A DNA stretch of 64,000 nt, from NCBI GenBank assembly GCA_964535565.1, contig CAZHUJ010000002.1, positions 99,493 to 163,492 of the forward strand, given 5' to 3'. Every line of letters starts with the position of its first letter. Position 1 is the first letter of the stretch. The notes beneath the pieces are model-generated. The model saw only the letters and a list, made by a program, of their open reading frames with translations. It did not search any database and had not been told where the DNA came from. Shown here piece after piece: positions 1 through 64,000 of this stretch. The position numbers and the translations under genes are program-made. The DNA is from an uncultured Pseudohongiella sp. Its GTDB lineage: Bacteria > Pseudomonadota > Gammaproteobacteria > Pseudomonadales > Pseudohongiellaceae.

Positions 1-1688
1 TCCTGGAAGGAATTACCGGTGTCCACAAACGCTGCAATCGACCATCCGCCATAAACCCTGATGTCATATTCGACACTGCCAACCAGCAAATGTTTGCCAC
101 CCACAACTTCGCCGCTGCTGTTGGAGGCACCGAGTTCGTTATATTGATAACCTCGTACACTTTGGTCGCCACCGGTGAAAAAACGCACCGATACCGGCAA
201 TTCCAGCAGCTCGTCAGCCAGGGTGGTGGCGGCTTCTGTGCGCAGGATGATGCGACCTGGGCCCAGTCGTTGAATGAATTTTGCACTGCTGTAGAACTGG
301 GCAAAGGTCATATCCGACAACAGATTCTCGTGAGCGCCAGTGACCTGGAAAAACAGTTTCCAGCCATTAGATGGGTAAATCGGGTCATCCGCCCGTGTAC
401 GCGCCCAGTTGATGCCCGAAATCGTTGAATTGATACGTGTTGGCGCAGTCAGCTCTTCGCGGGTGACGTTGATCAGCTCAGCTTTTTCAGTCTGATAATT
501 GATAAATACGTTCTGTATCCACCTGTCGAGTACAAGAGAGCGCCAGGTCACGCCGATTCTTGCGGTATTGGAAATATAGCTGTCTGTCTCCTGGCGCAGA
601 AAACCGGTGGATATGCGCAAACTATCGTTGACCGGATCCGTCAACGGAATGACATAACTGACACTGGGTTCCTGTTGCAGCGTGGATACAGCCAGGTCCG
701 CATTGAGGCGGTGACCACTGCGATTGATATAACGATCTTCATAATTCAGACGCAGGCGCGGTCCGTTGTCGGTACTGACGCCGGCGCCAGCGGAATACGC
801 GCGTCGTGGTCGTGTTGTCAGGTCAAGGGTGACAGGCACGTGCTGGTCAACGGCCTGCGACAGCTGTGGTGTCACAGCAATCTGGTTAAAGTACTGGCTG
901 TCGCTTAAGTTCTGCCGCAGCTTGAACAAAGCTTCAGAAGAATAAGGATCACCGGGCTCAAACGTTAGAAAGCGTGATAGAAACCTGTCTGAGAGCTCAT
1001 CCATCGGGCTGATAGTGACGTCGCCGAAGCGGTAGCGCTCACCCGGATCAAAGGCCAGATTAACTGTGGCAGCACCGGCATCCATGTCGATAGCCAGCTC
1101 TGATTGCACAAAACGCGCGGAAAAAAAGCCATTTTCCACAGCCTGGCTGCTCAGTGTTGATTTCAGGTGTTCATATTGGCTGTGATCGAGGATCTGTCCT
1201 GGCATGGCCGGGATTTCCGCCAGCACTTCGTCAAACAGTGATTGTTTGGCCGGGTCTGTGATATTGATATTAATCTCGCCAAAGCGGATGGGTTCGCCAG
1301 GCGTGACATTTATCTCAAGTTCCCAGCACGCTGGCGCTGCATTTGGGTCGTCGGCAAGCACGGCTTCGGTAAAACGCACCTGCTGCGTCAGACGGTAATA
1401 ACCAATCGCTTGCGCTGCCCGCTCTACATCACGGCGCACACGCGGCAGCAAGCGATTGAGCCTGCGTAAATTGGCATTACAGCGTTCATCCGGCATACCC
1501 ACGTGAGCGCGGATATTTTCAGTCAGCGCGTCCGGCGCGCCGTTGATACTGATGCGTGGGGTGGCTGCTGGCAGGTTCTGAGCCGTGGCGGCAGGTGTTT
1601 GCGCAGAGGCTGTCTGCCACATCAACGGCATGCAGAGCAGACCACAAACCACGGCCGGCAATCCGTTTGCCAGTCTGCGTTTTGCCAT
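1..1688 (-). CDS. tamA: Translocation and assembly module outer membrane subunit TamA (Omp85 family); the C-terminal end lies beyond the left window edge
   Basis: Not in the ORF track because no stop codon falls in the window. The reverse complement from ATG (complement of 1686-1688) reads MAKRRLANGLPAVVCGLLCMPLMWQTASAQ (signal peptide). It continues open to position 1 through POTRA-like repeats and the Omp85 barrel motif RFFTGGDQSVRGY. Confidence 0.8.
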   Translation of the reverse strand, partial: MAKRRLANGLPAVVCGLLCMPLMWQTASAQTPAATAQNLPAATPRISINGAPDALTENIRAHVGMPDERCNANLRRLNRLLPRVRRDVERAAQAIGYYRLTQQVRFTEAVLADDPNAAPACWELEINVTPGEPIRFGEININITDPAKQSLFDEVLAEIPAMPGQILDHSQYEHLKSTLSSQAVENGFFSARFVQSELAIDMDAGAATVNLAFDPGERYRFGDVTISPMDELSDRFLSRFLTFEPGDPYSSEALFKLRQNLSDSQYFNQIAVTPQLSQAVDQHVPVTLDLTTRPRRAYSAGAGVSTDNGPRLRLNYEDRYINRSGHRLNADLAVSTLQQEPSVSYVIPLTDPVNDSLRISTGFLRQETDSYISNTARIGVTWRSLVLDRWIQNVFINYQTEKAELINVTREELTAPTRINSTISGINWARTRADDPIYPSNGWKLFFQVTGAHENLLSDMTFAQFYSSAKFIQRLGPGRIILRTEAATTLADELLELPVSVRFFTGGDQSVRGYQYNELGASNSSGEVVGGKHLLVGSVEYDIRVYGGWSIAAFVDTGNSFQ

Positions 1689-1853
1689 GTTTATCAAATG
1701 CTTCAATGTATATCTCTGTTGTGTCCCAGGCGCGACGCCGCCTGGTTTTACAGCTTACCTGCTGCTTCCGACTGATGCCAGTGTCGAGCCGGGTTGGCGT
1801 CGCCTTTTTGCTGGCTTGGAGTATACTCGGACAGACCATAAGGAGATCTGACG

Positions 1854-4520
1854 ATGACTCAAGCGCATTCCATACCCGATGTGAAACGAACGCTGCACTG
1901 TGATGGCCAGGATTACGAGGTGTTTAGTCTGGAGGTTTTAAAAGCGGCCGGATTTAACAGTGTTGACCAGCTACCGGTGACTCTTAAAATCCTGCTTGAG
2001 AACCTGCTGCGGCACCGTGAGCAGGGATTTGCCAGCGATCACGACATCTTTACGTTGTTGGCCTGGCCTGAAACCCGCCATTCCGATCACGAAATAGCTT
2101 TTATGCCTGCACGGGTGCTGATGCAGGATTTTACCGGGGTGCCGGCGGTTGTGGATCTGGCTGCGATGCGTGATGCCGTCAGCGCCCAAAAAGGTGACCC
2201 GGCGCGCGTCAATCCGCTGAACCCGGTTGATCTGGTTATCGACCATTCGGTGATGGTCGACAAGTTTGCAAATCCTGAAGCTTACCGCGATAACGTGCGT
2301 ATCGAGATGGAGCGTAATCGCGAGCGTTATGAGTTTTTGCGCTGGGGACAAAAAGCGTTCAACAATTTTCGTGTAGTACCTCCGGGGACGGGTATTTGCC
2401 ATCAGGTAAATCTGGAATACCTGGCGCGCTGTGTATGGTCATCCGACAGTTCAGGTGTGTTGCGGGCTTATCCGGACACGCTGGTGGGTACAGACAGCCA
2501 TACCACCATGGTTAACGGGCTGGCGGTTCTGGGTTGGGGTGTGGGTGGCATTGAAGCCGAAGCGGCCATGCTCGGTCAGCCCTTATCCATGCGTATTCCG
2601 CAAGTTGTTGGCGTGGAAATCACGGGTCGTTTAAATGAAGGGGTGACAGCGACCGATCTGGTCCTGACAGTTGCCCAGTTGCTGCGCAAACACGGTGTTG
2701 TCGGTAAATTTGTGGAGTTTTATGGAACCGGACTGGACGAACTCAGTCTGGCTGATCGCGCAACAATCGCCAATATGTCACCGGAGTACGGCGCAACATG
2801 CTGCTTTTTTGCAGCGGATCAGGAGACGCTGCGTTATATGGAGCTGACCGGCCGCGATCAGACCACCATCAATCTGACAGAGCAATACAGCCGTCTGCAG
2901 GGACTGTGGCGTGATAAAACTTCAGGCAAAAACCAGGCGGTGTTCAGCAGCCAGGTGCAGCTGGATCTGGCTACTGTGGAACCCAGCCTGGCCGGGCCAG
3001 GTCGCCCGCAAGATCGAGTGCCGTTGGCACTGCTTGGCGAAGAGAGTCGAAAACATTTTCCAGGCCACCATAAAACCATTGTTCCGGTAAAGGGCCGCGA
3101 CTGGTCGTTGTGCGACGGGGCGGTTGTTATTGCGGCGATCACCTCCTGTACCAACACTTCCAACCCGGCGGTGATGATGGCGGCCGGGTTGCTGGCGCAA
3201 AAAGCTGTTGCCCGTGGTATGAAGGTCAAGCCCTGGGTTAAAACCTCATTGGCGCCTGGTTCCAAGGTGGTCACCCACTATCTGGAGAAAGCCGGGTTGC
3301 AGCCTGCACTCAATGAACTGGGGTTTAATCTGGTGGGTTACGGCTGTACCACCTGTATTGGCAACTCAGGACCACTGGCGGCTGAAATTGAAGACGCTAT
3401 TGATACTGGCAAACTGACAGTAAGTTCTGTGTTATCCGGCAACCGCAACTTTGAAGGCCGTATTCATCCGCGCGTGCGCGCCAACTGGCTGGCCTCTCCG
3501 CCGCTGGTTGTGGCCTTTGCGCTGGCAGGTACAACCGATATCAATTTGCATGCAGAAGCAGTAGGAATGGATGCTCAGGGCCATCCCGTGATGCTGTCGG
3601 AGTTGTGGCCGTCCTCGGAAGAAATTCGCAGCGCCATGGCTCTGGTGAGCCGCGACATGTTTGTGGCTGATTACGCAAACGTATTTAATGGCAATGAAGA
3701 CTGGAACAACATGCCAGTGGCCGCTGGTGACACCTACAATTGGGACCCGGCGTCGACCTATATCCAGAATCCACCGTTTTTCGCCGCCGAAATGGCGCCG
3801 GTTTCCGGCGATATTTATGGTGCCCGTGTGCTGGCGCTGCTCGGTGATTCAGTGACTACGGACCATATTTCTCCGGCGGGTGCTATTGGTGTCAGTACAC
3901 CTGCGGGTCAGTATCTGATTGCCAATGGTGTTGCGGCCGAGGACTTCAACTCCTACGGGTCGCGGCGCGGTAATCACGAAGTCATGATGCGGGGCACCTT
4001 TGCCAACGTGCGCATCCGTAATGAGATGCTGGACGGTATGGAAGGGGGGTACACACGCTTGTGGATCAGCAACAACAACGCCCCGGTCAGCATTTATGAT
4101 GCCGCCATGGCATACCAACGTGCGCGTATGCCTTTGGTCGTTATTGCCGGTCAGGAATATGGCACCGGTTCCAGCCGTGACTGGGCTGCAAAAGGTACAC
4201 GTTTGCTGGGAATCCAGGCTGTGATTGCAGAGAGTTTCGAGCGCATCCACCGCTCCAATCTGGCCGGCATGGGTGTGCTGCCGCTGCAGTTTCCAGCAGG
4301 AGTCAACCGCAAGAGCCTGGGGCTGACCGGCAAGGAAGTCATACACATCACTGGGCTGGAAACCATCCGTGCCGGCATGACTGTAACCATGCTGATTGAT
4401 GGTGAAGATGGTACCCGTCGTCAGGTCGCGCTGTTGTGTCGCCTGGATACTGCAGATGAAGTGGCTTATTACCAGGCGGGCGGCATCATGCCCTATGTTG
4501 TCAACAAACTGATGGGTTGA
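1854..4520 (+). CDS. acnA: Aconitate hydratase A (888 aa)
   Basis: Length and N-terminus (LPVTLKILLENLLRH) match AcnA-type aconitases. Cys-containing cluster motifs are present (ITSCTNTSNP, GCTTCIGNSG). AAGGAG RBS lies upstream of the ATG. Confidence 0.9.
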   Translation: MTQAHSIPDVKRTLHCDGQDYEVFSLEVLKAAGFNSVDQLPVTLKILLENLLRHREQGFASDHDIFTLLAWPETRHSDHEIAFMPARVLMQDFTGVPAVVDLAAMRDAVSAQKGDPARVNPLNPVDLVIDHSVMVDKFANPEAYRDNVRIEMERNRERYEFLRWGQKAFNNFRVVPPGTGICHQVNLEYLARCVWSSDSSGVLRAYPDTLVGTDSHTTMVNGLAVLGWGVGGIEAEAAMLGQPLSMRIPQVVGVEITGRLNEGVTATDLVLTVAQLLRKHGVVGKFVEFYGTGLDELSLADRATIANMSPEYGATCCFFAADQETLRYMELTGRDQTTINLTEQYSRLQGLWRDKTSGKNQAVFSSQVQLDLATVEPSLAGPGRPQDRVPLALLGEESRKHFPGHHKTIVPVKGRDWSLCDGAVVIAAITSCTNTSNPAVMMAAGLLAQKAVARGMKVKPWVKTSLAPGSKVVTHYLEKAGLQPALNELGFNLVGYGCTTCIGNSGPLAAEIEDAIDTGKLTVSSVLSGNRNFEGRIHPRVRANWLASPPLVVAFALAGTTDINLHAEAVGMDAQGHPVMLSELWPSSEEIRSAMALVSRDMFVADYANVFNGNEDWNNMPVAAGDTYNWDPASTYIQNPPFFAAEMAPVSGDIYGARVLALLGDSVTTDHISPAGAIGVSTPAGQYLIANGVAAEDFNSYGSRRGNHEVMMRGTFANVRIRNEMLDGMEGGYTRLWISNNNAPVSIYDAAMAYQRARMPLVVIAGQEYGTGSSRDWAAKGTRLLGIQAVIAESFERIHRSNLAGMGVLPLQFPAGVNRKSLGLTGKEVIHITGLETIRAGMTVTMLIDGEDGTRRQVALLCRLDTADEVAYYQAGGIMPYVVNKLMG

Positions 4521-5923
4521 GCATGGACCAAAAATATCGCACAGAACATGACAGTCTGGGGGAAGTCAAAGTACCCGAAGATGTGCTGTGGGGCGCGCAA
4601 ACCCAGCGCTCCCTGCATTTTTTTGCGATTGGACAGCAACGTTTCCCGGGTTCGTTTATTCATACGTTTGCGCTGGTCAAAAAAGCAGCGGCCATGGCCA
4701 ATCACGACCTTGGCAAACTTGCCGCAGATAAACAGCGCTTGATCGTTGCCGCTTGTGATGAAATTATACAAGGGCGCCATGACGCACAGTTTCCCTTGAG
4801 TGTCTGGCAGACCGGCAGCGGTACACAAACCAATATGAATCTGAACGAGGTCATTGCCAATCGCGGCAACGAACTTGCAGGCTTTGTGCGCGGCGCCTGG
4901 CAGCCGCTGCATCCAAATGACCACGTTAATATGTCGCAGTCGTCAAACGACGTATTTCCCACGGTCATGCATGTGGAAACCGCGCGGCAGATGCCAACGT
5001 TGTTATCTGCGCTGAATGAACTGCGGCAGACACTGACGCAAAAACAACAGGAATTTTCCTCTTTGTTAAAAAGCGGGCGCACCCACATGATGGATGCAAC
5101 GCCAATAACATTGGGGCAGGAATTTTCAGCGTTTGTGGCGCAACTGGATTATGCCGCACAGCAACTGCAAGCCGTGTTGCCGGCAGTGCATCAGCTGGCA
5201 ATTGGTGGAACCGCCGTTGGCACCGGAATGAATACACATCCGCGCTGGGCGCAAACGGTTTGTACCCGCATCAGTGAACTCAGCGGACTGACATTTACGC
5301 CGGCTGATAACCGCTTTATGGCACTGTCTGCGCACGAGGCGCTGGTGGATCTGCACGGACGTCTGTCGCTACTGGCAACGTCGTTGTTCAAAATTGCCAA
5401 TGACATTCGCCTGATGAACAGTGGTCCCCGTTGTGGTCTTGCCGAGCTGCGGGTGCCTGCCAATGAGCCGGGCAGTTCCATCATGCCGGGCAAGGTCAAC
5501 CCGACGCAGACTGAAGCCATGACCATGGTCTGCACGCGGGTACTGGGAAATCAGACCACGGTCTCCATGGCCGGCAGTCAGGGGCATTTTCAGCTTAATG
5601 TGTATAAACCGGTGATCATTTATTGTGTGCTGGAATCCATCAGCTTGCTGCGCGATGCAATGACAGCGTTCAGCCGTTACTGCATCGCAGGACTGCAGGC
5701 CAACACGGCCCAGCTGGAGGCAAACGTCAACCGTTCATTGATGCTGGTCACTGCCCTCAGTCCGGTGATCGGTTATGAAAAAGCGGCGCAGGCGGCCCTT
5801 TATGCGGACAATAACCAGCTCAGCCTGCGCGAAGCCGTTATTCATCTTGAATTAATGTCGGCGCAGGACTTTGACAAGGCAGTTAACCCGGCGGATATGA
5901 TAAAACCGCAAGCAACCGAGTAA
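4517..5923 (+). CDS. fumC: Class II fumarate hydratase
   Basis: Carries the signature GSSIMPGKVNPTQTEAMTMV and the N-terminus TEHDSLGEVKVPEDVLWGAQTQRS. The start overlaps the acnA stop (ATGA, 4517-4520). Confidence 0.9.
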   Translation: MSMDQKYRTEHDSLGEVKVPEDVLWGAQTQRSLHFFAIGQQRFPGSFIHTFALVKKAAAMANHDLGKLAADKQRLIVAACDEIIQGRHDAQFPLSVWQTGSGTQTNMNLNEVIANRGNELAGFVRGAWQPLHPNDHVNMSQSSNDVFPTVMHVETARQMPTLLSALNELRQTLTQKQQEFSSLLKSGRTHMMDATPITLGQEFSAFVAQLDYAAQQLQAVLPAVHQLAIGGTAVGTGMNTHPRWAQTVCTRISELSGLTFTPADNRFMALSAHEALVDLHGRLSLLATSLFKIANDIRLMNSGPRCGLAELRVPANEPGSSIMPGKVNPTQTEAMTMVCTRVLGNQTTVSMAGSQGHFQLNVYKPVIIYCVLESISLLRDAMTAFSRYCIAGLQANTAQLEANVNRSLMLVTALSPVIGYEKAAQAALYADNNQLSLREAVIHLELMSAQDFDKAVNPADMIKPQATE

Positions 5924-5948
5924 ACCATACAAAATCAGGAGCCCAGGC

Positions 5949-7343
5949 ATGACGCTGTTGCCAGAGACATCCACTTTGCAAAGTATTAATCCGTTTAGCG
6001 GTGAGACCCTGGCCTCCTATCCGCTGTTTGATATGGTGCAACTGGATTTTGTGTTGTCACAAACCAGCGCTGCGCAGCGGCAATGGCAATCAGGTTCCGT
6101 GTCTGAACGAACTGCACTGTTGCAGGCGCTGGCCAGGGTTCTACGCCAACGGCGCGAAGAACTGGCCACACTGGCCACCAGCGAAATGGGCAAAACCCTG
6201 GTCAGTGCACGCGCTGAAATTGATAAATGCGCAGATGCCTGTGAGTTTTATGCCGAGCAGGGCCCGTGCATGATTTCAGACGAAACCTTGTCTCTGGATA
6301 ACGGACGTCAGGCCGTGGTCAGTTATCAGCCCTTGGGAATTGTGTTGGCAATCATGCCGTGGAATTTCCCGTTCTGGCAGGTGTTTCGTTGTATTGCCCC
6401 TGCGTTTATGGCGGGCAATGCCGTGATACTTAAACACGCCTCCAACGTCCCGGGTTGTGCACTGGCGATAGAATCCGTCTGTCGCGAGGCCGGTGTGCCG
6501 GAGCATCTGATGCGGACATTGCTGGTGCCAGGCAACAAAGCGCAGGCGCTGATAGCACATCCCCTGGTCGCCGCTGTCAGTTTCACCGGCAGCACCGACG
6601 CCGGTCGTAAAATCGCAGCAGTGGCCGGGCAGTATCTGAAAAAATGTGTGCTGGAACTCGGTGGCAGTGATGCCTACCTGGTGCTGGATGATGCCGACCT
6701 TGATCTGGCGGTTGATAAATGTGTGACCAGCCGCCTGTTGAATAATGGTCAGAGTTGTATCGCCGCTAAACGCTTCCTGATCGACAACAGCCTGTACGGC
6801 GAGTTTGCGCGCAAATATGCTGCTGCTTTCAGCCAGATGATCAGTGGTGATCCGATGTTGGTGGAAACCGATATTGGTCCATTGGCAAGACCGGATCTGG
6901 CCCAGGATCTGGCCGCCCAGGTTGCAGAAAGTGTGCGCCTGGGGGCGGTCCTGGTCGCGGGAGGGTTGCGTGTCAGTGATGATGAACAAAACTCATTTTA
7001 TCCACCGACTGTACTGGGCGAAGTCAGACCCGGAATGCCGGCGTTTGACGATGAGCTGTTTGGGCCGGTGGCAGCGCTGGTGCGAGTGCGCAGCGAAGAG
7101 GAAGCTATCGAGCTGGCTAACCAGTCACGTTTTGGCCTCGGTGCCGGTGTATTCACAAAAGATCCAGAGCGTGCTCGCCGGGTCGCGGCACGCCTGCAGG
7201 CTGGCAATTGCGCAATCAATGATTTTGTGCGCTCTGACCCGCGTCTGCCTTTTGGGGGCGTCAAGGAATCGGGCTACGGCCGTGAGTTGAGTCATCTTGG
7301 ACTGCGCGAATTTACCAATATCCAGTCGGTGCTGATCGGATGA
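5949..7343 (+). CDS. NAD(P)-dependent succinate-semialdehyde dehydrogenase-like aldehyde dehydrogenase (Sad/YneI type)
   Basis: Aldehyde dehydrogenase motifs are present: IMPWNFPFWQV, KKCVLELGGSD and a catalytic Cys context NNGQSCIAAKRF. The 464 aa length fits E. coli YneI. Confidence 0.8.
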   Translation: MTLLPETSTLQSINPFSGETLASYPLFDMVQLDFVLSQTSAAQRQWQSGSVSERTALLQALARVLRQRREELATLATSEMGKTLVSARAEIDKCADACEFYAEQGPCMISDETLSLDNGRQAVVSYQPLGIVLAIMPWNFPFWQVFRCIAPAFMAGNAVILKHASNVPGCALAIESVCREAGVPEHLMRTLLVPGNKAQALIAHPLVAAVSFTGSTDAGRKIAAVAGQYLKKCVLELGGSDAYLVLDDADLDLAVDKCVTSRLLNNGQSCIAAKRFLIDNSLYGEFARKYAAAFSQMISGDPMLVETDIGPLARPDLAQDLAAQVAESVRLGAVLVAGGLRVSDDEQNSFYPPTVLGEVRPGMPAFDDELFGPVAALVRVRSEEEAIELANQSRFGLGAGVFTKDPERARRVAARLQAGNCAINDFVRSDPRLPFGGVKESGYGRELSHLGLREFTNIQSVLIG

Positions 7344-8677
7344 CACTTGCTGAATACCAGCAGCAGGTAAAAACGCTGTCGGACCGTCTGATCGAGCTGC
7401 AACGTCCTATCCGCATTCTGGATGCAATCAAATGGCCAGCAACCGCCAAGGCAGATTTTTTTGCCAGTGGTTGTTCAGCATTGCCCGATGTCCACCGCGA
7501 CTGGTACAACAGCATCAATCTGGGTTTCCAGCCTGATATTTTGCGTGACCGCTTTGTTGAACTGCGCGCGCAGGTAATCCGGTTATTGGGTCATAGCGAC
7601 GGGTTGGGTCGCATTTTATGTGCAACCATTGACCAGTATCTGCTGGTAATAGAATTACTGCGCAGCCGTGGTACTGCGGATTTTGGACACCATAGCCGTG
7701 CTTTGTATGGTTCAGCCCGCGACCATTTGCGCGGAGATCGCAAAAGCCTGCGGCAACTTGGCGAAAGTTTGTGCGGAATTTTTTCGCTACCAGCTGCTGA
7801 ACATCTGAGTCGACCCTACGAGCGACATATCCCGGCGGCTACCGCAGTCAGCATTTTGCAAAGCCGCCTGGGCAATTATTTTCAGCCGGGTGATATCCGG
7901 GTTATTCTGAGTGACGGCATTGTCTCCGATGCGGCAGCGGGGGGTGACTACATCAAGATCAATCAGGATGTGGAGTTCACCGATATTGATCTGCAGGTGT
8001 TGGAGGTTCACGAAGGCTGGGTGCATGTTGGCACCACGTTGAATGGCCGGCGTCAGCCCTGGGCGAGTTGGCTCAGCGTGGGTTCGCCGCGTGTCACAGC
8101 TTGTCAGGAAGGTCTGGCAGTGTTGATGGAAACGCTGACCTTCAGCTCCTATCCGCAACGGGCTTTAAAAGTCAGTGACCGCGTGGTAGCTGTAGACATG
8201 GCTGAGCAGGGCGCTGATTTTGTAGAGGTTTTCCGCTTTTTTGAAAATCGCGGCATGCGCCATGAAGAAGCCTGGAAAATTACCCAACGGGTATTTCGCG
8301 GCGGCATGGTGCGTGGTGGGTCGGTGTTTACCAAAGATCTGTCGTATTTGCGTGGGTTTGTGGAGAACGTCAATTTTATACGCAGCGCCATCCACTCCGG
8401 GGTCCCTGAGATACTGCCCATGCTCTTTGTGGGCAAGGTCACGCTCGATGATATCCCTATTTTGTACCAGCATTACCTTGAAGGGACCATAGCTGGCCCC
8501 CATTATATGCCTGAGATGTTCAGAGACTTGAATGGGCTTTATGTGTGGTTTGGATTTGCAAGCGGCATTTCTGTGATTAATATGGCGCGGGTGCAAAAGC
8601 ACTTCCACAGGTTATTCAGTGGAATGCCCAAGATTGCTCCGCTTTACAACAAAGTGATTGATTCAGCAGTAGATTGA
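7340..8677 (+). CDS. DUF1704 / QEGLA-motif protein (MATCAP-like putative metallocarboxypeptidase)
   Basis: Literal QEGLA motif (Q256-A260, nt 8105-8119) and an HEGWVH (H-E-x-x-x-H) motif at nt 8009-8026. The start overlaps the upstream stop (ATGA at 7340-7343). Confidence 0.75.
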   Translation: MTLAEYQQQVKTLSDRLIELQRPIRILDAIKWPATAKADFFASGCSALPDVHRDWYNSINLGFQPDILRDRFVELRAQVIRLLGHSDGLGRILCATIDQYLLVIELLRSRGTADFGHHSRALYGSARDHLRGDRKSLRQLGESLCGIFSLPAAEHLSRPYERHIPAATAVSILQSRLGNYFQPGDIRVILSDGIVSDAAAGGDYIKINQDVEFTDIDLQVLEVHEGWVHVGTTLNGRRQPWASWLSVGSPRVTACQEGLAVLMETLTFSSYPQRALKVSDRVVAVDMAEQGADFVEVFRFFENRGMRHEEAWKITQRVFRGGMVRGGSVFTKDLSYLRGFVENVNFIRSAIHSGVPEILPMLFVGKVTLDDIPILYQHYLEGTIAGPHYMPEMFRDLNGLYVWFGFASGISVINMARVQKHFHRLFSGMPKIAPLYNKVIDSAVD

Positions 8678-8689
8678 GGAAACGCAAGC

Positions 8690-9559
8690 ATGAAACGAAT
8701 CGCCCTGTTTTTATTAACCAACTTAGCCATTCTATTGGTGCTCAGCGTTGTGTTGAGGCTGTTGGGCGTAGATCGAATACTGGACGAAAGTGGCAGTGGG
8801 CTCAACTACAATTCTCTGCTGGTGTTCTCGGCGGTAATTGGTTTTGGCGGCTCGTTTATGTCGCTGTTGATGTCCAAATGGATGGCTAAACAGTCGACAG
8901 GCGCTCAGGTGATTACTCAGCCTCGCAACGCGACTGAGCAATGGCTGCTGAGCACCGTGGCAGCACAAGCCAAACAGGCCGGTATCGCGATGCCTGAAGT
9001 GGCAATTTTTAATTCCCCTGAAGTGAATGCGTTTGCGACCGGGGCCAGCAAGAACAGCTCATTGGTCGCGGTGAGTACGGGTTTGCTGAATACCATGACC
9101 AAACAGGAAGCGGAAGCCGTTCTGGCGCACGAAGTGAGCCACGTCGCGAACGGTGACATGGTGACACTGACGCTGATTCAGGGCGTGGTGAACACCTTTG
9201 TGATTTTCCTGTCGCGTATTGTGGGACATGTGGTTGATCGCGCGGTGTTCAAAACTGAAAGTGGTCACGGACCTGCGTTTTTTATCACCTCGATTGTGGC
9301 GCAGTTGGTGCTGGGCATTCTTGCCTCTGTCATTGTTATGTGGTTCAGCCGTCAGCGTGAGTTTCGTGCGGACGCCGGTGGTGCCAAGCTGGCAGGCCGT
9401 GAAAACATGATTGCGGCACTGGAGCGTCTGCGTGCCGGTCAGCCTTCACACTTGCCAGATGAGCTGGTGGCGTTTGGTATTAATAATGAGGCGGCAAAAC
9501 TGTTCAGCTCACACCCGCCGCTGACTGAGCGTATTGAGCGTCTGCGCAATACACGTTGA
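8690..9559 (+). CDS. htpX: Membrane zinc metalloprotease HtpX
   Basis: [11 protein letters not shown] (HEXXH), four predicted TM segments and a 289 aa length typical of HtpX. Confidence 0.9.
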
Positions 9560-9583
9560 TTGTTGTTTTTGTGCAAAACAATT

Positions 9584-9615
9584 AAAAAGGGCAGCCCGGT
9601 GGCTGCCCTTTTTTT
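9584..9615. terminator. Bidirectional rho-independent terminator between the convergent htpX and outer membrane protein genes
   Basis: AAAAAGGGCAGCC-cggt-GGCTGCCCTTTTTTT: a GC-rich stem with an A-tract upstream and a T-tract downstream. Confidence 0.8.
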
Positions 9616-9634
9616 CAGCTGATTTCTGCGTCTA

Positions 9635-10240
9635 TTAGAAGTTAAACCGAACACCCGCCACGAGGCCGTCAGCCGCGTCGCCTTGGTCACCGTCAAAATA
9701 ACCGGCGGAGAGTGAGAATGCAGGGGTGACATAAAAACGCAGATTGGCGCGATAACCAAAGTCTTCGTCAAAATCATCACCGTTGATGTACTTAACAATA
9801 CCTTCGAGTTCAAAACTTGGGGTTAGCAGAGTACGGATGCCGGCATCAACGCCAAAACCGTCAGCTTCGAAGGAGCGTCCACCCACTTTGAGGTCACTCT
9901 GGACGTATTTCACTGCGGTTACAAAATCAGCGCGGTCAGTCAATGGTGTGTGGAAACCGATACCGGCGGTATAGTTTCTGAGTTCTGGTTTACCAAACAG
10001 TTGCTGAAATGGACGATTGTCCTTGTTTTCAGCTTTGGATCCTGTGGCCGTGAAAAAGAATGAGTCGGAAATGGCGAGGCTCAGTTCTGCGCCATATCCG
10101 TCAAAGTCCTCACCGAGCAGGTCTCCTTCAAAATACTCTGCGCCGATGTAATTGTAAGACAGTTGGTTTTGCTGGGCGTACAAGGCGCTGGAACCGAGAA
10201 GTGCCGCTGCGCTGAGAGCCAATAGTGCTTTGTATTTCAT
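9635..10240 (-). CDS. Small outer membrane beta-barrel protein (OmpW/OmpA-barrel-like, 201 aa)
   Basis: Signal peptide MKYKALLALSAAALLGSSALYA-QQ, alternating amphipathic beta-strand pattern and a C-terminal aromatic residue (GVRFNF). Confidence 0.7.
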   Translation of the reverse strand: MKYKALLALSAAALLGSSALYAQQNQLSYNYIGAEYFEGDLLGEDFDGYGAELSLAISDSFFFTATGSKAENKDNRPFQQLFGKPELRNYTAGIGFHTPLTDRADFVTAVKYVQSDLKVGGRSFEADGFGVDAGIRTLLTPSFELEGIVKYINGDDFDEDFGYRANLRFYVTPAFSLSAGYFDGDQGDAADGLVAGVRFNF

Positions 10241-10369
10241 TTTACTCCCCTCCAGTAGGTTTGGGACTTACAAAGCTGATAACGAGCCGCAGAATGCTTT
10301 ATTCCGCTGACTTAAAAAGGGAGAACCAACACGTATTGGAGGGAGTAAAAGAAGTTGTTACAGGCAATT

Positions 10370-10394
10370 TGCGCCGGGCAGAACACCCGGCGCA
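10370..10394 (-). terminator. Hairpin immediately 3' of the small acidic protein gene (possible terminator, no clear U-tract)
   Basis: TGCGCCGGG-cagaaca-CCCGGCGCA, a perfect 9 bp stem 10 nt beyond the stop at 10404. Confidence 0.4.
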
Positions 10395-10403
10395 GATCCG
10401 CAG

Positions 10404-10682
10404 TTAATCGTCGATTACGTCGTCGGAGGGGTCTTCGTAATAATCGCTGTCATCGCTGTCGCGCATCACACGATTATCTTCCATGTCATCAAACTGAAGA
10501 TCGCCGTACATGCGCTTCCAGTCTAGCCGTTCTTCCGTTCGGCGCCGTAATTCGGTCAGGCGGCGACGCTGGGTATTTTTATCAAGCGGCTCGTCGTCAA
10601 AATCGACCTCTGACGTGAAACCACCTGCATCAAAAAAATCTTTTGAGCTATCGGTTAATTCGTCCCACGGATGACTTTTCAT
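10404..10682 (-). CDS. Small, highly acidic protein (92 aa from the internal ATG); resembles the PA3496-type envelope-integrity family
   Basis: The ORF track gives 10404-10784, but I prefer the ATG at 10682 (MKSHPWDEL). The protein has a central basic stretch (RRRLTELRRRTEERL) flanked by Asp/Glu-rich tails. The family assignment is tentative. Confidence 0.5.
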   Translation of the reverse strand: MKSHPWDELTDSSKDFFDAGGFTSEVDFDDEPLDKNTQRRRLTELRRRTEERLDWKRMYGDLQFDDMEDNRVMRDSDDSDYYEDPSDDVIDD

Positions 10683-10842
10683 ATGAATACTCTCTGTTAA
10701 ACCCCGGTTTGCGGAATCTTTTTGAGAAAGCAGGTTTTGTGCTGGTTCGGGAGTTCTTTTGGAACTGTCGAACCAGCCCGGCATTCACGAAGCGAATTAT
10801 GGGTATAAAAGAGAAGATTGCAATAGCCGAAAAAGATTTTTT

Positions 10843-12570
10843 TCAGCTTTGCTGGAAACGTTGAATTGCCTGTTCGCGCAGTAATTTTTTGGCGATTTTT
10901 CCCGTCGCAATGCGTTCAAGTTGTTCGGTTTGCAGCCAGATATGGCTGGGCACCTTGTAATGGGCGATGTGGTCCCGCAAGAAGTTTTGCAGTTCAGTTT
11001 CAGTCACCGGGCTGCCGGGTCGGACCATGACAGTGGCTCCGACAACTTCCCCCAGGCGCTCATCTGGCAGACCAAAAACCGCGGCCTCAAAAACGTCCGG
11101 GTGCTCTGAAAGCGCATATTCAACTTCAGCGCAGGCAACGTTTTCGCCGCCGCGGATCACAATATCTTTAGCCCGGTCCTTGATCACAATAAAACCGTGT
11201 TCGTCGATATATCCAATGTCACCGGTATGGAACCAGCCATCACGCAGGACCTCGGCGGTCTCCTCCGGACGCTTCCAGTAACCTTTCATCACGGTGGCGC
11301 CCTTGATACAGATTTCACCAACCTGACCCGCAGGCAGCAGATTACCGTTTTTATCCTCAATGCGGATTTCGGTGACGGGCTGCGTTGGGCGACCTGTGCT
11401 TTCCGGTTTGGCCAGATAAAACGCGCCGGTAATTGTTGCGCCGATAGCGTTGGTTTCGGTCAATCCGTACCCCAGACCCGGCTGTACAACACGGTCAAAT
11501 TTTTGCTGCATCAGTGTCACATGTCCTGGTGGTCTGGCGGCACCGCCGCTTTGTACCGTACGCAGACTACGCAGGTCGGTTTTTTCAAACATCGGAGAGT
11601 TCATCACCTCCCATGTCATCGTAGGTACACCATGCAGCACCGAGAGTCGTTCCTGTTCTATCAGTTCCAGCGCTTTTTCCGCATTCCACTTGTACATCAT
11701 CACGAACTTGCGCAGATACACAAAACTCACCAGGAACTGGGCATGGCAGCCGGTGACGTGAAATAGCGGGACATTGGACAGAATGCCTGGATCAAATTCC
11801 GGATTTTCTTCGACCAGCTCCGGACGCAAGCGGTCGGTGGCTTCTTTGCCAAATACCCAGCTGTACAGGGCGTTTATGATATTGCGGTGGGTGGAAAGTA
11901 CACCTTTGGGCGTGCCGGTGGACCCGGAGGTATACATGATGGAGGCGTCATCTTCAGGCTGTACATCAATCGCATCCAGATCAGTCTGCGGCCCCTGCTT
12001 GCCTGCTTCTGCCAGCGCATGAAACTCGGGAAAATCCTGATCGTCAGGTTTGATGGCAATAATCTGTACATTAACCTGATCCAGTGCCGGCTTTATCGCA
12101 TTGATGCGTTCCTGGTCGGCAAACAGCACCCGCGCGCCGCTGTCGTTGAGACCAAAGACCAGCTCATTGCTCTGCCACCAGGAGTTCATTGGCACAACAA
12201 TCGCCCCTGTCATGGTGATCGCCATATAGGCCAGGCACCACTCCGGATAATTGCGTGAGCAGATGGCCACCCGGTCACCTTTTTTGATGCCGTAGCGGTG
12301 GATCAGGGTCTGGGCAATCGCCTCTGCGGTTTCCAGTGACTGGCGGAAGGTATAACGCTCATTTTCGTAGATCAGAAAGTCTTTATCTGCGGCATTCAGC
12401 CCCAGCTTGTAAAGCTGGCGCAGGTTCGAAGGGACATTGGCAAATACGGTTTGTTCGCGGCCGTCAATAATCGCCTTGGTCACCCCCAGCGGAGAGTCAG
12501 GTGATCTGAGTTCTATAACAATTTCCCTGAGAGTGGCCAGATCCTTTTCGATTTGTTCAGCTGTGAGCAT
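10843..12570 (-). CDS. Long-chain acyl-CoA synthetase / AMP-binding enzyme (575 aa)
   Basis: AMP-binding motif I MYTSGSTGTPKG, later GWFHTGDIG and the C-terminal ATGKIAKKLLRE lysine motif. Confidence 0.85.
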   Translation of the reverse strand: MLTAEQIEKDLATLREIVIELRSPDSPLGVTKAIIDGREQTVFANVPSNLRQLYKLGLNAADKDFLIYENERYTFRQSLETAEAIAQTLIHRYGIKKGDRVAICSRNYPEWCLAYMAITMTGAIVVPMNSWWQSNELVFGLNDSGARVLFADQERINAIKPALDQVNVQIIAIKPDDQDFPEFHALAEAGKQGPQTDLDAIDVQPEDDASIMYTSGSTGTPKGVLSTHRNIINALYSWVFGKEATDRLRPELVEENPEFDPGILSNVPLFHVTGCHAQFLVSFVYLRKFVMMYKWNAEKALELIEQERLSVLHGVPTMTWEVMNSPMFEKTDLRSLRTVQSGGAARPPGHVTLMQQKFDRVVQPGLGYGLTETNAIGATITGAFYLAKPESTGRPTQPVTEIRIEDKNGNLLPAGQVGEICIKGATVMKGYWKRPEETAEVLRDGWFHTGDIGYIDEHGFIVIKDRAKDIVIRGGENVACAEVEYALSEHPDVFEAAVFGLPDERLGEVVGATVMVRPGSPVTETELQNFLRDHIAHYKVPSHIWLQTEQLERIATGKIAKKLLREQAIQRFQQS

Positions 12571-12681
12571 AGTCTTCCACGTTCGTTTTTAATCAGGTCT
12601 ATATTGACGGAAGAGCCAGATTATACGTTGACACCTTTCGGAATCAAGGGATATCGAGCGCCTGTTCAGTCAAATTATTTT

Positions 12682-13665
12682 CTACTCGGATTTTATTTTC
12701 AGCGTAACCTTTCCCATAACCTTGCGGTCGCGAAAAACGTTGAATGCGTCGATATAGTCGCCGAAATCAAAAGATTGCGTCACTATGGGGCGAATCTTGC
12801 CTGCGGCGTACAGGGCCAGCAATTCCTGGAAATTGCGTTCATATTCCTCAGGCTCCTCCTTGCGGAAACGCCCCAGAAATACACCGACCATGGAGCTGCC
12901 TTTAAGCAGTGCAAGGTTGGCGGGATATTGTGGAATACGACCACTGGTAAAACCCACCACCAGCAGACGACCATTCCAGGCGATGCAGCGCGTTGCCTGA
13001 TCAAAAAGATCGCCGCCAACGGGGTCGTATATAACATCGGCACCGCGGTCATTGGTCAGTGTTTTGACTTTTTCCTTCAGATCTCCGTCGCCGTAATTCA
13101 GCAGCTCGTCCGGGCCAGCCTGTTTGACAAATTGTAGTTTTTCATCACTGCTGGCAGCCGCAATTACGCGCGCACCCATCAGTTTGCCGAGTTCGACTGC
13201 GGCCATGCCGACACCGCCGCTGGCACCCAGAACCAGTAAGGTTTCACCGGGTTGCAGGCGTGCCCGCTGTTTGAGAGCGTGGTAAGAAGTGGTGTAAATC
13301 ATGGCAAAACCGGCGGCGGTCTTAAAATCCATGTTGTCCGGGATCTTGCGCAGACCAGATGCTGCACAGCGTACCTGTTCAGCCATGCCCCCGATGGACG
13401 GAATGGCCATCACCCGGTCACCGATCTGGAAGCCTTTAAGACCTTTGCCAGCCTTGATGATCACCCCGCCAACTTCAGAGCCGGGGGAGAAGGGCATCGG
13501 TGGCTGGAACTGGTACTTGCCCTGGATTTGCAGTGTGTCAGGAAAATTCAGTGAGGCCGCATACACTTCCACAATGGCCTCACCTGGGCCTGGTTCCAGA
13601 TCAGGCACCTCTTCGATAATCAGGTTTTCCGGCGGGCCATAGGATTTGCATAACAATGCTTTCAT
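12682..13665 (-). CDS. NADPH:quinone oxidoreductase (zinc-type alcohol dehydrogenase / MDR superfamily)
   Basis: The internal start MKALLCKSYGPPENL at 13665 is preceded by AGGAG. Rossmann motif GASGGVGMAAVELGK is present. The 67-codon upstream extension in the ORF track has no homology-like features. Confidence 0.85.
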   Translation of the reverse strand: MKALLCKSYGPPENLIIEEVPDLEPGPGEAIVEVYAASLNFPDTLQIQGKYQFQPPMPFSPGSEVGGVIIKAGKGLKGFQIGDRVMAIPSIGGMAEQVRCAASGLRKIPDNMDFKTAAGFAMIYTTSYHALKQRARLQPGETLLVLGASGGVGMAAVELGKLMGARVIAAASSDEKLQFVKQAGPDELLNYGDGDLKEKVKTLTNDRGADVIYDPVGGDLFDQATRCIAWNGRLLVVGFTSGRIPQYPANLALLKGSSMVGVFLGRFRKEEPEEYERNFQELLALYAAGKIRPIVTQSFDFGDYIDAFNVFRDRKVMGKVTLKIKSE

Positions 13666-13816
13666 GCGGTCGCTCCTGAAACGTATGTTCGGTATATAAC
13701 AAACAATTGATTCAAACATGTTTGGGCTGTATCGACAACAGACAAGGCTCGAAACTCTGCCGTATAATGCGCCACATTGTTTTACACACCTCTTACTGAC
13801 ACTGACGGACTGACCG

Positions 13817-14686
13817 ATGGCCGCCGAACAGATTCGCCGCGCCTTGCTTGCACAAACCGGCATCACCTGCTGGTTCCCGCGTTGGTCGCTGCCAGGCGCC
13901 GCGCCGTCGCACCCGGAGTGTTTTGATGAGCCGGACAGTGAGCAAGAGCCTGCTCAAATTCCGGAAATACCCGCGAACCCCGTTTTGCCTGTGGCTTCAG
14001 AAAAGCCTGGCGCGCCAGCTGCATCTTCTGCACTGGAGATGATGCGCAGCCTGGTTGATACCGCTGAGAAAAAACCAGTGGCACCTGTTGAGACCCCGGC
14101 ACCACCTGCCCAGAGCAGTCTTAATAATGCCGCGCCGGTCAATTTTGCAGCGGTCAATGTAGAGCAGGTCAGGGCAGAGCCAGTGGGCACCGTTGAGTCG
14201 TTTGCATTCAGCTGGTTTGCGGTGGACCGACGTTTGGCCGTGCTGGCGATGTTGCCGCAGGGGGCAGACAGGCTTTCAGGCAGCTGCCGCCAGATGTTGA
14301 CGCGCCTGATCGCAGCCTTGCATCCCTCATTGCAACACGTGGCACTGAGCGAGCAGAGTTTCCACTGGCCGTTTGTGGATGCGCCGGATCTGCCTGCTGA
14401 TGCTGCCGCTGCCCGTCAGGCCGCAGATGCTTTTGTCGCCCGCAGATTGCGTGAGCAGAACGCGGCTCTGGTGTTGCTGCTGGCTGACGAGATTCCCTGG
14501 TTTATTGCCGCAGATGGAAAAACTGCTGCAGTAGACAGCCAACTGATTGTGCATCCCCGCTTCGGGTTTGCAATGTTGAGTACCCATTCCCTGCACGCCA
14601 TGGAGCAAAGTCCTGGACTCAAGCGCGAGGCCTGGCAAGCGCTGCAACTGGTTCGAGACCGTCTGGCTCGCAGTCAGGGAAGCTGA
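13817..14686 (+). CDS. DNA polymerase III psi subunit-like protein (HolD-like) with a long Pro/Ala-rich insert
   Basis: The N-terminal LLAQTGITCWFPRWSLPG resembles E. coli HolD QQLGITQWSLRRPG. It sits directly upstream of rimI, as in the holD-rimI operon. Confidence 0.5.
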   Translation: MAAEQIRRALLAQTGITCWFPRWSLPGAAPSHPECFDEPDSEQEPAQIPEIPANPVLPVASEKPGAPAASSALEMMRSLVDTAEKKPVAPVETPAPPAQSSLNNAAPVNFAAVNVEQVRAEPVGTVESFAFSWFAVDRRLAVLAMLPQGADRLSGSCRQMLTRLIAALHPSLQHVALSEQSFHWPFVDAPDLPADAAAARQAADAFVARRLREQNAALVLLLADEIPWFIAADGKTAAVDSQLIVHPRFGFAMLSTHSLHAMEQSPGLKREAWQALQLVRDRLARSQGS

Positions 14687-14718
14687 TTGCATTGTGATAT
14701 TAAGAGTGTTCGGCATTT

Positions 14719-15198
14719 ATGTTTGAAACCCCCACCGAATCTACTGCGATTGTTTGTCGTCGCATGCGTCCCAGTGACCTTGATCAGGTTGTCAGGAATG
14801 AAGAGCTTTCCTACCCGAACCCCTGGAGCAAACGTATTTTTTCGGATTGCTTGCGGGCAGCTTATGAGTGCTGGGTACTGGCCACCCGCGACCAGATACT
14901 GGCGCACGGCGTGTTGAGTGCCGCTGTGGGTGAAAGCCACCTGTTGACCCTGTGTGTACATCCTGACGCCCGTCGCAAGGCCTACGGACGCCGTCTGTTG
15001 CAGCACCTGTTAAAGGAGGCTGCACGTCTGCAGGCGGAGGCCTGTTTTCTGGAAGTCAGGCCTTCCAATCAAGCAGCTCGATCACTTTATTATTCAATGG
15101 GTTTTGTGCAGGTGGGCGAGCGGCGGCAGTATTATCCGGCCGAGCGGGGCAGTACCTTCCGCGAAGATGCGCTGATTTTGTCCCGCAGTCTGCCTTGA
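14719..15198 (+). CDS. rimI: Ribosomal-protein-alanine N-acetyltransferase (GNAT)
   Basis: GNAT acetyl-CoA motif (RRKAYGRRLLQHLL), a size of 159 aa and the position after a holD-like gene. Confidence 0.8.
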   Translation: MFETPTESTAIVCRRMRPSDLDQVVRNEELSYPNPWSKRIFSDCLRAAYECWVLATRDQILAHGVLSAAVGESHLLTLCVHPDARRKAYGRRLLQHLLKEAARLQAEACFLEVRPSNQAARSLYYSMGFVQVGERRQYYPAERGSTFREDALILSRSLP

Positions 15199-15202
15199 TA
15201 GA

Positions 15203-16054
15203 GTGTTGCAGGAGTATGGTTTGATCAGGATTTTTAGTTTGCTGCTGGTGGCTGTGTGTTTACTTGGCTGCCGCCAGCTTTCATTGGCGCAGGTTGCGAG
15301 CGTTGAGCCGCTGCCGGCTTTGCCGGAGTTGACAGCGGCCCAGTCAGACTGGGTCGCGGACCGCATTTTTGCCAATGAATGCAATCGCCAGGTCAGCTGT
15401 CTGACCAGCTGGAACGTGGGTGAGGATTTCCCGTCATTGGGAATCGGGCATTTTATCTGGTACCGCGCCGGGCAGCAGGAGCGGTTTGTGGAAAGTTTCC
15501 CTGAGCTGCTGGCATATTATGTGGCTCGCGGCGTGGAGTTGCCGGCCTGGATTTCCGGGTTGCCGGGCTGGGATTCACCCTGGCACAGCCGTGAGGAGTT
15601 TCTGGCTGAACGCGAGGGTCAGCGCCTGACATCGTTACGCGATTTCTTGCTGCAGACTCGGGGTATACAGGCCGAGTTTATTATCCGCCGCCTGCAACAA
15701 AGCTTGCCCGCCATTGCTGCCGCCAGTCATTCCCCCGAGGCCGTCAGCCAACTGTTTTATGAAGTGGCCTATGCCCAGGTGCCGCAAGGAATGTATGCCC
15801 TGATAGACTATGTCAACTTCAAGGGCGAAGGCACTGCTGCCAGCGAACGTTATCAGGGGCAAGGCTGGGGCCTGTTACAGGTGTTGGAACAAATGCTGGC
15901 AGAACCGTCATCCGAGCCTGTGCTGGATCGTTTTGCGGCGGCTGCACGCACCGTGCTTGCGCGCCGAATAGACAATGCCCCCGCTGAGCGCGGCGAAGAG
16001 CGCTGGCGCCAGGGCTGGAACAATCGCACGCTGACTTACCAGATATCACAATGA
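15203..16054 (+). CDS. Conserved hypothetical lipoprotein
   Basis: The N-terminus carries a lipobox (LLVAVCLLGC). The start is uncertain: GTG at 15203, or TTG at 15221 after AGGAG. I recognise no family. Confidence 0.55.
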   Translation: MLQEYGLIRIFSLLLVAVCLLGCRQLSLAQVASVEPLPALPELTAAQSDWVADRIFANECNRQVSCLTSWNVGEDFPSLGIGHFIWYRAGQQERFVESFPELLAYYVARGVELPAWISGLPGWDSPWHSREEFLAEREGQRLTSLRDFLLQTRGIQAEFIIRRLQQSLPAIAAASHSPEAVSQLFYEVAYAQVPQGMYALIDYVNFKGEGTAASERYQGQGWGLLQVLEQMLAEPSSEPVLDRFAAAARTVLARRIDNAPAERGEERWRQGWNNRTLTYQISQ

Positions 16055-16064
16055 GCACACGCAT

Positions 16065-17165
16065 ATGAGTTACGAAAGATCGAATATACGGCGCATGGAA
16101 GGTTACACCTGGGGTGAGCAGCCAAGCCAGCAAAAGGTCATCAAGCTGAATACCAATGAAAACCCGTACCCGGCAAGCGCTGCGGTCGCAGAAGCGCTGC
16201 GTCAGGCCTGCGTGGAAGACCTGCGCCGTTATCCGCAACCATTTGCCAATGGCTTTCGTGAAGTTGCTGCGCAGGCTCATGGTGTCAGTGTTGACAATAT
16301 TATGGCCACCAATGGTGGTGACGAACTGCTGCGACTGGTGATTACTACCTTTGTGGATGCCGGTCAGGTGATTGGCATGGCAGAGCCAAGTTACTCACTT
16401 TATCCAGTGTTGGCCGCAGTGCAGGGGTGTCAGGTAGCCCGGATTCCGTTAAACGAGGATTGGACGCTTCCACAAGACTTTGCGGCACGGCTGAACGCGG
16501 AGGGGGCACGTCTCGCATTTGTGGTCAATCCGCATGCTCCGTCCGGAAAATTACTCTCTGTAGAGCGTCTGCGACAGCTGGCTGCCGAGTTTAAAGGGGT
16601 GCTGGTAATTGACGAGGCCTATGTGGATTTTATAGATCCGGAGCTGGCCTATAATGCGGTGCCACTGATTCAGGAATTTGATAACGTGTTGTTGCTGCGT
16701 ACCCTGAGTAAAGGCTACTCGCTTGCTGGATTGCGTTTTGCATACGGAATCGCTTCCACAACATTGATCGAACCAATGTTGTACAAAACCCGCGACAGTT
16801 ATAACACGGACCACTTGTCACAGTTACTGGCAAGGGCCGCACTACAGTCGCGTGATGAAGCGGCACAGAGCTGGCGCCTGGTACGTGAACAGCGTCAGCG
16901 CGTGACCGAAGATCTGACCGCGCTGGGTTTTACAGTGATGCCAAGCCAGAGCAATTTTGTGCTGGCAGCGGCGCCCGCTCAGGGCTCTGCGGCCGACAAT
17001 GAGGCGCTGGCCCGACGCCTGTATCAGCAACTTAAAGACGATGGCATTCTGGTGAGATATTTTGACCAGCCGCGTTTACGTGACAAACTGCGTATTACCA
17101 TAGGCACCGCAGAGGAGAACACGCAGTTGCTGAACAGTCTTGGACGTTATTTGAGCGCGGGCTGA
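16065..17165 (+). CDS. Histidinol-phosphate aminotransferase family (class II PLP aminotransferase)
   Basis: LNTNENPYP N-terminal motif and PLP-lysine context TLSKGYSLAGLRFAY; 366 aa. Confidence 0.8.
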   Translation: MSYERSNIRRMEGYTWGEQPSQQKVIKLNTNENPYPASAAVAEALRQACVEDLRRYPQPFANGFREVAAQAHGVSVDNIMATNGGDELLRLVITTFVDAGQVIGMAEPSYSLYPVLAAVQGCQVARIPLNEDWTLPQDFAARLNAEGARLAFVVNPHAPSGKLLSVERLRQLAAEFKGVLVIDEAYVDFIDPELAYNAVPLIQEFDNVLLLRTLSKGYSLAGLRFAYGIASTTLIEPMLYKTRDSYNTDHLSQLLARAALQSRDEAAQSWRLVREQRQRVTEDLTALGFTVMPSQSNFVLAAAPAQGSAADNEALARRLYQQLKDDGILVRYFDQPRLRDKLRITIGTAEENTQLLNSLGRYLSAG

Positions 17166-17680
17166 TGAGCGCGGACCTGTTTGACAACGTAGAGCAGGAG
17201 CCGCCAAAACCGGCTCCACGGCAGGTTTTTTGCCCTCGTTGTCGACAGCCGATGCGTCGTATTACCGGTAAACTGGGTCCGTTCTGGGGCTGTTCCGCTT
17301 ACCCGGAATGTGAGGGGCGTCTGTATGACATAGACGGCAAACCTTCTGAAACCCCTGATCAGCGCTTTCGCTGCCCGGTTTGCACGCGGCCTCTGGCCAA
17401 GGCGGAGGCAAAACCAGGAGGCACCGGCGGTGATTACTGGTACTGCCTTGGCTACAACAAAGGCTGTAAGGTGCGGCTGGCGGATGACAACGGCCAGCCG
17501 GCCAAAGCATGGCGGTGTCCGGTATGTGGGCACCTGTTGAAACAACGTCACAGCAAAAATGGTTTGTTCTGGGGATGTTCACAATATCCACTGTGTCAGA
17601 CCAGTTTTCCGGACAGGGATGGAGAGCCGCGGTTCCCTGATCCGGCTCAATCCAGGTCGCGCGGTAAACCACGGCGCTAG
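17165..17680 (+). CDS. Topoisomerase-type C4 zinc-ribbon protein (YrdD-like)
   Basis: Three repeats of CPxC...FWGCSxYPxC (for example CPRCRQPM...GPFWGCSAYPEC). The ATG overlaps the upstream stop by 1 nt (TGATG). Confidence 0.7.
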   Translation: MSADLFDNVEQEPPKPAPRQVFCPRCRQPMRRITGKLGPFWGCSAYPECEGRLYDIDGKPSETPDQRFRCPVCTRPLAKAEAKPGGTGGDYWYCLGYNKGCKVRLADDNGQPAKAWRCPVCGHLLKQRHSKNGLFWGCSQYPLCQTSFPDRDGEPRFPDPAQSRSRGKPRR

Positions 17681-17699
17681 CGGTCGGAGTCAGGTAGTC

Positions 17700-17984
17700 A
17701 TGTCAGATCGGGAATCAGTTTATAAACCCTCCAGAGGCAGGCGCCGGTTTTTCCTGCATGCCATTATTGGGGGGCTGATGATTGGCCTGACCTCATTATG
17801 GGCGTTGACCGTGACTTACGATATTCCGCGTGAAGAGCTGATACGGTATTTGCTGAGCACGTTGCTGATGTTGGTGATTGTGCTGATTTCGGCTGCGGTA
17901 TTAGTGCTGCTGGTCAAGCTGCCGCTGTTTATCCTCAACAAGTTGCGCGGCGCAAATAACGATAACGATCTGTCAGGACGATAA
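17700..17984 (+). CDS. Small membrane protein (94 aa)
   Basis: I prefer the ATG at 17700 (MSDRESVYKPSRGRRRFF) over the ORF-track start at 17559, which overlaps the previous gene. Two hydrophobic helices are present. Confidence 0.5.
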   Translation: MSDRESVYKPSRGRRRFFLHAIIGGLMIGLTSLWALTVTYDIPREELIRYLLSTLLMLVIVLISAAVLVLLVKLPLFILNKLRGANNDNDLSGR

Positions 17985-18422
17985 CAGCGGAGTCAGCACC
18001 AGATAGTTGCTGATACACCAGCGATTGTCTTGCCGCTGCAGGCTGATTTTGATATTGGCGTAGCCATTGGCGAAGTCCGCTTGCATTGTGTACTCCGCGC
18101 TGCCTCTGCGGTATAGCTGCCAGGGCGGTCCAAGTTCCATCGTAAACTGGATGTTGTGTATCTGCTGCAGTGCGCCCAGGCGCCGTTGCAGGGTTGTGAA
18201 ATACCTGCCGTAGAACTCTGCCCCTGGTTTATCCAGCAGCGTATCAGCAGCGTGGTCAAGCAGGGGTTGAGGGTTCCAGCTACCGAGCGCCTCGGCATTA
18301 ACTTGCATCACTAACTCGGTTGCCTGAGTCAGTGCCCGCTTGTGCAAAAAAACAGCCCCTGCGGCCCCTGCTGTGCACAGAATCAGGGCAGACAATAACA
18401 GGCGGAATAATGGCGTTGTCAT
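17973..18422 (-). CDS. Hypothetical exported protein (149 aa)
   Basis: Signal-peptide-like N-terminus MTTPLFRLLLSALILCTAGAAGA. No family recognised. Confidence 0.5.
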   Translation of the reverse strand: MTTPLFRLLLSALILCTAGAAGAVFLHKRALTQATELVMQVNAEALGSWNPQPLLDHAADTLLDKPGAEFYGRYFTTLQRRLGALQQIHNIQFTMELGPPWQLYRRGSAEYTMQADFANGYANIKISLQRQDNRWCISNYLVLTPLLSS

Positions 18423-18750
18423 TGCGATTGAACGTCCTTGCCGGGATGTTACCGGGATGTTATTTGGTCTGGTTTTGCGGTGGTTAGATTATAGTGCTGA
18501 AAATCTGAGTAAAAACAGAGACAAATCGCCATTTTTTGCAGTTGCGCGTGAAAATCATGGGTTTTTATGCACATAGATGTCAGTGGTGTCAACTCCTTGA
18601 GCGTACTAACCGATTAGTCTTAAAACTCAGGTGCATTTTGCTAAATTATTGATTTTTAAGAAAATTGACTTTGTATAAAATTTGATCAATTTGACTCAAG
18701 ACACCATGGGACAAGCGTTTATAGCATTTGTAAGCAAGTTATCAACTGAG

Positions 18751-18773
18751 TTATCCACAGATTCTGTGGACAA
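18751..18773. promoter_or_regulatory. Inverted pair of DnaA boxes
   Basis: TTATCCACA (18751-18759, perfect consensus), then 5 nt, then TGTGGACAA (18765-18773), which is the reverse complement of TTGTCCACA. The pair sits inside a ~640 bp AT-rich noncoding region. Confidence 0.5.
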
Positions 18774-19059
18774 TACTGGCGAGCAAAAAAGAATCCAAAA
18801 TTTTGTGTCAGGTCAACCCGTCTAAACGTAAATTTTCCCCTTTTTCGGTATGAATTTTGCTGGACAAGAAAGATCAGGTCTGATTGGGAAGAGGGGAAAC
18901 AACGGGTGCATTGAATTGTTACCACAATGCCCATATCTAGGGGGGTAGCCGCCGGTTTTACACTGGTGGAAAATTTGCACTGGTGCTATTGTAGATTTGC
19001 CTGCTGTTCACAGGCACAGGATTCACAGGGCACTTGACTCATACGAGGGCTGACGCATT

Positions 19060-19704
19060 ATGGTTGAACTCTCCAGTAACATCCCTTTTTTATGGCGCCT
19101 TAGCCCTGAATCCAGCGAAGGCTTCTGTATGGTATCGATGGTGGTTCCGTTTGAGTCTGAGGATGAAAGCGACGAATCGCGCGATTTGACAATTGAGACC
19201 AGTGTGGTCAGTTTTTCTGCAGACAGCTCCCGTGCGGAACGCGAGGAAATGCTGGAGTGGAACCAGGACGATATGAGCCTTTTCCTGAAACTGGTGACGT
19301 GTCACCAGCAAGGGGCGAGTGCACCGGTTGCTGAATCAGTGCGCGTGGATCTGACCGATCCGGCCATTATTGACATTATCCATGTGGTTGCAGCCGCCGG
19401 TTTTGGTACTGCCTATTCTTCACACGGTCTGCTGCTGAACTCGGTAGGACGTTACCCGCCGCATGCCTGTGATGTTGGCAGCTTTGCTGCATTAAACACC
19501 GTCGACGGTTTTAAACGTTGTGTTGTTGTGGATATGGACGGTGAGGATGTGGTTGTTGTGCTGCTGGAAGAAATTGACGCCGTGTCGGTTGGTGAATACG
19601 ACAGACTGGTACGTCATGACCTGTTGATGGTCAAGCAGACTGATCTGCTTCACCCTGATTTTGCCACCGATCTGGTGCGTCCACCGTACGCCACACTGCA
19701 TTGA
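19060..19704 (+). CDS. Hypothetical acidic protein (214 aa)
   Basis: Long ORF with no competing gene. No motif recognised, and the start is uncertain (alternative MVSMVVPF). Confidence 0.45.
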   Translation: MVELSSNIPFLWRLSPESSEGFCMVSMVVPFESEDESDESRDLTIETSVVSFSADSSRAEREEMLEWNQDDMSLFLKLVTCHQQGASAPVAESVRVDLTDPAIIDIIHVVAAAGFGTAYSSHGLLLNSVGRYPPHACDVGSFAALNTVDGFKRCVVVDMDGEDVVVVLLEEIDAVSVGEYDRLVRHDLLMVKQTDLLHPDFATDLVRPPYATLH

Positions 19705-19812
19705 TCCTGTTGCAGCGCTCTGCTGCATTATTGCACTTGTCACGTCCTTCGTTTTGCTGTTAGTTTCCTGAGCAGTGGTTTTATACCAATAACAACAAAA
19801 CGGGGGGAACGT

Positions 19813-21510
19813 GTGACTGATCTGCTCAGGGTCTGCCACTTCTATCATGCTTTGCCAAAACGCAACACCCACGTTATTGGCTTGATAAGTCTTCTTTGCG
19901 TTTTTTTGTTTGCTGCCTGTTCACCATCAGCGCCAGGCGGTGTGGGTGACAATCAACCTCCTGCAGATCCTGGAACACCGGTATACGGTGGTCACCTGCG
20001 TGTTGCCCTGGAAGGGGAGACCAACAACTGGCTCCCGGGCCGAGGTAACCATGTTGCACCTGCCGCGCTGACGGTAGCAATGGCACTGTTTGATCCACTG
20101 GTGCGCCTGGATCATGAAGGCCGTTTTCAACCCTACCTGGCGGAATCCCTGGTTCCCAACAAAACCTTTGACCAGTGGACCGTGACCCTGCGCCCCGGGG
20201 TGAAATTCCACGACGGCACAGCCCTTGATGCGCAAGCCATAAAATGGAATTTTGATAACCTGCATAAACGTCAGGGCTCGGTCACCTTTGGTTCCATCCG
20301 CGATATAGAACGGGTTGAGGTTGTGGACGAACTGCGCGTGGTTTATTACCTGAGCAAAGGCATTGTTCCATTCCCCGATATTCTGACGCGTGCCCCGGGC
20401 TGGCCGGTATCCCCCACGGCTGTGCAGCGCTACGGCGACGAGGCCGGGCTGTACCCGGTGGGTACAGGGCCTTTTCAGCTAGTGAGCTGGCGGCGTGATG
20501 ATCGCCTGGAGTTGCGTCGAAATGAAAACTACTGGCGCGAAGGGTTGCCCTATCTGGACGCCATTACCTTCCGTCCGTTGCCCGATGAAGATGCGCGTCT
20601 GGCCAGTCTGATTTCCGGAGACATCGATGTTATTCAGACGCTGCGCCAGCACATTGTGGCCCGTCTTCGCAGTATGTCCGGTATCCATCTTTATGAACAA
20701 ATCGGCAACAGTTCAGGTAGTGCAATTTTTAACGCCCAGCGTGCGCCGGTTGATGATGCGCGTGTGCGCCGGGCACTGGCCTATGCCCTGGATCAGGAAG
20801 CCTTGATTGAAGTGCTCGGCGGTCGCGGAATTTCACCGGTGCAGACCCAGTACTTCAACGAAACCAGTATCTGGTATTCGCCCAAGGCGGCTGCCGCCTG
20901 GCCTGCTCGTGATCAGGCTCAGGCCAGGGCGTTGCTGCAGGAGTACATAAACGACCCCCAACGTTCTGACGGACGTGCGCCAGGCTCTGCGGTGGCAATA
21001 GAGCTGCTGTGTCTGCCCGAACAAAGTCTGATTGATCTGGCACAGATGTATCAGGCGTTGTGGGTAGCAGTCGGTTTTGATGTGCGCCTGCGCCAGGTGG
21101 AGCAGGCCACCCAAATCCAGAGTGTGATCAGTGGCGACTACATGGTGACCTGCTGGCGCAGCAGCAACGAGCAGGATCCTTACATTATTTTCAGCAATGA
21201 CTTTGGTGATCCTGCTCTGCAACCGCTGAATTACACCAACTTTGCGCATCCGCTGATTAGCCAGAACGTTGAAGTGTTACAGCTGGTACCTGAGTTCGAA
21301 CAACGTTATGCCGCAGTAGAAAATATCCTGATGTTGCTGGCCGAGCAGGTGCCCAATACCTGGACCGGCTCTACTCCCTCGGCGGTGGCTGCCAATCCCA
21401 AAGTGCGCAATCTGCGCGACTGGACCTTTCCTGATGGCCGCCTGGGTGACGGCATGCCGGTTGCACAGGTGAGCTGGGCGCAGGTCTGGATCCGTAACGA
21501 GGAGGATTAA
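19813..21510 (+). CDS. ABC transporter substrate-binding lipoprotein, family 5 (peptide/nickel, DppA/OppA-like)
   Basis: Lipobox LFAAC, size and position upstream of DppBCDF-like genes. The true start may be TTG at 19852, giving (M)PKRNTHVIGLISLLCVFLFAAC. Confidence 0.85.
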   Translation: MTDLLRVCHFYHALPKRNTHVIGLISLLCVFLFAACSPSAPGGVGDNQPPADPGTPVYGGHLRVALEGETNNWLPGRGNHVAPAALTVAMALFDPLVRLDHEGRFQPYLAESLVPNKTFDQWTVTLRPGVKFHDGTALDAQAIKWNFDNLHKRQGSVTFGSIRDIERVEVVDELRVVYYLSKGIVPFPDILTRAPGWPVSPTAVQRYGDEAGLYPVGTGPFQLVSWRRDDRLELRRNENYWREGLPYLDAITFRPLPDEDARLASLISGDIDVIQTLRQHIVARLRSMSGIHLYEQIGNSSGSAIFNAQRAPVDDARVRRALAYALDQEALIEVLGGRGISPVQTQYFNETSIWYSPKAAAAWPARDQAQARALLQEYINDPQRSDGRAPGSAVAIELLCLPEQSLIDLAQMYQALWVAVGFDVRLRQVEQATQIQSVISGDYMVTCWRSSNEQDPYIIFSNDFGDPALQPLNYTNFAHPLISQNVEVLQLVPEFEQRYAAVENILMLLAEQVPNTWTGSTPSAVAANPKVRNLRDWTFPDGRLGDGMPVAQVSWAQVWIRNEED

Positions 21511-21515
21511 CCACA

Positions 21516-22463
21516 GTGAAACTGCTGCTTAAAAAGCTGCCCTGGTTGATTGGCACGCTGCTGGCGGTTTCCTTTTTTACTTTTATGCTGGTCAGTCTGC
21601 TGCCTGGAGATCCGGCGGTACTGATTCTGGGGGCGGGTGGGGTCTCACCCGAAGCCGTTGCCGCCCTGCGTGAAGAGCTGGGGCTGGACCGTCCTCTGCT
21701 GGTGCGATATCTCGACTGGCTCGGCAGTGCGCTGACCGGCGACCTGGGGCGGTCACCGATGACCGGGCAGGCGGTGATGGATGCCATCCTCGCGCGTCTG
21801 CCAGTAACGGTGCAGCTGGGGCTGATGGCAATTGTGATTGCTCTGGCGCTGGCCGTGCCGCTGGCAATGCTGTCAGCGTTTTACGCCGGTTCTCGCCTGG
21901 ATCGCACGATCAGTGGTGTCGGGTTTGCGCTGATGTCAGTGCCCGGTTTTATGATGGCCATTTTCCTGATCCTGATTTTTGCAGTAAATCTGGGTTGGTT
22001 TCCAGCCACTGGCTGGATTCCATTTTCAGTGTCACCTGGCGCTAACCTGCGCAGTGCGCTGTTGCCAGCGCTGTCACTGGCGATGATAGAACTCGCTTTG
22101 TATATGCGACTGCTGCGCACCGATCTGATAGCCACCTTGCAGCAGGACTTCATCACACTGGCGCGCGCCAAAGGGCTGCCAAGCTGGCGCATCATGACCC
22201 GCCATGCCTTAAAACCTTCATCGTTTTCATTGCTCACCGTTGTTGGATTGCAGCTGGGTGGAGTGATTAGCGGGGCTATTATTGTTGAGGAAATTTTTGC
22301 ACTGCCAGGTCTTGGCAGACTTTTGTATCAGTCGATTTTGCAGCGTGATCTGCTGATGGTGCAGGGCATTGTGCTGTTTATTGCTACCGCTTATGTGCTG
22401 GTAAATTTCCTGGTTGATCTTTGTTACTCACTGATTGACCCACGTGTCCGTTATTCGGATTGA
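21516..22463 (+). CDS. ABC transporter permease (DppB/OppB-like)
   Basis: Six hydrophobic segments, a BPD-type permease EAA-like region (LARAKGLPSWRIMTRHALKP) and the typical N-terminus LLKKLPWLIGTLLAVSFFTF. Confidence 0.9.
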   Translation: MKLLLKKLPWLIGTLLAVSFFTFMLVSLLPGDPAVLILGAGGVSPEAVAALREELGLDRPLLVRYLDWLGSALTGDLGRSPMTGQAVMDAILARLPVTVQLGLMAIVIALALAVPLAMLSAFYAGSRLDRTISGVGFALMSVPGFMMAIFLILIFAVNLGWFPATGWIPFSVSPGANLRSALLPALSLAMIELALYMRLLRTDLIATLQQDFITLARAKGLPSWRIMTRHALKPSSFSLLTVVGLQLGGVISGAIIVEEIFALPGLGRLLYQSILQRDLLMVQGIVLFIATAYVLVNFLVDLCYSLIDPRVRYSD

Positions 22464-22472
22464 GCCTGACTT

Positions 22473-23381
22473 ATGACTGTGCCTGCTGAAAAGCTGCAAG
22501 CCAAAGCACATCGCCGCATCGAAAGCCGGGTGCAAAACTATGCCCGCGCCGTGCAGCAGGTATTTGGTCGTGGTTTTGGTCCTGGATTCTGGTTGTCTGT
22601 GGGCTGGTTGCTGCTGGTGTTGTTCTGTGCGCTGTTTGCAAACTGGCTGCCAGTGCGTGACCCACTCGACCCTGTTATTGCCAATCGCCTGAATGGCCCG
22701 CTGACCACCAATATTCTGGGTGCTGACGGACTTGGTCGCGACATTCTTGCGCGTCTGGTGCATGGCGCCAGGGTGTCAGTTGTTATTGGTTTAACCGCAG
22801 TGTCCATCGGGATGGTGATCGGTGGCACGGTGGGTATTCTGGCCGGTTATTTTCGCGGCCATTTTGAGCGCGCAGTCATGGCGGTGCTGGACATTATTCT
22901 GGCCTTCCCCTGGCTGGTTCTGTTACTGGCATTGGTGACTTTTGTTGGCCAGAGCCTGAGCGCCATTTCCGTGGCAATAGGATTTTTGTGGATTCCGGCT
23001 TACGCCCGCGTTGCTCGCGCCAATACTCTGTCGGTTGTGCAGCGCGAATATGTACTGGCCGCGAAGGCCATGGGCGCAAGCACCACACGTATCCTGCTGC
23101 GCGAAGTCCTGCCCAATGTGATTCTGCCGGTTCTGGCCTATGGTCTGGTAGCAATGGGGCTGGTGATTATTGTGGAAAGTGCACTGGCCTTCCTTGGGCT
23201 CAGTGTAGAGGCGCCGCAACCCACCTGGGGCGGCATGATTGCTGAGGGCAAACGCCATCTGGCTACTGCAGTACATGTGGCACTGATGCCTTCATTGACG
23301 ATGTTCTTGACCGTGTTGTCGCTTAACTTTGTGGGGGACAGGCTGCGCAGTCATTTTGATGTCAAGGAGTCAAATCTGTGA
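22473..23381 (+). CDS. ABC transporter permease (DppC/OppC-like)
   Basis: ILGADGLGRDILARLVHG motif typical of DppC/OppC, and a permease EAA region (AAKAMGASTTRILLREVLPN). Confidence 0.9.
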   Translation: MTVPAEKLQAKAHRRIESRVQNYARAVQQVFGRGFGPGFWLSVGWLLLVLFCALFANWLPVRDPLDPVIANRLNGPLTTNILGADGLGRDILARLVHGARVSVVIGLTAVSIGMVIGGTVGILAGYFRGHFERAVMAVLDIILAFPWLVLLLALVTFVGQSLSAISVAIGFLWIPAYARVARANTLSVVQREYVLAAKAMGASTTRILLREVLPNVILPVLAYGLVAMGLVIIVESALAFLGLSVEAPQPTWGGMIAEGKRHLATAVHVALMPSLTMFLTVLSLNFVGDRLRSHFDVKESNL

Positions 23382-24382
23382 GCACTGCGATGCTTGAAGT
23401 TCAGAATCTGACCGTGCGCCTGAAAAGCCAGGCTGGTCTTGTGCATGCGGTGGAGAATGTTTCGTTTACGCTTGAGGCCGGCAAGACCTTGGGCATCGTG
23501 GGTGAATCAGGGTCTGGCAAAAGTGTCACCGCCAGAGCATTGATGGGATTGTTGCCTCGCCTGGGCACTGCCGAAAAAAAAGGCGTAGTGTTGTTGGACG
23601 GGGAGAACATCATCGATTGGTCCGACAAAGTGATGCGCGCCTTGCGTGGACCCAAAATGGCGATGGTATTTCAGGACCCAATGACCGCGCTGAACCCTGT
23701 GCTCAAACTGGGGGTACAACTGGCAGAACCTCTGCAGCTGCATTTGAACATGACTCGGCAACAGGCGCGCCAGCGCTGCATTGAGCTGCTGAGGGTTGTA
23801 GGTATCCCGGCGCCAGAACAGCGCATCGACCAATATCCACATCAGCTGTCCGGCGGCATGAGGCAGAGAGTTGTGATCGCAATTGCACTGGCCTGCAATC
23901 CTCAGTTACTGATTGCGGATGAACCTACAACTGCGCTGGATGTGACGGTACAAAAACAGATTCTGGATCTGTTGTCGTCGCTGCAGCAACAACGGCAGAT
24001 GGCGGTGCTGCTGATCAGCCATGACCTGGGAGTTGTTGGCAGTCGCGCGGATCACATTGCGGTTATGTACGCCGGCCGTATTGTTGAGCTGGCGCCGGCC
24101 AGAATCCTGTTTGAATCGATGTTGCATCCCTATACCGAGGCGCTGCTCAACTCCATCCCGCGCTTGAATGATCCGGCCCATACCCGACTTGCAGCAATTC
24201 CAGGGCGACCGCCACAGCTGATTAACCCGCCTGCAGCCTGTGCGTTTGCGCCGCGTTGTCCAAATGCGCAGCAAAAATGTCGGCGCGAGCAGCCGCCGAT
24301 GATCCCCGCGCGTGAGGCGGGTCATAGTTATGCCTGTTTTTTCCCGGTCGATCGCACGCAGGGAGGCCATGTTCATGGCTGA
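23378..24382 (+). CDS. ABC transporter ATP-binding protein (DppD/OppD-like)
   Basis: Walker A GESGSGKS, signature LSGGMRQR, Walker [13 protein letters not shown] and a C-terminal Cys-rich oligopeptide-type extension. Confidence 0.9.
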
Positions 24383-25346
24383 AGGCCGCGAGATAGTGCT
24401 CAGTGTGCAGCATCTGAGTGTTAGTTTTAATACCGACAAAGGTGTAGTGCAGGCTGTGTCTGATGTCAGTTTTGATGTGGCGCGCGGTGAAACCCTGGGG
24501 TTGGTGGGGGAGTCTGGTTGCGGGAAGTCCACTATCGGGCGCGCAATCATGCAGCTGCCGCCGCCTACAGGGGGCAGCGTGGTATTCAAGGACCAGGATT
24601 TGACAACATTGTCAGGTGAGGCACTGCGTCAGACGCGTACCGGTTTACAAATGATTTTTCAGGATCCGGTGTCCTCGTTAAATCCTCGTCGCAAGGTGCG
24701 CGATATTATTGCTGAGGGTTTGCATATCTGGAAACGACCCGATGCTGAGGCTCGTGTGCGTGAGGTGATGGATGCGGTGGGTCTGGATCCCGATGCAGCG
24801 GCAGACCGTCGCCCGCACCAGTTTTCCGGTGGGCAGTGCCAGCGCATCTGTATTGCGCGCTCGCTGGCGCTGGATCCAGCCGTGCTGATCTGTGATGAGC
24901 CGGTGTCAGCGCTGGACGTGTCTGTGCAGGCCCAGATTCTCAATTTGCTGGAAGATATGAAACAGCGTTACCAGCTGACGATGATTTTTGTGGCCCATAA
25001 TCTGGCCGTCGTCAAAAACGTCAGTGATCGTGTGGCTGTTATGTATCTGGGAAAACTTTGCGAGATAGGTGCCGTTGAGCGTATTTACTCGCATCCTGCC
25101 CATCCTTATACCCGTGCCTTGCTGGCTTCAATTCCTGATATTGAAAATGCCTACACTGGCAACAGCGAAGTGATGTTGCCGGGCGAGTTGCCATCTCCGG
25201 TGAATCCGCCTTCAGGCTGCCGCTTCCGTACCCGTTGCCCATCTGCCACAGATCGTTGTGCCAGCGAGGAACCTTTGATGCGGGCAGTGACTGACAGCGC
25301 CGGTGTTGATCATTTTGTTGCCTGTCACTACCCGCGGCTGGACTGA
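24375..25346 (+). CDS. ABC transporter ATP-binding protein (DppF/OppF-like)
   Basis: Walker A GESGCGKST, signature FSGGQCQR, Walker B LICDEPVSALD. I prefer the ATG at 24375 (GGGAGG 9 nt upstream) over the ORF-track start at 24312. Confidence 0.9.
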   Translation: MAEGREIVLSVQHLSVSFNTDKGVVQAVSDVSFDVARGETLGLVGESGCGKSTIGRAIMQLPPPTGGSVVFKDQDLTTLSGEALRQTRTGLQMIFQDPVSSLNPRRKVRDIIAEGLHIWKRPDAEARVREVMDAVGLDPDAAADRRPHQFSGGQCQRICIARSLALDPAVLICDEPVSALDVSVQAQILNLLEDMKQRYQLTMIFVAHNLAVVKNVSDRVAVMYLGKLCEIGAVERIYSHPAHPYTRALLASIPDIENAYTGNSEVMLPGELPSPVNPPSGCRFRTRCPSATDRCASEEPLMRAVTDSAGVDHFVACHYPRLD

Positions 25347-25369
25347 GCTGTCCAACGCAATTTCCAACG

Positions 25370-25873
25370 TCAGCGGGCAGGCGAAACCGGCCGGAAACTT
25401 TCAGGATTGATCAGGCGGTAATCGGGCACCACAATGTGTTCAATTTCTTCCACGACGCGAATGGTCGATGGCTGTTTTGCATCCGCTCCCGCTGCAAACA
25501 CAAACTGTCCCGACATCATCTTGTTGACCCGATCCACGGCACCCCAGTCCACGGTGTACCAGTCTGAAGCCGGAAGTTCCGGCAGCGACCAGATAAAAAC
25601 ACGGTCTGGCGTTGGGTCGTAGCGGAAGTTGATGTTCACCACTTTTTCATCCGCAGTTTTAACCACCAGTTTCAGCAGTCTGACGTGATCGGTAAAACGT
25701 AGCAGCAAATTGTCTGGAGCAGTGGGCAATACCTCGTCGTGATCAGGCATGTGTTCAACCTGTACGTCTCCGGTGTAACGGTAGGTATGCGACGAGTGCT
25801 GGGCGTAGGCGGAAGAACTGCAAGCCCACAACAACACCAAAATCGCTGTCAGCACGTTGTATTTATTGTTCAT
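25370..25873 (-). CDS. Periplasmic CopC-domain-like protein (tentative)
   Basis: The internal start MNNKYNVLTAILVLLWACSSSAYA gives a signal peptide. The pattern APDNLLLRFTDHV...YTVDWGAVD...MSGQFVFAAG resembles the CopC/YobA beta-sandwich. It is divergent, and the mature N-terminus is not the canonical His. Confidence 0.45.
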   Translation of the reverse strand: MNNKYNVLTAILVLLWACSSSAYAQHSSHTYRYTGDVQVEHMPDHDEVLPTAPDNLLLRFTDHVRLLKLVVKTADEKVVNINFRYDPTPDRVFIWSLPELPASDWYTVDWGAVDRVNKMMSGQFVFAAGADAKQPSTIRVVEEIEHIVVPDYRLINPESFRPVSPAR

Positions 25874-26092
25874 GTCAGGCCGGGTCCCTGGGCGTTTTAC
25901 ATGACTCCATTTATAACATGGGTCCATTATTTCAGCAGGAATAAGGCTGACGAATTTTGAACTGAGACAGCTGTTTTTGAAGAATTCGTCAGTGTTTTAA
26001 ATAAATCAGCAAGACGCTGTTGCTGGATCGTGTTCCAATGGCTTCGCTGCATAGTAGTTCCAGAACAGAAACAATAACGAAGGAGGTGTCCC

Positions 26093-27658
26093 GTGAGGAT
26101 ACTGCAATCCCCTATGCGCTCCACCACCCGCAAGGGTGTACAGAGGGTGTCTGCTCCGATTTGGGCAGCCCGTCTTCTTGCTGCCATGGCAATGACGTTA
26201 CCACTGGGTGTTTCTGCCCAGAGCAGTGGTTCAGACGTCACGTTCCATAAAGACATTGAACCTATCCTTCAGCGTGCATGTCAGCACTGCCATCGTCCCA
26301 ACGGGGTCGCTCCAATGTCCCTGGTCTCATACGACGATGTAGTCCCTTACGCAGGTTTGGTCGAATATCGTACCCATCTGCGTGATCGTGCAGGCGCGAT
26401 GCCGCCGTGGTATGCCGAAAAGGATATTGGTATCCAGTCCTACAAACAGGACCCGTCACTGACTGATCTGGAGCTGGCAAAAATTTCTGCCTGGGCGCGC
26501 GGTGGTGTGCCCAAGGGAAATCCGGCTGATGCTCCGCAACCTCTGGTATTTGATGACCGTGGTGTATGGACCGCGGGCGAGCCGGATATGGTGATCCGCA
26601 CCGAAGATATTTTTGTGGAAGGCGGTGCACCGGATTGGTGGGGAGATATTCCCAGCATTCCTACCGGTCTGACGCAGGATCGCTATGTAAAATCGGTCGA
26701 GATTCGTGAGGTTAACGACCGTGACATGAGTGCTGCCGGCGGTACCGTCGGTGGACGTAACATTGTTCACCATATGATCTGGAGTACCCAGGTTTTTAAC
26801 GAAGACGGAAGCTCGGATGGTATTCAGGTGCCTTGGCCGGTACACGAAATTGCCCGTAACCCGGATATTTTTGATGAAGACTCCGGTCGCCTGCTGCGTG
26901 CCAACTCCTACCTGGTGTCCAACTCCGTGCATTTGCACTCCACCGGAGTGGATACCACCGGACACCTGGAAATCGGTTTCCGCTTCCACCCGGAAGGTTA
27001 CAAACCCAAGTATCCGCCGTCATTTATCGGTCTTGGTAACGGTGTGGATATCTCCATTGCCGGTAACCAGGACAAGCAGGAATTGCATGCTTATGCCGTG
27101 CTGGATCAACCCACCAAGATTGTAACCTTCGAGCCACACTTGCACGCCCCTGGCGAGCGTATGTGTCTGGAAGCGATCTGGGGTTATACCGTCGAAACGC
27201 TGTCCTGCGTGGGTTACGACCACAACTGGGTACGCGGATACACCTTTGAGGCAGACTCTGCGCCGCTGCTGCCAAAAGGCACTGTGCTGCATATTGTGGG
27301 CTACATGAACAACACCGATACCAACCCGAACGTGCCGGATTCGCGTAACTGGCAAGGTTCAGGTAACCGTTCGGTCACCAATATGTTTATCGACCTCGGC
27401 ATGCGGGTCACCATGACTGACGACCAGTTCCTGGACGAGATGACCCAGCGTCGCAAGGATCTGAATCTCGGACCCAACGATCACGTGATCGGATGTCCGC
27501 TGTGTCTGGCACCTCTGGTTGCGCCTATCGAACCTACTGAGGAAGAGAAAAAGGATATGTCAGAGGCGATGATTCGTTACCTGACGCTTACGGATGAGGA
27601 GAAGCAGCGTCTTGGCCTCAGTAACAATGTGATGCTGAGCCAGACGGAGGGTAACTGA
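26093..27658 (+). CDS. Exported fusion protein: N-terminal c-type heme (CXXCH) domain plus a copper type II ascorbate-dependent monooxygenase (PHM/DBH)-like domain
   Basis: GTG start 6 nt after AGGAGG, followed by a signal peptide. Motifs in PHM order: FHKDIEPILQRACQHCH (CXXCH at nt 26279-26293), VHHM (H226, H227), VHLH, PHLH (H349, H351) and TNMF (M431). Confidence 0.6.
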   Translation: MRILQSPMRSTTRKGVQRVSAPIWAARLLAAMAMTLPLGVSAQSSGSDVTFHKDIEPILQRACQHCHRPNGVAPMSLVSYDDVVPYAGLVEYRTHLRDRAGAMPPWYAEKDIGIQSYKQDPSLTDLELAKISAWARGGVPKGNPADAPQPLVFDDRGVWTAGEPDMVIRTEDIFVEGGAPDWWGDIPSIPTGLTQDRYVKSVEIREVNDRDMSAAGGTVGGRNIVHHMIWSTQVFNEDGSSDGIQVPWPVHEIARNPDIFDEDSGRLLRANSYLVSNSVHLHSTGVDTTGHLEIGFRFHPEGYKPKYPPSFIGLGNGVDISIAGNQDKQELHAYAVLDQPTKIVTFEPHLHAPGERMCLEAIWGYTVETLSCVGYDHNWVRGYTFEADSAPLLPKGTVLHIVGYMNNTDTNPNVPDSRNWQGSGNRSVTNMFIDLGMRVTMTDDQFLDEMTQRRKDLNLGPNDHVIGCPLCLAPLVAPIEPTEEEKKDMSEAMIRYLTLTDEEKQRLGLSNNVMLSQTEGN

Positions 27659-28617
27659 TGTTTGCAGGAGCTTTTAGTAGACGTTTAAACGTGGCCGCAG
27701 CGGCGGTACTGGGTTTGGGCCTGCTCTGCAGCGGAATGTCAGTGCAGGCGCAGACCTACAGCAGTGGTCAGCACATTGAGCCCGCGTACGAAGGCTGGCG
27801 TCAGAATGAAGATGGTTCCTACAACTTCATTTTTGGTTACCACAATGAAAACTGGCAGGAAGAACTCGATATCCCGGTGGGAGAAAATAATTTTTTCTCT
27901 CCTGGCGATGCCGATCGTGGCCAGCCCACACACTTTCTGCCGCGTCGTAACCGCTTCACCTTTGAAGTCACGGTCCCAGCCGATTGGGGCGAAAAAGAGT
28001 TGGCATGGACGATAACGGCTCACGGTGTCACACGCACCGCGTACGCTACTCTGGCCAAGGACTATGTGGTGGATAACGTGGTCATTGCCTCTGAAACCGG
28101 ATCGTTGGGGGCCGGTACCAGTACGCCTGAATCGCGTGCCAACACAGCGCCAGTGATCAACTTGCTGGGTGATAACGTGCGTAGTGTGCGTGTGGGTGAA
28201 CCGCTGCTGTTAAGAGCTGAAGTCAGGGACGACGGTCTGCCGAAACCGGGCAGTGCTGCAGCTGCGGCTGAAGGCCGCGAAGTGACGCGAACAGCTCCGG
28301 GTGAAGTGCGCCGATTTATGCGTGCACCCACACGGGTCACAGTAGGTAAAACCAACGGTTTGTTCCTGTCATGGAACGTTTACCGTGGTGACGCCAACGC
28401 GGAATTTTATCCGCCGCAGGTCAAACCATGGGAAGACACCCGTGCCAGCGCCAACTCACCTTGGGGTGCTTACTGGACACCTCCGCCCATTCCGGAAGAC
28501 GGAATCTACGAAACCCAGGTAACGTTTGATAGACCTGGCACGTTTATATTGTGGGCGCGAGCCGATGATGGGGGACTTTATGGTGACTATTACGTCACTG
28601 TAAATGTGACTGAGTAA
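27658..28617 (+). CDS. Hypothetical exported protein (319 aa), translationally coupled to the upstream gene
   Basis: Signal peptide AAAAVLGLGLLCSGMSVQA-QT. The ATG overlaps the upstream TGA by 1 nt. No family recognised. Confidence 0.6.
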   Translation: MFAGAFSRRLNVAAAAVLGLGLLCSGMSVQAQTYSSGQHIEPAYEGWRQNEDGSYNFIFGYHNENWQEELDIPVGENNFFSPGDADRGQPTHFLPRRNRFTFEVTVPADWGEKELAWTITAHGVTRTAYATLAKDYVVDNVVIASETGSLGAGTSTPESRANTAPVINLLGDNVRSVRVGEPLLLRAEVRDDGLPKPGSAAAAAEGREVTRTAPGEVRRFMRAPTRVTVGKTNGLFLSWNVYRGDANAEFYPPQVKPWEDTRASANSPWGAYWTPPPIPEDGIYETQVTFDRPGTFILWARADDGGLYGDYYVTVNVTE

Positions 28618-28626
28618 ATCTGAACT

Positions 28627-28657
28627 CACTGTGCTGCAGTCAATGTGCAGCACAGTG
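28627..28657 (+). other. Perfect 12 bp stem hairpin just after the stop of the 27658-28617 gene
   Basis: CACTGTGCTGCA-gtcaatg-TGCAGCACAGTG. Confidence 0.5.
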
Positions 28658-28702
28658 ACAGAAGATGTGGCAGCTGTGTAACTGATCCCAACACAGCATT
28701 CA

Positions 28703-28749
28703 GCCCTGGCTTGATCTCGGAGTCGTGCGCCGAGGCCAGGGCTTTTTTT
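28703..28749 (+). terminator. Rho-independent terminator
   Basis: GCCCTGGC..CTCGG-loop-CCGAG.GCCAGGGC followed by TTTTTTT. Confidence 0.75.
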
Positions 28750-28803
28750 ATTGCTGTAAATTGTCTATCTTGCAGTCAACAACAACTACAGCAGAATTAT
28801 TAG

Positions 28804-29907
28804 ATGACCTGGATTCATTCCGCCACCAGCTTTCTGGCCATTTCGCAGCTGCTGTTTCTTGCAAGTCTTTACCTGGTCTATTTCCCCGGCCGCCGTCTGG
28901 CGCGGCTGATCACACTTTTTTGTTTATGTGTCACGGCCTATATTCTTTCACGCCAGCCTGCGCTGCGCGGTCTGCCGGTGGCTGAGTTGCTGGGTTTGAT
29001 GGCGATTGCTGCGCCCGCTGTATTGTGGGTGATTGGCCGTTATCTGTTTGAAGATGAGCGTCGGGTGCATCCGCTGGCCTGGATTCTGATCATTTCTTAT
29101 ATGAGCCTGCGTTTTGCCGGCCAGCTTTTGTATGACGTGGGACCTGCGCGTACATCGCTACCCTTTATCGTGCTGTTTTTTGTGCCTCAGCTGATCATGC
29201 TGGGGTTGGCCTGTCACGTGGTGTACATGGCCTGTCGTGGGCACGAATCCGATCTGGTCGAATTAAGACGTCAATTGCGGGTTCCGTTTGCGATTGGAAT
29301 GGGCAGCATTGTGGGTCTTATCATTGGCGCCGGGTTTTTCTGGGACGGCAGCTGGCAAACCGACAGCCTGTATTTTTCGCTGATATTTCTGCTGATCCTG
29401 TTTATTAATCTGGGCATGTTCCGGATTCATCAGCATGCTCCCGATTTGATCCACAGTGTCGGCGAGCAGCCCGGTCCGTTGCATATGGCAAATGTTCCCA
29501 TGGCCTCTGATACCGCGGGTGTCACTGATGCGGAAATGTCAACGGCGCAGGTGTCCCGTCATGACCAGATCATGATAGACCGGGTGCTCAAGGCGATGAA
29601 GCAGGGACGTCTGTATGCAGAGTCCGGTCTGACTATCGGAGATCTGGCGGCACGGGTCTCAGTGCAAGAGTACCGCCTGCGTAAACTGATCAACCAGTCC
29701 TTGCATTACCGCAACTTCAACCAGTTTTTAAACCGATACCGCATCGAGGAGGCCGCACGCCGCCTGCTGGATCCGGAAGAGCAGCATATTCCGATCTCCA
29801 GTATTGCGCTGGATGTGGGTTATGCATCGTTGTCTTCGTTTAATAAAGCGTTTAAGGAAATCCATGGTGTAACACCGTCGGTTTACCGTTCGGGACAGGC
29901 GGAGTAA
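28804..29907 (+). CDS. Membrane-anchored AraC/XylS family transcriptional regulator
   Basis: The N-terminal ~190 aa has about six hydrophobic helices. The C-terminal AraC HTH reads IALDVGYASLSSFNKAFKEIHGVTPSVYR. Confidence 0.8.
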   Translation: MTWIHSATSFLAISQLLFLASLYLVYFPGRRLARLITLFCLCVTAYILSRQPALRGLPVAELLGLMAIAAPAVLWVIGRYLFEDERRVHPLAWILIISYMSLRFAGQLLYDVGPARTSLPFIVLFFVPQLIMLGLACHVVYMACRGHESDLVELRRQLRVPFAIGMGSIVGLIIGAGFFWDGSWQTDSLYFSLIFLLILFINLGMFRIHQHAPDLIHSVGEQPGPLHMANVPMASDTAGVTDAEMSTAQVSRHDQIMIDRVLKAMKQGRLYAESGLTIGDLAARVSVQEYRLRKLINQSLHYRNFNQFLNRYRIEEAARRLLDPEEQHIPISSIALDVGYASLSSFNKAFKEIHGVTPSVYRSGQAE

Positions 29908-29974
29908 AATCCCGGGCCATAACAAGACTGTCACCCGGCAGCCCACGCGCCTGCTCCCTATCTCCCTTTGATTT

Positions 29975-31006
29975 GTGGACACCATGAACGACACTACTGT
30001 TAGCAGCAATGCCCTGTTGATGGACGATACCCCGGCCATCAAATCCTTTCGCCGCCTGGCCATTATTACTATCTGTGCGGTGTATTTCCTGATTCTGGTT
30101 GGTGCTACCGTACGTGCCTCAGGTGCAGGTATGGGTTGCCCGGACTGGCCAACCTGTTTTGGCAGTCTGATCCCACCCGTGAGCGAATCGCAGCTGCCGC
30201 CCAATTATCAGGAAATTTATGCAGATCGCGGCTACGCCGAAACCCGCTTTAATGTGGTAAAAACCTGGACCGAATATGTGAACCGTCTGGTGGGTGTCAC
30301 CATCGGTCTGTTGATTATGGCGACGGCCTGGCGCTCGTTGACGGTACGTCGCTACGACCGCCGCATCATGATTGCTTCACTGGCAGCGCTGGCGATGGTG
30401 ATTTATCAGGGTTGGCTCGGCTCGCAAGTGGTAGCATCCAACCTGCAGCCGGGCATGATTACGGTACATATGTTGATGGCGCTGGCCATTGTAGCCACGC
30501 TGTTGTATGCACTGGCACGCGCCCGTCGCCATGTGATGGCGCAGACCTCAGTGGCGGGCATAGATCCGCGCTTTCGCAAGTGGTTGTACATCGTAATGGC
30601 GCTGACGCTGGTGCAGATCACCATGGGTATACAGATCCGTGAGCTGATGGACTACCTGGCACACACAGTGGGTGCGGAGCGTGAAGTGTGGATTGAGGCA
30701 CAGAACTGGGTGTTCTACGTCCACCGTTCGTTCTCGTCGGTAGTGCTGTTTTCCAATGTCTGGCTGGTATGGATGCTGTGGCAGTCGCTGGGTATAAAAC
30801 ACAGCCTGACGCGGCTTGCAGCCGGGGTTCTGGCCGTGATCGCAGTTGCAATTTTGTCCGGTGCAACACTGGGACATCTGGGTATGCCGTGGTTTGTGCA
30901 GCCCACACACTTGCTGTGTGCCTCGCTGATATTCGGGCTGCAGTTCCTGCTGTGGATGGACTACCGGCATGCGACGGGTGGTTCTGCTGCGCCGGCCGCT
31001 GCCTAA
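29975..31006 (+). CDS. ctaA: Heme A synthase (COX15/CtaA family)
   Basis: GAGMGCPDWPTCFG motif, eight hydrophobic segments and conserved His-containing helices. The start may be the ATG at 29984. Confidence 0.85.
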   Translation: MDTMNDTTVSSNALLMDDTPAIKSFRRLAIITICAVYFLILVGATVRASGAGMGCPDWPTCFGSLIPPVSESQLPPNYQEIYADRGYAETRFNVVKTWTEYVNRLVGVTIGLLIMATAWRSLTVRRYDRRIMIASLAALAMVIYQGWLGSQVVASNLQPGMITVHMLMALAIVATLLYALARARRHVMAQTSVAGIDPRFRKWLYIVMALTLVQITMGIQIRELMDYLAHTVGAEREVWIEAQNWVFYVHRSFSSVVLFSNVWLVWMLWQSLGIKHSLTRLAAGVLAVIAVAILSGATLGHLGMPWFVQPTHLLCASLIFGLQFLLWMDYRHATGGSAAPAAA

Positions 31007-31080
31007 AAATTCCGCCGGATTGGCTCTGACAAAGGGCCGGGCATCGTGGCAGTGCGACTGGTAATTAGCGCCCGTGAGCC

Positions 31081-31186
31081 CGGCCAAGGCAGTTAATCTT
31101 CAGGACACGCCCGTAAATACGTCCCTGTAGGGCTCGTCGGCGGACTTCCTGTCCGCCGACGGTCCTTCAGATTTAACTCCCTTGGC
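31081..31186. repeat. Palindromic REP/MITE-like element, copy A (partial core)
   Basis: The outer imperfect inverted repeat GGCCAAGG...CCTTGGCC encloses GGACACGCCCGTAAATACGTCCCTGTAGGGCTCGTCGGCGGAC-ttcct-GTCCGCCGACGGTCC. The core is shared with the copies at 46348, 57232 and 57477. Confidence 0.6.
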
Positions 31187-31265
31187 CAGACTCACTCGAT
31201 TAACTGACATGGGCGGACTCACTCGATTTGGAGTCCGTGCCAGTTAGCTTTCGCAAGAGTCAGGC

Positions 31266-32081
31266 TCAGTCTTTGACGAATTTCAGGGTCATGCGGTCAC
31301 TCTCACCAATCTCCATCAGCCTTGGTCGGTCAGCATCACTGACGCCACGCAATGTCGGCGGCAGGTTCCATACACCACCTGGATGATTTTTGGGGTCGCG
31401 TGGATTGGCGTTAATCTCTGAACTGCCGGCAAAGCTGAAGCCGTTGGCGGTCATCAGGTCGATCAGCGTTTTTTCGTGGATATAACCATTGCCCGGAACC
31501 GCAGCCTGATCCGCGGGCCAGCGGTGATCAACAATGCCTACAACACCGCCCGATTTCAGCGCGGCGTGCCAGGCCTTGACGATGTTATCGGCACCCATAG
31601 CCAGCCAGTTGTGGGCATTACGGAAGTCCAGGATTACGTCAACGCTGCCGGGTTCGGCGATGCGGGATTGCGCTTGTGTCAGTTGTTCTGACAGAACAAT
31701 GTCGCCGTACAGGGATGGGTTGCTGTTGACCAGAGCCATGAAGCTGTCATTGGAACCTTTCATCCAGCCTTGCAGCGGCGTGTCACTGCGGTCATACAGC
31801 GCGGCGATCAGAGTGCCATTTTCCTTCAGGTAGGGAGCCAGGATTTCGGTGTACCAGCCACCACCGGGCCAGGTCTCCACAACTACATCGTCCGCTTCTA
31901 CCCCAAAAAAGCTCAGTGTTTCATAAGGGTGACGGTAAACATCCCGCGCTGAATTGGCTTCAGAACGATGAGGGCTGTTAATTGCCGTTCGCAGTGCCGC
32001 GTTCTCCTGCGCTGCCAGTGGGCTGGCCATCAGCAGGCCCGCGATCAGCGTCAGAACAGAGGTTTTCACAAAAGGTTTCAT
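31266..32081 (-). CDS. Exported class I SAM-dependent methyltransferase-like protein (COG4798 type)
   Basis: The internal start MKPFVKTSVLTLIAGLLMASPLAA at 32081 follows GGAG. A methyltransferase-fold region GGWYTEILAPYL is present. The upstream 38 codons of the ORF-track call look non-coding. Confidence 0.65.
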   Translation of the reverse strand: MKPFVKTSVLTLIAGLLMASPLAAQENAALRTAINSPHRSEANSARDVYRHPYETLSFFGVEADDVVVETWPGGGWYTEILAPYLKENGTLIAALYDRSDTPLQGWMKGSNDSFMALVNSNPSLYGDIVLSEQLTQAQSRIAEPGSVDVILDFRNAHNWLAMGADNIVKAWHAALKSGGVVGIVDHRWPADQAAVPGNGYIHEKTLIDLMTANGFSFAGSSEINANPRDPKNHPGGVWNLPPTLRGVSDADRPRLMEIGESDRMTLKFVKD

Positions 32082-32258
32082 AAAGGACTCCGCCTGTTTT
32101 TTGTTGTTGGTATCAGATATTTCACGCTGCAAACAACCTGCGTCTGCGGCCGAGAATACCGGTTTGTCGAACAACAGACCAGTGAGCTGCGGCATTTCTC
32201 ACAAGCGCCACTCACGGTATGATGCGGTGAAATTCATGCGCTTATACAGGGACCCATC

Positions 32259-33113
32259 ATGAGTGCTTCTGATGCAGCAAGTGTAAATCCGTTGATCTCG
32301 GTTGATGAGTTACAACAGCGACTGTATTCGCAGGATCTGTTGCTGATAGACACCCGCTTTAAACTGGAAGATCCGGGCTACGGCCGCAGCGTCTACACAC
32401 AGTCGCATTTGCCGCTGGCGGTTTATCTGGATCTGGATGACGATTTGTCATCGGCAGTCATCCCGGGCGAGACCGGACGCCATCCGTTGCCGGATCCGGA
32501 TGTGCTGGAGGCGCGGCTGCGCCGTTTGGGATTACATGCCAAAGACCATGTGGTGATTTATGACGATGGCCCCGGCTTTTTTGCAGCACGGCTGTGGTGG
32601 CTGTTGCACTGGCTGGGCCATAAAAAAGTATCGGTGCTTGATGGTGGTCTGGCCGCCTGGACCAAGGCGGGTTTGCCTATGTCAGACCAGGTCAATTTCC
32701 GCCTCTGGCCAGGTACCTTTGTAGCCCATTTACAACCGGGTATGTTGGCAACTGCTCCCGAGCTGCTGGCAGGCAAGGATCTGCAGTTGCTGGACGCGCG
32801 TGCTCCGGAACGTTTCCGTGGTGAAATGGAGCCAATTGATCCGGTCGCAGGGCATATCCCCGGTGCCATATGCCTGCCTTGTGCCGCCAATCTTGGAAGT
32901 GACGGTCTATGGTTGTCTGCGGCACAGCTACGCGAACGTTTCCCTGCTCTGGCGCCAGGACATATCCGTGTCTGCTACTGCGGCTCCGGTGTCACAGCTT
33001 GCCATAACATCCTGGCGGCCGTGGTCGCTGGTTTGCCTATGCCCAGACTTTATGCAGGATCCTGGAGCGAGTGGATCACGGACCCCATGCGCCCTGTGGC
33101 CACAGGTGCTTGA
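32259..33113 (+). CDS. sseA: 3-mercaptopyruvate/thiosulfate sulfurtransferase (tandem rhodanese)
   Basis: Active-site loop YCGSGVTACH and two rhodanese halves; 284 aa. Confidence 0.8.
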   Translation: MSASDAASVNPLISVDELQQRLYSQDLLLIDTRFKLEDPGYGRSVYTQSHLPLAVYLDLDDDLSSAVIPGETGRHPLPDPDVLEARLRRLGLHAKDHVVIYDDGPGFFAARLWWLLHWLGHKKVSVLDGGLAAWTKAGLPMSDQVNFRLWPGTFVAHLQPGMLATAPELLAGKDLQLLDARAPERFRGEMEPIDPVAGHIPGAICLPCAANLGSDGLWLSAAQLRERFPALAPGHIRVCYCGSGVTACHNILAAVVAGLPMPRLYAGSWSEWITDPMRPVATGA

Positions 33114-34054
33114 TCAAGACTATAGAGCTGCTGATGCAGAGCCTTCATGGAATCTTTGACGTAGTCCATGAAGGCGCGCATTACCGGTGTCGGGTGCTTG
33201 CCGTTGGGATACACGATGCACCATGAACGCCGTAGTGGAAATCCTTCCAGGGCTGGTGCCACCAACTGACCGAGCCTGAGTTCTGCGCTGATGCTGAGTC
33301 TGGGCAACACTGCTCGTCCAAGGCCTGCCACCACCGCGTGTTTGATTGCTGCGTTTGAACCCAGCTCCAGTCGGGCCTTGAGCGTCAGCTGATGACGTGT
33401 ACACCAGTTTTCCAGTGCCTGACGGGTGCCTGAGCCGCGCTCGCGCAGTAACAGTCCATCTTCCAGAAACCGGCGTGTATTGATGTCACCCTGCTGCAGC
33501 AGCGGGTCATTGGCATTAACCACCGGCACCAGCAGATTGTCCAGAAACGGCAGGATATTCAGTGAGCGCGATTCCGGCACCATGCCCATGATGATGAGGT
33601 CGTCATGGTTCTCGGTCAGCCGTTGCAGGGCCTGGGCACGGCTGAACACCTGCATTTGTACCTGCACCTGTGGGAACAGCTGCAAAAAACCGCTGAGCAT
33701 ATAAGGCACAATAGTTTGTGCAGTGCTGACGGCTGACAGGCGAAGTTCGCCGCGAATCTGACCCTGCAGCGTTGCCAGATCCATCTGGAAACGTTCCAGG
33801 TCTTCAAAGATAGAGGCCACGTGGCGAGCAAGCTGTTCACCTGCCGCCGTCACATACAGTTTTTTGCCTACATACTCAAACAGTGGCAGGCCAATGACTT
33901 GCTCCAACTGACGGATCTGGGCGCTGACAGCCGGTTGTGTCAGCGCAAGTTCTTCCGCTGCACGGCTGTAACCCTGGCGCTGATAGACCGCATAAAACAC
34001 CTGCAGCTGGCGAAAAGACAAGCGGCTAAGCAATTGGGCGAGAGTGTAGGACAT
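33050..34054 (-). CDS. LysR-family transcriptional regulator, divergent from pycAB (PycR-like)
   Basis: N-terminal wHTH FRQLQVFYAVYQRQGYSRAAEELALTQPAVSAQIRQLE. Its divergent position beside the two-subunit pyruvate carboxylase matches P. aeruginosa pycR. Confidence 0.8.
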   Translation of the reverse strand: MSYTLAQLLSRLSFRQLQVFYAVYQRQGYSRAAEELALTQPAVSAQIRQLEQVIGLPLFEYVGKKLYVTAAGEQLARHVASIFEDLERFQMDLATLQGQIRGELRLSAVSTAQTIVPYMLSGFLQLFPQVQVQMQVFSRAQALQRLTENHDDLIIMGMVPESRSLNILPFLDNLLVPVVNANDPLLQQGDINTRRFLEDGLLLRERGSGTRQALENWCTRHQLTLKARLELGSNAAIKHAVVAGLGRAVLPRLSISAELRLGQLVAPALEGFPLRRSWCIVYPNGKHPTPVMRAFMDYVKDSMKALHQQLYSLDQAPVATGRMGSVIHSLQDPA

Positions 34055-34102
34055 CGTGATGGCGCCAATAATATATTGAAAAATAAGAAATCGTGAATGC
34101 CT

Positions 34103-34146
34103 ATAAGATAAACCTTATGGTAAACACAAGTAAAATCAATTTTTAC
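34103..34146. promoter_or_regulatory. Candidate LysR operator dyads in the pycR-pycA intergenic region
   Basis: ATAAG-N6-CTTAT (34103-34118) and GTAAAA-N5-TTTTAC (about 34130-34146) lie in an AT-rich divergent promoter region. Confidence 0.3.
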
Positions 34147-34210
34147 TTTGGGTTGAGTTGTAATAGTTTATGCGCCCGTTACAAATGCTCTCTCCGACGG
34201 AGAACCTTTG

Positions 34211-35626
34211 ATGTTAAAAAAGATACTGATCGCCAATCGCGGTGAAATCGCCGTGCGTATTGTGCGTGCCTGTGCCGAGATGAATATTCGTTCGGTGGCT
34301 ATTTACACCGAGCCGGATCGTCACGCGCTGCACGTCAAACGTGCCGACGAAGCCTATTCGGTAGGTTCTGATCCGCTGGCGGGTTATCTGGATGCGCGCC
34401 GTCTGGTCAACCTGGCCGTACAAACAGGTTGTGACGCCATTCATCCTGGTTACGGTTTTCTGTCCGAAAATGCCGAGTTCGCGCGCATCTGTGCTGAGCG
34501 TGGTATTCGTTTTATTGGCCCGGAAGCAGATGTGATTGCGCGTATGGGTGACAAAACCGCTGCCCGTGCCAGCATGATTGCGGCCGGTGTGCCCGTCACC
34601 CCGGGTTCTGAAGGCAATCTGGCGAACCTGGACGAAGCGTTGGAAGTGGCGGCGCGTATTGGTTATCCCGTCATGTTAAAAGCGACTTCCGGTGGTGGTG
34701 GTCGCGGCATTCGCCGTTGTGATTCGGCGGAGGAGCTGCGCGCCCAGTATCCGCGTGTGATTTCCGAAGCCACCAAGGCCTTTGGTTCTGCGGAAGTGTT
34801 CCTGGAAAAATGCATCGTAGATCCCAAACACATCGAAGTGCAGATTCTGGCCGACAGTCAGGGCAATGTGATCCATCTGTATGAGCGTGACTGTTCTATT
34901 CAGCGTCGTAACCAAAAACTGATAGAGATTGCACCCAGCCCGCAGCTGACGCCGGAGCAGCGTCAATATGTGGGTGAGCTGGCAGTACGCGCTGCAAAAG
35001 CGGTGAACTACGAAAACGCAGGTACTGTTGAATTCCTGGTGACGGGCAACGAAATTTATTTTATGGAGATGAACACCCGTGTGCAGGTTGAGCACACCAT
35101 CTCCGAGCAGATTACCGGTGTGGATATTGTGCGTGAGCAGATCTGTGTGGCTTCCGGTTTGCCGCTGAGCTACCGCCAGGAAGATATCAGTTACCGTGGT
35201 TTTGCTCTGCAATTCCGTATCAATGCCGAAGATCCCAAAAACAATTTTCTGCCCAGTTTTGGCCGTATTACGCGTTATTACGCACCGGGTGGTCCCGGTG
35301 TGCGCACCGATACCGCAATTTACACCGGTTACACCATTCCGCCGTATTACGACTCCATGTGTCTGAAGCTGGTGGTGTGGGCACTGACCTGGGAAGAGGC
35401 TTTAAACCGTGGTGCACGTGCGCTGTCCGATATGCGTGTGCAGGGCGTTAAAACCACAGCGCGTTATTATCAGGAAATCCTGCAGGATCCGGATTTCCGC
35501 AGTGGTGAGTTCAACACCAGCTTTGTGCCGAATCATCCACAACTGCTGAATTATTCTGAAAAACGCAATCCCGCTGAACTGGCGCTGGCTATAGCAGCTG
35601 CTTTGGCAGCCCATGCCGGTGTATGA
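34211..35626 (+). CDS. pycA: Biotin carboxylase subunit (pyruvate carboxylase subunit A type)
   Basis: MLKKILIANRGEIAVRIVRA, ATP-grasp motifs (MLKATSGGGGRGI, EMNTRVQVEH), and a location next to a carboxyltransferase/BCCP subunit. Confidence 0.85.
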   Translation: MLKKILIANRGEIAVRIVRACAEMNIRSVAIYTEPDRHALHVKRADEAYSVGSDPLAGYLDARRLVNLAVQTGCDAIHPGYGFLSENAEFARICAERGIRFIGPEADVIARMGDKTAARASMIAAGVPVTPGSEGNLANLDEALEVAARIGYPVMLKATSGGGGRGIRRCDSAEELRAQYPRVISEATKAFGSAEVFLEKCIVDPKHIEVQILADSQGNVIHLYERDCSIQRRNQKLIEIAPSPQLTPEQRQYVGELAVRAAKAVNYENAGTVEFLVTGNEIYFMEMNTRVQVEHTISEQITGVDIVREQICVASGLPLSYRQEDISYRGFALQFRINAEDPKNNFLPSFGRITRYYAPGGPGVRTDTAIYTGYTIPPYYDSMCLKLVVWALTWEEALNRGARALSDMRVQGVKTTARYYQEILQDPDFRSGEFNTSFVPNHPQLLNYSEKRNPAELALAIAAALAAHAGV

Positions 35627-35653
35627 CCGGACGCGAATAGAGGACCCTATTAA

Positions 35654-37450
35654 ATGAGCAAAATTCTCGTTACCGATGTCATCCTGCGTGACGCCCACCA
35701 GTCGCTGATTGCTACGCGTATGCGCACCGAAGATATGCTGCCGATCTGTGACAAACTCGACAAAGTCGGGTACTGGTCACTGGAAGTGTGGGGCGGCGCA
35801 ACGTTTGATGCCTGTGTACGTTTCCTGAAAGAAGATCCGTGGGAACGTCTGCGCCAGTTGCGCAAGGCGCTGCCTAACACCCGTCTGCAGATGTTGCTGC
35901 GTGGTCAGAATCTGCTGGGTTACCGCCACTATGCGGATGATGTGGTTGAAGCCTTTGTTGCCAAAGCCGCTGAAAACGGCATTGATGTGTTCCGTGTATT
36001 TGATGCGCTGAACGATCTGCGCAACCTGGAAACTGCAATCCGTGCCGTCAAAAAAGCCGGCAAACATGCACAAGGCACTATTTGCTACACCACCAGCCCG
36101 GTACACACTTCCGAGCTGTTTGTTCAGCAGGCTCTGGCGCTGCGTGATATGGGCAGTGACTCCATTGCCATCAAAGACATGGCTGGTTTGCTGACACCTT
36201 ATGCTGCTTACGATCTGGTTAAAGCGATTAAAGAACACGTGGATCTGCCGCTGTTTATTCACAGCCACGCGACAGCAGGTATGGCAGATCAGTGCCAGCT
36301 CAAAGCCATTGAAGCCGGCGCTGAGCATATTGATACCGCGATTTCCTCATTTGCATGGGGCACCAGCCACCCGGCAACCGAGTCGATGGTTGCTGCGCTG
36401 CGCGGCACAAAATGGGACACCGGACTGGATCTGGAATTGCTGACGGAAATTGCGGATTACTTCCGTGATATCCGCAAAAAATATCATCAGTTTGAAAGTG
36501 AATTTGCACGCGAGGACATCTCCGTACAAATCAACCAGGTGCCGGGCGGCATGATGTCTAACCTGGCGAATCAGCTGAAAGAACAAAATGCACTGGGCCG
36601 TATCCGTGAAGTGTTTGCGGAGATCCCACGTGTTCGTAAAGATCTGGGTTACCCACCGCTGGTAACACCGACTTCACAAATTGTGGGCACACAAGCGGTG
36701 TTGAACGTATTGACTGGTGAGCGTTACAAGTCCATTACCAACGAAGTAAAACGTTATCTGCAAGGTGGTTATGGCCAGCCGCCAGCGCCGGTGGATGAAA
36801 CTGTACGCACCAAAGCGATTGGTCAGGAAGATGTGATCGAAGGTCGCCCGGCAGATCTGATCAGTGCAGAAATGCTCAAGCTGCGTAAAGACATTGGTGA
36901 GCTGGCGAAGAGCGAAGAAGATGTGCTGACGTTTGCGATGTTCCCGGACATTGGTCGTCAGTTCCTCGAACAGCGCGCAGCGGGCACGCTGGAGCCGGAA
37001 GCCCTGTTGCCGGTAGCTAAAACCGGGCGTGCAGTGGAGGAGGGTGTTGCCACCGAGTTTATTATCGATGTACACGGTGAAACCTATCAGGTTGCAATTA
37101 CCGGTGTGGGTTCTCACGAAGAAGGCAAACGTCGTATTTACCTGACACTGGACGGCATGCCGGAAGAAGTGCTGTTTGAGCCGAAAAACGCTTACGTTGG
37201 CGGCAACAGCAGCGCGGGTCGTCAACGTGCCAGCAAACCTGGTCATGTAACAACGGGGATGCCAGGCAATATTGTTGAAGTATTAGTCAGCGTTGGTGAT
37301 GCCGTCAGGGCCGGCCAGTCTGTGCTGATCACTGAAGCGATGAAAATGGAAACAGAAATCCATGCCGTCATCGCTGGCACTGTCAAAGGTGTACACGTTA
37401 GCAAAGGTGATCGTGTAACTCCGGGTGAAGTGCTGATCGAGATCGAGTGA
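35654..37450 (+). CDS. pycB: Pyruvate carboxylase subunit B / oxaloacetate decarboxylase alpha-type carboxyltransferase with a C-terminal biotinyl domain
   Basis: N-terminal TDVILRDAHQSL (HMGL-like carboxyltransferase) and the C-terminal biotin attachment motif EAMKMETE. Confidence 0.85.
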   Translation: MSKILVTDVILRDAHQSLIATRMRTEDMLPICDKLDKVGYWSLEVWGGATFDACVRFLKEDPWERLRQLRKALPNTRLQMLLRGQNLLGYRHYADDVVEAFVAKAAENGIDVFRVFDALNDLRNLETAIRAVKKAGKHAQGTICYTTSPVHTSELFVQQALALRDMGSDSIAIKDMAGLLTPYAAYDLVKAIKEHVDLPLFIHSHATAGMADQCQLKAIEAGAEHIDTAISSFAWGTSHPATESMVAALRGTKWDTGLDLELLTEIADYFRDIRKKYHQFESEFAREDISVQINQVPGGMMSNLANQLKEQNALGRIREVFAEIPRVRKDLGYPPLVTPTSQIVGTQAVLNVLTGERYKSITNEVKRYLQGGYGQPPAPVDETVRTKAIGQEDVIEGRPADLISAEMLKLRKDIGELAKSEEDVLTFAMFPDIGRQFLEQRAAGTLEPEALLPVAKTGRAVEEGVATEFIIDVHGETYQVAITGVGSHEEGKRRIYLTLDGMPEEVLFEPKNAYVGGNSSAGRQRASKPGHVTTGMPGNIVEVLVSVGDAVRAGQSVLITEAMKMETEIHAVIAGTVKGVHVSKGDRVTPGEVLIEIE

Positions 37451-37470
37451 CAAACCCGGCTCAGCCTGAA

Positions 37471-37497
37471 CTGTACGCATGACTTTCATGCGTACAG
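37471..37497. other. Perfect 12 bp palindrome between pycB and the malic enzyme gene (attenuator, terminator or operator)
   Basis: CTGTACGCATGA-ctt-TCATGCGTACAG, with no U-tract following. Confidence 0.4.
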
Positions 37498-37575
37498 AGC
37501 TGCCCCTCGTTGCTCACAACAGGTTCTGCCGCTACTCTGTGGCCATTGACTCCACCTGTTTTGCTCGAGAGCTCC

Positions 37576-39276
37576 ATGACTACACAAAAACCGCTTTATA
37601 TCGCCTACGCCGGCCCAACTCTGTTGGAAACACCCTTGCTGAACAAAGGCGGGGCCTTTACCGAGCTGGAGCGGCGCACGTTTAATCTGTTAGGCCTGCT
37701 GCCACCGCGTCACGAAACCATCGAGGGGCAGGTCGAGCGAGCATACCGGCAGTACTGCAGCTTTGAAGAACCCATCAACAAACACATCTACCTGCGTGCA
37801 GTGCAGGACACCAACGAGACGCTGTTTTACCGACTGATCAGCGAGCATCTGGTGGAGATGCTGCCCATTATTTATACGCCGACGGTGGGTGATGCCTGTG
37901 AGCATTTCTCTGACATCTACCGCAGGGCGCGAGGACTTTTTGTGTCGTACGAGGAACGTGAGTTCATGGCCGACATCATGCAAAGTGTGACCAAGGAAAA
38001 GGTCAAAGTGATTGTGGTCACCGATGGTGAGCGTGTGTTGGGCCTTGGAGATCAGGGCATTGGTGGCATGGGGATTACCATCGGCAAGTTGTCACTGTAC
38101 ACCGTTTGCGGAGGTATCAGCCCGGCTTATACCTTGCCGGTGGCTCTGGATGTAGGCACCAATAACCAGACTTTGCTGGATGATCCGATGTACATGGGAG
38201 TGCGCCATCCGCGTGTTACCGGTGAGGAGTACACCGCCTTTGTTGACAGTTTTATTGATGCCGCGCAGGAGCGCTGGCCCGGTGTGCTGATTCAGTTCGA
38301 GGATTTTGCACAGCCCAATGCCATGCCCATCCTGCAACGTCATCGTGATCGCGTGTGCTGTTTTAATGATGATATTCAGGGTACAGCAGCTGTGACACTG
38401 GGCACCTTGCTGGCGGCCTGTCGCAAAAAAGGCGAGAAACTCAGCGCACAACGCATTGTGTTTGTTGGCGCCGGTTCAGCCGGTTGTGGGATTGCTGAAC
38501 TGATCATCAGCGCGATGATCGCAGAAGGCTTGACCGATGCGCAGGCGCGCTCTCAGATTTTTATGGTGGATCGCTACGGCTTGCTGACCGAAGGCATGGA
38601 AAATCTCATGGATTTTCAGGAGCGCTTGTTGCAACCCAAAGTGGCAATCCAAAGCTGGCCGCTGGAGTCCGACAGCGAATACCCAGGCTTGTATGATGTG
38701 ATCAACAACGTGGGAGCCAGTGTGCTTATTGGTGTGTCGGGCAAGCCGGGGCTGTTCACGGAACGTGTGGTGCGTCGTATGCACACTTTGTGTGAACGTC
38801 CGATTATTCTGCCGCTGAGCAATCCCTCGCGCCACGTGGAAGCGCATCCGGCACAGGTGATGGAATGGACGGCAGGGCAGGCGATTGTGGCGACCGGCAG
38901 CCCGTTTGGCCAGGTGGATTACAACGGCCAGCGTTTCACCATTGCCCAGTGCAATAACAGCTATATTTTCCCCGGCATCGGACTTGGTGTGATTGCCTGT
39001 AAGTCCTCCCGTGTCACCGACGAAATGCTGATGACGGCCAGCATGACCTTGTCCGCATCTGCCCCGGATGTGGATGACCCGAAAGCGTCGATTCTGCCAC
39101 CACTGACCGATCTGCCGCAGATCAGCCGCAAGATCGCCTTTGCGGTGGCAAAAATGGCGATGAGTCAGGGCCACGCGCGTGAGATTCCGGATGATGAATT
39201 GCTGGAAATCATCGAGCACAATTTCTGGACACCGGCTTATCGTGAATACCGGCGTATTGCAGCGCGGGCCAGATAA
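37576..39276 (+). CDS. maeA: NAD-dependent malic enzyme
   Basis: Start at [28 protein letters not shown] (typical SfcA N-terminus). Also carries [14 protein letters not shown] and the NAD motif [11 protein letters not shown]. Confidence 0.9.
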
Positions 39277-39330
39277 CACATGTTGCAGGGCGCCCGGCCA
39301 TTGGTCCATTACCAGAATTTATCAGGACGC

Positions 39331-40251
39331 TTACAGAGTCACCGTGTTCTGTTGTAACAGGCTCAGCAGCGCCTCCGGTACATATTTGCGTGCTATCGAA
39401 ATTGCATAAAAGTTTTCGTACGCTTGCGGCAACATCTGGTACTGGGCCAGTACGCCCTGATCAATTTCATCTTTGACCACCACCGGTGGCAACACGGCCA
39501 ATGAGCCACTGTCGCGCGCCAGCAGGCGCAGCATCGCCATGTCGTCGGCTTCGGCGCGTACCACCGGCTGGTATTGCCAGGTCGCACACAAAGACTCGAA
39601 CGCTGAGCGTATGGCACTGCCGCGACCGGGCAAAACCCAGGTGGCTTTGTTGTATCCGTGTGGAAAAGGACCTGTGGGCACCTGACCGCCGGGGCCGACA
39701 ATGGCCAGTTGCTGACGAGCGACCAGTTGGCTCTGCCACGATGGACCCGTGCCAAGACTGCTTTCCGCCAGTGGACTGCCACTGCCATCACTGACCACCG
39801 CGCGGTTGGTCAGAGCCAGATCCAGCTCATGACGGCTCAACCCTTCCAGCAAGCGGTTCATGTCACCGGTGACCAGCGACAGGCTGACTTGCTCGTTGGC
39901 CAGCAGCGGCTGGATAAAACGCTCGGTAAAGTTACGTGACAGATTGGTGAGTACACCAATGGCCAGTTGTTGTGTGTGCTGGCTGGCGCCACGCAGCAAA
40001 ATGGATTCCAGTTCCTCGCCGGTGCGAAAAATGTCCTGTGCGTAGCGCAGCACCTGACGGCCCGTATCGGTCAGCACGAGGCGCCTACCGCTTCGGGTGA
40101 ACAGTTCCACGCCCATGGTGTGCTCAAACTGTCGAATCTGCGCGGACAGTGCTGATTGCGACACATGCAGCGCCTCAGCGGCCTGGGTCAGGTGGCCCAG
40201 CGTTGCCACTTTCCAGAAGTAGTACAGATGGTGGTAATTCAGGCGGCTCAT
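39331..40251 (-). CDS. LysR-family transcriptional regulator, divergent from dabBA
   Basis: N-terminal wHTH YHHLYYFWKVATLGHLTQAAEALHVSQSALSAQIRQFE (NhaR/LysR-like). Confidence 0.85.
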   Translation of the reverse strand: MSRLNYHHLYYFWKVATLGHLTQAAEALHVSQSALSAQIRQFEHTMGVELFTRSGRRLVLTDTGRQVLRYAQDIFRTGEELESILLRGASQHTQQLAIGVLTNLSRNFTERFIQPLLANEQVSLSLVTGDMNRLLEGLSRHELDLALTNRAVVSDGSGSPLAESSLGTGPSWQSQLVARQQLAIVGPGGQVPTGPFPHGYNKATWVLPGRGSAIRSAFESLCATWQYQPVVRAEADDMAMLRLLARDSGSLAVLPPVVVKDEIDQGVLAQYQMLPQAYENFYAISIARKYVPEALLSLLQQNTVTL

Positions 40252-40272
40252 CTACGCATCACCTTGTGTGAA

Positions 40273-40310
40273 TTAAAATAGAACGATTACAGATAATATA
40301 TCTATTTTAA
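40273..40310. promoter_or_regulatory. Inverted repeat in the LysR-dabB divergent promoter (candidate operator)
   Basis: TTAAAATAGA (40273-40282), then N18, then TCTATTTTAA (40301-40310), in a very AT-rich 145 bp intergenic region. Confidence 0.35.
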
Positions 40311-40396
40311 TTAATTAAATAGCTCTGTCAGACTGCGCGCCAGTCAAGGACCTGGGTGGAAGCAGGTCTGGATACGCCCCATGACGGAGAAAAATT

Positions 40397-42076
40397 GTGC
40401 TGCAGATCTGGTTGTTGTCGCTTGTACCACTGAGTATCCCCGGACTTCTTGCTCTCAGTGCCTTGTGTCTGAATCGCCGAAGCAGTGCCCGCCCTGACTC
40501 TCATACCCTCGGCATTATTCGTCTGACCACCGTGTTCAGCGCACTGGCCAGCGCTGCGGTCGTCCTCTGGTTGTTGCTGTGTGCGACCGGATTGAGCCAG
40601 CAATCGCCCGGCCAGTTGATTACCTTGACGCCTCTGCGCGCGGTGATGCTGGCGCTGGTGTTGGGTCTGGCCGCGGTTCTGCTGCAGTTTTCGCGCAACT
40701 ACATGGCCGGTGAGAGCTGTTACAACGGATATTTTCGCTGGTTGCTGATGACGGTTGCTGCAGTCTGTCTGACTGTGATCGCCAACCATCTGGTGTTGTT
40801 TGTGCTCGGCTGGGCCTCAGTCAGTGTGAGTTTGCACCAGTTGCTGACGTTGTATCCGGAGCGTCCGCGCGCAGTGCTGGCCGCGCACAAAAAATTTATT
40901 CTGGCGCGCATCGCCGAGCTTTGTGTACTGGGTGCCGCCTTGTTGTTGTCGATGTCGCACAACAGCTTTTACATCGATCAGATTCTGCAGGCGGTCGCGG
41001 CAGCGCCTGCGTTGACCCTCAATGAACACCTCGCTGCCTGGTTGCTGGGCATGGCGGCGCTGATCAAATGCGCGCAACTGCCGCTGCACGGCTGGTTGAT
41101 TAAAGTGGTGGAAGTACCGACACCGATCAGCGCACTGCTGCATGCCGGTGTGATTAATCTCGGCGGCTTTATGTTGCTGGTGTTTGCACCGCTGTTTGCC
41201 CGCTCCGAGCTGGCACAGTGGTGGGTGCTGCTGGTCGCCGGGGTCAGCACCGTACTCTCCGTGCTCATCATGACGACGCGCATCAGCGTAAAAGTCAGGC
41301 TGGCCTGGTCAACCTCGGCGCAGATGGGGTTGATGTTGATGGAGATCGCGCTGGGCTTGTACGAACTGGCGCTGTTACATCTGCTGGCGCACTCGCTGTA
41401 CAAGGCACACGCCTTCCTGAGTGCGGGTAACGCGGTCAATCAGCATCTGGAACAAACGCTGTTGCCAGCGGCATCGTCCACCAGCGCGAGCAATCGGGCG
41501 GTGGCCGGTATCGTGACTGTGTTTGGTGTGCTCTGTATCGTGCTCTGTGTCGTGCTCTTTGTAATAGCAGCGATGTGGCTCACCGGTTCCGAGGGTCCAC
41601 TCAGTCCCTGGTCGCTGTTGAGCATTGGTCTGCTCAGTTTTGCGCTGCGTTCAACAACATCCACAACAACAGCGACATCCGCCGCACAAGCCCTGTGTTA
41701 TGTGATTCCACTGATGTTGTTGCTGACAATCGCCTACGTGCTGCTCAAACACCTGCTGATGCAATTGCCGGAGTTTGCCGCGCTTCGTGGCGTCAGTGCT
41801 TTGCACGCACCAATGTCCGCCGCTGATCTGGTCAGCATGCTGCTGTTTGCTTTGATCCCGCTGACCGCCTGGCTCCTGCATTACAAGGCATTGCATCCTC
41901 GGGTACAGCGTTTGTCAGCATTGTTGTTCGCCGGATTTTATCTGGATGAATGGTTTACCCGCATGACGCTGTGGTTGTGGCCTGCTTCATTGCCGCGCAC
42001 ACAGGACACCCGACCCGCGTTTAGAAGCCGACGTTCCGTCAAATCGCTGTTGTCCACTCAGGAGTCTTCCCGATGA
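40397..42076 (+). CDS. dabB: DabB: NuoL/MrpA-like proton-conducting membrane subunit of a DAB inorganic carbon pump
   Basis: 559 aa, roughly 12-14 hydrophobic helices and a Proton_antipo_M-like core (LIKCAQLPLHGWL, SALLHAGVINLGGF). GTG start after GGAG. Its stop overlaps the dabA start. Confidence 0.8.
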   Translation: MLQIWLLSLVPLSIPGLLALSALCLNRRSSARPDSHTLGIIRLTTVFSALASAAVVLWLLLCATGLSQQSPGQLITLTPLRAVMLALVLGLAAVLLQFSRNYMAGESCYNGYFRWLLMTVAAVCLTVIANHLVLFVLGWASVSVSLHQLLTLYPERPRAVLAAHKKFILARIAELCVLGAALLLSMSHNSFYIDQILQAVAAAPALTLNEHLAAWLLGMAALIKCAQLPLHGWLIKVVEVPTPISALLHAGVINLGGFMLLVFAPLFARSELAQWWVLLVAGVSTVLSVLIMTTRISVKVRLAWSTSAQMGLMLMEIALGLYELALLHLLAHSLYKAHAFLSAGNAVNQHLEQTLLPAASSTSASNRAVAGIVTVFGVLCIVLCVVLFVIAAMWLTGSEGPLSPWSLLSIGLLSFALRSTTSTTTATSAAQALCYVIPLMLLLTIAYVLLKHLLMQLPEFAALRGVSALHAPMSAADLVSMLLFALIPLTAWLLHYKALHPRVQRLSALLFAGFYLDEWFTRMTLWLWPASLPRTQDTRPAFRSRRSVKSLLSTQESSR

Positions 42077-44583
42077 TGATTGTTATTGCCAGTTCCCACG
42101 ACACTGTTCACAACACTGGCCAAAATGCCGGGCTCGAACTGACCGCCGCGCAACACGAGCTGATCTCGCAGGCTGCGGGATGGATCGCGCCGGTGTGGCC
42201 ACTGGACCAAACCATCGCCGTCAACCCGTACTGGCAACTGAGACACTTGCCCCGTCGACAGGTGGCCGCGCGTATGGCGGCGCTGGCAGGCAGTCCGAGC
42301 CTGATGGAGCCCGCGTGGTACCGCGAGGCCTGGCAACAGGGACGGATACAACCCGAAGACTTGCTGCGCGCAGCCAGTACCGCAACCAATCCTCCCGAGC
42401 AACCGGTCAGCGTGGACAGTTTGTTGAGTGCGCTGAACAAGACCTCGTCCGCGCCGGTGTGGCGCAAACTGTCGGATCTGCTGGATACCCGTCGCAGCCC
42501 GCGGCAGATGTCCTGGCAGGAGGAAATCCTGTACCAGATCAGCCAGTTTTGCGCAGCGCATTGCCAACAACAAAAACCATTGCTGGCACGCGCAGTCACG
42601 GCTGTGTCGCAACAAACACAGTCCGATTTGTATACGCACTGGCTGCAAAACATTCAACGCGATCGTGGCATCAGTGTGTTGATGTCGGCGCCGTCGCTGA
42701 CTCATCAGTTTTATGCGTTGCCTGCCTCGCGCGATGCACTGCTGGCCACGGCAATCAGTGAACTGGAACTGGAAGATGAACAGCTGGCGCTTTATTGCCA
42801 CGCCTTGTTGCTGGATGTGAACGGCTGGGCTTCGCATCTGGCCTGGCGCGCCTGGCACCAACAAGGTGAACACAAGCTGGATGAACTCAAGGATTTGCTG
42901 GCAATCCGGATGGCCTGGGAGCTGGTGTTATGGCGAGATCAACTCGGTCACAGCGATGGCAATGACTCCGGGGGACAAGACTGCTGGTTGCAAAATGCAT
43001 GGCGGCTGGAAAAAAACGCACTCAATACCCTGATAAACCAACACGAGCAGGCGCAACAACCGCTGTGGATCTGGGCCCGTGCGCTTGAATTGTCTGAGCA
43101 GCGGGATTTGCGTCATCGTTTGCGACAGGGCCTGACATCTGTCGGCGATAACACAGAGTCTGGCTGCGCGGAATCCGCGGCCGCTTTGCAGGCCATATTC
43201 TGCATTGATGTGCGCTCGGAACCCATGCGTCGAGCGTTGGAGAGCCAGGGCGCCCACATTCAGACGGCCGGATTTGCCGGATTTTTTGGCTTGCCTATTG
43301 CGTGCAAACCCGACGGCACCGAGCTATGCCGTCCGCAGTTACCCGGATTGCTGGCACCGCAACTGACCGCAACACCGGTCGCCAGTGATCAGGCACTGCT
43401 ACGGCATCAGCAGCACGCGCGTTGGCAGGGCTGGAGCGAATCGGCACCCGGGACCTTTGCCATGGTGGAAAGCGCAGGCGTCAGTTATCTGTTCAATTTG
43501 CTCAGGCAGAGTTTTAAACCCGCGGCCCAGGAAAACCCGGTCAGCGCACTGACGCATCAGACACAATGGCAATTGCAGCGCGATGGAAGCGTGCTGGACG
43601 CGCAGGCGCTGGCGGCGCTGGTCAAGCCGGTGCTCGGCGCCATCGGCATCACCGACTGGGCGCCCACGGTGTTGCTGGTTGGCCATGGCAGCCACAGCGC
43701 CAATAACCTGCAAGCGGCAGGTCTGGATTGTGGCGCCTGTGGCGGGCAAACCGGTGAAGTTAATGTGCGAGTGCTGGCGCAAGTGCTCAATAACCCGGAG
43801 GTCAGAATCGCACTGGCAAACGCGGGCACCGTTATCCCGACACAAACAAAGTTTGTAGCAGCCTTGCATAACACCACCACGGATCACATCGACTGTTTTG
43901 ATCCGCAGGCTGCCGCATCACTGAAAACCCTGTTGTCGGCCGCTACAGCGCTGGCGCAAAAACAGCGCGCCAGACAGTTTGCAGAACTCGATGGCCTGTT
44001 GTCAGCCACACAACTGGACAAGGCATTTTTGCATCGCAGCAACGACTGGTCACAGCCCAGACCCGAATGGGGACTGGCCAATAATAAAGCGTTTGTCATG
44101 GCACCTCGTGCGTGGACACGGTCAACCGATCTGCAGGGCAGGGTGTTTTTGCATGATTACCAATGGCAGGCTGATGCCGCGAACAACTATGGTGTACTCG
44201 AACTGCTGATGACGGCGCCGATGATTGTCACGCACTGGATTAACATGCAGTACAACGCCTCCATGACGGACAACCACAAGTTCGGCAGCGGCAACAAACT
44301 GCTGCATAACGCTGTGGGTGGCAACCTCGGTGTGTTTGAAGGTAATGCCGGTGATCTGCGAATTGGACTGGCACGTCAGTCGCTGCACGATGGTGAGCGC
44401 TGGATGCACACACCGGTGCGACTGGCGGTGTACATTGCAGCTCCGGTGGAAGCGATTGCCGCGATTGTTGCCCGTCATCCGATGTTGCAGGATCTGGTCA
44501 ACAACGACTGGATTGAACTGTACCAGTGGCAGGCTGAAGAGGGTTTTGCGCGCTTGTATCAGGGCCGTTTGATTGTCTATTGA
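42073..44583 (+). CDS. dabA: DabA: DUF2309/UPF0753 (YbcC) beta-carbonic-anhydrase-like subunit of a DAB inorganic carbon pump
   Basis: 836 aa with FCIDVRSEP (Cys377-x-Asp379, nt 43201-43209) and GHGSHS...LDCGACGG (His541, Cys553, Cys556). It is coupled to a NuoL-like gene by an ATGA overlap at 42073-42076. Confidence 0.85.
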   Translation: MMIVIASSHDTVHNTGQNAGLELTAAQHELISQAAGWIAPVWPLDQTIAVNPYWQLRHLPRRQVAARMAALAGSPSLMEPAWYREAWQQGRIQPEDLLRAASTATNPPEQPVSVDSLLSALNKTSSAPVWRKLSDLLDTRRSPRQMSWQEEILYQISQFCAAHCQQQKPLLARAVTAVSQQTQSDLYTHWLQNIQRDRGISVLMSAPSLTHQFYALPASRDALLATAISELELEDEQLALYCHALLLDVNGWASHLAWRAWHQQGEHKLDELKDLLAIRMAWELVLWRDQLGHSDGNDSGGQDCWLQNAWRLEKNALNTLINQHEQAQQPLWIWARALELSEQRDLRHRLRQGLTSVGDNTESGCAESAAALQAIFCIDVRSEPMRRALESQGAHIQTAGFAGFFGLPIACKPDGTELCRPQLPGLLAPQLTATPVASDQALLRHQQHARWQGWSESAPGTFAMVESAGVSYLFNLLRQSFKPAAQENPVSALTHQTQWQLQRDGSVLDAQALAALVKPVLGAIGITDWAPTVLLVGHGSHSANNLQAAGLDCGACGGQTGEVNVRVLAQVLNNPEVRIALANAGTVIPTQTKFVAALHNTTTDHIDCFDPQAAASLKTLLSAATALAQKQRARQFAELDGLLSATQLDKAFLHRSNDWSQPRPEWGLANNKAFVMAPRAWTRSTDLQGRVFLHDYQWQADAANNYGVLELLMTAPMIVTHWINMQYNASMTDNHKFGSGNKLLHNAVGGNLGVFEGNAGDLRIGLARQSLHDGERWMHTPVRLAVYIAAPVEAIAAIVARHPMLQDLVNNDWIELYQWQAEEGFARLYQGRLIVY

Positions 44584-44643
44584 GCCCGGATAAGCCAGAA
44601 TACGCGCCCTTTTAACGAGTTCGCTGCTGACAATACCTACCTC

Positions 44644-46230
44644 ATGTCCAATTTTGCTCTTGAACAGGAAATCGCAACCCGGCGCACCTTTGCGATTATC
44701 TCGCACCCCGACGCCGGTAAAACCACTATCACCGAAAAATTGCTGTTGTTCGGCCGCCTGATTCAGAAGGCCGGCACCGTCAAAGGCAAAAAGAGTGATC
44801 GTCATGCCACCTCGGACTGGATGGCGATGGAGCAGCAGCGAGGCATTTCCGTGACCTCATCGGTAATGCAGTTTCCCTATGCCGATGCCATTGTGAACCT
44901 GCTGGACACCCCCGGTCACGAAGACTTCTCCGAGGATACCTACCGCGTACTGACCGCCGTGGACTCCGCGCTGATGGTGGTTGATGGCGCCAAGGGTGTT
45001 GAGGAGCGCACCATCAAACTGATGGAAGTGTGTCGTCTGCGTGATACCCCGATTTTCACTTTTGTGAACAAACTCGACAGGGACACGCGTGAGCCGATTG
45101 AAGTGCTCGACGAAATTGAAACCGTACTAAACATCCGCTGCGCGCCCATTTACTGGCCGCTGGGTAACGGCAAACAGTTTAAGGGTATTTATAACCTGTA
45201 CACCGATACCATCCATGTTTATCACCATGGCCAGGGTGATCGTATTCCAGATGATGTGCGTGTGCAGGGGTTGCGAAGCGCGGAAGCCAAGGCCTTGCTC
45301 GGCGCTTATGCCGACGATTTTGCTGACGAAATTGATCTGGTGCGTGGTGCCAGTAACGAATTCGATGTGGAAGAGTACCTGGCAGGTCGCATGACACCGG
45401 TATTTTTTGGCACCGCACTCGGCAACTTTGGTGTGCGCGAAATGCTCGACGATTTTGTGAAGTGGGCACCGCCGCCGCGTGCACGCGCCACCGAAACCCG
45501 GCTGGTGGCACCGACGGAAGAAGCCTTCAGCGCGTTTGTGTTCAAAATTCAGGCCAATATGGACCCCAATCACCGCGACCGCGTGGCATTTTTGCGTATC
45601 TGCTCAGGCGCGTATGAAAAAGGCAAAAAGCTGCAGCATTGCCGTTTAGGCAAGGAAGTGCGTATCAGTGATGCGGTCACTTTCCTGGCCGGAGACCGCG
45701 AGCAGGCAGAGTATGCGGTCTCCGGAGACATTATAGGCTTTCATAACCACGGCACTATCCAGATCGGTGATACGTTCTCGGAGGGTGAACTGCTCAAATT
45801 CACCGGAATCCCGCACTTTGCGCCTGAGCTGTTCCGTCGCATCCGTTTAAAAGACCCTCTGAAAACAAAACAGCTGCAGAAAGGTTTGAAGCAGTTGGCA
45901 GAGGAGGGGTCGGTGCAGGTATTTATGCCGATGCGCAACAATGACCTGATTGTTGGCGCGGTGGGTGTGCTGCAGTTTGAAGTGGTGGCGTACCGCCTGC
46001 TGGATGAGTACAAAGTGGATTGCATTTACGAGCCGGTAAACGTCTACAGCGCGCGCTGGATTGAGTGCTCGGATGCGAAGAAGCTGGAAGAGTTCAAGAA
46101 AAAGGCGTACGACAACCTGGCGGTAGATGGCGGTGATCATTTGACGTATCTGCCGCCGACGCGGGTGAATTTGTCGTTGATGCAGGAGCGTTGGCCTGAA
46201 GTCACGTTCCATGCAACGCGTGAGCACTAA
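44644..46230 (+). CDS. prfC: Peptide chain release factor 3
   Basis: GTPase motifs [20 protein letters not shown] and NKLD; 528 aa. Confidence 0.95.
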
Positions 46231-46347
46231 GTGGTATTGATTTCGCGCCGGTGCCATATCTGATGCACAGCTTTTGGCGTCAGCAGCGGTGCGCTGGCAG
46301 TGGCTGGTACCAGGATTTTTGTGGCGGGTGGCACAATCAGTGGATGA

Positions 46348-46464
46348 GCGGAGTGGGGGTGGTACAGGGCTGAAGGACCGTCGGCGCCCATGGATGGGCG
46401 ACGCCGAGCCCTCCAGGGATGGATTTACGGGCGTGTCCTGAAGCCTGTACCACCCCCGCTCCGC
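46348..46464 (+). repeat. Palindromic REP/MITE-like element, copy B (full length)
   Basis: An outer ~30 bp inverted repeat (GCGGAGTGGGGGTGGTACAGGGCTGAAGGAC / GTCCTGAAGCCTGTACCACCCCCGCTCCGC) encloses the core CGTCGGCGCCCATGGATGGGCGACGCCGAGCCCTCCAGGGATGGATTTACGGGCGTGTCC. Confidence 0.65.
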
Positions 46465-46476
46465 GGTGACCACTGA

Positions 46477-47697
<1,221 letters not shown>

Positions 47698-47814
47698 TGC
47701 CGGTATTTATTTGCCACCGGTCCTTGAAAACCGCTGGCCTGTCGCCATAACCATTCAACTACAACAACGATGTGACGTCCGCACAGAAACACGGGCGCGC
47801 AGCAGGAGACAATT

Positions 47815-48153
47815 ATGATGGACTTTTTTATCAGCAGCGCGCATGCCCAACAGGCGGCCGCCCCACAGGGTGGAGCGTTATTTAATCTGTTTTTTATCGG
47901 CGGCATGCTTGTTCTGTTTTACCTGATCCTGTGGCGTCCTCAGTCCAAACGAGCTAAAGAGCACCGCGAGCTGGTCAATAACCTGAACAAGGGTGATGAA
48001 GTGCTGACCAGTGGTGGCATTCTGGGCAAGGTGACCAAAGTCACAGCAGAGTATGTGACTGTGGAAGTAGCCAACGGTGTTGAACTGAATCTCCAGAAAG
48101 CTTCCGTGGCAGCCGCTCTGCCAAAAGGCACTATCAAGTCTATCGATAACTGA
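47815..48153 (+). CDS. yajC: Preprotein translocase subunit YajC
   Basis: A single TM segment followed by RPQSKRAKEHRELVNNLNKGDEV. Confidence 0.9.
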   Translation: MMDFFISSAHAQQAAAPQGGALFNLFFIGGMLVLFYLILWRPQSKRAKEHRELVNNLNKGDEVLTSGGILGKVTKVTAEYVTVEVANGVELNLQKASVAAALPKGTIKSIDN

Positions 48154-48197
48154 CAGCCACGCTTTTGTGACTGCCCACGTGGTGAAGGTCAGCAGAC

Positions 48198-50072
48198 ATG
48201 CTTAACAGATTTCCCCTATGGAAAAACATCATGGTGGTGGGCATTGTGTTGCTCGCCTTCATTTATGCAGCACCCAACCTGTATCCAGACGATCCTGCGC
48301 TGCAGATTTCACACGAAAACGACCGTATTACTGAGACCGATATTGGTATGGTGACCGATGCTCTGCGTGCTGCGGGCATCAGCTATTTTGGTGATGAAGT
48401 CTCCAATGCCGGTGGCCTGGTGCGTTTTGAGAGTCTCGAAGAGCAGCTGCGCGCCAAAGCGCTGATCGAGCAGACGCTGGGCTCGGGTTACATTATCGCG
48501 TTAAACCTGGCACCAACAACGCCCGGCTGGATGCGAGCCATCGGCGCCAGCAAAATGAATCTGGGTCTGGACCTGCAGGGTGGTGTGCACTTCCTGATGG
48601 AAGTGGATATGGAAGCCGCATTACAACGCCGTATGGAAAATATCCTCAGCACCATTCGCCAGGAATTCCGCGCCGAGCGAATTCGTACACGGCAAATGAG
48701 CCTGGCGGGTGAGAGTGCTATCGAGCTGCGTTTTGAAGACGAAGAATCCCGCTCTCAAGCGCGTACCCTGCTGCGTACCGGTTATGCTGATATGCTGGTT
48801 CAAGCTCGTGAGCGTGATGGTCAGTTCATTCTGGACCTGAGCATGACTCCTGAGAGCATTCAGCAGATGCAGGAAGACACGCTGCGTGCCAACCAGACCA
48901 CTATTCTGAACCGTGTGGACTCTCTGGGTGTGTCTGAGCCAGTGGTTCAGCGTCAGGGCTCCAACCGCCTGGTTGTTCAATTGCCAGGTGTGCAGGACAC
49001 AGCCCAGGCCAAACGTATTCTGCAACGTATTGCGACATTGCAATTCCACCTGGAAGCTGACGCCAGTGCGCCGACCTCCAGTTACACGGTCTATGACTAT
49101 CAGGGACAGCCGATTCGCGTTGACAACACCATCATCCTGCAGGGCGATCGCATCAGTAATGTGCGCTCAGCACTGGACCAATATGGTCAACCTCAGGTTG
49201 TGATCAACCTGGACGCCCAGGGTGGTGAGCAGTTCAACCGTGTTACACGTGAAAACATCGGTCGTCCGATGGATATTCTGTTGAATGAAACCCGTACCCG
49301 TACCATTTTTGAAACGGATCCAGAGGGCAATCTGGTTGAAGTTCAGGAATCCTACGAAGAAAGCCGTCTGATCAGCCATGCGGTGATTCGTGCGGCGCTG
49401 GGGCGCGAGTTTGTGATCACCGGTTTGAGTCAGCGTGAGGCAAATGACTTGTCACTGCTGATCCGTTCCGGTGCACTGGCTGCCCCAATGTACTTTGTTG
49501 AAGAACGTACAGTGGGTCCAAGCCTGGGTGCGGAGAACATCGCTCAAGGTGCACGTGCAGTAGCGCTGGGTTATCTGCTGGTAACTGCGTTTATGCTCTA
49601 TTACTACCGTCTGTTTGGTCTGGCGGCAGTGACTGCATTGGCGATCAACGTGGTACTGCTGTCTTCGATTATGTCGATCATTTCAGCGACTCTGACCCTT
49701 CCAGGTATCTTTGGTATCGTTCTGACGATTGGTATGGCGGTTGACGCCAACGTACTGATCTTTAGCCGGATACGAGAGGAACTTGCGGCGGGGATGTCGC
49801 CACAAAATGCGATCGAGTCAGGGTTTTCGCGTGCCTTTTCGACCATTTTGGACGCCAATATCACCACCTTCCTGGTAGCGATGGTGCTGTTTGGAGTGGG
49901 TTCTGGCCCGGTCAAAGGCTTTGCGGTCACATTGATGGTCGGTATTATCACTTCGCAATTCTCCGCGATTATGGTGACCCGTTTCCTGGTCAATGCGTTC
50001 TGCGGTGGCCGTCAGCTCAAGAAGCTGTCCATCGGTCCTTCCATCAAGGAATTACCGTCCGGTTCCATTTAA
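48198..50072 (+). CDS. secD: Protein translocase subunit SecD
   Basis: N-terminus MLNRFPLWKN, LGLDLQGGVHF and a C-terminal six-TM domain; 624 aa. Confidence 0.95.
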   Translation: MLNRFPLWKNIMVVGIVLLAFIYAAPNLYPDDPALQISHENDRITETDIGMVTDALRAAGISYFGDEVSNAGGLVRFESLEEQLRAKALIEQTLGSGYIIALNLAPTTPGWMRAIGASKMNLGLDLQGGVHFLMEVDMEAALQRRMENILSTIRQEFRAERIRTRQMSLAGESAIELRFEDEESRSQARTLLRTGYADMLVQARERDGQFILDLSMTPESIQQMQEDTLRANQTTILNRVDSLGVSEPVVQRQGSNRLVVQLPGVQDTAQAKRILQRIATLQFHLEADASAPTSSYTVYDYQGQPIRVDNTIILQGDRISNVRSALDQYGQPQVVINLDAQGGEQFNRVTRENIGRPMDILLNETRTRTIFETDPEGNLVEVQESYEESRLISHAVIRAALGREFVITGLSQREANDLSLLIRSGALAAPMYFVEERTVGPSLGAENIAQGARAVALGYLLVTAFMLYYYRLFGLAAVTALAINVVLLSSIMSIISATLTLPGIFGIVLTIGMAVDANVLIFSRIREELAAGMSPQNAIESGFSRAFSTILDANITTFLVAMVLFGVGSGPVKGFAVTLMVGIITSQFSAIMVTRFLVNAFCGGRQLKKLSIGPSIKELPSGSI

Positions 50073-50105
50073 CCCTTATGCGGATTTGAGTTACAGGCTG
50101 CAACC

Positions 50106-51065
50106 ATGGCACTGATTAAAAACGATATTTACTTTATGAACCCGAAGGTGCGCCGCATTACGGGTTCTATCTCTGCAGTAGTGATTGTATTTTTCCTGAT
50201 CACCATAGCTGTGAAAGGTTTCCAGTTGGGGCTGGATTTCACAGCGGGTACTTTGATCGAGGTGGGGTACTCAGAGGCAGTCAACCCGGAAGATGTACGT
50301 ACACAGTTGGCAGATAGCGGCTTTGAAGACGCAACCGTGGTTGCGTTTGGCTCAGACCGCGATGTGCTGGTGCGTTTGCCGGTGGAGGATATGGAAGCAT
50401 CACAAATGTCCGATGCGGCCTCATCCCTGGGCGTGCAGGTTCTGGAGGTGCTGTCGGCCAACAGCGCAACGCCTGTAGAACTGCGTCGATCTGAATTTGT
50501 TGGCCCGCGTGTAGGTTCCGAGCTGACTGAGCAAGCAGCTCTGGCTGTACTGACCGCCATGTTGATCATCATGGTGTACGTAGCTGCACGCTTCCAATAC
50601 AAATTTGGTGTGTCAGCGGTGATTGCACAATTGCATGACGTGGTGGTCGTGCTGGGCGTGATCTCCTTGTTCGAGATCAGTTTTGACCTGACTACCCTGG
50701 CGGCTTTGCTGGCGGTGATCGGTTACTCGTTGAACGATACCATCGTAGTGTTTGACCGTGTGCGTGAGAATCTGCGTATTGCCCGTACCAACGACATCGA
50801 AAGGATCATTAACCACTCGCTGAACCAGGTATTGGCGCGTTCTTTTGTAACGTCCTTCACCACCCTGTTGGCGTTGTGGGCGATGTTTATTGTGGGTGGC
50901 GAGGCGATCTTCAGCTTCTCACTGTCATTGATCGTGGGTGTGAGTGTAGGTTTCTTCACGTCCCTGTTTATCGCGTGTAACTTCCTGATGTATCTGGGAG
51001 TGTCCAAGGAAGATGTGGCGGTAATGATTCGCGAACAGGGTGATGAGGTGGATTCTACGCCTTGA
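50106..51065 (+). CDS. secF: Protein translocase subunit SecF
   Basis: GLDFTAGT motif and a SecF TM domain with YSLNDTIVVFDRVREN. Confidence 0.95.
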   Translation: MALIKNDIYFMNPKVRRITGSISAVVIVFFLITIAVKGFQLGLDFTAGTLIEVGYSEAVNPEDVRTQLADSGFEDATVVAFGSDRDVLVRLPVEDMEASQMSDAASSLGVQVLEVLSANSATPVELRRSEFVGPRVGSELTEQAALAVLTAMLIIMVYVAARFQYKFGVSAVIAQLHDVVVVLGVISLFEISFDLTTLAALLAVIGYSLNDTIVVFDRVRENLRIARTNDIERIINHSLNQVLARSFVTSFTTLLALWAMFIVGGEAIFSFSLSLIVGVSVGFFTSLFIACNFLMYLGVSKEDVAVMIREQGDEVDSTP

Positions 51066-51124
51066 TGGTTGTGTAAGGGCGCTCAGGAGTTGGGTGCCCT
51101 TGTTTGTGGGGCGCAGCGGGCGGC

Positions 51125-51355
51125 GGGAAGTTCCTCACAACGGCGCTACGCGCCTGATTGTTGTTCGCTCACATCCCGCCACCCGCTGCACCTGTGCCAT
51201 CTAAAAGTGCAGCGGCTTCGATCTGCGTTGACAGCAGCGGTTCCCTTTAATCCTGCCAATAGCCACCATCCTCCCCGAATAGCACAAGGGGGTGGGAGTA
51301 CCGGGACATGAGCGAAGGACAATCAGACGCGCAGCGTCGTCCTGAGGAATGTCCC
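51125..51355. repeat. Inverted pair of a second ~60 bp repeat family downstream of secF
   Basis: Arm 1 is 51125-51184 and arm 2 is 51288-51355. The reverse complement of arm 1 aligns with arm 2 at roughly three quarters identity by eye (shared ...GAGCGAA..ACAATCAG.CGCG.AGCG.CGT..TGAGGAA..TCCC). Confidence 0.5.
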
Positions 51356-51427
51356 GGTGCTCACGCCGCCGTAGCCTGTCGGAGTGGCAGCGTTCGGATA
51401 TTCAGAACTAATGAAAACCGTTGATGC

Positions 51428-53071
51428 TCAGCAGCCGCAAAACATCGCGCGGATCTGCTTCAGTAACTGCTGAATCTGCGGCTGCTTTGCAATTTCTTCC
51501 TGCTCATCCAGCATGTCGCGCAGGATTTCTGTTGTAGTCAGCGGATTGGCCAGCACCGCCCGGAACACAACAACCGGATCGCGTCCGTGTTTATGTGGAT
51601 TCAGTTTGGTGCGTGATACAAACGAGCGGCCCAGACCACGTTGGGTTTTCTGCAAACGTTTGGTGAGCACATTGAGCTGGTCGTTGACTTCGCTGCGCAG
51701 ACTTGGCGGCGCGTCCTGCAACGCTGTCTGGATATCAGCAGGCACATAACGGTAGGTCAGAATATTGAGTTCGGGTTCGCTGATCAGCTCAAAATCCGCA
51801 CGTGCCTTGATCATCTCCGCAAATGCCCTGGCTTTTTCTATGCCCTGGTCAATAAGCAGCTCGTAGCCTTGACGGCCGATGATATGCAGGCCGGAGTGAA
51901 CCAGAATTGCCATGCCTGGCCGTGAACCTTCCACGGTATGGCTGCCAAGGTCTTTTGAACCTTTGCGGATAATATATTCGGCGTGATGCTCAACACTGGA
52001 CAGTGTGTTGGGGTTTTTGAATACACAAATACCTGCACCCATGGGCACATACAGCTGTTTGTGGGCATCAAACGTGACTGAATCAGCGCGTTCTATGCCT
52101 TTGAGCAGTTTGCGATAGGTGTTGGAGAACAGCGTGGGTCCACCCCAGGCTGAATCCACATGCAGATGCACATCAAATTCTTCAGCAATATTTGCCATTT
52201 CATCCAGAGGGTCGACCGTGCCGGTTTCGGAGGCACCTACAATCCCGATCATTGCCATCACCTTGATGTTCTGAGCCTGCAGCTCCCGGCATTTTTGGGC
52301 CAGCAGATCAGTACGTACCTTGTTGCGTGCATCGGTTTCAATCGGGATTAACGAGCGGCGGCCAATGCCCAGAATATCTGCCGCCTTGCCCAGAGAATAA
52401 TGACCGCGTTCCGATACCAATACCGCCAGGCCTTGATAACCATAATGTTGCATGCCCGCCAGCAGACCTTCCTGGGCTATGCCGGCAAAACCTTCGCGTG
52501 GCGCCAGCACGTTGTTACGCGCGGCCCACAGCGCCGTCAGATTGGCAATGGTGCCGCCGGAGCAGAAGCTGCCCAGAGCATGGGAGCGGTCGTGCATCCA
52601 TTGTTGGTAGAAGTTGTCATCGTTCTGATAGATCAGGTGGTGGATCATGCCTATCACCTGGCGCTCCATCGGCGTGAAGGCCTTGGAGGTTTCCACTTTC
52701 ACCAGATTCTGGTTCAAAGCCATCATGATGCGTGACAGCGGCAGCATAAAATACGGCAGCGCCGAGGTCATGTGACCCACAAAACGCGGAGAGGAAATAT
52801 GTACGGACTGGGCAACCAGCTTGTCCATGACAAACTGGATCTGATCGGAAACAAAGGTTGGTTGTTCCGGAATATGAGGGTCTGAAAAATCCTTTTCGAT
52901 ATCCGCCAGATCACGTTCTGCGGCCACAATATGCTGCTGCAGAAACCCGGTCAGGTTCTGGGATATGGACTGGTCTATTTTGCCGAGAGTGGAATCCGGT
53001 GCTTCCGGTACCGTAAAAATCCGGTATAAGGACTCCATGCTGGCACTGGCCAGTTTTCTGCTTTCGCTCAT
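51428..53071 (-). CDS. Group II PLP-dependent amino acid decarboxylase (PanP-like putative aspartate 1-decarboxylase, 547 aa)
   Basis: PLP-lysine context DSVTFDAHKQLYVPMG and HVDSAWGGP. The size matches the ~547 aa PanP proteins of Vibrio-type gammaproteobacteria. Confidence 0.8.
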   Translation of the reverse strand: MSESRKLASASMESLYRIFTVPEAPDSTLGKIDQSISQNLTGFLQQHIVAAERDLADIEKDFSDPHIPEQPTFVSDQIQFVMDKLVAQSVHISSPRFVGHMTSALPYFMLPLSRIMMALNQNLVKVETSKAFTPMERQVIGMIHHLIYQNDDNFYQQWMHDRSHALGSFCSGGTIANLTALWAARNNVLAPREGFAGIAQEGLLAGMQHYGYQGLAVLVSERGHYSLGKAADILGIGRRSLIPIETDARNKVRTDLLAQKCRELQAQNIKVMAMIGIVGASETGTVDPLDEMANIAEEFDVHLHVDSAWGGPTLFSNTYRKLLKGIERADSVTFDAHKQLYVPMGAGICVFKNPNTLSSVEHHAEYIIRKGSKDLGSHTVEGSRPGMAILVHSGLHIIGRQGYELLIDQGIEKARAFAEMIKARADFELISEPELNILTYRYVPADIQTALQDAPPSLRSEVNDQLNVLTKRLQKTQRGLGRSFVSRTKLNPHKHGRDPVVVFRAVLANPLTTTEILRDMLDEQEEIAKQPQIQQLLKQIRAMFCGC

Positions 53072-53220
53072 CTGACATGCTCATCCGCAAACGGGGAGCG
53101 CAGTATAGAGTAATTGCTCTGTTGATGTGAAAGGGAAATCTTGTGCTGTTGACAGTGCTGGCCTGCAGAGGCAAGATCGTCGCACCGGGCCAGCAGAGTA
53201 TTCCACGAGTTACATTAACT

Positions 53221-55353
53221 ATGACAAAAAGAATTAGCCGCCTGCGTTTTATTGCGCTTTTCCTGCTCGTTTCCACGCCATTGTTCACAGTCTTCACGTC
53301 CGCCTCACATGCCCAAAGTGGTTCAACAGCGTTTCCGCGACCACCAGAACTGGAACCGGCGATCCGTTTCTGGACACGGGTTTATACCGAAATTGATACC
53401 AGCAGCGGCTTTTTGCACGATGCTGAAGACTTGTCCGTGATCTACCGTCGTGTCGACTACAAACGTGATGAGGTGGAAAATTTCCGGCGCCGTATCCAGG
53501 AGGATCTCAAGGTGCTGGCTGCAGGCAAACGCAACAACCTGACGCTGAACCAGCAGGAAGTTCTGGATGCCTGGGGTCCCAATGTCAGCAACGCCCGCCT
53601 TGCCCAGGCTGCCAACAACGTACGTTTCCAGCTGGGTCAGTCCAACCGTTTTGTGGAAGGTCTGATTCGCTCAGGCGCCTATCGTGAACATATTGAAAAA
53701 GTGGCACGCGAGCGAGGACTGCCGGTTGAGCTGGCTGCACTGCCGCATGTGGAATCTTCTTTCCACCCGGGCGCATTTTCCCATGTAGCCGCAGCCGGTA
53801 TGTGGCAGTTCATGCGCACCACCGGCCAGCGTTTTATGCGCATCGACAATATTGTTGATGAGCGCATGGATCCTTACGCAGCCACCTATGCGGCCATGAG
53901 TCTGCTCGAATACAACTATAACCTGCTCGGTAACTGGCCATTGGCTGTGACCGCCTATAACCAGGGCGCGGGTGGTATAGCGCGTGCCGTACAAGCAGTT
54001 GGCTCCGACAATATTGCGGACATCATCACCCAGTACCGCGGGGGACAGTTTGGTTTTGCAGGTCGCAACTTCTATCCGCAGCTGCTGGCCGTGCTTGATG
54101 TTGAGCGACAGGCACAGGCGCTGTTTGGTGTATTGCACCTGGACCCTGCTCCTCAGTATGAAGAGTTCGAGCTGGATGCCTATATAGAAGCAGACGTTCT
54201 AGCCTCCGCTTTGGGGGTCACCCTTGAACAGTTGAAGTTTGATAACCCGGCGCTGCGACCCGTGGTGTGGGAAGGTGGTAAACGCATCCCGCGTGGTTAT
54301 ACCGTCAAAATCCAGAAACACTCGATAAATGGCAGTCTGGCCTCGCTGGTCAGTCGTATTCCCGGTGGCCAGCTTTACGCCTACCAGACACCGGATGTGA
54401 ACTACACAATTCAGCGCGGTGATAGTCTGTCTGCAATCGCCACCCGCTTTAATACCTCGGTCTCCCAGTTGATGCAGCTTAACCAGCTCGGTGATGCGCA
54501 CCGTATCCGCGCAGGCCAGGTGCTGCTGCTGCCACACGACACCAATATGATTACCCAGACGCTGGCTGCCGCAACCGAACCTGCTCCGGTTCAAGCCGGT
54601 GGTGCCTATACGGTACGTTCTGGTGATACCTTGTCAGCGATTGCCCGGCGTTATCGTGTTGCTGAATCTGACATCAGCCGTCTGAACGGAATTACTGATC
54701 CACGCCGTCTGCGCGTCGGACAGCAGCTGCGATTGCCCGCCGATGGTGATGCACGTTTGATTGCTGCCGCTTTTACCGACGCGGTTGAGGTTCCCGATGC
54801 TGCGGAGATTGAAATCGCCCCCGCTGACAGCAATCTGGCCACAGCGCCGGCACTGGCTGCTGATGAGGTAGAAGATGTTAACGCCAGTAACTTGCTGGCC
54901 TCTCAGAATCTGTCAGCCGATCCATCAGATTATTCAATGGCGGCGGACAGCAGTGTAGAAATCCAGGTTACCGAGACACTGGGGCATTTTGCCGAGTGGG
55001 CGGGTGTGCCTGTGCAGAATATCCGCAGCGCCAACAGCATGCGTGCAAATCAGTCCTTGATTGTGGGGCAACGTATCAAAGTGCCTTTGGCGAATGTGTC
55101 CAGGGATGAATTTGAGCTGCGTCGTCGTCAGTTCCATCTGGCGCAACAGGAACGTTTTTTCCGCCAGTATCGAATCGAGAACGTAAACCGTCACCAGCTG
55201 GCAGCCAACGAGACCATCGATGCACTGGCGCGTCAGCGTTATTCAGTACCTTTGTGGCTGCTGCGTCAGTACAACCCGGAACTGGATCTGGCTCGCGTAA
55301 GAGTTGGTCAGACTATTGTGGTGCCGGTGATTGCACGCGCTGACGGGGCATAA
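53221..55353 (+). CDS. mltD: Membrane-bound lytic murein transglycosylase D-like protein with multiple LysM domains
   Basis: The start MTKRISRLRFIALFLLVSTPLFTVFTSASHA gives a signal peptide. SLT catalytic region HVESSFHPGAFSHVAAAGMWQFM. At least three LysM repeats (YTIQRGDSLSAIATRF, YTVRSGDTLSAIARRY and a C-terminal one). Confidence 0.85.
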   Translation: MTKRISRLRFIALFLLVSTPLFTVFTSASHAQSGSTAFPRPPELEPAIRFWTRVYTEIDTSSGFLHDAEDLSVIYRRVDYKRDEVENFRRRIQEDLKVLAAGKRNNLTLNQQEVLDAWGPNVSNARLAQAANNVRFQLGQSNRFVEGLIRSGAYREHIEKVARERGLPVELAALPHVESSFHPGAFSHVAAAGMWQFMRTTGQRFMRIDNIVDERMDPYAATYAAMSLLEYNYNLLGNWPLAVTAYNQGAGGIARAVQAVGSDNIADIITQYRGGQFGFAGRNFYPQLLAVLDVERQAQALFGVLHLDPAPQYEEFELDAYIEADVLASALGVTLEQLKFDNPALRPVVWEGGKRIPRGYTVKIQKHSINGSLASLVSRIPGGQLYAYQTPDVNYTIQRGDSLSAIATRFNTSVSQLMQLNQLGDAHRIRAGQVLLLPHDTNMITQTLAAATEPAPVQAGGAYTVRSGDTLSAIARRYRVAESDISRLNGITDPRRLRVGQQLRLPADGDARLIAAAFTDAVEVPDAAEIEIAPADSNLATAPALAADEVEDVNASNLLASQNLSADPSDYSMAADSSVEIQVTETLGHFAEWAGVPVQNIRSANSMRANQSLIVGQRIKVPLANVSRDEFELRRRQFHLAQQERFFRQYRIENVNRHQLAANETIDALARQRYSVPLWLLRQYNPELDLARVRVGQTIVVPVIARADGA

Positions 55354-55378
55354 ATCCCCGTCAGCACAGCGTGTTGCA

Positions 55379-56524
55379 TCAGTCGCGGATATCGTCGATG
55401 GCGTCGGCCAACAGACTCACCGACAAGGCATAACGGAATGCCGGGTTGTAACGCATGATTGAACAGAAGTTGCGATACACCAGATAACCTTTGTTATCCC
55501 CTTCATCACCAATCAACAGTGCCGCGGGCAGGTCGCGTGATGGCAGGCTGCTGCCGTTTTCACGTCTGACACCCAATGCCTGCCAGTCCGGCAGAGAGCG
55601 CCACGCGCCCGTGGTAGTAAATGAACGGCAGCTAGCATCCGGGGTCAGGCCTGCCTCCTGCGGCGCCACCAGCGACTTCTCCCCACCTGGCGGCAGACTG
55701 ACCACTCGGCCCCAGGTCTGGTCGTCTCGCCAGCCGTGAGATTTCAGGTAATTGGCAACGGAAGCGATAACATCCGGCCCCATACTCCACAGGTCGATGC
55801 GACCGTCGCCGTCGTGGTCAACCGCCAGATTCAGATAACTGCTGGGTGTGAACTGGGCAATACCCAGTGCGCCGGCCCAGGAGCTTTTCATCATGTCAGC
55901 ACTGGCGTAACCCTTGTCGACAATTTCCAGTGCTGCGTACAGTTCATTGCGGAAAAACTCCGCGCGGCGGCCATCAAATGCCAGGGTTGCAATCACACTG
56001 AACAGCGGTTGGGTAATAGGAAAGGCACCGTAGTTGCTTTCCAGACCCAGGATGGCAACCACAAAACGGGGCTGTACACCATAATGTGCGGATACTTCCC
56101 GAATCATGTCGCCATGTTCACGCATAAGGCGTTTGCCGGCATCAATACGCGCCGTATTTACGCGCTGCAGATAGTTGGCATAGGTGTTCACAAATTCAGC
56201 CTGGGCGCGGTCAGCCTGCACCACCTGGCGCTCCTGGCGAATCGTTGGAAGCACAGCGTCCAGCGTACTGGCGCTGATACCACGGGCCAGGGCATCACGA
56301 CGGAAATCTTGCAGCCAGGCAGCAAAGGCAGCATCACTGTCAGCGCTGGCCGCGCTCTCCGGGCTTTCCTGGGCGTTGACCATCGGCGTGCAGCCAATGC
56401 CTTGAATGGAAAGTAGCAGCAAGGCGCTGAATGCTGCCTTGCGTAATGGGGAGAATTTTGACGCGGTTGCAGCCGTGCCTGATGTTGTCCCTGGTAAAGT
56501 GGTAGCAGGTAATACGTTGATCAT
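55379..56524 (-). CDS. mltB: Lytic murein transglycosylase (MltB family)
   Basis: Motifs SWAGALGIAQFTPSSY, ESNYG and the C-terminal YNPAFRYALSV. Confidence 0.85.
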   Translation of the reverse strand: MINVLPATTLPGTTSGTAATASKFSPLRKAAFSALLLLSIQGIGCTPMVNAQESPESAASADSDAAFAAWLQDFRRDALARGISASTLDAVLPTIRQERQVVQADRAQAEFVNTYANYLQRVNTARIDAGKRLMREHGDMIREVSAHYGVQPRFVVAILGLESNYGAFPITQPLFSVIATLAFDGRRAEFFRNELYAALEIVDKGYASADMMKSSWAGALGIAQFTPSSYLNLAVDHDGDGRIDLWSMGPDVIASVANYLKSHGWRDDQTWGRVVSLPPGGEKSLVAPQEAGLTPDASCRSFTTTGAWRSLPDWQALGVRRENGSSLPSRDLPAALLIGDEGDNKGYLVYRNFCSIMRYNPAFRYALSVSLLADAIDDIRD

Positions 56525-56612
56525 GCTTACTCCATCAGCTGTAGTTTTCAGGGCCGACTTTAGCTGTTACAGCGCAGCTGCAACAAGCTTTTTCCGGTAC
56601 GGGTGCACCGTG

Positions 56613-58193
56613 TCAGCTTTTTGCCAGCGACTGCAGGCAGTGTTGCCAGCGTGACGCCAGATTTGTTGCTTTAAGTGCCAGCACTGACTGCGGCACGGTG
56701 CGTTGGCCTGGGTGCTGCGCCTGGTATTGAGCGTGGCGCACTATCAGCCCGGCAGCGGCGTCTGCCTGCTGCCCAAGGCTTAATCCTTCGACCGGATACA
56801 GCCCTTCTGCCGGCAAATATTCCGGATAAGCCAGTGCAGCCGGTGCGATGGCAATACATCCCAGAGCAGCAGCCTCCAGCATTGATAGTCCCTGGAAATC
56901 GTGGTCGGCGGTGGACAACACCATGTCGGCGCTGTGCAGGATGGCCTCGTATTGCTGGCGCTCCTCAATAAAACGGTTGATGCCGGGTTCAATTCCCTGG
57001 GCCTGGTAATAGTCAGCCAGAATCTGTTCCAGTTGGTCGAAAGCAGCAGGGCGCTGGCGGAAGCGTTGGCCCAACAGATGAAGCTGGAAACGCAGGTTGT
57101 GCTTGATCAGCGCCTGGATAACCAGCAGCAGGCGCTCGGGGCCTTTGTCATGTTCATGTCTATGGTTCCAGACGATGCTGATGGGTTTTGGTGCAGCAGG
57201 CTGTGAATGGGAATTATGCGGGTTCAGCGCTGCGGGGTTGGAGGGTGATGCTGCGGACACGCCGTAAACCCCTCCGTGGGGGCTCGCGTCGCCCATCCAT
57301 GGGCTCCGACGGTCCGCTGCATCACCCTCCAACCCCACATCGCGGCCAGTGCCACTCCCGTCCACATTTGATGAGTCCGCCAGCCTGAAGCCGCGTTGAC
57401 CCGATGCGGAGTCATGTTCCTGATGCATACCATTGGTCTGGGAAGGTGCACACTTGTCGTCAGAGTGCAGAGTCAGCGGTGCAGGCAGACCTTGCGGTAA
57501 GGGCGAACCGTCGGAGCCCAAGGATGGGCGACGCGAGCCTCCAGGGACGGATACACGGCGTGTCCGAACTACCGCAAGGTCTGCCTGTGCCGCGGAACAT
57601 AACTCCGACCCCACAAACAACCCATCTGCCAAAGGCACCGGCAGTACCAACGACTTTGCCGTCAACAGGGACACCAATTCTGGCGGCACCTCGTCCGGCA
57701 AACGCCGCAACAGCGCCCTCACACCCTCCAGAAAACTGCGCCGGTTCCACTCACTGTTAAACGCCACCTGATCCGCACACAGTGCCGAATACAGGTTCAC
57801 CATTGCTGGCTCCACCGACGGATGCTGTTTGCCACTGTCAGGATAGGCCAACTGGTTTTCATGGAAATACACCAGCGTTGGAACACGTGCCAGTTCCGGC
57901 ACAAAACCGCGCAAACTCGCCAGATCACAGACCGATGTGGCGATTAACAGGTCATAGTTGTCAGTCAACTTCTGGCGGTGGTTAAATGCCCAGCTCAGAC
58001 TGTTGCCGCGAATGCGCCAGGAAAAATAGCGTGCTGGCAAAACCAGATGGGTCCAGTGGCAGTGTGGAAACATAGTGACCAGCTGCTGACGCCAATGTTG
58101 ATGGCTGGCAGCGTCGTAGGCACTGAGCAGCAGAATGCGTTTAGTGGGGGAGTCGATGGAAACCATGTCAAGGGAGTCTGCGGGAAACACCAT
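56613..58193 (-). CDS. DUF3524-type GT-B glycosyltransferase (homologue of tRNA-queuosine alpha-mannosyltransferase) carrying a ~140 aa in-frame repeat-derived insertion
   Basis: N-terminal DUF3524-like ILLLSAYDAASHQHWRQQLV...LPARYFSWRIRGNSL and a C-terminal GT1-like half (WNHRHEHDKGPE...DFQGLSMLEAAALGC). The start may be the ATG at 58166. Confidence 0.7.
   Translation of the reverse strand: MVFPADSLDMVSIDSPTKRILLLSAYDAASHQHWRQQLVTMFPHCHWTHLVLPARYFSWRIRGNSLSWAFNHRQKLTDNYDLLIATSVCDLASLRGFVPELARVPTLVYFHENQLAYPDSGKQHPSVEPAMVNLYSALCADQVAFNSEWNRRSFLEGVRALLRRLPDEVPPELVSLLTAKSLVLPVPLADGLFVGSELCSAAQADLAVVRTRRVSVPGGSRRPSLGSDGSPLPQGLPAPLTLHSDDKCAPSQTNGMHQEHDSASGQRGFRLADSSNVDGSGTGRDVGLEGDAADRRSPWMGDASPHGGVYGVSAASPSNPAALNPHNSHSQPAAPKPISIVWNHRHEHDKGPERLLLVIQALIKHNLRFQLHLLGQRFRQRPAAFDQLEQILADYYQAQGIEPGINRFIEERQQYEAILHSADMVLSTADHDFQGLSMLEAAALGCIAIAPAALAYPEYLPAEGLYPVEGLSLGQQADAAAGLIVRHAQYQAQHPGQRTVPQSVLALKATNLASRWQHCLQSLAKS
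57232..57338 (-). repeat. Palindromic REP/MITE-like element, copy C, inside the glycosyltransferase ORF
   Basis: GCGGGGTTGGAGGGTGATGCTGCGGAC...core in reverse orientation (GGACACGCCGTAAACCCCTCCGTGGGGGCTCGCGTCGCCCATCCATGGGCTCCGACGGTCC)...GTCCGCTGCATCACCCTCCAACCCCAC. Confidence 0.65.
57477..57592 (+). repeat. Palindromic REP/MITE-like element, copy D, inside the glycosyltransferase ORF
   Basis: The outer inverted repeat CGGTGCAGGCAGACCTTGCGGTAAG / CTACCGCAAGGTCTGCCTGTGCCG encloses the core CGTCGGAGCCCAAGGATGGGCGACGCGAGCCTCCAGGGACGGATACACGGCGTGTCC. Confidence 0.65.
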
Positions 58194-59766
58194 GCAATCT
58201 AATGACGAAGTGCTGCTGGGTCAATCGCCACAGCAGTTGGTTGCCGGTTTGCCGGCCAAAGTCAGTGAGACAGTTTTCCGCCGCGCCACTTTCTCTCCAG
58301 ATGCGCCCGCTCTGCGTGATCACCATGGACGCACTTTAAGTTATGGGCAACTTTGTGTAGCCATTCGTCAGGCTGAACAGGAGTTTCTGGCGCTGGAGGT
58401 TGAACCGGGCGATCGCGTCATGCTGATCAATGAAAACTGCCTGTCGGTGCTGGTTGCGATTCTGGCGCTGAGCGAGATAGGTGCCTGGCCGGTTGTGGTA
58501 AATGCGCGTATGGCCGACGGCGAAATTGAGCGCATACGTGTACATAGTGAACCGCGCCTGGTTGTTTATCTGCTCGAATCTGCTGCCGCCGCTGCACACT
58601 ATCGCCAAATGGCCACCGCTGCAGAATGTCATTTTCAGATGCTGGCAGGCGGTCAGGCGGGTATTCGCCGCTGCCACACCCGGGTGTCGGATGAGGATCG
58701 TGAGCTGACAGAGCAGGGTGTGTTTACGCTGATGTACACCACTGGCACTACCGGTGATCCCAAGGGTGTCATGCTGACGCACCGGAATGTGCTTTATATT
58801 GCCGCCGTCAGCGGCGCGCTGCGGGGACTCAAACCCGACGACAAAATTTATCTGGTACTGCCGGTATCCCATGTTTTCGGGATTTCAGCGGTGTTTCTGG
58901 CGGCGTTATATGCCGGTTCAGAGCTGATTATTGCGGATCGTTTTGATCCGGTACAAACCTTCAGCAGTTTTGAAACCCAGGGTATCAGTGGTGTATTTGG
59001 TGTGCCTGCGATGTTTGCCAAGCTGGTTGACCATGCGCGTGAACAGGGTATTTCCCAGGCGGATCGCGAGCGCCTGTGGCCACGCTTGCGTTTTATGTAC
59101 AGCGGCGGCGCACCGCTGGATCCGGCAATCAAATCCCGCACCGAGGCGCTGTTTGGGCTGTCTTTGCTGAATGGTTATGGCATGACCGAAAGTGGCCCGA
59201 CCATCTGCCAGGTGCGTTTTAACGAAACCCTCGACAACTGCAGTGTGGGCAGACCCTTGCCAGGGCTGGATATTCGTCTGCTGGACAATGAAGGCAACGA
59301 AGTGCCGCAAGGTGAAGTGGGTGAACTGCATGTGCGCGGTCCAGGCATCATGAAAGGCTACTTCCGCAATGCCCAGGCCACAGCGGCGGTGCTGGACCCG
59401 AACGGGTTCCTGAATACCGGAGATCTGGTGCGTCAGGACGAGCACGGCAATGTGCATATCGCCGGCCGCAGCAAGGAACTGATTATTCACTCCGGCTTTA
59501 ATGTGTATCCGCCTGAAGTGGAAGCAGTGATTTCCCGTCATCCCGAGGTCCTGCTGTGTGCGGTGATCGGAGAATCAGTGGACGGTAATGAAAACGTAGT
59601 GGCGTTTGTGCAACGAATTGCCGGAAGCAACCTCAACGCCGATACCCTGCAGGATTTTATCAAACCACAACTGACCGCCTATAAACGCCCCTCACGCATT
59701 GTATTTATGGATGCTTTACCTACAGCACCGTCGGGCAAGGTGCTGAAACACAAACTCAGGAACTGA
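58135..59766 (+). CDS. AMP-binding acyl-CoA synthetase / class I adenylate-forming enzyme
   Basis: Motif I MYTTGTTGDPKG, later LNTGDLV and the C-terminal PSGKVLKHKL. The true start is probably internal (ATG at 58156, 58165 or 58192), because the longest ORF overlaps the 5' end of the divergent gene. Confidence 0.8.
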   Translation: MRLVGESMETMSRESAGNTMQSNDEVLLGQSPQQLVAGLPAKVSETVFRRATFSPDAPALRDHHGRTLSYGQLCVAIRQAEQEFLALEVEPGDRVMLINENCLSVLVAILALSEIGAWPVVVNARMADGEIERIRVHSEPRLVVYLLESAAAAAHYRQMATAAECHFQMLAGGQAGIRRCHTRVSDEDRELTEQGVFTLMYTTGTTGDPKGVMLTHRNVLYIAAVSGALRGLKPDDKIYLVLPVSHVFGISAVFLAALYAGSELIIADRFDPVQTFSSFETQGISGVFGVPAMFAKLVDHAREQGISQADRERLWPRLRFMYSGGAPLDPAIKSRTEALFGLSLLNGYGMTESGPTICQVRFNETLDNCSVGRPLPGLDIRLLDNEGNEVPQGEVGELHVRGPGIMKGYFRNAQATAAVLDPNGFLNTGDLVRQDEHGNVHIAGRSKELIIHSGFNVYPPEVEAVISRHPEVLLCAVIGESVDGNENVVAFVQRIAGSNLNADTLQDFIKPQLTAYKRPSRIVFMDALPTAPSGKVLKHKLRN

Positions 59767-59771
59767 CATTT

Positions 59772-60395
59772 ATGATCAAACTTTATGGTTTCCCGATCAG
59801 CAATTATTACAACATCGTCAAAATGACCTTGCTTGAGAAGGGAATGGAGTTCGAGGAGGTTCTGGTTCGACCCAATCAGGAGCAAGAGTACCTGGCACAC
59901 AGCCCGATGGGTAAAGTGCCTTGTATTGAAACCGAACAGGGTTTTTTGACCGAGACTGAAGTCATTCTGGGTTATCTGGACGATCTGGGGCTGGGTCCGT
60001 CGTTTTATCCGGTGGATGCATTTGAAAAAGCCAAAGTGCGCGAACTGATACGTTATCTGGAGCTTTACATCGAACTGCCGGCGCGCCGTCTGTATGGTGA
60101 TGTGTTTTTTGGACGCCCCGCCTCCGCGGAGCTCAAGGAAACTGTTCACAACGATCTGAAAAAAGGTTTTGCGGCGCTGGCGCGACTGGCGAAGTTTCAG
60201 CCCTATCTGGCTGGTGAAGAGATGACCTATGCGGACTTCTATTTCCTGTTCAGTGTTGGGCTGGCTACGCGTGTAACCAAAAAAGCGCTGAACTGGGATA
60301 TTTATGCGACAGAGCCCGGCATAAAACCGCTGCTGGAGTTGCTGGAGCAGCGAGATTCCGTTAAAACAATTCGAGAGGATCAAAAACAGGTTTAA
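59772..60395 (+). CDS. Glutathione S-transferase
   Basis: MIKLYGFPISNYYNIVKMTLLEKGMEFEEV (thioredoxin-like N domain), GKVPCIE and a helical C domain; 207 aa. Confidence 0.85.
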   Translation: MIKLYGFPISNYYNIVKMTLLEKGMEFEEVLVRPNQEQEYLAHSPMGKVPCIETEQGFLTETEVILGYLDDLGLGPSFYPVDAFEKAKVRELIRYLELYIELPARRLYGDVFFGRPASAELKETVHNDLKKGFAALARLAKFQPYLAGEEMTYADFYFLFSVGLATRVTKKALNWDIYATEPGIKPLLELLEQRDSVKTIREDQKQV

Positions 60396-60398
60396 CCA

Positions 60399-60962
60399 AT
60401 GACACCCAGCCCCGCCAGTACTGTGGTATTGGTCAAGGAGACCGCAAATACGCTGCAAACGCTGTTGTTGCTGCGTAATTCTGCGCTGGTATTTGAAGGC
60501 GGGGCATGGGTATTTCCGGGTGGCAAGATTGATGAGGCTGACTACCCCGGCAACACTCCCAAAGACGCGGCGATTCTGAAACAAGCCGCCATCAATGCCG
60601 GTATTCGCGAAACCCGCGAAGAAGCCGGTCTGGATATTAATCCTGAAAAGCTGATACATATCGCCCACTGGACCACCCCGGCGGGTATGTCGCGGCGTTA
60701 CGCCACCTGGTTCTTTTTATGTCCGCTGGACAGTGATCCGCAGGTGGTGGTTGATGCTCAAGAAATTCTGGACTACCAATGGATCCGCCCGGCGGTTGCC
60801 CTGGAAGCCCACAGAGCCGGCCGTATTCGTTTGCCAGTGCCCACAGCCCATACCCTTGAGCGCCTGTTACCGTACAACTCGCTGTCGCGTCTGTGTGCCG
60901 ACATGCGCAGTTGTACCATCCATGTGTTCCCTGAAAATTCCGAGTATTGTCCCGTGTACTGA
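60399..60962 (+). CDS. NUDIX hydrolase
   Basis: Nudix-box elements GGKIDE...RETREEAGL. Confidence 0.75.
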   Translation: MTPSPASTVVLVKETANTLQTLLLLRNSALVFEGGAWVFPGGKIDEADYPGNTPKDAAILKQAAINAGIRETREEAGLDINPEKLIHIAHWTTPAGMSRRYATWFFLCPLDSDPQVVVDAQEILDYQWIRPAVALEAHRAGRIRLPVPTAHTLERLLPYNSLSRLCADMRSCTIHVFPENSEYCPVY

Positions 60963-61035
60963 TTCACTTGCCTTGCCCGGTCCAGTAATGGGATAGTTGG
61001 TTCAAAGGCAAGAATAAAATCGAAGGCAGTCTATT

Positions 61036-64000
61036 ATGTCGGACCCGTTGCCGTCGGAAGCGCCGGATGTTGATTCATCCGTCCGAAAAAAGTCATCCAG
61101 CCCTGACCAAAAGCATCAGGCCACAGTACAAAATCTGCGGTCTGCACTGGCTGCGGTCAGGCGTCGTCACCAATGGCTGACACTGCTGCAGCATACTGCG
61201 CTGCTCGTGGCTGGCTGGGTGATCCTGTTGCTGGCGTTCAGTGCTCTGGGTTTGTTGCTGCCTGATTCGTTTGCGCTGCAACTGGCACTGTTTGCAGCTT
61301 TTGCAACGGCTGGCCTCTGGTTAGGCTGGCGTTATCTGAGCAGTCTGGGGCGTCTGCGTACTGACGATCGCCAGATGGCTAGTTTTGTTGAATCCAGAAT
61401 GCCTGATCTGGAACAACGCTTGCTGACCTCGCTGGAGTTTTCTGCAGGCAGTGATGCGGTACAGCGCAGCGGTGTCTCAGCTGTGTTTGTTGAGCAGTTA
61501 TGGCTGGATGCAGAAACCCATCTGCGTGACCAGCATCAAAAACTTGATCAGATCTCCGATACCCGCCGCCCCTGGACTGCCGCTGTGGCAGCCGCTGCGG
61601 TTTTTGCCATTGCTGCCGTCGCTTTTATCAGTTCGGATGCGTTGTTGCGCGCAGGCTCGCAGTTGTTGTGGCCGTTTTCGTTGCGCCCGCAACCCGTCGC
61701 TGTTGTGGACGAACCGGCACCGCCGTCGCTCGCTGAGCTGGTCATTTCAGTGGAGCCAGGCGATATTCGTATGCAGCGTGGCCGCTCTGCCAGTATCAAT
61801 GTGCGTATTGAAAACGCTACCCCCGCCAACGTACGTCTGCGTATGCAGTCTGATCAGCTCAACTGGTACGACGTTGCAATGCGCGAGGAAGGCAGTGGCA
61901 GCAATGGTGTCGCGTATTCCTATTACATGCCTGTTGTTGAGCAGGATCTGCAGTACTATGTCAGTGTTGAGGTGCCCGAAGGCGCTCCCGGCAGTGTAGA
62001 CGGCGAGCAGCGCACCCAGCAGTTCAGCATTTCCCTTTACGATTTGCCGCAAGCCGAACAGATAGATCTGGCTTATCAATTCCCGGCTTATACCGGTCTT
62101 GAAAATATCACTGAAACCGATGGCGGCGATATGCTGGCGCCAGAGGGTACAGAAGTGGCTCTGACGGTCACCTTTAACAAAGCAGTGCAGTCGGCGGAAA
62201 TTGTGTTTGACGACAACAGCACCTTGCCTTTGGCTGTCCAGGGTTTAAATGGCACAACAACGCTGACCATTAACAGGGACACTGGCTACCGTATTGTTGC
62301 CACCGATTTTGATCGCCTGCAGACAGAAGATGCCGATGTTTTTTACATCCGCTCGATTCCTGACCAACCGCCGCAGCTGAGCCTGCGCAGTCCCGGGCGT
62401 GATCAGGACGTGATGCCGCTGGAAGAAGTGATTCTGGAAGTGGACGCCACTGATGACTACGGCCTCAGCGAATTTACACTGCATTACAGTGTGGTGGGTG
62501 CTGATGAGCAAAGCATCAACTTCCTGCCAACTGAGCACACGCGCAGTATTACCGGCAACCAGATGATCTATATGGAAGATCTGGTTGTGCAACCGGGTGA
62601 TTTTGTCAGTTATTACCTGACACTGGCGGACAACAACGGTTTGCGCGGCCCCCAGGAAGTGGTCTCCGATATTTATTTCCTGCAGGTTGTGCCAACCGAT
62701 CAGGAATTCCGTCGCGCCAGTGGCCAGCAAGGCGGAGGTGGTGGTGGCGGCGGGGGAGGCGACGACAGCAGCAGCGCGCTGGTCACCTTGCAGAAAGACA
62801 TTATTGCGGCGACCTGGCGCCTTCGCCAGCAGCAGCTGAATATGGATCAGCAGCAGTTTACTGACGATGTGGCTATTCTGGCTGAATCACAACGAGAGGC
62901 TATGCAGCGTGCGCGCATGTCCATCGATCGTTTGTCGGAACGAATCGATTTTGCCGATGACAGTTATGGCAATGCGGTGACCTACCTTCAGCGCGCGATT
63001 GCACAGATGGAGCTGGCAGCTGGAGAACTTGACGAACAGGCACTGACCAGCGCGATGCAACCGGAGCAGCAGGCGTTACAGATGGTGTTGCGAGCGGAGG
63101 CCGAAATCAATCGTACCGACGTCAACTTTCAGCGTCAGGCCGGTGGCGGCGGTGGTGGTGGCGGCCAGCAGGAGCGCGAGGATCTGCGCGAGCTGTTTGA
63201 AATGGAGATGGGGCAGAACGAAAACCGTTATGAAACACCGCGTTCGGCGAGTGGTGGACAACAAGCCAATAACGAAGAATCCAGTCGTCTGGAAGAACTG
63301 GCGCGTCGTCAGGAGAGTCTGACCCGTGCCCAGCGCAATCTGGCACGCCGCATGGAAGATATGGAGGAAGAGCAGCGCCGCCGTGAACTGGAACGCCTGC
63401 GCCGGGAACAAGAGCAGTTGAGCAACGATCTGGCGCAGCTGCAGCAGCAGATGTCACGCCGGCAGCAGATGCAACAGGGTCAGAACTCACAGCAATCCGG
63501 TGGTCAGTCCGGTGCCAACCAGACTGCATCCAACCAGCAGATGCAAAGAGCCTTGCAACAAATGCAGGAGGCAGCTGAAGCCGAGTCCCCCGCCCAGGCT
63601 GCTGCCCGCAGTCAACGCGCGCTGGAAAGTCTGCGTGAGCAACAGCGCCAGATGGCACAACAACCTGCCAGTTCCGCGGGCCAGCTGGCACAGAATCTGT
63701 CACAACGCGGCCGTGAGCTGATTGAACAACAACGGCAGCTACAACAGCAGCTGCAACAATTAAACGAACAGCAGGGCCTGGGGCAAACCCGTCAGGCTAA
63801 TGCCAATTCCGAAGAAGTCGGAAATCTGGTGGAGCAGCAGGAGCGTAATCGTCAGGCGCTGCAGGAAATTGAACGTATGCTGCGCGCGGTTATTGCACGC
63901 GCTGGTGCTGAAGAACAGCAGCTGTTGTCCCAGGCGCAGCAGGCAAATCGGGCGATTCGCCCAGCACTTGAGCAAATGGATACCGCCAACCGTGTGCTGC
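61036..64000 (+). CDS. Large membrane-anchored, Gln/Gly-rich coiled-coil protein (DUF4175-like); the C-terminal end lies beyond the right window edge
   Basis: Not in the ORF track because no stop falls in the window. The frame from ATG 61036 stays open to 64000 (more than 988 codons). It has two or three TM helices near the N-terminus (LLVAGWVILLLAFSALGLLL; AAVAAAAVFAIAAVAF), a beta-rich middle section, and then Gly10 and Gly8 runs with long QQ/RE-rich coiled-coil sequence. Confidence 0.7.
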   Translation, partial: MSDPLPSEAPDVDSSVRKKSSSPDQKHQATVQNLRSALAAVRRRHQWLTLLQHTALLVAGWVILLLAFSALGLLLPDSFALQLALFAAFATAGLWLGWRYLSSLGRLRTDDRQMASFVESRMPDLEQRLLTSLEFSAGSDAVQRSGVSAVFVEQLWLDAETHLRDQHQKLDQISDTRRPWTAAVAAAAVFAIAAVAFISSDALLRAGSQLLWPFSLRPQPVAVVDEPAPPSLAELVISVEPGDIRMQRGRSASINVRIENATPANVRLRMQSDQLNWYDVAMREEGSGSNGVAYSYYMPVVEQDLQYYVSVEVPEGAPGSVDGEQRTQQFSISLYDLPQAEQIDLAYQFPAYTGLENITETDGGDMLAPEGTEVALTVTFNKAVQSAEIVFDDNSTLPLAVQGLNGTTTLTINRDTGYRIVATDFDRLQTEDADVFYIRSIPDQPPQLSLRSPGRDQDVMPLEEVILEVDATDDYGLSEFTLHYSVVGADEQSINFLPTEHTRSITGNQMIYMEDLVVQPGDFVSYYLTLADNNGLRGPQEVVSDIYFLQVVPTDQEFRRASGQQGGGGGGGGGGDDSSSALVTLQKDIIAATWRLRQQQLNMDQQQFTDDVAILAESQREAMQRARMSIDRLSERIDFADDSYGNAVTYLQRAIAQMELAAGELDEQALTSAMQPEQQALQMVLRAEAEINRTDVNFQRQAGGGGGGGGQQEREDLRELFEMEMGQNENRYETPRSASGGQQANNEESSRLEELARRQESLTRAQRNLARRMEDMEEEQRRRELERLRREQEQLSNDLAQLQQQMSRRQQMQQGQNSQQSGGQSGANQTASNQQMQRALQQMQEAAEAESPAQAAARSQRALESLREQQRQMAQQPASSAGQLAQNLSQRGRELIEQQRQLQQQLQQLNEQQGLGQTRQANANSEEVGNLVEQQERNRQALQEIERMLRAVIARAGAEEQQLLSQAQQANRAIRPALEQMDTANRVL

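What the first reader, a model, noticed from the sequence alone, without database searches (positions are those of the whole stretch)
57190..57640. Two palindromic repeat elements inserted in frame inside a glycosyltransferase gene
The 526 aa DUF3524 glycosyltransferase ORF stays open across two ~110 bp copies of the same REP/MITE-like element that occurs intergenically at 31081 and 46348. The two intragenic copies (57232-57338 and 57477-57592) are in opposite orientations. They translate to Gly/Ser/Pro/Arg-rich peptide (GGSRRPSLGSDGSPLPQGLPAP and DRRSPWMGDASPHGGVYGVSAASPSNP). Together with the DNA between them they add about 140 residues between the two Rossmann halves, from ...PLADGLF to PISIVWNHRHEHDKG. 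Either the element has been exapted as a disordered interdomain linker, or the gene is a cryptic pseudogene that is open only by chance.
Basis: seen in the sequence. Interest (0 to 1): 0.65.

Follow-up and report, generated by a model that had tools for sequence, protein, structure and literature searches.

The report
Hairpin repeats tolerated inside a glycosyltransferase
Two copies of a small hairpin-forming repeat sit in frame in the flexible link between the two halves of an intact glycosyltransferase gene; this is a clear new example of a known phenomenon, selfish palindromic DNA tolerated inside bacterial genes.

Summary
The 526-aa QTMAN_N/GT-B glycosyltransferase ORF (56613-58193, minus strand) carries a 441-nt linker (57174-57614). 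Orthologues have about 16-20 residues there. The linker holds two oppositely oriented copies of an element of about 110 nt, which also lies between genes at 46363-46451 and 31089-31178.

It is not an assembly artefact: independent metagenome assemblies carry both copies. It is not a pseudogene:
- Both enzyme halves show dN/dS of 0.10-0.27.
- Only the gene's own frame is open across the insert.
- Four close relatives with different insert states all keep the frame.

The insert is predicted to be disordered, and orthologues read the same element in different frames. So it is a tolerated passenger, not an exapted peptide.

The element belongs to a very widespread family with a conserved three-way-junction core on a long outer stem that differs between copies. 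Its core is homologous to the Yersinia YPAL/RU-2 repeat. Its two hairpin loops match the CsrA/RsmA binding consensus CANGGANG. Orthologous copies, including the intragenic ones, keep their stems paired through mirrored changes.

In-frame REP, RPE, ERIC and YPAL insertions are already published, so this is a new member of a known kind. The CsrA link is untested.

The parts
56613..58193 (-). Intact glycosyltransferase gene (526-aa ORF; databases call it from Met10, 517 aa): QTMAN_N/DUF3524 N-half plus GT1-type C-half, GT-B fold
57630..58139 (-). N-terminal Rossmann half (residues 19-188, PF12038 QTMAN_N)
   Evidence: pLDDT mostly 85-96; dN/dS about 0.10 against four relatives
57174..57614 (-). 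Expanded interdomain linker (residues 194-340, 441 nt). Open only in the gene frame. No confident fold over most of it: a low-confidence helix at residues 190-212, then pLDDT <50 at 231-316
   Evidence: orthologues have about 16-20 residues here
57477..57592 (+). Element copy 2. The core (57507-57564) is on the + strand, so it is antisense in the mRNA. It encodes ...RTRRVSVPGGSRRPSLGSDGS...
   Evidence: model hit 57492-57579 (+), 52.4 bits, E 1.8e-10; fold -78.8 kcal/mol, z -6.9; the copy in relative L007 at the corresponding place in the linker (orthology not established) is read in another frame
57339..57476 (-). Spacer between the two copies (..LTLHSDDKCAPSQTNGMHQEHDSASGQRGFRLADSSNVDGSGTGRDV..). 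It is unrelated to the spacers of similar copy pairs in other loci
57232..57338 (-). Element copy 1. The core (57256-57313) is on the - strand, so it is sense in the mRNA and places two GGA hairpin loops there. It has an outer stem of about 27 bp with one mismatch. It encodes GLEGDAADRRSPWMGDASPHGGVYGVSAASPSNP
   Evidence: model hit 57241-57327 (-), 72.8 bits, E 1.7e-15; fold -89.1 kcal/mol, z -9.1; orthologous copies in L006 and L005
56613..57173 (-). C-terminal Rossmann half (residues 341-526, GT1-type)
   Evidence: pLDDT 84-98; dN/dS 0.16-0.27
46363..46451 (+). Intergenic copy between prfC and tgt. It is orthologous to copies in two relatives whose outer arms have diverged while staying paired
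31089..31178 (-). Intergenic copy between convergent ORFs, with a compensated variant of hairpin 1 (GGACAGGAAGTCC)

Best explanation
The gene encodes a working GT-B glycosyltransferase of the bacterial QTMAN_N/DUF3524 family. Its short interdomain loop has been colonised by a small non-autonomous hairpin repeat, a distant relative of the Yersinia YPAL/RU-2 elements. Shown: two copies in opposite orientation plus the DNA between them add about 130 residues. The reading frame is kept by selection, and both catalytic halves remain under purifying selection. The added segment is predicted to be disordered, and its amino-acid sequence is free to change, even its reading frame. The nucleic-acid hairpin stays paired through mirrored changes in its arms. 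Inferred: insertions are tolerated here because the loop between the two Rossmann domains is a surface linker. Alleles that broke the frame were purged. The element persists as a DNA/RNA-level parasite or module rather than for its peptide. The long stems probably lower or modulate expression of the mRNA (ribosome pausing, RNase III, or binding of CsrA/RsmA to the sense copy), but this was not tested.
For: Gene identity and fold. Insert boundaries against 16 and then 68 homologues. Purifying selection, dN/dS 0.10-0.27 in both halves against four insert-bearing or insert-derived relatives. Frame 0 has no stop in 441 nt, the other five frames have 2-6, and 1.5% of shuffles are open in a given frame. 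Relatives have five different linker states, all open: antisense copy only; sense copy plus a partial remnant; sense copy with a nested insert; core lost with one arm kept. The same element is read in different frames (window copy 2 against L007), and there is a local compensated frameshift inside copy 1 against L006. Disorder, pLDDT <50 at residues 231-316. The sequence is real: JGI contig L009, Logan contig X1 with 0 differences, and X5 from another study with 7 SNPs and no gaps. Metatranscriptome contigs cross gene/element junctions without joints. Family structure and covariation. Arms are near-random between orthologous copies (64-82% identical against 60% for shuffles) yet paired, while the core is 77-93% identical. 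Other in-frame copies of the same family lie in a UvrA-like gene. Published precedent for in-frame REP, RPE, ERIC and YPAL insertions: PMC3733652, PMC2759123, PMC2229807.
Against: There is no protein-level evidence that the full-length polypeptide is made or active. The RNA evidence is low-depth metatranscriptome contigs that may contain DNA. dN/dS is summed over whole lineages and cannot be assigned strictly to the time after insertion. A 130-residue floppy linker could impair GT-B domain closure, so reduced function is not excluded. Stem maintenance could be a mechanical by-product (template switching or gene conversion between palindrome arms) rather than selection.
Confidence: 0.8

Rival explanations
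1. Exapted linker: the element-derived peptide has been recruited as a functional disordered spacer or interaction segment, and is now selected at the protein level.
For: The insert sits exactly between the two Rossmann halves and is Gly/Ser/Pro/Arg-rich and predicted to be disordered. Elements at this site persist across relatives separated by dS of about 0.7-1.3. X5 shows 7 SNPs in the flanking coding DNA and none in the insert.
Against: The peptide is not conserved. The arms encode GLEGDAAD/VSAASPSNP here and GRDSRESD/VSESRVSLP in L006. Copy 2 is read in a different frame in L007. One close relative (P0005) lacks the core and most orthologues lack any insert. What is conserved is DNA/RNA pairing, not residues.
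Confidence: 0.12
2. RNA-level module: the sense copy (57232-57338) works inside the mRNA as a CsrA/RsmA-binding or RNase-processing hairpin that sets expression of the glycosyltransferase. The hairpin is kept by selection for that role.
For: Both core loops match the Rsm/CsrA consensus CANGGANG in 90 of 108 family members, although the search pattern forced only one loop (consensus from PMC6849547 citing Schubert 2007). The loops stay constant while the stems covary. The family is biased in orientation: the upstream gene is on the same strand in 20 cases against 6, and the downstream gene is on the opposite strand in 25 against 9. Stems stay paired in orthologous copies despite near-random arm sequences.
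Against: No binding or expression data exist. The second intragenic copy is antisense and shows no GGA loops in the mRNA, yet it is equally well kept. Gene calls for the orientation test were heuristic. Palindrome arms can be homogenised by DNA-level processes. No csrA gene lies in the window, and the rest of the genome could not be searched.
Confidence: 0.2
3. Cryptic pseudogene whose frame is open only by chance.
For: The insert is GC-rich (63%), which lowers stop-codon density. Other frames carry ORFs of 96-118 aa across parts of it.
Against: dN/dS is 0.10-0.27 in both halves. Only frame 0 is stop-free over 441 nt, and 1.5% of shuffles are. All five related alleles are open, and frameshifts inside the element are compensated within about 13 nt. 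Invariant family residues are retained.
Confidence: 0.03
4. Assembly artefact (collapsed or chimeric repeats placed inside the gene).
For: k-mer assemblers break at this palindrome: Logan contig L008 ends in the core of copy 1, and contigs from X6 and X8 are fragmented there.
Against: A 400-kb JGI contig, a 42-kb Logan contig with 0 differences and a contig from a different study with 7 SNPs all run through both copies without gaps. The protein is recorded from NCBI, JGI and Logan sources.
Confidence: 0.01

Closest known systems
Rickettsia palindromic elements (RPE; Ogata et al. 2000, as cited in PMC2759123, PMC2229807 and PMC3733652)
   Same: Palindromic repeats of about 100-150 bp inserted in frame in otherwise intact protein-coding genes, tolerated as extra surface or linker segments, sometimes twice in one gene.
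   Different: A different host lineage: Rickettsia against a Pseudohongiella-like free-living gammaproteobacterium. Sequence similarity was not tested. Here the core carries two CANGGANG loops and the outer stems differ between copies.
YPAL / RU-2 miniature insertion sequences of Yersinia (De Gregorio et al. 2006; Delihas 2007, PMC2759123, PMC2229807); Rfam RF02770 Ysr224
   Same: The core of about 53 nt is homologous. A profile of this family hits the published Y. pestis RU-2 sequence at nt 65-117 with 33 bits, E 1.5e-8, against 8 bits for the best shuffle (alignment). Both are GC-rich long stem-loops, mostly intergenic and co-transcribed with neighbouring genes, and occasionally fused in frame to ORFs.
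   Different: YPAL is 167-168 bp with stems shared among copies in one genome. These copies are about 107-116 nt with different stems in each copy. The Rfam Ysr224 model scores only 15.8 bits against a gathering score of 70. The variable target-site duplications described for YPAL could not be checked.
Intragenic GTAG- and CGTC-tagged REPs (Di Nocera, De Gregorio and Rocco 2013, PMC3733652)
   Same: Short palindromes found inside genes, often twice, notably in uvrA and other repair genes. They sit mostly downstream of genes and no dedicated transposase is known for the CGTC class. Hairpin 1 here begins with CGTC, has a stem of about 8-9 bp and a 4-nt loop. The same family also sits in frame in a UvrA-like gene.
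   Different: REPs are single stem-loops of 20-40 bp. This element is a three-way junction of two hairpins on a long outer stem. The A/T stem positions and the CCA tail described for CGTC REPs are not evident.
CsrA/RsmA-binding hairpins of CsrB/RsmX/Y/Z sponge RNAs and target mRNAs
   Same: GGA is presented in hairpin loops that match (A/U)CANGGANG(U/A). Two sites lie about 25 nt apart, which suits one CsrA dimer.
   Different: Those are dedicated sRNA genes or 5' leaders, not dispersed mobile palindromes. No binding is shown here.

Membership tests
QTMAN_N / DUF3524 GT-B glycosyltransferases (PF12038) | N-terminal QTMAN_N domain above Pfam's gathering score | tested here: met
   195.3 bits against a cut-off of 25, residues 19-188, full profile 1-168
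QTMAN_N / DUF3524 GT-B glycosyltransferases (PF12038) | Second Rossmann half of GT1/GT4 type and an overall GT-B fold | tested here: met
   Glyco_trans_1_4 scores 26.6 bits, just under its cut-off of 27. The AF2 model has two confident Rossmann halves. Top Foldseek PDB matches are GT-B/GT4 enzymes (GlgM, glycogen synthase, BshA, MshA), E 1e-10 to 1e-8.
QTMAN_N / DUF3524 GT-B glycosyltransferases (PF12038) | tRNA-queuosine glycosylating activity | not testable with these tools
   The family name comes from the vertebrate enzyme. No sequence-related solved structure exists. tgt lies 9 kb away in the window, which is only suggestive.
In-frame palindromic element insertions (RPE-like phenomenon) | A repeat that also occurs elsewhere in the genome lies inside an ORF without breaking it | tested here: met
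   Four model hits in the window, two of them inside the 526-aa ORF
In-frame palindromic element insertions (RPE-like phenomenon) | The host gene stays functional and the insertion is at a permissive surface or linker position | tested here: met
   dN/dS 0.10-0.27; insertion between the two Rossmann halves with pLDDT <50. Function itself was not assayed.
YPAL / RU-2 (Rfam Ysr224, RF02770) | Match to the Rfam model at its gathering score | tested here: not met
   15.8 bits against 70, on the strand opposite to the GGA loops. No gathering-level Rfam hit in the window or in 10 family loci.
YPAL / RU-2 (Rfam Ysr224, RF02770) | Sequence homology to the published 168-nt RU-2 element | tested here: met
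   Core only. nhmmer gives 33.0 bits, E 1.5e-8, for RU-2 nt 65-117. There are 29 invariant columns in an 8-sequence alignment. The stems are not alignable.
YPAL / RU-2 (Rfam Ysr224, RF02770) | Length of about 168 bp, stems shared among copies, variable 3-26 bp target-site duplications next to dyad symmetries | tested here: inconclusive
   Copies are about 107-116 nt with different stems in each. No true empty site was found. The P0005 allele looks like a deletion between CGAC microhomologies.
CGTC-tagged REPs | CGTC tetranucleotide at one end of a stem-loop with an 8-9 bp stem and 4-5 nt loop, a 3-nt tail, and mostly head-to-head dimers | tested here: inconclusive
   Hairpin 1 starts with CGTC and has a stem of about 8-9 bp with a 4-nt loop. 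The element as a whole is a three-way junction and no CCA tail was seen. The comparison rests only on the description in PMC3733652.
CsrA/RsmA binding sites | GGA in a hairpin loop matching CANGGANG, with two sites per dimer | tested here: met
   90 of 108 cores carry two CANGGANG motifs. CA.GGA of hairpin 1 is at least 90% conserved while its stem covaries.
CsrA/RsmA binding sites | Actual binding by CsrA/RsmA and a regulatory effect | not testable with these tools
No paper linking CsrA to dispersed repeats was found.

The most novel reading that the evidence does not exclude
The YPAL-like element is not merely selfish DNA. It is a dispersed RNA module whose conserved tip offers a ready-made docking site for one CsrA/RsmA dimer. 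Selection keeps its hairpin paired even inside a coding region. The sense copy in this mRNA would then tie production of a putative queuosine-modifying glycosyltransferase to the global Csr/Rsm regulator. Collectively the copies would buffer free CsrA.
Probability: 0.15. Interest if true: 0.7.

Novelty: new member of a known kind. Interest (0 to 1): 0.4.

Why it matters
This is a clean case of a bacterial enzyme absorbing about 130 extra residues of repeat-derived sequence in its interdomain loop without losing selective constraint. The series of related alleles lets constraint on the frame, the peptide and the nucleic-acid hairpin be assessed separately: the frame and the hairpin are kept, the peptide is not. 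This is useful for annotation, because such genes should not be called pseudogenes and the odd peptides should not be read as domains. It also bears on how palindromic repeats persist. In addition, this locus belongs to a very widespread, uncatalogued relative of YPAL whose loops look like CsrA sites, and that is directly testable.

Tried and rejected
the genome-contig scan found only three Halopseudomonas-type loci. The exact 26-mer was too narrow; a looser pattern was needed.
- **Rfam:** there was no gathering-level match in the window or in 10 family loci. E-value hits were spurious miRNA-like long hairpins plus a weak Ysr224 match.
- **Composite transposon idea:** I asked whether the two intragenic copies are the ends of one composite element, because L024 and L051 also carry divergent pairs about 200 nt apart. 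The spacers share no similarity, so this was rejected.
- **Outer arm copied from the target flank at insertion:** P0005 keeps only the right arm. But P0003 and P0004 share an unusual core variant and bracket P0005, so P0005 is better read as a deletion between CGAC microhomologies. Orthologous copies show the arms diverging in place.
- **Splicing or bypass of the element:** no joints appear in the metatranscriptome contigs.
- **csrA in the window:** none found.
- **PDB by sequence:** no hit.
- **De Gregorio 2006 paper (PMC1636318):** not held.
Full report
**1. The observation**

The minus-strand ORF 56613-58193 is uninterrupted and 526 aa long. Pfam assigns residues 19-188 to QTMAN_N (PF12038, formerly DUF3524; 195 bits, E 8e-58) and residues 334-460 to GT1-type C-terminal domains. 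The closest named homologues come from Pseudohongiella and Pseudohongiellaceae, annotated as DUF3524 or 'tRNA-queuosine alpha-mannosyltransferase domain-containing protein'.

Most of the 120 best homologues are 376-395 aa long. In alignments with 16 and then 68 of them, the window protein has 147 residues between ...PVPLADGLF and IVWNHRHEHDKG, where typical orthologues have about 16-20.

A covariance model of the family finds exactly four copies in the 64 kb:
- 57241-57327 (-)
- 57492-57579 (+)
- 46363-46451 (+)
- 31089-31178 (-)

The first two lie inside the ORF in opposite orientation. The other two lie between ORFs.

**2. The sequence is real and the gene is not a pseudogene**

The same protein is on record from NCBI, JGI and Logan sources. 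Three independent assemblies run through both copies:
- A 400-kb JGI metagenome contig (L009) carries both copies, with two residue changes.
- A 42-kb Logan contig from a wastewater run covers 56900-58000 with no difference.
- A contig from a sludge run of another study covers 56900-57946 with seven SNPs and no gap.

Short-read assemblers often break inside the palindrome. That explains the truncated 227-aa 'proteins' in the same cluster.

Four close relatives were compared at the codon level. dN/dS is 0.10-0.11 for the N-half and 0.16-0.27 for the C-half, at dS of 0.7-1.3. Across the 441-nt linker (57174-57614) the gene's frame has no stop, while the other five frames have 2-6. Only 1.5% of composition-matched shuffles are open in a given frame.

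**3. Structure**

AlphaFold2 with 69 sequences gives two confident Rossmann halves, with pLDDT mostly 85-98. A long segment has pLDDT below 50 (residues 231-316) and no predicted secondary structure from about 213 to 337. Foldseek places the model among GT-B/GT4 enzymes: GlgM, glycogen synthase, sucrose-phosphate synthase, BshA and MshA. The insert therefore lies in the loop that joins the two domains of a GT-B enzyme.

**4. What relatives show**

Synteny is conserved in all relatives: a divergent acyl-CoA synthetase, then the glycosyltransferase, then an SLT_2 transglycosylase. The linker exists in five states, all in frame:
- **The window:** two copies.
- **P0002 (L007):** only the antisense copy.
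- **P0003 (L006):** the sense copy plus a degenerate partial copy further on.
- **P0004 (L005):** the sense copy with an extra segment of about 45 nt nested in hairpin 1.
- **P0005 (L004):** the left arm and the core are missing and the right arm remains. The junction sits at a CGAC microhomology. P0003 and P0004 share an unusual core variant and P0005 is nearest to P0004, so this is best read as a secondary deletion.

The peptide is not conserved. In the window the antisense core is read as ..RTRRVSVPGGSRRPSLGSDGS.., and in P0002 as ..SDTPLIHPWRLVSPIPGLQRS.., one base out of register. Within the sense copy, the window and P0003 differ by a 1-nt deletion and a 1-nt insertion about 13 nt apart, so the frame is restored locally. 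Selection therefore acts on keeping a frame, not on the residues.

**5. What the element is**

Each copy is a long hairpin, at -49 to -89 kcal/mol and z = -5 to -9. A conserved core of about 58 nt sits on an outer stem that differs between copies.

They come from soils, sediments, marine and engineered systems. Among the 98 members with full flanks, the outer stem spans a median of 32 bp, is 92.5% paired and falls into 53 unrelated sequence classes.

On a 110-sequence alignment I tested a three-way junction: the outer stem, hairpin 1 and hairpin 2 closed by a GC/GC clamp. It is 89.6% paired, against 30-44% when the partners are slid. The covariation score is 0.50 against 0.08-0.11, and 20 pairs change on both sides.

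The two hairpin loops stay constant while their stems covary. Both read CANGGANG in 90 of 108 members, although the search pattern forced only the second loop. CANGGANG is the published Rsm/CsrA recognition consensus (PMC6849547, citing Schubert et al. 2007).

With heuristic ORF calls and one representative per stem class, the gene on the 5' side of the core is co-directional in 20 of 26 cases. The gene on the 3' side is opposed in 25 of 34. My own exact binomial calculation gives a two-sided p of about 0.009 for each. The typical position is therefore a sense copy in a 3' UTR, often between convergent genes.

**6. Relation to known repeats**

Rfam 15 has no family for it at gathering level. 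The only meaningful weak hit is Ysr224, at 15.8 bits against a threshold of 70. Ysr224 is modelled on the opposite strand of the Yersinia YPAL repeat.

The 168-nt RU-2/YPAL sequence printed in PMC2759123 aligns with the family core. A profile HMM of the core matches RU-2 nt 65-117 at 33 bits, E 1.5e-8, while the best of 2000 shuffles scores 8 bits. So the element is a distant, much more widespread relative of YPAL. It does not meet the Rfam threshold, is shorter, and lacks YPAL's shared stems.

The literature already describes in-frame copies of RPE, ERIC/RU-1, YPAL/RU-2 and GTAG/CGTC REPs in genes. These include double insertions and a striking preference for uvrA and other repair genes (PMC3733652, PMC2759123, PMC2229807). 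Two of my metagenome loci carry this same element in frame inside a UvrA-like double ABC ATPase, again read in two different frames.

**7. How the different stems arise**

The copy upstream of tgt has orthologues in two relatives whose Tgt proteins are 93% and 91% identical to the window's. Between these orthologous copies the core is 77-93% identical. The 28-nt arms are only 71-82% identical, against about 60% for shuffled 28-mers. Yet the simple no-bulge register count gives 30 of 32 paired arm positions in L130 and 29 of 31 in L131, and the window copy pairs once bulges are allowed (RNAfold).

The intragenic copies behave the same way. Copy 1 against L006 has arms 64-68% identical and a core 88% identical. 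Copy 2 against L007 has arms 64-71% identical and a core 90% identical. Indels are mirrored in the two arms.

The stems therefore drift at close to the neutral rate but in a concerted, mirror-image way, even where both arms are translated. I cannot tell whether this reflects selection on an RNA or DNA hairpin, or mechanical homogenisation of palindrome arms through template switching or intra-palindrome conversion.

**8. Expression**

Three metatranscriptomic runs hold parts of the gene. Their contigs run from the C-half into copy 1 (57112-57257), across the spacer into copy 2 (57338-57499), and from copy 2 into the N-half (57525-57773). None shows a joint. Depth is low and DNA carry-over is possible. 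This is weak evidence that the element stays in the transcript.

**9. Verdict**

This is a real, selectively maintained glycosyltransferase gene. Its interdomain loop has been colonised, probably more than once, by a YPAL-like hairpin repeat. The best reading is a tolerated passenger in a permissive linker. The cryptic pseudogene and the assembly artefact are rejected. Exaptation of the peptide is unsupported.

The phenomenon is well known, so the finding is a new member of a known kind. What lifts it somewhat above routine:
- The allelic series shows that the frame and the hairpin are conserved while the peptide is not.
- The locus belongs to a very widespread, uncatalogued family whose loops match CsrA sites.

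Earlier agents of this scan reached the CsrA and YPAL leads independently on other genomes. I treated those as leads and re-derived or tested them here. They are not independent support.

Noticed in passing
window 46363-46451 against L130:2293-2381 and L131:307-395: At the orthologous prfC-tgt spacer, hairpin 1 of the window copy (GCCCATGGATGGGC) differs from that of both relatives (GGACAGGACGTCC). It matches the two intragenic copies instead, while the relatives' version resembles window copy 4 at 31089-31178. This suggests gene conversion between dispersed copies within a genome.
   Followed up: partly
L005:3540-3880 (P0004 allele): A segment of about 45 nt is nested inside hairpin 1 of the intragenic element. 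It contains its own small hairpin, CCGCCATCCATGGCGG (a GGA-type loop on the other strand), and the frame is still open. It looks like an insertion into a hairpin loop.
   Followed up: no
L095:11542-11629 and L061:1507-1593: The same element family sits in frame between the two halves of a UvrA-like double ABC ATPase in two soil-type contigs, read in different frames. This echoes the published excess of REP insertions in uvrA (PMC3733652).
   Followed up: partly
L024:217-568 and L051:903-1257, compared with window 57232-57592: In three unrelated genomes two copies lie in the same divergent arrangement (minus-strand copy first, plus-strand copy second), with 194-214 nt between the cores. The spacers are unrelated. 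Coincidence or a preferred pairing geometry is unresolved.
   Followed up: partly
It may be a very diverged relative or chance.
   Followed up: no
window 46570-47697 and 56613-58193: tgt, the enzyme that inserts the queuosine precursor into tRNA, lies with yajC-secDF about 9 kb from the QTMAN_N-family glycosyltransferase. Nothing is known about queuosine glycosylation in bacteria, so the proximity is only a hint.
   Followed up: no
window 57188-57224: One low-depth landfill contig (X8, depth 2.4, 12 other differences) skips 37 nt here and has one other base in their place. The net loss is 36 nt, a frame-preserving length variant of the linker in a related strain.
   Followed up: no
L006:2650-2760 (P0003 allele): Downstream of the sense copy there is a partial, degenerate antisense fragment of hairpin 1 (GCGCCCATCAAGGGCGCCGGCGGTCC), still in frame. 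This is further evidence that the linker has been hit repeatedly.
   Followed up: no
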